Shown one piece after another: positions 1 through 34,212 of a stretch of 34,212 nt of DNA; the stretch's first letter is position 1; each line of letters opens with the position of its first letter. The notes under the pieces were generated by a model. That model was given only the letters and a program-made list of their open reading frames with translations, was not told the origin of the DNA and did not search any database. The stretch is from Patescibacteria group bacterium. GTDB taxonomy: Bacteria; Patescibacteriota; Patescibacteriia; Patescibacteriales; UBA12465. The DNA is taken from contig JAQUAK010000001.1 of NCBI GenBank assembly GCA_028687275.1, forward strand, positions 1 through 34,212, in the 5' to 3' direction. The translations under genes and the position numbers were made by a program.

Positions 1-27
1 CAAGAGTCCACATCGACGACCTGGTTC

Positions 28-60
<33 letters not shown>

Positions 61-70
61 GTGGAGAAGC

Positions 71-123
<53 letters not shown>

Positions 124-127
124 CCGT

Positions 128-825
128 TTAGCAGCTAATTATATTGGCTATTAAACACTCTGAATCCAGAGGCAAGACATCAAATACGGCGGCAATATCA
201 AGTAATTGATATTGGTATAAAAGCTGACTCATATCGATGAAGTCCTAACAGGTAATTGAAAATTAACCTGTCATATGTTAGGATAATATCGAGGGAAGTC
301 GCTTATGTTAAAATTAACGCAAACACAATTAGCTTACTTAGCAGGATTCATCGATGGCGATGGAAGTATTTATGTAAGACTGAAGCCGAACGATAGCTAT
401 CGTTATGGTTTTCAGATTGCTCCTTATATAGTTTTATTTCAATCAGCTAAAGATGAAATACATTTTCAAAAAATTTGTAAATTGTTAAGTTGTGGCTACT
501 TGCGCAGAAGAAAAGATGGGATATTAGAATATACTATCGGTCGCAGAGAAGAAATAGTGTCTTTAATTAAGGTAATTAAACCATATTTAATTCTTAAACG
601 ACGACAAGCGGATTTACTTGAAGAAATTTTTAGAAAGAAAGATTTGGTAAAAAGTGCCAAAGATTTCTCAAAATTAATGGATTTAGTAAATAAATTTGCA
701 GATATAAATTATTCTAAGAAACGCATCAAACATAAGTTGACCCCGTAGAGACTAAACGTCGGCCTCCTGAAAGCGTTTCAGGATGAAGGTATAGTCCGTG
801 CACTTAGTAATAAGTGAATAACATG
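128..825 (+). mobile_element. Group I intron in 23S rRNA at the I-CreI-type site (about E. coli position 2593), carrying a homing endonuclease ORF
   Basis: The 5' exon ends in T127 and the insert ends in G825 (omega-G rule). Group I core is present: P7 strands GTAGAGACTA (745-754) and GGTATAGTCC (788-797), P8 hairpin CCTGAAA-GCG-TTTCAGG (766-782), and a GTAA-capped hairpin CACTTA-GTAA-TAAGTG (801-816). Removing it restores a continuous conserved 23S sequence. Confidence 0.85.
305..748 (+). CDS. Single-motif LAGLIDADG homing endonuclease, I-CreI family (intron-encoded)
   Basis: LAYLAGFIDGDGSIYVRLKPNDSY aligns, from memory, with I-CreI LLYLAGFVDGDGSIIAQIKPNQSY. Also similar downstream: ...KPYLILKRRQADL vs ...QPFLKLKQKQANL. 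The size (147 aa) fits a homodimeric single-LAGLIDADG enzyme. The stop codon TAG (746-748) lies inside the intron P7 element. Confidence 0.9.
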   Translation: MLKLTQTQLAYLAGFIDGDGSIYVRLKPNDSYRYGFQIAPYIVLFQSAKDEIHFQKICKLLSCGYLRRRKDGILEYTIGRREEIVSLIKVIKPYLILKRRQADLLEEIFRKKDLVKSAKDFSKLMDLVNKFADINYSKKRIKHKLTP

Positions 826-968
826 CGTAAGACAGGTCGGTCTCCTATCCACTGTGGTCGCGGAAACTTGAAGAGGCCCTTCCTTAGTACGAGAGGACCG
901 GGAAGGACGAAGCTCTAGTGTACCTGCTGTTCTACCAAGGGCATTGCAGGGTAGCTACCTTCGGTTTA

Positions 969-999
<31 letters not shown>

Positions 1000-1242
1000 T
1001 GTCTCTAAGATTAGGTTTCACAGACTGGTTGAAGAATACAACCTTGATAGGCTGTACGTGTAAGTCCAGTAATGGATTGAGCGGAGCAGTACTAATAAGT
1101 CGTTAGATTTTCCCACACTTTTGTTTTTCAATACTTCGCCTTGGCTTTATACTAATTTATTGGTATATCGCTAGGAGAATTTGCATCGAAAAAACGTTTC
1201 TACTCTTAAGAGTTGTGAAACACAAATAAAAAGACACCATCG

Positions 1243-1358
1243 TTTTGGTGGCAAAGCAAGAGGGCCACACCTGATCCCATCCCGAACTCAGAAGTTAAGC
1301 CTCTTCGCGCCGATGATACTTGGGCCTGAGCCCTGGGAAAGTAGGTCGCCGCCGGAAC
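1243..1358 (+). rRNA. rrf: 5S rRNA
   Basis: CCACACCTGATCCCATCCCGAACTCAGAAGTTAAGC and GGGAAAGTAGGTCGCCGCC match the 5S consensus. The terminal helix TTGGTGGC/GCCGCCGG closes the molecule. Ends are +/- 3 nt. Confidence 0.9.
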
Positions 1359-1403
1359 AATGGTGTTTTTTTATTGGCAAAACAGGCTAGTTAAATATAT
1401 TTT

Positions 1404-1437
1404 AGACACTGCGATATTCGCAGTGTCTTTTGTTTTT
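1404..1437 (+). terminator. Rho-independent terminator after the rRNA operon
   Basis: Perfect 10-bp stem AGACACTGCG / CGCAGTGTCT with a 5-nt loop, followed by TTTGTTTTT. Confidence 0.7.
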
Positions 1438-1485
1438 GCCTCACTTTTATAAAGGTGTTAATATTAAAGTATTAAATAATAATAT

Positions 1486-2892
1486 ATGACTTTAATTAAA
1501 TCAATTTCAGGTATTCGCGGTACTATTGGCGGCGGTGGGGATGATAATTTAACTCCTCCTAATTTAGTTACTTTTGTGTCTGCTTATGCTGAGCAAATAA
1601 AAGAAAAATTTGCTGAAATAAAAAATCCAAGCATTGTTCTGGGACGGGATGGTCGCATTAGCGGCGCCCCTGTTTATGATTTAGTTTCTGCAACTTTACG
1701 ATTGTTGGGCCTTAATGTTTTATCCTTGGATTTAGCCACCACGCCAACAGTTGAAATGAGTGTTATTAGAGAAAAGGCTCAAGGGGGCATCATTTTAAGT
1801 GCGTCTCACAACCCACGTCAATGGAATGCCTTAAAGTTGTTAAATGAGCAAGGAGAATTTTTAAATGCAGATGATGGGCAAGAGCTTTTAGCTAGGACTA
1901 AGACTGCTTCCTTTAATTACGCCGAAGTTGATAGTATTGGTGAACAAAAGATAATTAAGGATGCTCTAGAAGGTCATATACAGGCCATACTGGCCTTAAA
2001 ATTGGTTAAGGCGCCTGAGATTACTAAGGCCAACTTTAAAGTTGTAGTGGACGGAATTAATTCTGTTGGCGCCTTTGCTATTCCGGAATTATTGAAAGCT
2101 TTAGGTTTAAAGAATATTGAAGTAATTAATGCCGAGGTTAATGGTGAATTTAATCATAATCCTGAGCCTTTAGATAAACACCTAAATGAGATTAAAGAAC
2201 GCGTTAAAACAAGTAAGGCTGATTTGGGGATAGTGGTTGACCCTGACGTTGATCGCTTAGCTTTTATTGATGAAAATGGAGAGATGTTTGGCGAAGAATA
2301 TACTTTAGTGGCCGTGGCTGATTATGTAATGCACGATTCTTGTTCCTGTTATTATCAAAAAATTTCTGTTTCTAATTTATCTTCTTCACGAGCGCTTAAA
2401 GATATAACTGAAAAAAGAGGTGGCGCTTATTACGCTACCGCTGTGGGAGAAGTTAATGTAGTGACTAAAATGAAAGAGACGGGCGCTATTATTGGTGGCG
2501 AAGGTAATGGTGGAATTATTTTTCCCGAATTACACTATGGACGGGATGCTCTTGTGGGAACAGCTTTATTTTTAAGTGCTTTAGCTGATAATAAAATGAA
2601 AATGTCGGAATACAAAAAACAGTTTCCTCAGTATGAAATGGTTAAAGATCGAATAGATTTAGAGATTGGTACGGATGTGCCAGCGATTTTAGAAAAGGTA
2701 AAAACAAAATTTTCTGGTGAGAATATCACCGATATTGATGGTATAAAAATTGATTGGGAAGACTCCTGGGTGCACTTACGTGCCTCTAATACGGAGCCAA
2801 TCATTCGTATTTACGCAGAAGCTAAAACAATGAAGCAAGCAGAACTTAAGGTGAAGGAAGTAAAAGATATAATATTGGCTGATTTTAGTTAA
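1486..2892 (+). CDS. glmM: Phosphoglucosamine mutase / alpha-D-phosphohexomutase family
   Basis: Active-site loop SASHNP, metal loop VDPDVDR, and N-terminus MTLIKSISGIRGTIGG typical of the GlmM-like subgroup. Exact sugar specificity was not determinable. Confidence 0.8.
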   Translation: MTLIKSISGIRGTIGGGGDDNLTPPNLVTFVSAYAEQIKEKFAEIKNPSIVLGRDGRISGAPVYDLVSATLRLLGLNVLSLDLATTPTVEMSVIREKAQGGIILSASHNPRQWNALKLLNEQGEFLNADDGQELLARTKTASFNYAEVDSIGEQKIIKDALEGHIQAILALKLVKAPEITKANFKVVVDGINSVGAFAIPELLKALGLKNIEVINAEVNGEFNHNPEPLDKHLNEIKERVKTSKADLGIVVDPDVDRLAFIDENGEMFGEEYTLVAVADYVMHDSCSCYYQKISVSNLSSSRALKDITEKRGGAYYATAVGEVNVVTKMKETGAIIGGEGNGGIIFPELHYGRDALVGTALFLSALADNKMKMSEYKKQFPQYEMVKDRIDLEIGTDVPAILEKVKTKFSGENITDIDGIKIDWEDSWVHLRASNTEPIIRIYAEAKTMKQAELKVKEVKDIILADFS

Positions 2893-2993
2893 AATATTTC
2901 TGTTACTAGTGTTTGCCCCAGGGCTTTAAAAATGCTAAAATATAAGTGAAATTGTGGATTTATTTCCTATTATTTTTTATAATTATCTAATTT

Positions 2994-3737
2994 ATGAAGA
3001 CAAAAATAGTTATCCTAGCTGCTGGTAGAGGCACGCGTATGGGGTCAGAGTTGCCTAAAGTTCTGGTATTGTTAAAAGGTAAATCAATGATAAGTTGTTT
3101 GATGAAAGCGGTTTATGATTCAGGGGTTGATGATTGCCCAATAGTTGTTGTTTCGCCTGAGAATAAGAATCTTATTGAACAGGAGTTATCTGGTTATAAA
3201 GTTGTTTATGCGATTCAAGAAAAGCAGCTTGGCACTGGACATGCTGTTGGTTGCGCCCGTTCTTTAGTTGATGCCAGTTATGATAATGTTTTAGTTTTAT
3301 ATGGAGATCATCCATTTTTAACTTCTGAATCAATAAAATCTTTTGCTTTAAGTAAGCCAGAAGCGTTAACAATAATGCCAACGCTCTTACCTGACTTTAA
3401 AAACTGGCATCATAATTTTTTTCACTTAGGCAGGATTGCTAGAGATGATTCTGGGCGAGTTTCTGGAATTATTGAATTTAAAGATGCTAGTGACAAGGAC
3501 AAGGAAATACTAGAAATCAATATGGGCTTTATGTGTTTCAATCGTTCTTGGTTGTTTGATAATATCGATAATTTAAATTCAGAAAATAAAGCTAATGAAT
3601 TTTATTTAACAGATTTAGTGAAGATGGCGGCAACACAAAACAGGATCATAGACTCTATTATGGTCGGGCCGCGTGAATCTATGGGTATAAATAGTAAAGA
3701 AGAATTAGCTATCGCTGAGGAGTTAATGTTAAAATAA
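2994..3737 (+). CDS. Sugar-1-phosphate nucleotidyltransferase, GlmU N-terminal (uridylyltransferase) domain only
   Basis: GlmU-like motifs LAAGRGTRMGSELPKVL, QEKQLGTGHAV and LYGDHPFL. At 247 aa there is no left-handed beta-helix acetyltransferase domain. Confidence 0.75.
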   Translation: MKTKIVILAAGRGTRMGSELPKVLVLLKGKSMISCLMKAVYDSGVDDCPIVVVSPENKNLIEQELSGYKVVYAIQEKQLGTGHAVGCARSLVDASYDNVLVLYGDHPFLTSESIKSFALSKPEALTIMPTLLPDFKNWHHNFFHLGRIARDDSGRVSGIIEFKDASDKDKEILEINMGFMCFNRSWLFDNIDNLNSENKANEFYLTDLVKMAATQNRIIDSIMVGPRESMGINSKEELAIAEELMLK

Positions 3738-3770
3738 TTATTTAATTTTTTATATATTTAGATATATTCT

Positions 3771-4244
3771 ATGTTCAAGATTATCTCACAGATTGTATTT
3801 TTAATTATTTTTTTATTCTTAACAATTTTTGTAACAGTTTGGTTTAATGACAGCGAAGAAGACGGGACAATGACAGATAATAAACAGTCGATTTCTTGGT
3901 TAAGTGAATCATTTAAAATTACGGGATCGGTTATTAGTGCGTTCTTGCCAAAGACAGAGACAAGCTCTAACCTTAAAAACAATGATAACATGCACGAAAT
4001 TGGAGAAGCTAACGACAGCTCTAGTTTCGCAACGGATATTCCAGGAATGTATAATAATATTAGTGGCTCTGCTTCAGAATACATTAATAATGAAAACGGT
4101 GAGGAAAATGAATTTCGCAGTTTTGTGGGTGATATTGTAGAAAAAGCCCCGGAGTATTATCTGGATGTGAAATTATACAATAATGCCTGGCAGAAATTCT
4201 GGTCTTTTTACTGGTTAAAATATAGTGAAACAATTTCGGAGTAA
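3771..4244 (+). CDS. Hypothetical membrane-anchored acidic protein
   Basis: ATG start. The N-terminal hydrophobic helix (IISQIVFLIIFLFLTIFVTVWF) is followed by an Asn/Ser/Glu-rich region. It is co-oriented with its neighbours. No family recognised. Confidence 0.45.
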   Translation: MFKIISQIVFLIIFLFLTIFVTVWFNDSEEDGTMTDNKQSISWLSESFKITGSVISAFLPKTETSSNLKNNDNMHEIGEANDSSSFATDIPGMYNNISGSASEYINNENGEENEFRSFVGDIVEKAPEYYLDVKLYNNAWQKFWSFYWLKYSETISE

Positions 4245-4416
4245 TAAAGAGTCACTATTATAAATCACTTAAGTATTGTATAATATCTAAGCTTGATAGA
4301 CACAGTTTAATTATTTTTTAGCTTTAAGTTAACCTAACTGTGCTACTTTAAAATTATTAATATTAATGTGCGCTGAGAAACGATTGATTCATATCTAACG
4401 TTTTAGCGATATATGT

Positions 4417-5484
4417 ATGACTAAAGATAAAAAGACTAAGCCGGTTAGTGAAAGTACTAACTCGGAAAATCATGATAAAAGAGTTGCGGCTGCTGCCGAT
4501 GCAATTGAACAAATTAAAACTAAATTTGGAGAAGGTTCAATTATGAGATTTGGTGATGTTCGCAAAACCAATGTCGATGCGATTTCTACTGGCTGCTTAT
4601 CACTTGACGTTGCTTTTGGTATTGGCGGCGTGCCTAGAGGACGTATTATTGAAATATATGGCCCTGAATCATCTGGTAAAACAACCTTGGCTCAGCATAT
4701 TGTGGCAGAAGTACAAAAAATTGGTGGCATTGCCGCCTTCGTTGACGCTGAACATGCACTTGACCCTGATTATGCCGCTAAAATTGGAGTTAATATTAAT
4801 GATCTTTTAATTTCTCAGCCAGATTCAGGCGAACAGGCCTTGGAGATTGTAGAAACTTTAGTTCGTTCTAATGCGGTTGATGTAATTGTTATTGATAGTG
4901 TGGCCGCCTTAGTGCCTCAGAAAGAAATTGAGGGAGAGATGGGTGATCAGCATATGGGTTTGCAAGCTCGTTTAATGAGTCAGGCCTTACGTAAATTAAC
5001 TGGAATTGTGGCCAAGACAAAAACTAGTGTTATTTTTATTAATCAAATTAGACACAAGATTGGTGTTTTCTTCGGCAACCCTGAAACCACTTCTGGCGGC
5101 AATGCCTTAAAATTTTATTGCTCGGTGCGAGTAGAGATTAGAAGGGCCGCTCAAATTAAACAGGGAGAAAGCATTGTTGGCAATCGTGTGAAGGTAAAAA
5201 TTGTAAAGAATAAAGTGGCCGCCCCTTTTAAGACTTGCGAGTTTGATATTATGTATAATGAAGGTATTTCGGTTTCTGGAGACTTGCTTGATACCGGAGT
5301 TGAATATGGTGTTATTAAGAAAAGTGGCAATTCCTATACTTTTGGTGATGTTAAATTAGGCGTTGGCCGTGAAGCTGCTAAGAAAACCATTAAACACGAT
5401 AAAAAGTTATTAGCAGAAATCAGAAAAGCAATTTTAACTGAGATAAAAAGCAAGGAAATTGAAGTGCAAGAAAGTAATAAATAA
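4417..5484 (+). CDS. recA: Recombinase RecA
   Basis: Walker [11 protein letters not shown], plus the conserved blocks [19 protein letters not shown] and FINQIR. Confidence 0.97.
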
Positions 5485-5505
5485 TCATTTATATTTATCA
5501 TCAAT

Positions 5506-5531
5506 AGGCGTCCATTTGGACGCCTGTTATT
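5506..5531 (+). terminator. Rho-independent terminator after recA
   Basis: Stem AGGCGTCC / GGACGCCT with loop ATTT, followed by GTTATTT. Confidence 0.6.
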
Positions 5532-5537
5532 TAGTCT

Positions 5538-6218
5538 ATGACTTATGTATTATCAATCGGGGGATCATTAATTGTTCCGCCAGCAGGTATTGATACGCAG
5601 TTCCTTAAATCACTGCGTAAATTTGTATTAACTCGTTATGATCAAGAGGATCGCTTAATAATTGTTACTGGCGGTGGTTCAGTGGCACGTCAGTATGTTA
5701 AGGCCTCGGCGACAGTGGAAAAGGTTCCAGAAGATGATCAAGATTGGCTCGGCATTCATGCTACTCGTCTCAATGCTCATTTAGTAAGAACAATTCTAAG
5801 AGATCTGGCTCACCCTGAGATTGTAACTAATCCCGATAAGGTGATTCAAGTAAAAAGCCGAGTTTTAGTAGCGGGCGGTTATCGACCTGGTTGGTCAACC
5901 GATTATGTAGCCGTTTTATTGGCTAAAAAATATAAAGCCAAGACAGTTATCAATTTATCAAATATTGATTATGTCTACGATACCGATCCTAGAAAAAATA
6001 AGAATGCTAAACCAATTAAGGATATTAATTGGCATGATTTTCGTGAGATTGTTGGGAATGAATGGCACCCGGGCTTAAACGCTCCCTTTGACCCAGTCGC
6101 TTCACGCCTGGCTCAAGAATTAAATCTTCAGGTGGCAGTTTTAAATGGTAATAAAATGAGTAATGTTCATAAATTTTTAGATAAAAAGAAATATCAAGGT
6201 ACAATTATTCATCCTTAA
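5538..6218 (+). CDS. pyrH: UMP kinase, archaeal-type (amino-acid kinase fold)
   Basis: LSIGGSLIVP, IIVTGGGSVARQY and the C-terminal GTIIHP resemble archaeal PyrH (~225 aa; e.g. Pyrococcus ...GTTIEP, from memory). They do not resemble the bacterial KLSGE.../GGGN form. Confidence 0.75.
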   Translation: MTYVLSIGGSLIVPPAGIDTQFLKSLRKFVLTRYDQEDRLIIVTGGGSVARQYVKASATVEKVPEDDQDWLGIHATRLNAHLVRTILRDLAHPEIVTNPDKVIQVKSRVLVAGGYRPGWSTDYVAVLLAKKYKAKTVINLSNIDYVYDTDPRKNKNAKPIKDINWHDFREIVGNEWHPGLNAPFDPVASRLAQELNLQVAVLNGNKMSNVHKFLDKKKYQGTIIHP

Positions 6219-6233
6219 AATATTGACTATAAT

Positions 6234-6268
6234 AAAAAAGACTAGCTTATATAGGGCTAGTCTTTTTT
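6234..6268. terminator. Bidirectional terminator between convergent pyrH and adk
   Basis: 13-bp perfect stem AAAAAAGACTAGC / GCTAGTCTTTTTT. The A-run and T-run give a U-tract on both strands. Confidence 0.7.
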
Positions 6269-6275
6269 ATTATGT

Positions 6276-6842
6276 TTATTTTCTTTTTAATATCTGCTCT
6301 TTTAGATGCTCAAATACTTCTTCGATTGAGCCCTGTCCATCAACGCTGATCAAGCGTTCTTTTTCGGCATAAAAGTCGAGTAATGGCTGGGTTTGCTGGG
6401 CATAGATTAAAAGACGGTTAGAAATAGTAGTTTTATTATCATCAGCGCGTCCTAATTTTTGTCCGCGTAATTTTAATCTACTTATTAATTCTTCTTGGTT
6501 TACCTCCAAATTTAATACTAACGGAAGGGCCTTTGTGGTAAGAAGTGTGTCTAGTTTTAAAGCTTGGTTAATGTTTCGTGGATAGCCGTCAAAAACAAAA
6601 CCGGCGCTTGGGCCGTTTTTTTCTATCTCATTTTTGACAATTGTATCAACGATATTATCATCAACTAAACCACCACCCGCTACTATTGTTTGTACTTGTT
6701 TGCCAATAGTCGTTTGTTGACTAACTTCTTCCCGCAACAGCGCTCCAGTTGAGAGATGTATTAAATTAAAGTCCTCAGAAATCTTTTGAGCTTGCGTGCC
6801 CTTGCCCGCCCCAGGCGGACCAAATATTATAAGGTTAAACAT
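6276..6842 (-). CDS. adk: Adenylate kinase (short-lid form)
   Basis: P-loop GPPGAGKGTQ, LSTGALLR and GRADDN. The LID segment is short, with no Cys4 zinc knuckle. Confidence 0.9.
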   Translation of the reverse strand: MFNLIIFGPPGAGKGTQAQKISEDFNLIHLSTGALLREEVSQQTTIGKQVQTIVAGGGLVDDNIVDTIVKNEIEKNGPSAGFVFDGYPRNINQALKLDTLLTTKALPLVLNLEVNQEELISRLKLRGQKLGRADDNKTTISNRLLIYAQQTQPLLDFYAEKERLISVDGQGSIEEVFEHLKEQILKRK

Positions 6843-6871
6843 ATTTATTGAAAAAATGAACTACTTATAGG

Positions 6872-6944
6872 TGCGTCCAGAGGGATTCGAACCCACGACC
6901 GTCTCCTTAAGAGGGAGCTGCTCTACCAACTGAGCTATAGACGC
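6872..6944 (-). tRNA. tRNA-Lys(CUU)
   Basis: Hand-folded cloverleaf with acceptor GCGTCTA/TGGACGC, D arm GCTC-AGTTGGTA-GAGC, anticodon loop CTCTTAA and T loop TTCGAAT. CCA is not encoded. Confidence 0.88.
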
Positions 6945-6968
6945 AATTTAGTTGTTTTGATTGTGCAA

Positions 6969-7045
6969 TGGTGGCTGGAGAGGGGCTCGAACCCTCGACC
7001 TTAGCGTTATGAGTGCTACGCTCTAACCAGCTGAGCTACCCAGCC
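6969..7045 (-). tRNA. tRNA with CAU anticodon (elongator Met, or Ile2 if lysidine-modified), CCA encoded
   Basis: Acceptor GGCTGGG/TCCAGCC, anticodon loop CTCATAA, T loop TTCGAGC. No 1:72 mismatch and no GGG/CCC anticodon stem, so it is not an initiator. Confidence 0.85.
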
Positions 7046-7189
7046 ATATTTGATGAGCCAGTAAAAGCTCCGGACAATGTGAATGATTGATTAGTTGAAA
7101 TTAAAAAATTGATACAGGTCTATTATATTTATGAAATTAATAAGAGTCAAGGCCTGAATAAAAATTTATTTTGGATTAAACTTGCGCAG

Positions 7190-7263
7190 TGCTCCGGAGA
7201 GGACTCGAACCTCTAACCTTGTGGTCCGAAGCCACACACTCTATCCAATTGAGCTACCGGAGC
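7190..7263 (-). tRNA. tRNA-Arg(UCG)
   Basis: Acceptor GCTCCGG/CCGGAGC, anticodon arm TGTGG-CTTCGGA-CCACA, T loop TTCGAGT. Confidence 0.9.
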
Positions 7264-7358
7264 GATAAGAGTAAGCTTTAAAATATTTTAAATTTTAAAA
7301 GCCATAAGGCTTGCCCAAAAAAGATCTGAGCAAGCCCGTTTCTTTAATATTTGATTAT

Positions 7359-7646
7359 TTAGCGCTTACCCTTTAAGGCTTGCTTAAGGTTGTAACCAGT
7401 CTTAAATTTAGCTACCTTAACTGCGGGAATAGTGATTCTTTCTTTTGGATTTTGAGGATTAACACCGCCTCGAGAGTATCTAACTCGAGAAAGAAAGGTG
7501 CCGAAGCCGGTGATAGTAACCTCACGGTCACTTTTAAGTTCGTCAATGATAGTGTCGGTTAAAACGTCTAACATCTTTTCGGCCTGTTTTTTGTTGAGAC
7601 CTTCCACCTCACGGTAGAGTTTGTCGATAAGTTGTGCTTTATTCAT
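7359..7646 (-). CDS. hup: HU/IHF-family DNA-binding protein
   Basis: MNKAQLIDKL..., GFGTF and the beta-arm motif R..RNPQ-like (GGVNPQNPKERITIP). 95 aa. Confidence 0.9.
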   Translation of the reverse strand: MNKAQLIDKLYREVEGLNKKQAEKMLDVLTDTIIDELKSDREVTITGFGTFLSRVRYSRGGVNPQNPKERITIPAVKVAKFKTGYNLKQALKGKR

Positions 7647-7693
7647 ATATTTGGCGCCCGGCCCTTAATTGAGCTTGAGGACGTTAATTATAA

Positions 7694-9208
7694 TTAGCGA
7701 GCGTATTCAATTACCCTTGTTTCACGGATAACATTGATTTTAATTTCACCTGGGTATTTTAACTCAGTTTCAATCTGCTTGGCAATGTCTCTGGCCAGAT
7801 TGTGAGCTCTTAAGTCATCGACTACATCTGGTTTTACAAAAACGCGAATTTCTCGACCAGCTTGAATGGCGTAAGCTTTTTCAATGCCTTCAAAGCTAGT
7901 AGCAATCTTTTCCAGTTCTTCTAGGCGTTGTATGTAATTCTCTTGACTATCACTGCGGGCCCCCGGTCGAGCGGAAGAGATGGCATCGGCTACTTTAACA
8001 ATAACAGCAATGAGTGTTGATGGCTGATCATCGTGATGAGTGGCAATTGGGGCAATAATTTCTTCAGATAAATTAAATTTTTTAGCAATGTCACGACCAA
8101 TTTCCGTATGATTTCCTTGAATTTCATGATCAACCGCTTTGCCAATATCATGTAATAATCCACCCTTCTTAGCTAAAGTTACATCGGCGCCCAATTCTTC
8201 AGCTAGCATAGCGGCTAAATGAGCAACCTCAATAGAGTGGCTTAAAACATTCTGTCCATAGCTGGTGCGATATTTTAAACGTCCTAAAATCTGAACTAAT
8301 TTGGGTTCAAAGCCAGTAACGCCAACTTCATACATTGCTTCTTCTCCAGCCTTTTTGATGTCAACCGCTAATTCTTTTTTAGCCATTTCAACTGCATCTT
8401 CAATTTTAGTTGGATGAATTCTGCCGTCCTTTATTAAATAATCTAAAGTTTTTTTAGCGATATGCCGTCTGATTAGGGAAAAGCCAGAAACGGTAATGGC
8501 ATTAGGGGTGTCGTCAACGATAATCTCTACACCCGTCATCTGTTCAATGGCTTTAATATTTCTTCCTTCACGCCCGATAATACGACCCTTCATTTCATCG
8601 TTAGGCAGGTCAATGGTGGTAGTTGTTAGCTCTACTGTGTAGGAGGAAACCATGCGTTGCATGGCTAGGGCCATAATACTTTTTGATTTTTCTTGTAATT
8701 GATCATTACTTTCGTCCTCAAGCTTATGAATTCTAACCATTAAATCTTCAGCGGCTTGTTCTTCGACGTTTTTCAAAAGTATTTCTTTAGCCTCTTCTTT
8801 TCCGAGACCGGCCACTTCTTCCAGTTTTTGTAATTGCTCCTCTTGAATGCCTTTGATCCTTTCTTTTATTTCTTGAACTTCAGTGACTTTATCATACAGC
8901 TTTTGTTGTTTTTCCTGAAGGTCAAGTAATTTTTGTGAGAATGAGGTCTCTCTTTGTTCTAAGCGATGTTGTAAATCGCTAATTTCTTTGCGTCGCTGAC
9001 TTTCTTCTTTTTTAGCTTCATCAAGGATTTTGAGAGCCTTATCCTGAGCTCTTAGTAAAAGCTCTTTTTCCTTAGTTTTAGCCTCGCTAAGAATCTTTTC
9101 AGCCTTATTCTGTGCATTATCAGCCTGTCTACTAGCTTTTTTTTGTTGAAACCAGGTGCCGATAAAAAATCCTAGAACTGCCACAATGAGGGCAATGATA
9201 TATTCCAT
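7694..9208 (-). CDS. rny: Ribonuclease Y
   Basis: N-terminal TM helix, long coiled-coil region, KH motif IGREGRNIKAIE, and HD domain HSIEVAH...LLHDIGK. Confidence 0.92.
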   Translation of the reverse strand: MEYIIALIVAVLGFFIGTWFQQKKASRQADNAQNKAEKILSEAKTKEKELLLRAQDKALKILDEAKKEESQRRKEISDLQHRLEQRETSFSQKLLDLQEKQQKLYDKVTEVQEIKERIKGIQEEQLQKLEEVAGLGKEEAKEILLKNVEEQAAEDLMVRIHKLEDESNDQLQEKSKSIMALAMQRMVSSYTVELTTTTIDLPNDEMKGRIIGREGRNIKAIEQMTGVEIIVDDTPNAITVSGFSLIRRHIAKKTLDYLIKDGRIHPTKIEDAVEMAKKELAVDIKKAGEEAMYEVGVTGFEPKLVQILGRLKYRTSYGQNVLSHSIEVAHLAAMLAEELGADVTLAKKGGLLHDIGKAVDHEIQGNHTEIGRDIAKKFNLSEEIIAPIATHHDDQPSTLIAVIVKVADAISSARPGARSDSQENYIQRLEELEKIATSFEGIEKAYAIQAGREIRVFVKPDVVDDLRAHNLARDIAKQIETELKYPGEIKINVIRETRVIEYAR

Positions 9209-9500
9209 AAAATACGAACCGAAGTCGAGAGAGCGGGTTGCCTGAAAAAATAAAATTTCCCCTTATATCAAGGTTTGTTGTGTGAGACTTTTTGTAGTAA
9301 CGGAAATGATAAACATGAAATCCGAATTAATATAAGATAAAATTTAAACAGAATGCGGTTTATTGTTAAACAAATTGCTGGTAACCGCGCCAATCTTGAG
9401 TTCCGGTTATTAATTAATTGCTAAGTGATATTGTAATTATATTAGCAAGTATTTTTATCTTTGTAAAGTCGTTTTTGGCTTATTTTTAGCCTTATTTTTG

Positions 9501-9529
9501 TTGACTAAATCAAAAAAATAACGTAATAT
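9501..9529 (+). promoter_or_regulatory. Candidate sigma70-type promoter for infB
   Basis: TTGACT (9501-9506), 17-nt spacer, TAATAT (9524-9529), located 59 nt upstream of the infB ATG. Confidence 0.45.
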
Positions 9530-9587
9530 TAAAAAACAATTAATATACAAGCAAAGCCTTTGTTGTAAGGCTAAATTAAATTTAATT

Positions 9588-11570
9588 ATGAATATTACAG
9601 AATTAGCTCGAATATTACGTATCTCACCGCAAGAATTGCGTGATTTATTGCCCGAATTAGGTTTTGCTATTGGTCAAAAGGCGATCAAAGTAGATAATAA
9701 TACGGCCAAAAAAATTATCAGAAATTGGCCTAGTTTTAGGCGACAATGGGAGCAACGTAAGGCCGCGGAGAGAGCTAAAAAGAAGGATGAAGAGATATTG
9801 CCTAAAGAGAAAAGAACGATTCAGATACCCGCCGTTATTACGGTTAGGGCTTTAGCGGAGATTGCGCAGATACCAGTTAATCGTATTTTGACGGAATTAA
9901 TTAAAAATGGCGTTTTTGCTTCTATTAATGAAAAAATTGACTTTGACGCAGCCTCTATTATTGGGAGTGATTTAAATTTAGATGTTCAGTTGCTCGAAGA
10001 AGATGATGACAGCGAAGAAGATGAAGAAAAGAAATTAAAAGATATTCTTGATTTAGAAAAGCCAGAAGATATGGAGCTTCGGCCGCCGGTTGTAGTAGTT
10101 ATGGGTCACGTTGACCACGGTAAGACAAAATTATTAGATTCTATTCGTTTAAGTCATGTGATTGACAATGAGGCTGGTGGTATCACTCAGCATATTGGCG
10201 CTTATCAAGTGGTTCGTAATAATAGAGCTTTAACTTTTATTGATACTCCCGGACACGAGGCTTTTACCGCTATGCGTAGTCGTGGAGCTAAAGTGGCTGA
10301 TATTGCCATTCTAGTAGTGGCAGCTGATGATGGCGTTAAGCTGCAGACAGTAGAAGCTTTTCGTATTATTGAAGCAGCTAAATTACCATATTTAGTTGCA
10401 ATTAATAAAATTGATAAACCAGAGTCGGATGTCATGCGCACCAAACAAGATTTGGCTAATAAGCTTAATATTACTCCAGAAGACTGGGGTGGAAAAATTA
10501 TAACCGTGCCTATTTCTGCTAAAGAAGGTACTGGAATTGAAGATCTCTTAGACATGGTGCTGTTAACAGCTGACGCTGCCTTAGGTGATACTTTGCGGGC
10601 TAATCCAGCGGCTGATGCCGCCGGGACTGTTGTAGAATCGAACATGGATAAAGCGGCCGGGCCGGTCGCAACTCTGTTAGTGCAAAACGGTACTTTAAAA
10701 GTTGGTGATCAGCTTTGTTTTGAAGATGTTATCTATGGTAAAGTAAAATCTTTAAAAAATCATTTAGGAGAAAATATTAAAGAAGCAGGGCTATCAGTCC
10801 CAGTTAAAATTTTAGGTTTAAAAATTTCTCCTTCAGTTGGTGATATTCTTTATGTTGGTGACGGTAAAAAATTAAAAATGCGTAAAATTAAGAGCTCTGA
10901 TGTGAAAAAAGAAAAGATTATGTCGATTGCTCAACAAGAAAACGCTGATGATAACACCCCTAAAGTCAATCTAATTATTAAGAGTGATTTCTTGGGTTCG
11001 GCTGAAGCAATTGAAGAGTCACTAATGAAAATAAATACAGAGATTGTTAAAGTGAAGATTATTTCTAAAGGACTTGGCAATGTTACTGAGGGGGATATTA
11101 AAAGAGCCGAAGATTCTGGTGCTCAGATTATTTGTTTTAATACTAAAATGTCACCAGCAGTTGAAAATGTAGCTCGTAACCAAAATATTACTGTAAAGGC
11201 TTATTCGGTTATTTATGATTTAATTAAATATGTTAAAGAAGAGATGCAGAAAATGGTGCCAGTTGAAATTACTCGAGTTGATTTAGGGAAATTGAAAGTT
11301 TTGGCTATTTTCCGTACGGAGAAACAGCAGCAGATTATTGGTGGCAAGGTGGTGAGTGGTAAGCCCGAAAATAATGCCACTGTTAATGTTTGGCGCGGAG
11401 AAGAATTTGTTACTACCGGTTTAATTACTAGCTTGCAGTCTGCCAAACAAGAGGTTAAGTTTGTGGAAGAAGGAGAAGAGTGCGGTCTTAAATTTGAAGG
11501 CGAACCAGTTATATTAGAAGGTGACACTTTAGAGTTTTATCGTGAAGATAAAAATGTAAAAACAATTTAA
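9588..11570 (+). CDS. infB: Translation initiation factor IF-2
   Basis: G domain GHVDHGKT, DTPGHEAF and NKID, an IF2_N-like N-terminus, and a conserved C-terminal domain. Confidence 0.95.
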   Translation: MNITELARILRISPQELRDLLPELGFAIGQKAIKVDNNTAKKIIRNWPSFRRQWEQRKAAERAKKKDEEILPKEKRTIQIPAVITVRALAEIAQIPVNRILTELIKNGVFASINEKIDFDAASIIGSDLNLDVQLLEEDDDSEEDEEKKLKDILDLEKPEDMELRPPVVVVMGHVDHGKTKLLDSIRLSHVIDNEAGGITQHIGAYQVVRNNRALTFIDTPGHEAFTAMRSRGAKVADIAILVVAADDGVKLQTVEAFRIIEAAKLPYLVAINKIDKPESDVMRTKQDLANKLNITPEDWGGKIITVPISAKEGTGIEDLLDMVLLTADAALGDTLRANPAADAAGTVVESNMDKAAGPVATLLVQNGTLKVGDQLCFEDVIYGKVKSLKNHLGENIKEAGLSVPVKILGLKISPSVGDILYVGDGKKLKMRKIKSSDVKKEKIMSIAQQENADDNTPKVNLIIKSDFLGSAEAIEESLMKINTEIVKVKIISKGLGNVTEGDIKRAEDSGAQIICFNTKMSPAVENVARNQNITVKAYSVIYDLIKYVKEEMQKMVPVEITRVDLGKLKVLAIFRTEKQQQIIGGKVVSGKPENNATVNVWRGEEFVTTGLITSLQSAKQEVKFVEEGEECGLKFEGEPVILEGDTLEFYREDKNVKTI

Positions 11571-11572
11571 TT

Positions 11573-11926
11573 ATGTCCAAAGTTGATCAGTTAAATGAAT
11601 TATTACATCGCGAATTAGCAGAAGCAATCAACAGAGAATTAGAGTTGCCTGAAGTTTTTGTGACAGTTACTTATGTCTCCTGTATGCCTGATTTACAGTT
11701 CGCTAAAGTAATTGTTTCAGTTTTGCCTGATAAAATGGCGGGCACTGCTTTAAAGAAACTTAAAGCTGCTTCGGGTAGAATTGTATCTAGTATTACCAAA
11801 AAGACTCGCCTACGCAAAGTGCCTCGCTTATTATGGGAATTTGATCCAACTGAAAGAAAAGCGGCTATTTTGGAAGATGTTTTCTTAAAAATTGATGAAG
11901 ATGAGGATGAGGATATAAATTTTTAA
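11573..11926 (+). CDS. rbfA: Ribosome-binding factor A
   Basis: Starts 2 nt after the infB stop (conserved infB-rbfA synteny). RbfA-like LRKVPRLLWEFD motif. Acidic tail DEDEDEDINF. Confidence 0.85.
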   Translation: MSKVDQLNELLHRELAEAINRELELPEVFVTVTYVSCMPDLQFAKVIVSVLPDKMAGTALKKLKAASGRIVSSITKKTRLRKVPRLLWEFDPTERKAAILEDVFLKIDEDEDEDINF

Positions 11927-11950
11927 TTTTAAATCGCTCTCATTTAGATA

Positions 11951-11986
11951 AACTCCATGACCACGAGTCTTTATGGAGTTTTTTTG
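11951..11986 (+). terminator. Rho-independent terminator after rbfA
   Basis: Stem ACTCCAT (11952-58) / ATGGAGT (11973-79), followed by TTTTTTT. Confidence 0.65.
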
Positions 11987-11995
11987 TAGGGCGCT

Positions 11996-12024
11996 TTGAC
12001 ATTTATTATTTTTATCTATAAAAT
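11996..12024 (+). promoter_or_regulatory. Candidate promoter for the DHH gene (would give a leaderless or near-leaderless mRNA)
   Basis: TTGACA (11996-12001), 17-nt spacer, TAAAAT (12019-12024). The ATG at 12033 is only 9 nt past the -10 box. Confidence 0.4.
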
Positions 12025-12032
12025 AATTGGTT

Positions 12033-13058
12033 ATGTCTATACAAAGCAAATTAATTCAAGCTTATGAAATGATGGCAGCGGCCAGCAGTGTTTTAATAAT
12101 TGCCCATCTTCGTCCTGATGGCGATGCTTTGTCTTCGGTAGCAGCCTTGCGTTTAGTTGTTAAAGATTTAGGCAAGCAAACCGCTTGTTATTGTCAACAA
12201 AAAAATCAACAGTTATTTGATTATTTGCCTGGCTTTCAAGAAATAGAGTCTGATTGGGATTATTTGAAGTCTAAGTATGAATTTGAAGGTAATATTATTG
12301 ATAAATTTGATCTAGTGATAGTAGCGGATTGTGGAGCGCTAACCCGCACTGCTTTAGTTCAAGAAATTACTGATTACAAGCAGGCTGGCGGAAAAATAAT
12401 TGAGTTTGATCACCATCCCCGCATTGATGAATATGCCGATTTAGAAATCCGCTATCCTGACCTGTCTTCAACAGCCGAATTAATCTATCAATTTATTATT
12501 GTCAATAAAATATTTCTCAGTCGGGAGTTGGCTGATTGCGTTTTAACCGGAATTTTAATGGATACTGGAAACTTCCTCTATCCGTCGGCAAGTAATGAAA
12601 CTTTAAAAGCCGTTGCGGCCACTTTAGCAGCTGGGGCTCATTATTCTAAAATTGTAAGTTATACTCTACAGAACAAAGATATGGCAGTGGTTAAGATGTG
12701 GGGCTTAGCTTTGGAAAGATTGAAAATAAACTCTCGTTATCAGATGGCCACTTCGGTTATTACGCGGGCTGATATTAAAAACATTCTTGGCCAAGACGCC
12801 TTAGATACTGCCAGCGAAAGCGATTTGTTTAGTGGTCTCTCTGGTTTTTTAAGTAACTTAGCTGGCGCTAAAGCGATTTTATTGTTATATGAAGAAGAAG
12901 ACGGTTACGTTAAAGGAAGTTTACGGAGCACTCCGAATGGTTTTATGGTTGATAAATTAGCTAGAACTCTTGGTGGTGGTGGCCACAAGCGAGCCTCTGG
13001 TTTTAGTATTCCTGGTCACTTAGAAAAAATTGGTAATAATTGGCAGATAATAAATTAA
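12033..13058 (+). CDS. DHH/DHHA1 phosphoesterase (NrnA-like oligoribonuclease / pAp phosphatase)
   Basis: Motifs HLRPDGDALSS, ADCG, FDHH and GGGH. The ORF-track start at 12027 is TTG; the ATG at 12033 is preferred. Confidence 0.8.
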   Translation: MSIQSKLIQAYEMMAAASSVLIIAHLRPDGDALSSVAALRLVVKDLGKQTACYCQQKNQQLFDYLPGFQEIESDWDYLKSKYEFEGNIIDKFDLVIVADCGALTRTALVQEITDYKQAGGKIIEFDHHPRIDEYADLEIRYPDLSSTAELIYQFIIVNKIFLSRELADCVLTGILMDTGNFLYPSASNETLKAVAATLAAGAHYSKIVSYTLQNKDMAVVKMWGLALERLKINSRYQMATSVITRADIKNILGQDALDTASESDLFSGLSGFLSNLAGAKAILLLYEEEDGYVKGSLRSTPNGFMVDKLARTLGGGGHKRASGFSIPGHLEKIGNNWQIIN

Positions 13059-13087
13059 TAAATTAATAGTTCTTAAACAACAAAATC

Positions 13088-13360
13088 ATGAAAAAGAAAA
13101 CGGTAACAACAAACTGGTTCGTTGAGCCTTTGAATCCTTTTACTAACGAGGTCATAGCCAAAGAATTAGCTAAGACAGCGGATATAGTCGAAAGCGTTAA
13201 ATTAAAGATTAATGACGGCAGTGTACACGCAATGTATCAAGTTCCTTCATATCATATTATTAGTCAGCTAGATGCTGGTAAAAAACAATTTTCTTTGAAG
13301 TATAAAGTGTATAGCCGAACTGGTATAAATGCACAAATACGGATATGGAATTTTGGTTAA
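13088..13360 (+). CDS. Hypothetical protein (90 aa)
   Basis: ATG ORF, co-oriented with and 29 nt after the DHH gene, followed by a strong hairpin. No family recognised. Confidence 0.4.
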   Translation: MKKKTVTTNWFVEPLNPFTNEVIAKELAKTADIVESVKLKINDGSVHAMYQVPSYHIISQLDAGKKQFSLKYKVYSRTGINAQIRIWNFG

Positions 13361-13371
13361 AAATAGTTGAT

Positions 13372-13399
13372 AAAGAAGACTCCAACAGGAGTCTTCTTT
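13372..13399. terminator. Hairpin terminator between the convergent 13088-13360 ORF and trmD
   Basis: 12-bp perfect stem AAAGAAGACTCC / GGAGTCTTCTTT with loop AACA. A T-run follows on the plus strand. The hairpin abuts the trmD stop codon. Confidence 0.65.
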
Positions 13400-14071
13400 T
13401 TATTTTTTTGTTTTTTGTTTTTTGTTTCTCCAATCCTTTATTTTAGCATGATGACCCTCTAATAATATTTTAGGGACGGCATATTTTTTGCCTTCAGCTT
13501 CAAAGACGGCTGGACGAGTATATTGGGGATATTCTAGAATGTTTGTTTCAGAATGAGATTCTTCTTCAATGCTAGCACTATTACCTAACACTCCTGGCAA
13601 GAGACGAGTAATAGAATCAATTATAATCATAGCTGGTAGTTCACCGCCAGTCAAAACATAATCGCCGATAGATATTTCCGTGTCAATAAATTTCTTGATT
13701 CTTGCATCCACCCCTTCATAGCGTCCACAGATAAAAATAATTTCATCAAGTTTAGTGTATTGACGAGCCAATTTTTGATTCCAAGTTTTTCCGCTAGCAG
13801 ATAATAGAACAACCTTCCTTTTTTTAGGGCTAGCTTTGCTTTTCTTTTTTATATCTTTGAGAGCCTGATATAGGGGCTCTATTTTCATTAACATGCCCGC
13901 ACCGCCGCCATAGGGTGTATCATCAACTGTGCGATGACGATCATGTGTCCAGTCGCGTAGGTTAAATTTTGTAACATCAATAATCTTATAATCTATAGCT
14001 CTTTTGATAATGCTATCATCGAGATAAGAATCAAGAATGTTGGGGAAGATGCTTAATAGTTTAAATTTCAT
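13400..14071 (-). CDS. trmD: tRNA (guanine37-N1)-methyltransferase TrmD
   Basis: FPNILDSYLD..., YGGGAGMLMK and GRYEGVDAR motifs. Confidence 0.92.
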   Translation of the reverse strand: MKFKLLSIFPNILDSYLDDSIIKRAIDYKIIDVTKFNLRDWTHDRHRTVDDTPYGGGAGMLMKIEPLYQALKDIKKKSKASPKKRKVVLLSASGKTWNQKLARQYTKLDEIIFICGRYEGVDARIKKFIDTEISIGDYVLTGGELPAMIIIDSITRLLPGVLGNSASIEEESHSETNILEYPQYTRPAVFEAEGKKYAVPKILLEGHHAKIKDWRNKKQKTKK

Positions 14072-14090
14072 ATGTTAATATTTTATAACA

Positions 14091-14121
14091 AAAAAGCCGG
14101 ATTGGGAAATCCGACTTTTTT
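14091..14121 (-). terminator. Intra-cluster hairpin plus U-tract between the KH gene and trmD
   Basis: Minus-strand RNA reads AAAAAAGUCGGAUU-UCCC-AAUCCGGCUUUUUUGUU. The stem has one mismatch and is followed by U6. Confidence 0.55.
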
Positions 14122-14140
14122 AAGCTTGTTCAATTTTGAA

Positions 14141-14491
14141 TTAGATTTTGAGATCGTCCAAGGCAGAGGTGTCAACGTCACTTAAATCTGCACTCTGATT
14201 GCTCTGAGCACCCTCAGTTGGGCGTGAAGTGCGACGAGCACCACCTTCTGGATCAAAGATCTTTAAATTTACGCGAGAGTTATTTTTAGCACCAACAATC
14301 TTTAATAAAGTTCGGATTGCCTGCGCTGTTTGACCCTTACGGCCAATAACATAACCCATATCCGCTGGGTTGATCTTAAGAGTTAAAAGAACTCCCATTT
14401 CATCGACGGTCCGTTCGACATTTACGTCTTCAGGGTTGCTGACGATGTTCTTTACAATCATCTCGAGAAACTGTTTGTCTGCATTTTCCAT
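14141..14491 (-). CDS. KH-domain RNA-binding protein (KhpA/YlqC-like) with a C-terminal tail
   Basis: The VIGRKGQTAQAIRTLL GxxG KH motif. Sits directly downstream of rpsP, as in many bacteria. Confidence 0.8.
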   Translation of the reverse strand: MENADKQFLEMIVKNIVSNPEDVNVERTVDEMGVLLTLKINPADMGYVIGRKGQTAQAIRTLLKIVGAKNNSRVNLKIFDPEGGARRTSRPTEGAQSNQSADLSDVDTSALDDLKI

Positions 14492-14624
14492 ACTTGTTGT
14501 TACTGGGCCTTCAAGTCAATCGAATAAACATTCGTTGAAATTGAAAGTCCCTAGCCTTTAATTATATTATCTTGTTTACACAAGATTTACCCTAATATTA
14601 TAATTATTTTTTAACTTTGTCAAT

Positions 14625-15080
14625 TTAAGCTTTTACTTCTGTGCTTTCTTCTGGGGCGACTGCTACTTCCTCATCTTTCTTCTCTTCGGTTTTTTCTGCG
14701 GCCTCAACAACATTTTCTTCTACTTCTTTAACCACTGGGGCCTCTACCTCTTTCTTAGCAGCAGCTTGTTTATCAGCCTTACTCTTTAATTGGGTGGCTC
14801 TTTTCTCATTAGCAACGCCAACCTTTGAAGCTTTAACTTTTTTGCCTTCAATAATGCCTTTGCCTACTAATAAATTGTTAATAGTCTCGGTCATGCCAGC
14901 ACCCTTACTTAGCCAGTGTTTAACGCGGTCAGTTTTAACCTGTAAGTCTTTGGAATAAGGGTTGTATGAGCCTAAAATTTCTAAAGCTCTTCCGTAAGGA
15001 TCACGTCCTTTTTCAGAAATAATAAGACGAAAAACCTTTTTGTTTGTTTTACCAATTTTTGATAGTTTAATCATTAACAT
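14625..15080 (-). CDS. rpsP: 30S ribosomal protein S16 with a long Lys/Glu/Ala-rich C-terminal extension
   Basis: MIKLSKIGKTNKKVFRLIISEKGRDPYGRALEILGSYNP matches the S16 N-terminal domain. The true start may be the ATG at 15074 (third codon). Confidence 0.9.
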   Translation of the reverse strand: MLMIKLSKIGKTNKKVFRLIISEKGRDPYGRALEILGSYNPYSKDLQVKTDRVKHWLSKGAGMTETINNLLVGKGIIEGKKVKASKVGVANEKRATQLKSKADKQAAAKKEVEAPVVKEVEENVVEAAEKTEEKKDEEVAVAPEESTEVKA

Positions 15081-15156
15081 ATAATCTTCTTTTTTATGGG
15101 GCGTGCCCGAGATTTATTAATCAAGCGTATAACGCTTTTCTTTCCTTTATTGACAA

Positions 15157-15185
15157 ATATTAGCTTAACACTATACAAAAGTCAA
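15157..15185 (-). promoter_or_regulatory. Candidate promoter for rpsP, immediately after the pnp stop
   Basis: Minus strand reads TTGACT (15185-15180), 17-nt spacer, TAATAT (15162-15157). Confidence 0.4.
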
Positions 15186-15186
15186 G

Positions 15187-17442
15187 TTAGAAGCGTGGAC
15201 GACGTGGAGTGCTATCACTACCTTGTGAGCGACCATTATTTGGCCGGCTAAAGCCATTTGAACGACCATCACTAGTTGATTTACCTTTTTCATCCTTCCA
15301 CATGGCCTCGTTTTCATTTATACCTTTCATACTCAAATTGATACGACCTTGGTCGTCAATCTCCTTGATTTTAACGGTAACAATATCGCCAATAGTAAGG
15401 AAATCACTAGGCTTTTCTACTCTGTATGGAGCTAATTCACTAACATGAACCATGCCATCTTGACTGGCATTTAATTCAACAAAAGCTCCAAAATCTAAGA
15501 TTCTAACAACTTTGCCTTTTAATATTTCACCAGCTTCGAAGACGTGAACAATTTCTTTGACTTGTCTGACGGCCTCCTGGACTTTTATAGGGTCAGTTCC
15601 ACAAATCATCACTAAGCCGTCATCGTCAATATCAATGCTAACACCGGTTTCATCAATAATTTTGTTAATAATCTTGCCGCCGGGACCAATAATAGCGCCA
15701 ATCTTTTCAGTATCAACGTGAAAACTGATAATTCTTGGGGCATAAGGTGAAAGTTCAGCTCTAGGACTAGGAATAGCTTTAACAATTATTTCTAAGATAT
15801 TGTTTAACGCTTCACGTCCTTGTTTGAAAGTTTGGCTGATAATTTCTGGCATCAAGCCTTCAGTTTTTGTATCTAATTGAATAGCAGTGATGCCGGTAGA
15901 GGTGCCAGTAATCTTAAAGTCCATACCACCATTACCATCTTCTAGGTCTTGAATATCAGTTAAAACTTTCCATTTGCTCATATCAGGATAGGAGGCTAGA
16001 CCCATAGCAATGCCAACTACTGGACGTTTAATGGGTACACCAGCGTCCATTAGGGCTAAAGTAGAAGCACAAGTTGAGGCCATCGAAGATGATCCGTTCG
16101 AACCTAAAGTTTCACTAACAACGCGAACGGTGTAAGGAAATTCTTCTTTAGTAGGAATTACTGGAATTAGAGCTTTTTCAGCTAAAGCGCCATGACCGAT
16201 TTCGCGACGACCAGTTCCACGTAAAGGGGAGGCTTCGCCTACAGAATATGGAGGGAAATTATAATGATGCATGTAACGCTTCTTGCTCACACCTTCAATA
16301 CCTTCTAAGGATTGTTCCATGCCAGGGGCACCTAAAGTAACAATAGACATTACTTGAGTCTCGCCACGGGAGAATAAAGAGGTGCCGTGATCACGAGGGA
16401 TCAAAGCTACTTCAGCGTTTAAATCTCTAATTTCATTGATAGCCCTGCCATCAACACGGCGGCCGTCTTCTAAAATTGCTTTGGTTATTTCTTCATCAAC
16501 TGCTTTCTCAACTAGTGATTTAATAACAGAATCGCGTTTATCAGCGCTAATATTTTTAGCAAATAAATAAGCATCAAGCTGTTCTTTAATAGCAGTAACA
16601 GCCGCTTTTCTCTCCCCTTTACTGTAATATTCTTTATTAAAAAGAATCTTATTTACATTTTCCTTTAACCAAACCTCTCCATCTTTTAAGAGTTCTTTCT
16701 TTTCTGCTTCATTTTTTATATCTTCCTCACTCTTAAGTACTTGTTTTTCATGGGTTACTTTTGGAGTAACTTCTTGTTGTAGTTTTTTAATTAAATCAAT
16801 CGCTGGTTGCATTTTTGATTGACCAGCAATAATAGCTTCATACATTACATCTTCTGAAATTTCGTTAGCATTAGCTTCAATCATTATAGATTTAGAACTT
16901 GTACCAGCTACAATCACATCGATATCACTTTTAGCCACTTGTTCGTAGGTTGGATTAAAAACAAATTCATTTTCTATTCTACCAACTCTAATGCCACCAA
17001 TCGGTCCATTCCAGCCAACATTAGCAATAGATAAAGCAGCTGATGCCGCTACTAAGGAGACGACATCGTGATCATTTTCTTGATCAACTGATAAGACGGT
17101 AACAATCACTTGAACGTCGCGCTTGTCTTCTTGATTAAAAAGAGGACGAATGGAGCGATCAATCATACGTCCGGTTAAAACTGATTCATCAGTAGGACGA
17201 CCTTCACGTTTGACCCAACGAGAACCTTTAATTATGCCAGCGGCATAAAGTTTTTCTTGAAATTCCACCATTAAAGGGAAGAAATCAATCCCTGTACGAG
17301 CGACTTTATTTTGAACAACAGTAGCCATAACCACTGTTTCACCGTATTGGACGATGACGGCAGCATCAGCTTGGAGGGCTAATTTGCCTGTTTTCATGAT
17401 GAGTTGGCGGCCAAGCCAATCACAACTTACAATTTTTTCCAT
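15187..17442 (-). CDS. pnp: Polyribonucleotide nucleotidyltransferase (PNPase)
   Basis: Two RNase PH domains, KH (IGPGGKIINKI) and S1 (GKVVRILDFGAFVEL). A C-terminal Arg/Gly/Ser-rich tail follows. Confidence 0.97.
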   Translation of the reverse strand: MEKIVSCDWLGRQLIMKTGKLALQADAAVIVQYGETVVMATVVQNKVARTGIDFFPLMVEFQEKLYAAGIIKGSRWVKREGRPTDESVLTGRMIDRSIRPLFNQEDKRDVQVIVTVLSVDQENDHDVVSLVAASAALSIANVGWNGPIGGIRVGRIENEFVFNPTYEQVAKSDIDVIVAGTSSKSIMIEANANEISEDVMYEAIIAGQSKMQPAIDLIKKLQQEVTPKVTHEKQVLKSEEDIKNEAEKKELLKDGEVWLKENVNKILFNKEYYSKGERKAAVTAIKEQLDAYLFAKNISADKRDSVIKSLVEKAVDEEITKAILEDGRRVDGRAINEIRDLNAEVALIPRDHGTSLFSRGETQVMSIVTLGAPGMEQSLEGIEGVSKKRYMHHYNFPPYSVGEASPLRGTGRREIGHGALAEKALIPVIPTKEEFPYTVRVVSETLGSNGSSSMASTCASTLALMDAGVPIKRPVVGIAMGLASYPDMSKWKVLTDIQDLEDGNGGMDFKITGTSTGITAIQLDTKTEGLMPEIISQTFKQGREALNNILEIIVKAIPSPRAELSPYAPRIISFHVDTEKIGAIIGPGGKIINKIIDETGVSIDIDDDGLVMICGTDPIKVQEAVRQVKEIVHVFEAGEILKGKVVRILDFGAFVELNASQDGMVHVSELAPYRVEKPSDFLTIGDIVTVKIKEIDDQGRINLSMKGINENEAMWKDEKGKSTSDGRSNGFSRPNNGRSQGSDSTPRRPRF

Positions 17443-17562
17443 AATTAATTATGCGCTTGACCTTTAAATTACAGAACTGTATTACAATCACTAAGAGTGT
17501 CCTCAAGTGGTTTACAGCGCTATCTATTTAAAGGCCAAAACTTTAATTTATTAATTTATATT

Positions 17563-18063
17563 TTAACGACCAAGAAGATATTTACGATCTGAACCTAAAT
17601 CGGTAAAATCATCAACCTCTTCAATTAGTCGTGATGAACATGTTTTTCTAAAAGCCATTACCTCAACTAAACAGCCTTTGTTATTTTGGAGGTAAGAGAC
17701 TAAAGGTAAATAATCACCATCACCGGAAACAATAATAATTACATCAAGTTTATCGGCTAATTTAATGGCATCAATAGCAATTCCAACATCCCAGTCGGCT
17801 TTTTTAGCGCCACCAGCAAATATCTGCAAATCTTTCATGCGAACCTCAAAACCTTGTTGGTTTAAGGCCTCAAAAAAGGCCGTCTCTTCTTCGCTTTCTG
17901 AGTGTATAACATAAGCAGTGGCCCGAATTAACTTTCGGTCGGCCACTGCTTTGGTAAGTATTTCTTTAAAGTTAACGCGTCTGCTATAAAGATTTTTAGC
18001 AGAATGATACATGTTTGCTACATCGACAAGAATGCCAACGCGTTGTTCTTTGTGTTTTATCAT
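17563..18063 (-). CDS. NYN-domain (LabA/DUF88-like, PIN-fold) predicted ribonuclease
   Basis: GILVDVANMY..., central ...KKADWDVGIAIDA... and ...IIVSGDGDYLPLV... form the NYN acidic-residue pattern. Starts 5 nt after the rpsO stop. Confidence 0.75.
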   Translation of the reverse strand: MIKHKEQRVGILVDVANMYHSAKNLYSRRVNFKEILTKAVADRKLIRATAYVIHSESEEETAFFEALNQQGFEVRMKDLQIFAGGAKKADWDVGIAIDAIKLADKLDVIIIVSGDGDYLPLVSYLQNNKGCLVEVMAFRKTCSSRLIEEVDDFTDLGSDRKYLLGR

Positions 18064-18068
18064 TTTAT

Positions 18069-18455
18069 TTATTTTTTGGTGTCAGTTTCACTTGCGTCAA
18101 CCTCTAAAGTATCATCTTCATCTTCAGTCGCAACTACATATTTCTTTTCCTTGGCCTTTTCTTCATCTTCTTCGGCCTGTAGTTTCTGAGCGATTCTTAA
18201 TTTTAACTTGGTGGCTAATTCTTTAAACTGATCACTGTTTTCTTTTTGTAAATATTTGAGAAGCTTACGTCTTTCACTAACTTTCTTTAATAAACCGCGA
18301 CGTGAAGAGTAGTCATGCTTATGTTGTTTTAAATGCTCGGTTAATTCCTTAATTTCCTCAGTTAAAATAGCAATTTGAACCTGAGGAGAACCAGTATCGG
18401 TGTCGTGGACACGGTATTTTTTAATGATTTTTTCCTTTGTTTTTTTATCTAACAT
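18069..18455 (-). CDS. rpsO: 30S ribosomal protein S15 with an acidic C-terminal extension
   Basis: TGSPQVQIAILTEEIKELTEHLKQHKHDYSSRRGLLKKVSERRKLLKYL is canonical S15. About 40 extra Glu/Asp-rich residues follow. Confidence 0.9.
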   Translation of the reverse strand: MLDKKTKEKIIKKYRVHDTDTGSPQVQIAILTEEIKELTEHLKQHKHDYSSRRGLLKKVSERRKLLKYLQKENSDQFKELATKLKLRIAQKLQAEEDEEKAKEKKYVVATEDEDDTLEVDASETDTKK

Positions 18456-18519
18456 AGACTTATCGCTTTTTCCGAGAAAGGGGACTTACACCCGCCACCC
18501 AGAAGAAGTGCTGGTTAAT

Positions 18520-18780
18520 TTATTTAAGTGAATTAATTTTTTTAGCTAAACGAGATTTTTTACGATCAGCAGTTTGTTTCTTAATAACTCCCTTTTTAGC
18601 AGCCTTATCAACAGCTTTCATAATAGTTGCTAAATCATCTTTAACGCTTTTATCTTCAGCTACAATTTTTTTCAAGCTCTTCTTAACTGCAACTTTCATT
18701 GTATTTTTTACTTTGAGATTGGCAACTTCTCTCTTAACGCTTTTGCGTAATTCTTTCTTTGCCGATTTCTTGTTTGGCAT
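18520..18780 (-). CDS. rpsT: 30S ribosomal protein S20
   Basis: MPNKKSAKKELRKSVKR... is a lysine-rich helical protein with the S20 N-terminal signature. 86 aa. Confidence 0.88.
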   Translation of the reverse strand: MPNKKSAKKELRKSVKREVANLKVKNTMKVAVKKSLKKIVAEDKSVKDDLATIMKAVDKAAKKGVIKKQTADRKKSRLAKKINSLK

Positions 18781-18915
18781 ACTAGGTGATAAATTAGGTA
18801 ATTTTTTTAAAAGTATTCTTATGTTAGCACAAAACTAAATAAAAATCAAGGCTAGAGCCTCTCTAATGTTTAAAAAATTTTACTTTAAAATTAGTAAAAT
18901 TTTTATAAATTAATG

Positions 18916-18989
18916 TCGGGGTACTGGGACTTGAACCCAGAATCTCCTGCTCCCAAAGCAGGCGCCCTAGCCAATTAGGCCATACCCCG
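18916..18989 (-). tRNA. tRNA-Pro(UGG)
   Basis: Acceptor CGGGGTA/TACCCCG, anticodon arm CCTGC-TTTGGGA-GCAGG, T loop TTCAAGT. Confidence 0.9.
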
Positions 18990-19015
18990 TAATTTCCTTC
19001 ATCCTATTAGAAGTA

Positions 19016-19076
19016 AAAAGGCTATAAAGCTATAAATAAAATTTATTTAATCTTGCTTATAACTTTATAGCCTTTT
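19016..19076. repeat. 14-bp perfect inverted repeat with a 33-nt AT-rich loop, between tRNA-Phe and tRNA-Pro
   Basis: AAAAGGCTATAAAG (19016-19029) is the exact reverse complement of CTTTATAGCCTTTT (19063-19076). Confidence 0.8.
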
Positions 19077-19084
19077 ACTAATTG

Positions 19085-19406
19085 TGCCCCGGGTCAGAAT
19101 CGAACTGACGACACAAGGATTTTCCTTTATCTGAGCCTAGGTTTCCCTAGGGATTGGACTATATCATCTCCGTTCTATCACAAGAATAGAGGGCGGAGTC
19201 GGGCGCTCGCGGCGGGGTTATTGTTGGGCTCACCCGCTAGTCTCTACACCTTTTTCAATCTTAAACCCGATTGAAACTTGGCTCGGGATTGCCTTGGTAT
19301 TAGAATAATACTTTAGGTTTCCCCGAATTCACCCGATTTACATATCGATATTTCTATCGAACGGACCGAAAACCAGTCCTTTGCTCTACCACTGAGCTAC
19401 CGAGGC
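19085..19406 (-). tRNA. tRNA-Phe(GAA), split gene: exon 1 19406-19375, intron 19374-19125, exon 2 19124-19085
   Basis: Joined exons give GCCTCGG-TA-GCTC-AGTGGTA-GAGC-A-AAGGA-CTGAAAA-TCCTT-GTGTC-GTCAG-TTCGATT-CTGAC-CCGGGGC-A. This is near-colinear with E. coli tRNA-Phe (same GTGTC variable loop, A73). The acceptor and anticodon stems pair only across the insert. Confidence 0.85.
19125..19374 (-). mobile_element. Group I intron (IC3-like, ORF-less) in the anticodon loop of tRNA-Phe, between U33 and G34
   Basis: P1 pairs exon GGACU with intron GGUCC, with a U-G pair at the splice site. The terminal G is at 19125. P7 strands are GUAGAGACUAG / AUAUAGUCC. GAAA-capped hairpins are UCGAUA-GAAA-UAUCGA and CCUAGG-GAAA-CCUAGG. 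The blocks AAUUCGGGGAAACCUAAAG and GGCAAUCCCGAGCCAAGUUU resemble the Azoarcus tRNA-Ile intron (from memory). Confidence 0.85.
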
Positions 19407-19421
19407 CTGAATCTGAACTAG

Positions 19422-19494
19422 TTGCGGGAGTCGGATTCGAACCGACGACCTCCAGGTTATGGGCCTGGCGAGCTGCCAACTGCTCTATCCCGCT
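19422..19494 (-). tRNA. Initiator tRNA-fMet(CAU)
   Basis: Near-colinear with E. coli tRNA-fMet (GAGCAG..TGG.AGCTCG...CATAACC..AGGTCGTCGGTTCGAATCC...CCCGCAA). It has a 1:72 mismatch (A x A) and an A11:U24 pair. The anticodon loop reads CCCATAA. Confidence 0.85.
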
Positions 19495-19512
19495 ATATTT
19501 TAATTTTAAGAG

Positions 19513-19589
19513 TGGTGGGCAATGGAGGATTCGAACCTCCGACCTCAACATTATCAGTGTTGCGCTCTAACCAACTGAGCTAATTGCCC
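19513..19589 (-). tRNA. tRNA-Ile(GAU), CCA encoded
   Basis: Acceptor GGGCAAT/ATTGCCC, anticodon arm CAACA-CTGATAA-TGTTG, T loop TTCGAAT. Confidence 0.9.
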
Positions 19590-19814
19590 TTTATTTTAGG
19601 AAAACAACAATAAAAAATCAGTTTCTGGCAACTTATTGCTAAAATATAACAGAAGGAGAATAAAAAAGCAAGAGCTATTAAGTGATATATTGTTCAGTAA
19701 AATGTATATTAAATAAATATTGATTTAGAGGTTGTGTATTTATAAAATATTAAATGAATGAGAGCTTAAGTTTGCTTGGTTTATATAAGAGCAACAATTT
19801 TTTTATTAGATATG

Positions 19815-19842
19815 AAAAAGTCGTAAATAATTACGACTTTTT
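19815..19842 (-). terminator. Terminator after the Kazal-domain gene (hairpin symmetric, potentially bidirectional)
   Basis: 12-bp perfect stem AAAAAGTCGTAA / TTACGACTTTTT with loop ATAA. Confidence 0.7.
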
Positions 19843-19862
19843 CAAAAAATATATTTAATTAA

Positions 19863-20543
19863 TTATTTCTTTACTCCCCACAAGGCATTATTTATCGGCT
19901 TAATATTTCTGTATAGAGAGATAAATTGAGGTGCGGCAATTTTTTCTAGGCGCTCACCGTAAAGAGAATTATTATCTTTTTTGATCACTCTGAAATACTT
20001 AATTTGTTCTGGATGAGGAATTATCTCTAGGTTGCTATCCACACGAGAAATAGCAGGTTTAGAATCATCTAAATTATCTAAACGAATGCCATAGAGCGTG
20101 CCATTTTTCTTTTTCATTACCTTAAAGTATTTTATTTGTTCTGGATGAGGAATTATTTCTAATTCTTTCTGCTCATTATTCAAATCAGCGCTTGTTATCT
20201 CACATTTCCCATCATGACTAACTCCTACTATCTGTGCTAAGCATTTATTGCTATATGTTTTTCCATCTTTACCACAAACTGGCATATATTCTCTAGTGCA
20301 AAGTAATGCTTTTTCGGTCTTACACTCGCCTTCATGAGAAATTTCTTTATTTCCAGCCATACAATTATTACCATAGGTAATGCCGTCAACACCACAAACT
20401 GGCATATATTCTAAGGTGCAAGCTCTACCGGCATCTAAGCTAGTAGTGATTACCGCTTCTTCTGCCTTAGTGGCAAAAGGGGCCATAATTATAATAGTTA
20501 GGGTTAAAACAAAAAGTGGAAGAAATTTTTTTAATTTTTGCAT
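19863..20543 (-). CDS. Secreted protein: signal peptide, two Kazal-type inhibitor-like domains, then three copies of a C-terminal repeat
   Basis: Signal peptide MQKLKKFLPLFVLTLTIIIMAPFATKA. Two copies of C-x7-C-G-x-D-G-x-T-Y-x-N-x-C-x12-C (CTLEYMPVCGVDGITYGNNC...C and CTREYMPVCGKDGKTYSNKC...C). Repeats are HPEQIKYFKVMKKKNGTLYGIRL, HPEQIKYFRVIKKDNNSLYGERL and APQFISLYRNIKPINNALWGVKK. Confidence 0.8.
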   Translation of the reverse strand: MQKLKKFLPLFVLTLTIIIMAPFATKAEEAVITTSLDAGRACTLEYMPVCGVDGITYGNNCMAGNKEISHEGECKTEKALLCTREYMPVCGKDGKTYSNKCLAQIVGVSHDGKCEITSADLNNEQKELEIIPHPEQIKYFKVMKKKNGTLYGIRLDNLDDSKPAISRVDSNLEIIPHPEQIKYFRVIKKDNNSLYGERLEKIAAPQFISLYRNIKPINNALWGVKK

Positions 20544-20654
20544 AAAATTATTGATTAGTTATTTAAAAATATTATGATCAATTGAAACTTATGCTAATAC
20601 AACGTCAGATTTCAAGAAAAGTAACAATCATCATTCATGCAATTTAAGAAGTTT

Positions 20655-21623
20655 TTAGACTAGTCCGGCAATTAAAGCATAGAGTTCGCTTTTTATATCG
20701 GCGCGTCCTTGTTTATTGCGAAAATCTAAGTTTAATAGTTCGTCCCAGTATTGATTTAATTCTTCCAAAGAAAATTTATTACTTTGGCTAGCAGTCTTTT
20801 TTACAACAAAGGGGTGTAGTTTTAATTTTGAAGCAATTTGAGTCTCATTAGTTGTTCCTTGATTCTGGGCAACTTTTATTTCCAGCATGATTTTAAACTG
20901 ACGCTGGAACATAACTAAGATGTATTCGGCACTTAAGCCAGCAGCAAACTGTTCTTCTAAAAGTTGTAGGGCTAGTTTAATATTTTTTGCTCCCAGAGCG
21001 TCGGTTAAAGCAAATATATTATCATCAGCTTCGCTCTTTACCATTTCTTCAACCAAGGCTTGATCAATAATTTTTTCTCCGGCACAAGCGGTGAGTTTAG
21101 CGATTTCATTGTTAAGGCGCCAAAGGTCATTACCAACGCGGTGACATAAAAGTGAAAGGGCTTGAGTTGCTATGCTTCCTTTTTGTTTTTGAATTTCTTT
21201 TTGAGCAAAGGCCAATAAATTATTGCCGCTTAATAAAGCAAATTCTTGTACAAACGGTTGCTTCTTTAATAAATTATTTAATTTTTTTGCTTCAGCCTTT
21301 AGCTTACTAACAACAATTTCCGCTTCACTAAAAACAATAGCATTGTCATTAGCGCTAGCATTTTTGTTGCAGATATTTAAGAGGGAAGTAAAGACAGCCT
21401 CATTCTTATTTAAAAAGATGTTTTCAATTACGACCATTCTCTTCTTGGTAAATAGAGAGCCACTACTAATCTTCTCCTGCAGAATTTGTGGAGTTGTTTG
21501 AGAACCGTCGAGCACAATTAAACTTTGTCCTAAGGCGTCAACCGTCGACATGAAACGTTCTTTTAGTTCATTTAGTTTTTGACGGCGCCGAAAAGAATCA
21601 GGGCCATATAGAAAAAAGATCAT
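20655..21623 (-). CDS. holA: DNA polymerase III delta subunit (HolA-like)
   Basis: N-terminus MIFFLYGPDSFRRRQKLNEL is typical of HolA, with a helical C-terminal domain and appropriate size. The ATG at 21623 overlaps the murI TGA as ATGA. The ORF-track start at 21641 is TTG. Confidence 0.6.
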   Translation of the reverse strand: MIFFLYGPDSFRRRQKLNELKERFMSTVDALGQSLIVLDGSQTTPQILQEKISSGSLFTKKRMVVIENIFLNKNEAVFTSLLNICNKNASANDNAIVFSEAEIVVSKLKAEAKKLNNLLKKQPFVQEFALLSGNNLLAFAQKEIQKQKGSIATQALSLLCHRVGNDLWRLNNEIAKLTACAGEKIIDQALVEEMVKSEADDNIFALTDALGAKNIKLALQLLEEQFAAGLSAEYILVMFQRQFKIMLEIKVAQNQGTTNETQIASKLKLHPFVVKKTASQSNKFSLEELNQYWDELLNLDFRNKQGRADIKSELYALIAGLV

Positions 21624-22438
21624 AAGGAAATTGTTTCCCAATTATTGATTTTTTCACCTAAGAAATGCTCCCCTAAGCGAATAAAATTTTCAGGCTGGTC
21701 GGTTAAATAAAAATTTCTCTTGCCTGTTTTTTTATTAGAAGACTTAAATTCTGGGTGGCGCTTTAGATAGTCGTCTAGACTATCGCCGATAATTTTGCCT
21801 GGATCAAAAACATCGCAGTTTTTTCCCATTAAACGTTGAACATCTTTCAGTAGAAAGGGGTAGTGAGTACAACCAAGAATCAGGGTATTTATTTTTTCTT
21901 GTTTGAGCGGACGTAAATATTTTTTTAAGATTTTATTAGTTACATCTTTTCCGGCTAGACCCTCTTCAATTAAAGGCACTAAAAGTGGAGCGCTATTATG
22001 AAATATTTGCGCCTTAGGATTTACTTTTTTTATCTCTTGTTCATAGGCACCAGAGGAAATAGTGGCGCGAGTGCCAATGACTCCTATTTTTTTTCTATTA
22101 GCCACTTTTTCAGACAAAGGAATAATTACTCCTAAAATGCGACGGTCAGGATACTTAGTGGGTAAATATTCTTGTTGTAAGCGATGTAAAGCTTGAGCTG
22201 AGGCAGTATTACAAGCTAAGATAATTAATTGACAACCTTTAGAAAAAAGAAAATCAACCGCTTCTTGGGTATAGCGATAAATGACAGCTTGGGAGTGTCC
22301 ACCATAGGGCAGGCGGGCAGTATCGCCTAAATACAAATAATCATATTGAGGTAATTTTTTTAAAAAGTGTTTAAGCACCGTTAATCCTCCGAGTCCAGAG
22401 TCGAAAACGCCTATTTTTATATTTTTATTGTCGGGCAT
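21620..22438 (-). CDS. murI: Glutamate racemase
   Basis: GVFDSGLGGLTVL, ACNTAS and GCTHYP. The ATG at 22438 (MPDNKNIKIGVFDSG) is preferred over the GTG at 22495. Confidence 0.9.
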   Translation of the reverse strand: MPDNKNIKIGVFDSGLGGLTVLKHFLKKLPQYDYLYLGDTARLPYGGHSQAVIYRYTQEAVDFLFSKGCQLIILACNTASAQALHRLQQEYLPTKYPDRRILGVIIPLSEKVANRKKIGVIGTRATISSGAYEQEIKKVNPKAQIFHNSAPLLVPLIEEGLAGKDVTNKILKKYLRPLKQEKINTLILGCTHYPFLLKDVQRLMGKNCDVFDPGKIIGDSLDDYLKRHPEFKSSNKKTGKRNFYLTDQPENFIRLGEHFLGEKINNWETISL

Positions 22439-23741
22439 AAAATTTAAATTGATCACCACGCTCTTTATAATTTTTAAAAATACCAAAACTAGCACAGGCA
22501 GTGGAAAGTAAGACTATGTCACCGCTAATTGCATACTTTTTAGAAATTTTTAAGGCCTCTTCCATGCTGTCGGCCGCAAATATTTTTTCATTACTAAAAT
22601 TTGTTTTTTTTACTTCTGCTAATAAGCGAGGAGTAGCCTCGCCTTTTAATAAAATCAAAATCTTCACTTTTTTAGCAATAGCTTGGGCTAAGTTCTTAAA
22701 ACTGGAGCCTTTATCGGCTCCTCCAGCAATTTGGATAATTGGTTCGGTAAAAGATAATAGGTCTAAAATTGTACTCTCAGGTGTGGTTGAGAAGCTATTA
22801 TCAAAATATTTTATTCCTTTTTGTTCTAAAACAAATTCCAATCTATGTTCAAGATTGTGAAAATTTTTTATAGTTGGATTATAAGCTTGGGCAGGAATTT
22901 TTAATATTTTACTTAACTCAACGGCGGCGCCAATATTTTCTTGGTTATAATCGCCTTTTAGGCCAGTAGGCAGAGAGGCTTTAGTGAAATAAACTATTTT
23001 AGAATTTATTTTTTCTTTCTCTAGCTTATCTTTTAATTTTTCATTAATAACTAATACGCTATTATTTGGATTAAGTGCAATTTGTAATTTAGCTTGCCAG
23101 TAATCATTAAAATTCTTGTGATAATTTGGATTATAGGGGTCAGCTGGAGCTAGGTGTTCCTTAAATAAGTTGGTAATAACTGCATACCTGGGGCTTAAGC
23201 TTAAATCTTCTAATTGAAAACTAGATAATTCTAAAACCACCCAGTCATCTTTTTTAATTTTATCAAAAAAGGTAAAGGGTGCGATGCCAATATTACCACC
23301 TAGCCAAACTTTATGTCCGGCTTTTTTTAAAATGGCGGTTATTAATGATGCGGTTGTGCCTTTCCCCTTACTGCCAGTCACACCGATAGTTTTAGAGGTG
23401 GGACAAGCTGCCAAGAAGTATTCCATTGGGCTGGTTAACAATATCCCTTTTTTTAAAGCGGCTTGTATTCCTGGGCAGGCAATTGGCCATCCGGGAGAGC
23501 GAAATAAAACTTCAAAATTAAATAAATTTTTATTAAACATAGCACCTATCTGCCACTGTATATTTTTGACATTATTTGGGGATATTTTATTATTTTTTAA
23601 AATATCTTCTAATTGTTGTTGCTTGCGATAATCACAGATAGTTATCTGTCCTCTGTAGTTATGTTTAAAGAGCCAGCTTAAAAAAGCTTGGTTTTCTTTG
23701 CCTAGTCCCAGGAGGGCAATGTTTTGTGAATTTAAATTCAT
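22425..23741 (-). CDS. murD: UDP-N-acetylmuramoyl-L-alanine--D-glutamate ligase
   Basis: GVTGSKGKGTT P-loop, Mur ligase central and C-terminal domains, N-terminal LGLGKEN Rossmann-like motif. The ATG at 23741 is preferred over the TTG at 23765. Confidence 0.9.
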   Translation of the reverse strand: MNLNSQNIALLGLGKENQAFLSWLFKHNYRGQITICDYRKQQQLEDILKNNKISPNNVKNIQWQIGAMFNKNLFNFEVLFRSPGWPIACPGIQAALKKGILLTSPMEYFLAACPTSKTIGVTGSKGKGTTASLITAILKKAGHKVWLGGNIGIAPFTFFDKIKKDDWVVLELSSFQLEDLSLSPRYAVITNLFKEHLAPADPYNPNYHKNFNDYWQAKLQIALNPNNSVLVINEKLKDKLEKEKINSKIVYFTKASLPTGLKGDYNQENIGAAVELSKILKIPAQAYNPTIKNFHNLEHRLEFVLEQKGIKYFDNSFSTTPESTILDLLSFTEPIIQIAGGADKGSSFKNLAQAIAKKVKILILLKGEATPRLLAEVKKTNFSNEKIFAADSMEEALKISKKYAISGDIVLLSTACASFGIFKNYKERGDQFKFYARQ

Positions 23742-23746
23742 ATAAA

Positions 23747-26527
23747 TTATTTTAAATCTCCCCAATTGTCACCGAAGGAAGCTTCAACTATGACCGGTAC
23801 TGATAATGGCAGGGCGTCGGCCATTAAACGCCTTAAAGATTCAGTATATTCTTCCAGCTTATCGGCTTTTACTTCAAAAATCAATTCATCATGAACCTGT
23901 ACTAATAGCTGGATATCATTTTCTTTGCCACTCAAGTAACGATCAATGTTGAGCATGGCTTGCTTAATCATGTCAGCGGCAGTGCCCTGGATAGGCATAT
24001 TAATAGCCATTCTTTCGGCCGCTTTACGCATCATAGCAATATCAGAATTTAATTCTGGTAATGGTCGGCGTCGTTTAAATAAGGTTTCGGCGTAGGCATT
24101 TTTTTCAGCATCTTTAATAAACTTAGTCATCATTTTTTTAATGCCAGGATAAACTTCGAGATAGCGATCAATAAAATCACGAGCCTCAGTATAGCTGATG
24201 CCAGCACCCTGGCTTAAGCCATGAGGGCCCTGTCCGTAAAGAATGCCAAAATTAATTGCCTTAGCACTAAAACGCATTTTCTTTGTTACTTCTTCCAATT
24301 TAACATTGTTAATAGCAGCGGCAGTAGCGCTATGAATATCCTCACCATTTTTAAAGGCGGCTATCATTTTCTTATCTTTAGAAATATGAGCAGCTAAACG
24401 TAGTTCAATCTGTGAATAATCAAGACTTAATAGCTTATAGCCAGGACTGGCAATAAAGGCTGCTCTGATTTCTCTGCCTTCTTCACTGCGGGCAGGGATG
24501 TTTTGTAAGTTGGGCTCATTGGAAGACAATCTACCAGTGGCAGCCACAGTTTGGTTGAAATTACTATGAATACGTCCATCTTTTTCATTAATCATTTCTG
24601 GTAAGGCGAGGACATAGGTGTTTTGTAGTTTATTCATCTCCCGATATTCTTGAATTAAGGGAATTATTTCATGTTGATCTCGTAATTTTTCTAACTCATC
24701 ATCAGCCGTAGAAATTCCTGTCTTTGTTTTTTTAAGACCTTGTTTGTTTAGCTCTAATTTTTCAAATAAAACTACCTGTAATTGTTTAGGAGAGTTAAGA
24801 TTAAATTCTTCGCCTGCTAATTTGTAAGCTTCTTTAGTAATATTATCTAAACGCTCTTGTAGTCTTTGCGCGAGTTTTGCTAGTGGTTTAGGATTGAGCT
24901 TAATACCTCTTTCTTCCATTTTCCCCAGGACAGTAAGTAGGGGCATTTCTAAGTTGAAAAATAGATTTTCTAGCTCCTGGGTTTTTATTTGTTTCTCTAG
25001 AATTTTTTGTAGTTGCCAGACGCAATCAACGTCTTCACCAGAATACTGAGTCATCTTATCAGCGCTCACCTGGGAGAAAGAGATAATATCTTTGCCTTTA
25101 CCAATTAAATCTTCCGTACTTATTTTTTCCCAACCCAATTCTCGTAGAGAGACACTATCTAAACTATGTTGTCTTGTTTCGGGGTGAAGTATATAGGAGG
25201 CGAGGAGAGTGTCAAAATAAATCCCATGTAAAGTTACGCCGTTATTTTTTAAAACACGCCAATCAAATTTTAAATTATGTCCGTATTTTTTTATTTCTCT
25301 ATCTTCCAAAATTGGCTTTAATTTCTCTAACCAACTGTGAGTAGCACTTTTTGTTTGTTGATAATTAAAGAGGTCATGATTTTGTTCTGTGCTAGCGCCA
25401 AGGTGGAGATAATAAGCTTCGTTGTTTTGCCAACAAAAAGATAGCCCCAGGAGTTTAGCATTTAAAGGGTCTAGACCTTCTGTTTCAGTATCAATAGCAA
25501 AAGAATTTTGTTTTTTTAGCTCTTTAAAGAAATTATCAAAATCTTTTTCAGCGGTAATTAGTTTATATTTTTTCTGAGTCTGATTACGTTGAAATTTGTC
25601 TGCTGAAACTTCTTCACTGGCGCTGTTATGTAAATTCTTTACTTGTTTCAACTTAGTTAATAAAGATTTAAATTCTAAATCTTGAAAAAGCTGAATTGCT
25701 TTCTCTTCAGAAAAAGAATCTAGACAAAATTCATCCCAATTAATTTTTATTGGCACCTCGCAATCAATTGTAGCTAGACTTTGGCTTAAATAAGCTTTGT
25801 CTTTATCGGCTAATAACAATTCTTTGGTACGAGTCTTGATTTTATCGCTATCTTTTTCGGCAGCCAGATAAACGCCATCTAAAGTTTTAAAGTTTTGCAA
25901 TAATTCAGTTGCCCCTTTTTCACCAATACCTTTAACGCCAGGAATATTATCACTGGCATCACCACGTAAGGCCTTGTAGTCAACTATTTGATTGGGATTA
26001 AGTCCATATTTAGCTTTAACTTCACCGGCTCCGTATAAGATGCTGTCACTAAAACCGCGACTCATAGTATAGACACTGGTGCGATCATCTATTAACTGTA
26101 AAGTATCCATGTCCCCGGTAATAATAACACTATGCCAGTCACTATTGGTCTTGGCCTGCTTGGCTAAGGTGCCGATTAAGTCATCGGCCTCAAAGCCATC
26201 TTTTTCAAATATGGGGATATCAAGAACTTGGGCTACTTCTTTGACAATAGGAATTTGTTCATAAAGCTCATCGGGAGCTTTAACACGAGTGGCTTTATAT
26301 TCAGCATATTCTTCGTGGCGGAAAGTAGGCCCTTTACGATCTAAAGTTAAAACTACAAACTCAGGCCTTAATTCTAAAAAGGCTCTTAGGATAAAAGAGG
26401 TAAAGCCATAGACAGCATTAACTAGGCGACCGTCTTTAGTTCTTAGAGTTGGCGGAATGGCATGAAAACTACGGTGAATCAAGGCATTGCCGTCAATAAT
26501 CATGAATTTTGGAGTATTTTTCTTCAT
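23747..26527 (-). CDS. polA: DNA polymerase I (5'-3' exonuclease, 3'-5' exonuclease and polymerase domains)
   Basis: 5' nuclease motifs (LIDGNALIHRSFHA, GDASDNIPGV), Exo I FAIDTETEGLD, and pol motifs LSLDYSQIELR, RFSAKAINFGILYG and QVHDELIFE. Confidence 0.97.
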   Translation of the reverse strand: MKKNTPKFMIIDGNALIHRSFHAIPPTLRTKDGRLVNAVYGFTSFILRAFLELRPEFVVLTLDRKGPTFRHEEYAEYKATRVKAPDELYEQIPIVKEVAQVLDIPIFEKDGFEADDLIGTLAKQAKTNSDWHSVIITGDMDTLQLIDDRTSVYTMSRGFSDSILYGAGEVKAKYGLNPNQIVDYKALRGDASDNIPGVKGIGEKGATELLQNFKTLDGVYLAAEKDSDKIKTRTKELLLADKDKAYLSQSLATIDCEVPIKINWDEFCLDSFSEEKAIQLFQDLEFKSLLTKLKQVKNLHNSASEEVSADKFQRNQTQKKYKLITAEKDFDNFFKELKKQNSFAIDTETEGLDPLNAKLLGLSFCWQNNEAYYLHLGASTEQNHDLFNYQQTKSATHSWLEKLKPILEDREIKKYGHNLKFDWRVLKNNGVTLHGIYFDTLLASYILHPETRQHSLDSVSLRELGWEKISTEDLIGKGKDIISFSQVSADKMTQYSGEDVDCVWQLQKILEKQIKTQELENLFFNLEMPLLTVLGKMEERGIKLNPKPLAKLAQRLQERLDNITKEAYKLAGEEFNLNSPKQLQVVLFEKLELNKQGLKKTKTGISTADDELEKLRDQHEIIPLIQEYREMNKLQNTYVLALPEMINEKDGRIHSNFNQTVAATGRLSSNEPNLQNIPARSEEGREIRAAFIASPGYKLLSLDYSQIELRLAAHISKDKKMIAAFKNGEDIHSATAAAINNVKLEEVTKKMRFSAKAINFGILYGQGPHGLSQGAGISYTEARDFIDRYLEVYPGIKKMMTKFIKDAEKNAYAETLFKRRRPLPELNSDIAMMRKAAERMAINMPIQGTAADMIKQAMLNIDRYLSGKENDIQLLVQVHDELIFEVKADKLEEYTESLRRLMADALPLSVPVIVEASFGDNWGDLK

Positions 26528-26577
26528 GTACTTATTTTAGCACGAGCTAAAGCTAATAGGCAAAGGAATTGTTTAGA

Positions 26578-26603
26578 ATAAAAAAGCGCTCTTTTGGAGC
26601 GCC
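26578..26603 (-). terminator. Rho-independent terminator downstream of the 26625-26837 small ORF, upstream of polA
   Basis: Minus-strand RNA reads GCGCUC-CAAAA-GAGCGC, followed by UUUUUU. Confidence 0.6.
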
Positions 26604-26624
26604 GTTTGTGTTAGCAATTAAAGA

Positions 26625-26837
26625 TTAAATAAGGTTTCGTCTGGCCCTTCCAAATTCTTTTCTTTGGTTGGCGCCTTTTAGAAGCATGCCTCTGTAGGGT
26701 TTGTAAGGCATGAATTTTGTCATCATTTCAATCGGCCGAAGAATTGTTGGCGTTGAGCCGGTGACACCTAGTATGGTACTTAAATTTTTCATATAAAAGA
26801 GCTTTAGTGTATTCTGATTGTAAAACAATACAGGCAT
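26625..26837 (-). CDS. Small hypothetical protein (70 aa; alternative ATG gives 55 aa), or possibly an untranslated transcript
   Basis: ATG ORF with a basic C-terminus (RKEFGRARRNLI) and its own terminator. No family recognised. Coding status is uncertain. Confidence 0.3.
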   Translation of the reverse strand: MPVLFYNQNTLKLFYMKNLSTILGVTGSTPTILRPIEMMTKFMPYKPYRGMLLKGANQRKEFGRARRNLI

Positions 26838-26880
26838 AAGTCAAGTCTTTGTTTTTCACATTTAGTTTGATAGAATAGAG

Positions 26881-26901
26881 TAATAATAATAATAATAATA
26901 A
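26881..26901. repeat. (TAA)7 microsatellite, 4 nt upstream of the ddl start codon
   Basis: Seven exact tandem TAA units read directly from the sequence. Confidence 0.95.
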
Positions 26902-26905
26902 TTGT

Positions 26906-27892
26906 ATGCGTAAAATAGCCTTATTTTTTGGGGGCTTAAGTAATGAGGCCGAGGTTTCTATTACTTCAGCTCAAAATATCGTTAATAATTTTGATTATAA
27001 GCGCCAGCAATTGGTGTTAATTTATTGGCATAATGACGGTTGTTTCTATAAGTTATCAAAAATAGAGCAGATTAAAACTTTAAAAAATAAGCAGCGTTTA
27101 GAAATTTCCGCTTTTAAGAGAAACTTTGAGATTGCTCTTTTGATGACTCATGGACGTTATGGTGAGGATGGAGCTTTACAAGGCATACTAGAAAGTCAGC
27201 GTATCCCTTATAGTGGTTGCGGAGTTTTGAGCTCAGCTTTATGTATGGATAAGGCTGTTTTTAAAGTTTTGATGGATGGCCAAGGAATTCCACAAGTGCC
27301 ATATTTTTTATTAGATCTTAAGCGTGAAAGCGTTAAGGAAAGGAATGTTACTATTACCAAGCTGAAGCATAATTTAGCTTTACCAGTTTTTGTGAAGCCA
27401 GCTAATTCTGGATCTTCCGTAGGAATTACTAAAGTTGAGAACTGGACTAAATTAAATGCAGCTATTAAATTGGCGACTCAGCACGATTCTAAGATTTTAA
27501 TTGAGCAGGGAGTTAAAAAAGTCAGAGAAATTGAGGTGGCTGTCCTGGGTAACGATATATTAAATATTTCTATGCCGGGTGAATTAGATTTAGGACAAGG
27601 TTTTTATGATTATGCAGAAAAGTATAAAAATGGTCGCACCCAGATGTTAATTCCCGCACCTTTAAGTAAGCAACAAATAGAAAAAATTAGAGCATTAGCT
27701 GGCCAGGCTTATCGTTTAGCTGATTGCCGCGGCTTTGCTCGGGTAGATTTTTTTGTTGATGGTAAAAAAATATACCTTAATGAAATAAATAGCTTGCCTG
27801 GTTTTACCGATATATCTATGTATCCTCAATTAATGATAAATAGCGGTTATACTTATACCGGGTTGATTAATAAATTAATAGATTTAGCTTAA
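26906..27892 (+). CDS. ddl: D-alanine--D-alanine ligase
   Basis: ATP-grasp motifs: HGRYGEDGALQG, FVKPANSGSSVG and the LNEINSLPGFT C-terminal motif. Confidence 0.92.
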   Translation: MRKIALFFGGLSNEAEVSITSAQNIVNNFDYKRQQLVLIYWHNDGCFYKLSKIEQIKTLKNKQRLEISAFKRNFEIALLMTHGRYGEDGALQGILESQRIPYSGCGVLSSALCMDKAVFKVLMDGQGIPQVPYFLLDLKRESVKERNVTITKLKHNLALPVFVKPANSGSSVGITKVENWTKLNAAIKLATQHDSKILIEQGVKKVREIEVAVLGNDILNISMPGELDLGQGFYDYAEKYKNGRTQMLIPAPLSKQQIEKIRALAGQAYRLADCRGFARVDFFVDGKKIYLNEINSLPGFTDISMYPQLMINSGYTYTGLINKLIDLA

Positions 27893-27898
27893 ACCACA

Positions 27899-28888
27899 AT
27901 GTTAATTTTGTCTTTATTATTTTTAGCACTAGTATTCTTTGTGATTTTAGGCAGAGGGGCTGATTTATTGGTGGGAAATTTAAGGGCCTTAACTGATAAG
28001 ACTAAGGTTCATCCGGTATTATTGGGTACAATTTTAGGACTATTAACCACTATGCCTGAGTTAATGGTTGGCTTAAATGCTATTCGTCAGGATGTGCCTG
28101 CTGTTTCCTTGGGTAATATTTGGGGGGGTATTATTGTGATCTTGGGTTTAATTTTAGGCTTGGCTATTTTTCTACAGAAAGAAATAAAAACTGATGGTCA
28201 CTTATCGGTTATCCTACCGAGTTTTGTCTTTATTTTACTGTCTCTATTTTTAGGTTTAAAAGGAAGCTTCCATTATTATGATGGTTTATTATTGCTAGCC
28301 TTTTATTTAGTTCTTATTTATTTTGATTATTTGTCTGGTGGAAATTATCAGAAAGATGTCTCGGCCGAAAAAGCAGTTTTAAGCGTTGAGCTGCCCCATA
28401 ATACTTGGCAGCGCTTAGAAAATCACTGGTTATATTGGAGAAGAGAGTTAAGCGTGGAAACTCGGTGGGCGGTGATTGGTTTGTTTTTAGTGTCTATATC
28501 CTCTTATGTCTTAATGGAGCTAACAAGTATGGCAATGGACATCTTTGCTTTACCACCATTTTTAGTTGGTGTTCTCATTTTTTCTATTGGCACCAACTTA
28601 CCTGAAATTACTGTTATGTTTAGAGCTTTAAAAACTAAAAGTGGTGATTTATCCTTTGGTCATTTAATAGGCTCGGCTGTTAGTAATATTTTAATTTTGG
28701 CTATTTTAAGTTTCATGACGCCAATTACGGTGACGCAATCTTGGGCTTATTATATATTAATTGTTTTCATTTTTTTAATACTTTCAATCGTGTCTATATT
28801 TTATGTGAGCGGTAAGCGTTTTCAACGTTGGGAGGGTGGCGTTTTAATTGGTTTGTACTTATTGTTTGTCGTTTATCAGTTGTTGTAA
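27899..28888 (+). CDS. Ca2+/cation antiporter (CaCA, YrbG-like) membrane protein
   Basis: About ten hydrophobic helices. Two alpha-repeat-like motifs: LLTTMPELMVGL and GTNLPEITVMF. Confidence 0.75.
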   Translation: MLILSLLFLALVFFVILGRGADLLVGNLRALTDKTKVHPVLLGTILGLLTTMPELMVGLNAIRQDVPAVSLGNIWGGIIVILGLILGLAIFLQKEIKTDGHLSVILPSFVFILLSLFLGLKGSFHYYDGLLLLAFYLVLIYFDYLSGGNYQKDVSAEKAVLSVELPHNTWQRLENHWLYWRRELSVETRWAVIGLFLVSISSYVLMELTSMAMDIFALPPFLVGVLIFSIGTNLPEITVMFRALKTKSGDLSFGHLIGSAVSNILILAILSFMTPITVTQSWAYYILIVFIFLILSIVSIFYVSGKRFQRWEGGVLIGLYLLFVVYQLL

Positions 28889-28916
28889 CATTTTTATATT
28901 TAAATATTGTATAAAT

Positions 28917-28947
28917 AAAAACACGAAGTAAATTACTTCGTGTTTTT
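28917..28947. terminator. Bidirectional terminator shared by the CaCA gene (+) and tRNA-Ala (-)
   Basis: 10-bp perfect stem ACACGAAGTA / TACTTCGTGT, flanked by an A-run and a T-run. Confidence 0.65.
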
Positions 28948-29022
28948 GGTGGACCCTACAGGACTCGAACCTGCCACCCCCTGCTTGCAAAGCAGGTGCT
29001 CTACCAGATGAGCTAAGGGCCC
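28947..29022 (-). tRNA. tRNA-Ala(UGC), CCA encoded
   Basis: Acceptor GGGCCCT/AGGGTCC with the G3:U70 identity pair. Anticodon arm CCTGC-TTTGCAA-GCAGG. Confidence 0.92.
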
Positions 29023-29037
29023 TGATTCCTAGTAAGA

Positions 29038-29066
29038 AGTTTATCGGGATTTTTTATAATCGTCAA
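29038..29066 (-). promoter_or_regulatory. Candidate promoter for tRNA-Ala
   Basis: Minus strand reads TTGACG (29066-29061), 17-nt spacer, TAAACT (29043-29038), about 16 nt upstream of the mature tRNA 5' end. Confidence 0.4.
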
Positions 29067-29072
29067 CCCCTT

Positions 29073-29315
29073 TTAAGCTTCAGGAATTAAGGGGCTTAGC
29101 ATCCAGGTGAAGAAGTTGCTGCCGTTACCTGAAAGTAAAACAATGCCAATAAAGATAGCAACAATCCCTACTAATTTGTAGCCAAGCCGAGAGCCTCCAT
29201 CACTACCAAGTTTGTCTTCAAACCAGGCCATACGCCCAAAATTATCCATAAACCATTCAGTTTTTAGCACTAAGAAAGTGCCGACAGCAATAATCAAAAT
29301 ACCAAGAATAAACAT
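29073..29315 (-). CDS. Small two-TM membrane protein (hypothetical)
   Basis: Two hydrophobic helices flank WFMDNFGRMAWFEDKLGSDGGSRLGYK. Starts 3 nt after the M23 peptidase stop. Confidence 0.5.
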   Translation of the reverse strand: MFILGILIIAVGTFLVLKTEWFMDNFGRMAWFEDKLGSDGGSRLGYKLVGIVAIFIGIVLLSGNGSNFFTWMLSPLIPEA

Positions 29316-29318
29316 AAA

Positions 29319-30644
29319 TTAATATTTAATATAATTAAGAGGATTATAACGAGCACCATTAATAACGACTTCAAAGTGTAAGTGTGATCCAGTTGAGCGA
29401 CCAGTTGAGCCCATTAAAGCAATTACTTGCCCCTTTTCTACCGTCTCCCCTTTCTTCACTAATAGTTTGGAGGCATGCCCATAACGAGTTTTTTTGCCAC
29501 CACCATGATTTAATAGAATGGTATTTCCATAACCACCATTATAACCGTTTTGGGCTATTTCGACGACACCGTCATCAGCAGCGTAAATAGGTGTTCCAAC
29601 CTTGTTGGCAATGTCAAGGCCATTATGCTGCCAAGAAAAGTACTGACTAATACGGCTGCCCTCAGTTGGCCATAGCATTTTATTACTACTGACGACTGGT
29701 TTGTTAGCTACAACAATATCTTTAATAACCTCAAGAGCAGAGTAGCTATTAGTAGTGGGGCTTTTAGCAACGCTTGTAACAATTTTTGTGCCAGGAATTA
29801 TTAATTCCTTGCCAATACTAATTGTACCAGCACTGTTGAGATTATTAACTGCTACTATTTCTTCGGCACTAGCATCATAAATTTGGGCTAGCTTGCCAAT
29901 AGTATCACCACTCTTAACTTTATATAAGAATCCGTTGCTTGGCAGAATTGTTAATTCATCGCCAATGCGAATAATACTGAATGAACTTAAATTATTGGCC
30001 CAGAGTACGGTATTTACATTTAAACTGAAACGTCTAGCAATGGTACTAATGGTATCGCCTGATTGCACTTTATAAGTAATAATTTCTGAACGCTTGTTAT
30101 TAGTGTTACCGTCATTGCTTGGGCTGCTAGTATTATCTAGTTGTTCAATCGCAACTTGTTGCGGCTTAAGCAACATATTGCCATCATAATCAATTGTTGG
30201 TTGATTTTCTGTTTCTACGATCGGCTCAGTATTTAAACCTTTAATAGAAACTACACCAGTATTTTTGCCTAAATATTTTTCAGAGCTTAAAGTCTCCTGA
30301 TTTATAGTTTGAGCCGTTTCTTGAATGAGCTCGTCATTGTTTTGGCCGATATCGCTAAATTCATTAGCTACTATTTCCGCCATAACGCTTTTGGGAGTTT
30401 TCCCAATAGCGGCACTAGCTTGTTTTTTATCGCTTATATTAAGTAAAATAGCTAGAAAAATAAGAGTCAAGGCGGCCAAGTGTAGAGACTTATTTTTAAT
30501 TAATTCTTTAGTTGATTGTTGCCCTAAATCATACTTCTTTACCCGAAAGATTAGATAGTAAAGCCATATAAAAGGACGATGAAATATTAGTTTTATTAGC
30601 CAAAAAAACGGCTTAATTAGAGCCGGTATAGTCTTAGCGATCAA
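29319..30644 (-). CDS. LysM-repeat M23 family metallopeptidase (cell-wall endopeptidase)
   Basis: Two LysM repeats (YKVQSGDTISTIARRF..., YKVKSGDTIGKLAQIY...). M23 motifs HNGLDIA and GSHLHFEV. The start at 30644 is TTG, so the true start is uncertain. Confidence 0.88.
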   Translation of the reverse strand: MIAKTIPALIKPFFWLIKLIFHRPFIWLYYLIFRVKKYDLGQQSTKELIKNKSLHLAALTLIFLAILLNISDKKQASAAIGKTPKSVMAEIVANEFSDIGQNNDELIQETAQTINQETLSSEKYLGKNTGVVSIKGLNTEPIVETENQPTIDYDGNMLLKPQQVAIEQLDNTSSPSNDGNTNNKRSEIITYKVQSGDTISTIARRFSLNVNTVLWANNLSSFSIIRIGDELTILPSNGFLYKVKSGDTIGKLAQIYDASAEEIVAVNNLNSAGTISIGKELIIPGTKIVTSVAKSPTTNSYSALEVIKDIVVANKPVVSSNKMLWPTEGSRISQYFSWQHNGLDIANKVGTPIYAADDGVVEIAQNGYNGGYGNTILLNHGGGKKTRYGHASKLLVKKGETVEKGQVIALMGSTGRSTGSHLHFEVVINGARYNPLNYIKY

Positions 30645-30800
30645 TTCTTTTAAATGAATTAGTAATTTAAGTAAGAATAAAAGTGTTTCAATCGCTAACT
30701 TCTTTAATTTTGAATTATGTTGTATAGCAATAAAATTTCAACTTATCTCTAATATTCTAACACTCTAGTCCTTTTTACGTCAATTTTCCGGAATATATTT

Positions 30801-32321
30801 TTAGTATTTTAAAAAGCAATGTCCATTCATATCTTTGGGGATATTTAAGTCCATTATTTTTAAAATGCTTGGTGCAACATCTCTTAGTCCTGCCCCTTCT
30901 GTTATTTTTGCCTTTTTAAATTTAGGATTATTAGATACCAAAATAACTGGTACAGGATTAGTGGTGTGGCTAGTTGAGGTTAAAGCACTTTTATCTTCAG
31001 CATTACCATGATCAGCTAAAACTAAACAATTGTAATTAGCTTCTAGCGCAGCACTAATAATTTCTCCTTGTGCTTTATCAACAGCCTCCAGCGCTTCTAT
31101 TATTTTTTTTATTTTGCCTGTGTGACCAACCATGTCTCCGTTAACTAGATTAACAACTATGAAATCGTAGTATTTTTTCTTAATTTCTTTTTTTAAGCGC
31201 TTTGCAATTTTAAAGACACTCATTGCTGGGGTTAGATCATAAGTAGTCACATGGGGCGATTTAATCATAATCCTGTCCTCGCCTTTATTAGCTACTTCTT
31301 TTTGTCCGTTAAAGAAAAAGGTAACATGAGCATACTTTTCAGTCTCGCTAATACGTAATTGTTTTAAGTTCGCTTTACTAATGCATTCTCCCAATAAATT
31401 AGTTAAGGGTTTTTCGGCGTAAGCAGCTGGTGCATTCATGGGTTTGTAATATTGAGTCATGGCAACCAGGTTTATATCTAGAAGCTTTCTTTTAAAGCCT
31501 GTAAATTTTCTTTCTACTAAAGCTTTTGTTAATTGTCTTGTGCGATCGGTACGGAAATTGAAGAAAATTACTCCATCTTTTTTGTTCAAACCTTGGTAAT
31601 CTTGTAAGCAGCTTGGTTTAATAAATTCATCAGTTTCACCTTTTTTATGACAATCAATAATTTGTTGGCGAGCTTGAATAAACTTATTTCCTTTACCTGA
31701 GGCTATGCAATTATAAGCAGTTTTCGTTCTAGCCCATCTTTTGTTTCTATCCATGGCATAATATCTTCCGCTAACACTCACAATCTTGCCAAAGCCCAAA
31801 GTTTTTATTTTTTGTTCTAAAGATTTAAGATGCTTTAGGCTTTCTGTTACCGGCGCGTCACGACCATCGGTGATTATATGTATGTAAACATCTTGAAATT
31901 TTAATTTTTGGCATAAATCTAATAAAGCAAAAAGATGTTTAATGTGCGCGTGGACACCTTGGTCTTGCAGTAGTCCAAGCAAGTGTAAGGTGCTTTTATT
32001 TTTTTGGCATTGTTTAATTATTTTTATTAAAACTTTATTTTTAAAAAAGTTTTTATCCTTAATATCCTCATTAATACGAGCCATCGACTCAAGGATGGTT
32101 CTGCCAGATCCCATGGTGAGGTGCCCGACTTCAGAATTACCTTGATAACCTTTTTCTGAGCCAACTGCTGTTCCACTGGCAGCTAAAAGCCCATGAGGAT
32201 AATTTTTTAGATAGTAGTCTTCATTAGGTGTTTTGGCTAGAAAGATAGGGTTATTTTCTTTTTTTGGGCTGTAGCCCCAGCCATCACGAATGATTAGTAT
32301 TACAGGTGTATCTGTTTTCAT
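30801..32321 (-). CDS. gpmI: 2,3-bisphosphoglycerate-independent phosphoglycerate mutase
   Basis: N-terminal IIRDGWG, NSEVGHLTMGSGR, and C-terminal ADHGNAE metal-site motifs. Confidence 0.93.
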   Translation of the reverse strand: MKTDTPVILIIRDGWGYSPKKENNPIFLAKTPNEDYYLKNYPHGLLAASGTAVGSEKGYQGNSEVGHLTMGSGRTILESMARINEDIKDKNFFKNKVLIKIIKQCQKNKSTLHLLGLLQDQGVHAHIKHLFALLDLCQKLKFQDVYIHIITDGRDAPVTESLKHLKSLEQKIKTLGFGKIVSVSGRYYAMDRNKRWARTKTAYNCIASGKGNKFIQARQQIIDCHKKGETDEFIKPSCLQDYQGLNKKDGVIFFNFRTDRTRQLTKALVERKFTGFKRKLLDINLVAMTQYYKPMNAPAAYAEKPLTNLLGECISKANLKQLRISETEKYAHVTFFFNGQKEVANKGEDRIMIKSPHVTTYDLTPAMSVFKIAKRLKKEIKKKYYDFIVVNLVNGDMVGHTGKIKKIIEALEAVDKAQGEIISAALEANYNCLVLADHGNAEDKSALTSTSHTTNPVPVILVSNNPKFKKAKITEGAGLRDVAPSILKIMDLNIPKDMNGHCFLKY

Positions 32322-32360
32322 ATTTTTATTGTAAAAATTATGGTAGAGATTATTTGTAGA

Positions 32361-33281
32361 TTAATTACCAGGCACAATTACTGGAAATGGCTTTGAGCCA
32401 GGATAAGCTTTATAGCCGTAGTCAGTACAGAACTTTTTAATATTTTGTCGGTAATAATCTGGTTTTGAATTTTGAATTAAGCCAATTAGAAAATAACTAA
32501 CTGCCATTACCCAAGCTTTGCCGGCTGTTTTTGGCGGAATCAATTCTAGGCGATGCTGAGGATGACCAAAATATATATTTTTACCAAAGCTAATGACTAA
32601 TTCGTCTTTTGATTGGATAACAAACTTAGCGTGTCTTGATTCGCCATAACTAAAAGCACGTAAAGAAACATTAGAACCAAAGAGTTCGCTTTTTTTAATC
32701 TCTAACATTGGAGCGATAGCTGCTAATTCATCAGGGAGGATAAAGGCATAGGCACGATATTTTTTAAAGTTTTTTGGTAGTTTAAGGGTGAGAATGTATT
32801 TTTCAATCATAGCTACTTTTTCTTGACCTGATGCTAGGAACATAGCTAAGTAGGTAGAAGTGTTATAGGTATAAGGTTCAGCTAGCTTAGGAAAAACATG
32901 GACCTCTTCAGCAATTTTGGCGGCACTTGATTCAGATGAACAAGTTAGTAAAACAGTTTTAAGTCCAGCTTTATGGGCAGCTTTAATTTCCCAGACTGAA
33001 TCTTTTTCGCCAGAAGCAGAAATGATAATACCGTGGCTAATTTGTTTCTTTTTAATTAAATCACGATAACGTTTGAGTATTTCTTTAAAATTACTTTCAC
33101 TGGCAAAGACAGCTTTTTGTTGTCCAAAGATAGCCATGCCAGCATTTAAAGCATTGCCACTACCAACGACAATAGGAAAGGGGTACTTTTTTAAATCTAA
33201 ACGAGGAATTTTCACACTACGAAAATATTCCAAAGCTTTTAAAGTGGTAATATTTATAGAATCTAGTTCTAAATTGGACAT
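32361..33281 (-). CDS. Double-SIS-domain sugar-phosphate isomerase-like protein (GlmS-C / AgaS / archaeal PGI-PMI-like)
   Basis: First SIS motif IIISASGEKDSVWEIKAAHKAGLKTVLLT. The second half has the pattern ...PMLEIKKSELFGSNVSLRAFSYGESRHAKF, like the A.E.ALK.KE....A....E..HG motif. Substrate unknown. Confidence 0.5.
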   Translation of the reverse strand: MSNLELDSINITTLKALEYFRSVKIPRLDLKKYPFPIVVGSGNALNAGMAIFGQQKAVFASESNFKEILKRYRDLIKKKQISHGIIISASGEKDSVWEIKAAHKAGLKTVLLTCSSESSAAKIAEEVHVFPKLAEPYTYNTSTYLAMFLASGQEKVAMIEKYILTLKLPKNFKKYRAYAFILPDELAAIAPMLEIKKSELFGSNVSLRAFSYGESRHAKFVIQSKDELVISFGKNIYFGHPQHRLELIPPKTAGKAWVMAVSYFLIGLIQNSKPDYYRQNIKKFCTDYGYKAYPGSKPFPVIVPGN

Positions 33282-33388
33282 ATTGTTGTTAATTTAGCTA
33301 ATTTTATTGGTGTTTTTATTATAACGGATATTGATTTTTATTTCAATTTAAGTTAAGATTGGGGCGTAAATAATTAATTTTTAAACTT

Positions 33389-34111
33389 ATGTCCGGACAC
33401 TCAAAATGGGCGACTACGCATCGTCAAAAGGCTATTGTTGATGCCAAACGTGGGGCTATCTTTACTAAATTTGCCAATCTTATTTCGATTGCCGCTAAAC
33501 AAGGTGGCGATCCTGACTCTAACCCTAGTTTACGTTCAGCCATTGATCGTGCGCGTGAAGTGAGTATGCCTAAAGATAATATTGAAAGAGCTATTAAAAA
33601 AGGCACAGGTGAATTAGGTGGTGATCAAATTGAGGAATTATATTATGAAGGTATTGGTCCGGCCGGCATTCAGACTATTGTGAAGTGTTTAACTGATAAT
33701 CGTAATCGTAGCGCCTCTACTGTTAGGCATGCCTTTACTAAAAATAATGGTTCATTTGGATCCGTGATGTGGAATTTTGATCAGGCCGGGGTTATTATGT
33801 TGAGTCAAGAAGCTTTAGATGTTGAAAAAATTAATTTTGATGAATTTGAGTTGGAACTGATTGATAATGGGGCTAATGATATTGTTAAGGATGAAGAGGG
33901 TTTAACTATATATACGGCACTTAGTGATTTTCAGAAAATGCAGGATTATCTACAAACAAGGAATCTAAAAGTTGAGTCAGCAGAAATTGAATATGTGGCT
34001 AAGGAAAAGCTTAGTTTATCGGCTGAGGATCAAGTGATGTGCGATAAATTTTTAGAAGAGTTAGATGACAATGAGGATGTTAGTAATTGTTTTACTAACA
34101 TTGCCGATTAA
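33389..34111 (+). CDS. yebC: YebC/PmpR-family transcriptional regulator
   Basis: MSGHSKWATTHRQKAIVDAKRG... is the invariant YebC N-terminus. The conserved yebC-ruvC synteny is present. Confidence 0.9.
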   Translation: MSGHSKWATTHRQKAIVDAKRGAIFTKFANLISIAAKQGGDPDSNPSLRSAIDRAREVSMPKDNIERAIKKGTGELGGDQIEELYYEGIGPAGIQTIVKCLTDNRNRSASTVRHAFTKNNGSFGSVMWNFDQAGVIMLSQEALDVEKINFDEFELELIDNGANDIVKDEEGLTIYTALSDFQKMQDYLQTRNLKVESAEIEYVAKEKLSLSAEDQVMCDKFLEELDDNEDVSNCFTNIAD

Positions 34112-34164
34112 TTATTTTTTAAGACTCGGAGGTGGTAAGCTCTAATTTCGAGTTGTACTTTCTA

Positions 34165-34212
34165 TGGCAAAAATTATTTTAGGAATAGATCCTGGCATTG
34201 CGGATACCGGTT
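34165..34212 (+). CDS. ruvC: Crossover junction endodeoxyribonuclease RuvC (5' end only; runs off the window)
   Basis: MAKIILGIDPGIADTG matches the RuvC N-terminal catalytic-Asp motif (ILGIDPG..xTG). Located downstream of yebC. Confidence 0.6.

Follow-up and report, generated by a model that had tools for sequence, protein, structure and literature searches.

A tRNA-Phe(GAA) gene split at U33/G34 by a group I intron with an IC3-like core and an extra P7.1 hairpin

The window, i.e. the whole stretch of 34,212 nt analysed here, carries on its minus strand, at 19085-19406, a tRNA-Phe(GAA) gene in which a group I intron of 250 nt separates U33 from G34. The parts of the gene are:

19375..19406, minus strand: tRNA-Phe exon 1, tRNA positions 1-33, 3' end ...AAGGACU, with U33 as the -1 nucleotide
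19125..19374, minus strand: group I intron, 250 nt, ORF-less, IC3-like core plus P7.1 hairpin
19125..19125, minus strand: omega-G, the final intron nucleotide (G in 112/112 relatives)
19085..19124, minus strand: tRNA-Phe exon 2, which starts G34 A35 A36 A37 A38 and ends with the discriminator A73; CCA is not encoded

Exon 1 (minus strand 19406-19375) reads GCCUCGGUAGCUCAGUGGUAGAGCAAAGGACU and exon 2 (minus strand 19124-19085) reads GAAAAUCCUUGUGUCGUCAGUUCGAUUCUGACCCGGGGCA. Joined to 72 nt, with the ligated junction ...AAGGACU/GAAAAUCCUU..., they were recognized by ARAGORN as a tRNA-Phe(GAA) with a regular cloverleaf. When the genomic sequence was analyzed in the intron mode of the same program, tRNA-Phe was returned as i(33,250), with identical boundaries. 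In default mode, ARAGORN found seven other tRNAs in the whole window, and the tRNA-Phe gene was not detected. The Rfam model RF00028 (Intron_gpI) matched 19383-19135 on the minus strand over its full length (1-253) with 84.7 bits and an E-value of 2.2e-20, compared to a gathering score of 50 bits. The largest internal ORF of the intron encodes 24 aa. An earlier note on this DNA had described a tRNA-Phe(GAA) split at U33/G34 by an ORF-less group I intron of 250 nt, and these results, together with the empty site of a close relative (L243, see below), bear out this description. The group I identity and the exact boundaries are demonstrated here, and we regard it as practically certain that this tRNA-Phe gene carries a group I intron at U33/G34.

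Related introns were collected in two scans. Genomes were scanned with the core signature GAGCCAAG-N(10-40)-GGUGUAGAGACUA, which gave at least 120 matches. ARAGORN in intron mode labels many tRNA-Leu(UAA) introns 'Phe' and the tRNA-Phe intron of L047 'Ile'; therefore, host and insertion site were re-derived from the sequences. With labels corrected by hand, seven of the 120 genome matches listed prove to be tRNA-Phe genes with the intron at U33/G34 (L039; L045, Ryanbacteria; L047, Saccharibacteria; L063, Taylorbacteria; L068; L087, Moraniibacteriota; and L113). Metagenomes were scanned with a pattern made of exon 1 and the intron start alone, which again gave at least 120 matches, among them more than 110 such tRNA-Phe introns. 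From both scans, at least 117 pre-tRNAs could be parsed, 112 of them unique, with introns of 205-451 nt. Ten metagenome loci were left unparsed: nine end within the intron, and L229 is no tRNA-Phe. In all 112 unique pre-tRNAs the intron is preceded by U and terminated by G, in line with the omega-G placed at 19125 by the earlier note. This boundary is fixed because exon 2 needs G34 and because the empty site of L243 begins at the same place. Among 116 related Phe introns, the longest of 451 nt, none contains an endonuclease-sized ORF, and the window intron has no LAGLIDADG, GIY-YIG, HNH or similar ORF of its own, the mark of a mobile intron.

Intron nucleotides 3-12 form a guide sequence, UUUUCGGUCC, which is complementary to the ligated junction GGACU/GAAAA. 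Its two halves belong to the following helices:

19363..19379, minus strand: P1, exon GGACU (19375-19379) with intron nucleotides 8-12 GGUCC (19363-19367), U33.G wobble at the 5' splice site
19368..19372, minus strand: P10 guide strand UUUUC (intron nucleotides 3-7), complementary to the first five nucleotides of exon 2, GAAAA (19120-19124)

P1, including the U.G pair at the 5' splice site, had been proposed in the same form before, and it covaries in the 112 unique relatives. The pair at -1 is U.G and that at -2 is C-G in every relative; at -3, all four Watson-Crick types occur with 100% pairing, and -4 is paired in 99%. For P10, UUUUC occurs with GAAAA in 68 relatives and UCUUC with GAAGA in the other 44, with zero exceptions. 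The search pattern placed no constraint on exon 2. As read directly from the sequence, P1 can form only at the expense of three pairs in the anticodon stem.

The helix model of the window intron was counted on a MAFFT alignment (A2) of 64 relatives. Membership of A2 was restricted to carriers of the P7.1 loop motif, so that the invariance of this loop within A2 exists by construction. The MAFFT register shifts by one column in L6a, and the L6a-L7.1 pseudoknot was left out of the pair count. Over the model from P1 to P10, 93.0% of cells are paired, versus 77% when shuffled and 34-50% with slid partners. Compensatory changes were observed in 53 of the 76 model pairs, and 0/500 shuffles reached any of these measures. 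When the window intron is folded by itself, the minimum free energy (MFE) fold recovers P2, P3, P4, P5, P5a, P6, P6a, P7.1, P8, and P9, with a modest z-score of -1.76. The helices, apart from P1, P10, and P7.1, are:

19345..19360, minus strand: P2 hairpin UCGAUA-GAAA-UAUCGA with GNRA loop L2; 6/6 pairs compensatory, 96% of cells paired; in the MFE fold
19330..19336, minus strand: P3 5' strand UCGGGUG, partner CGCCCGA at 19199-19205; 7 pairs, 3 of them compensatory, with 100% of cells paired
19248..19326, minus strand: P4-P6 domain, with P4 UCGGGG/UCCCGA, J4/5 AAA, P5+P5a, P6 GCC/GGU, and P6a; in the MFE fold
19238..19244, minus strand: P7 5' strand G(A)GACUA with bulged A, partner UAGUCC at 19156-19161; in group I introns, P7 houses the guanosine-binding pocket
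19168..19198, minus strand: P8/P8a hairpin CUCCG...CGGAG; 5/5 P8 pairs covary; in the MFE fold
19136..19151, minus strand: P9 hairpin CCUAGG-GAAA-CCUAGG, L9 GAAA; all pairs covary; in the MFE fold

In the 64 relatives, P4 is paired in 99.7% of cells, and all eight pairs of the P6a stem (UUUCAAUC/GAUUGAAA, loop GGGUUUAA) covary. P5+P5a contains a receptor-like motif, CCUAAAG...CAAGG. P7 is nearly invariant, with GAGACUA in 111/112 and AUAGUCC in 111/112 relatives. Since the P7 pairs never vary, covariation offers no evidence for this helix, and its support is that of conservation. The earlier note was right about the presence of P7, and its exact strings have been replaced by the slightly different G(A)GACUA/UAGUCC; the two GAAA-capped hairpins that it mentioned are P2 and P9. 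The window intron thus has the conserved core of P3-P8, P4-P6, and the P3/P7 pseudoknot, and its helices, P7 apart, are demonstrated through covariation.

The model further includes a hairpin between P7 and P3', whose loop faces a candidate partner in P6a:

19212..19237, minus strand: P7.1, extra hairpin located after P7 and before P3', stem GCGGG/CCCGC, 16-nt loop UGAGCCCAACAAUAAC
19266..19268, minus strand: L6a GGG, proposed kissing partner of the P7.1-loop CCC (19226-19228)

The 5-bp stem of P7.1 is 99.7% paired in the 64 relatives, with compensatory changes in 4/5 pairs. The loop motif was found in 67 of the 112 relatives, which had been chosen irrespective of it, and among the 120 genome matches listed it is confined to tRNA-Phe introns. 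The Phe introns of L063 and L068 apparently have two small hairpins in place of P7.1. In 60 of the 64 aligned sequences, L6a GGG occurs with L7.1 CCC. In the remaining four, both loops have changed jointly (GGCA/UGCC, GGUA/UACC, GGCG/CGCC, and GGGA/UUCC). These three compensatory changes and one wobble-compatible change make a loop-loop contact between L6a and L7.1 probable. A search of the openly accessible literature for P7.1 and P6a contacts returned no description of an L6a-L7.1 contact.

P7.1 also bears on the classification of the intron. In its IC3-type core and its compact periphery (P2, P5, P6a, P8, and P9, without P5abc and P2.1) the intron agrees with subgroup IC3, whose interval between P7 and P3' is helix-free. 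Michel and Westhof are said to have described, in 1990, P7.1/P7.2 helices between P7 and P3' as a hallmark of IA introns that is absent from IC3. Because a covarying 5-bp hairpin sits in this interval of the window intron, the textbook IC3 label is unsuitable, and 'IC3-like core plus P7.1' is the appropriate description. The designation as an IC3 ribozyme in the earlier note therefore holds for the Azoarcus-like core; the note missed P7.1, with which the fold is no longer a plain IC3. A compact 250-nt Azoarcus-like ribozyme with a covariation-supported P7.1 and a likely L6a-L7.1 contact could be of interest for ribozyme research.

A close structural relative is the IC3 intron of the Azoarcus pre-tRNA-Ile(CAU), which is likewise compact, ORF-less, located in the anticodon loop, and equipped with GAAA loops on P2 and P9. 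When compared with the Azoarcus sequence as printed in the supplement of Williams, three core blocks that had been called almost identical agree at 16/19, 17/20, and 16/16 positions. Overall, identity is 64% over aligned columns. The Azoarcus intron differs in its host (tRNA-Ile2), its site (after position 36, Ile2.5Ug), its length of 205 nt, and its lack of P7.1. Moreover, its P5 and P6a are unlike those of the window intron, and its 11-nt receptor is CCUAAG...UAUGG, compared to the variant CCUAAAG...CAAGG in the window.

Both the host and the site of the intron have precedents. Williams (bioRxiv 2020, doi 10.1101/2020.01.27.920355) expands four classical classes of tRNA introns (Leu.3Ug, Arg.5Ug, fMet.2Ug, and Ile2.5Ug; all IC3) to 21, and the seed alignment includes Mba55.Phe.2Ug, which lies in tRNA-Phe at loop position 2 (U33/G34) and has an extra hairpin. 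Mba55.Phe.2Ug and the window intron have in common the host Phe (GAA), the U33/G34 site, U at -1, G at omega, the core, and a P7.1 that follows GAGACUA and has UGAG(U)CCCAACAAUAAU as its loop; their identity is 74% over aligned columns. In the same seed, Mba55.Phe.2Ug differs from the window intron by its other lineage, by its P10 (UCUUU/GAAGA), and by lacking the P9 GAAA hairpin of the window. Host, site, and homology to the seed all agree with the Phe.2Ug class, of which the window intron is a further member. The earlier note knew of no tRNA-Phe host and no 33/34 insertion point. The former is contradicted by Phe.2Ug in Williams 2020 and by the abundance of such introns in public data, the latter by the classical fMet intron, which occupies the same position (Williams 2020; L081, L102). 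The preprint catalogues the Phe.2Ug class and gives no biochemical characterization of it. A search of the openly accessible literature on tRNA-Phe and group I introns found the Williams preprint only. That tRNAs of CPR bacteria carry group I introns was reported by Lui et al. (PMC8172020).

Three further groups of introns can be compared. The cyanobacterial tRNA-fMet(CAU) intron (fMet.2Ug) interrupts the anticodon loop of another host tRNA at the identical place, after U33 and before nucleotide 34. We confirmed position 2 for the fMet introns of L081 and L102 (...GGCU/C...AAAG/CAUAA), and no P7.1 loop motif was seen in the fMet intron copies examined. To judge from a title cited in PMC3984707, a homing endonuclease is encoded in some fMet intron copies. 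tRNA-Leu introns share the IC3-type core and the signature GAGCCAAG...GGUGUAGAGACUA and are by far the commonest matches of this pattern among the matches listed. However, they are inserted at 34/35, and the P7.1 motif occurs in 0 tRNA-Leu loci among the matches listed as L001-L120. Group IA-type and tmRNA introns likewise have P7.1/P7.2 helices between P7 and P3', as seen in the tmRNA rows of the Williams seed. The window intron differs from these in having just one hairpin, whose loop is large and conserved, in an otherwise IC3-like core.

Relatives of the locus were retrieved via the neighboring PNPase gene, i.e. independently of the intron. The syntenic order in these relatives is holA, tRNA-Ile, tRNA-Met, tRNA-Phe, tRNA-Pro, S20, S15, NYN, and PNPase. 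Five of them (L242, L244, L245, L247, and L249) have a tRNA-Phe intron of 246-253 nt, and two (L243 and L248) have an uninterrupted tRNA-Phe at the syntenic site. The intact genes scored 74.5 bits (L243) and 72.4 bits (L248) with RF00005, and RF00028 gave zero matches on these two loci. L246 is uninformative, as its sequence stops before the tRNA cluster. The one further public contig found with the exact PNPase of the window, an 8-kb Logan contig (L121), also stops before the cluster. L243 has a PNPase that is 91% identical to that of the window, and it shares the order Ile-Met-Phe-Pro. Its intact tRNA-Phe is identical to the predicted ligated exons of the window at 71 of 72 positions. The alignment of the window with L243 breaks at 19374/19124, and L243 lacks exactly 19125-19374, with an unavoidable ambiguity of 1 nt (G).

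The split gene belongs to an ultra-small bacterium of the Patescibacteria (CPR). The PNPase of the window is encoded on a 593-kb contig. Its top named relatives, with 90-91% identity, are annotated as 'Patescibacteria group bacterium', and syntenic relatives of the locus lie on a 959-kb contig and on the 977-kb CP066698.1, whose PNPase is named Candidatus Falkowbacteria bacterium by NCBI. Because the relatives are Patescibacteria and carry the locus on contigs of 959 and 977 kb, the reduced genome that the earlier note had supposed for the host is supported. ARAGORN detected no intact tRNA-Phe elsewhere in the window. The split gene may be the only tRNA-Phe of its host, in which case a single-copy tRNA-Phe of a minimal genome may depend on RNA catalysis. 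A practical consequence is that standard tRNA finders miss the split gene, so that the genome would seem to have no tRNA-Phe; this caveat for CPR genomes has been raised in PMC8172020 and for tRNAscan-SE 2.0 (PMC8450103).

From the guide, the core, and the boundaries we infer the following splicing chemistry, which would also operate in vivo. The cluster of tRNA-Ile, tRNA-Met, and tRNA-Phe would be transcribed from the minus strand, and the intron RNA would adopt an Azoarcus-like core of P3-P8, P4-P6, and the P7 pseudoknot. The GNRA loops L2 and L9 would stabilize this core, as would the P7.1 hairpin, whose loop is probably paired with L6a. The guide UUUUCGGUCC would align the exons, GGUCC with GGACU in P1, with U33.G at the cleavage site, and UUUUC with GAAAA in P10. 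A free guanosine bound in P7 would then attack 3' of U33. Subsequently, the guanosine would give way to omega-G (19125) as the occupant of the pocket, and U33 would attack with its 3'-OH after omega-G. U33 would thereby be joined to G34, and the intron released. A literature search found no transcript or splicing data for any Phe.2Ug intron.

Three other explanations of the locus have to be considered. A chimeric join could have placed an unrelated intron-like fragment into a tRNA gene during assembly, a concern that the earlier note had raised itself. Nothing was found in favor of such a join. Homologous introns are present at the syntenic site in at least six independent assemblies (L124, L242, L244, L245, L247, and L249), with the same position and gene order, and a random join would not yield the complementarity that the guide sequence shows to both exons. 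The clean deletion in L243 fixes the intron at 19125-19374, and a chimeric assembly is therefore ruled out; we reject it and consider this explanation effectively refuted. The locus could also be a decaying relic, i.e. a pseudogene whose intron has lost the ability to splice, while an intact copy elsewhere decodes Phe codons. In favor of this, the close relatives L243 and L248 live without the intron, but their intact tRNA-Phe lies at the very same locus, which argues that the locus is a working gene. Furthermore, the exons are 100% identical in L124 and L242, whereas neighboring spacers fall to 45-54% (53% next to exon 1), and from this conservation amid diverged spacers it follows that the split gene is under purifying selection. 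The core motifs are intact, P1, P10, and the other helices covary across 112 and 64 relatives, and a search of 718 kb flanking 116 related split genes turned up no second tRNA-Phe. Taken with all of this evidence, a relic is very improbable.

Finally, the intron could be a genuine group I intron whose splicing in the cell needs a host protein, a chaperone or a maturase-like factor, which would, for example, open the anticodon stem for P1 or stabilize the fold. Protein-assisted splicing of group I introns is well established in other systems, and since P1 must open three pairs of the anticodon stem, folding could need such help. Against this, the intron encodes no maturase, and the contacts of P7.1 with L6a and those of L2 and L9 look like stabilization by RNA only. 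In addition, close structural relatives such as the Azoarcus intron self-splice efficiently in vitro (see also PMC4333387). We consider a need for a host protein unlikely. On the strength of the sequence comparisons, we put the probability that this is a working self-splicing intron at roughly 0.9.

The history of the intron seems to differ from that of its surroundings. The flanks are closer to the window in L242 than in L124: identity over all segments is 84-98% vs 45-91%, and the encoded proteins follow the same order, with 92% vs 76% for PNPase and 88% vs 53% for holA. For the intron the order is reversed, with 93.6% identity to the window in L124 and 82.9% in L242. This discordance between intron and flanks, together with the two empty sites, points to precise loss and to an exchange or replacement that did not extend beyond the tRNA-Phe gene. 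The intron appears to move or to disappear from lineage to lineage while encoding no endonuclease itself. Candidate routes are reverse splicing, an endonuclease acting in trans, and recombination that uses the identical exons.

Read jointly, the observations would describe a CPR-specific tRNA-Phe subclass of IC3-like ribozymes that is defined by P7.1, has an undescribed CCC-GGG kissing contact, spreads laterally without an endonuclease and is lost precisely, and resides in the sole tRNA-Phe of genomes of ~1 Mb. We offer this combination as a tentative proposal to which we would give somewhat less than even odds; if it is true, all Phe decoding in these genomes hangs on a ribozyme. The filled and empty sites among close relatives and the intron-flank discordance, pointing to movement of an ORF-less intron, could also make the locus of interest for the study of mobile elements.

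When the neighbouring PNPase gene was used to fetch relatives of the window, two tRNA-Phe alleles without an intron were found at the same syntenic site.

L243, 4202-4274: tRNA-Phe allele without intron; PNPase 91% identical
L248, 3154-3226: tRNA-Phe allele without intron; PNPase 78% identical

Both alleles act as natural empty sites. The history of the intron was compared with that of its flanks in a three-way comparison of window 18400-19672, L124 (a relative with a homologous intron at the same site) and L242 (a further relative obtained via PNPase). L124 was 93.6% identical to the window in the intron and 45-91% in the flanks, whereas L242 was 82.9% identical in the intron and 84-98% in the flanks. 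The order of similarity of the two relatives is thus reversed between intron and flanks, which suggests lateral exchange restricted to the tRNA-Phe gene.

In the metagenome scan for exon 1 and the intron start, nine contigs among the matches listed (L177, L206, L209, L211, L212, L218, L235, L236, and L238) terminated within the tRNA-Phe intron or shortly past its start. Assemblies may be prone to break there, perhaps because intron-containing and intron-free strains coexist.

Two further features lie near the tRNA-Phe gene.

19863-20543, minus strand: protein of 226 aa containing two Kazal-type serine-protease-inhibitor domains; its gene separates holA from the tRNA cluster
19010-19075: long AT-rich palindrome AAAAGGCUAUAAAG...CUUUAUAGCCUUUUU, between tRNA-Phe and tRNA-Pro

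The Kazal-domain gene looks like a lineage-specific insertion, since the holA-tRNA gap of the close relatives L242 and L243 contains no gene. The palindrome could act in termination or as a hairpin for RNA processing; its palindromic character is kept in L242, and a simple terminator scan did not flag it.

The start of the window contains another interrupted RNA gene.

1-1116: 3' part of a 23S rRNA gene, interrupted by a 702-nt insertion
about 129-830: the 702-nt insertion
305-748: LAGLIDADG endonuclease ORF inside the insertion (Pfam E 1.8e-14)

RF00028 matched this insertion at 678-817 with a sub-threshold score of 30.5 bits (E 1.3e-5). We assign it as the window's second group I intron, one that carries an endonuclease ORF.

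Group I introns were also found on contigs other than the window. A contig binned to a Methanosarcinaceae archaeon, L049, carries one on the minus strand (1549-1783; RF00028, 74.9 bits), apparently not hosted by a tRNA. Here, too, a hairpin follows GAGACUA, and it ends in AAUAA. This contig may be mis-binned or phage-derived. A MAG labelled Bdellovibrionales (L039, CAZSCV010000004.1) contains a CPR-type tRNA-Phe intron, with exon 1 and P1 identical to those of the window and the tRNA order Leu-Val-Phe-Met-Gly of the Moraniibacteriota locus L087; its label may be due to mis-binning. Finally, L029, L034, L065, L058, L064, and others among the listed core-signature matches (L001-L120) hold candidate IC3-like introns in further CPR tRNAs. 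ARAGORN in intron mode, whose labels are unreliable for intron-split tRNA genes, named Thr(UGU), Asn(GUU), and Asp(GUC) as candidate hosts.
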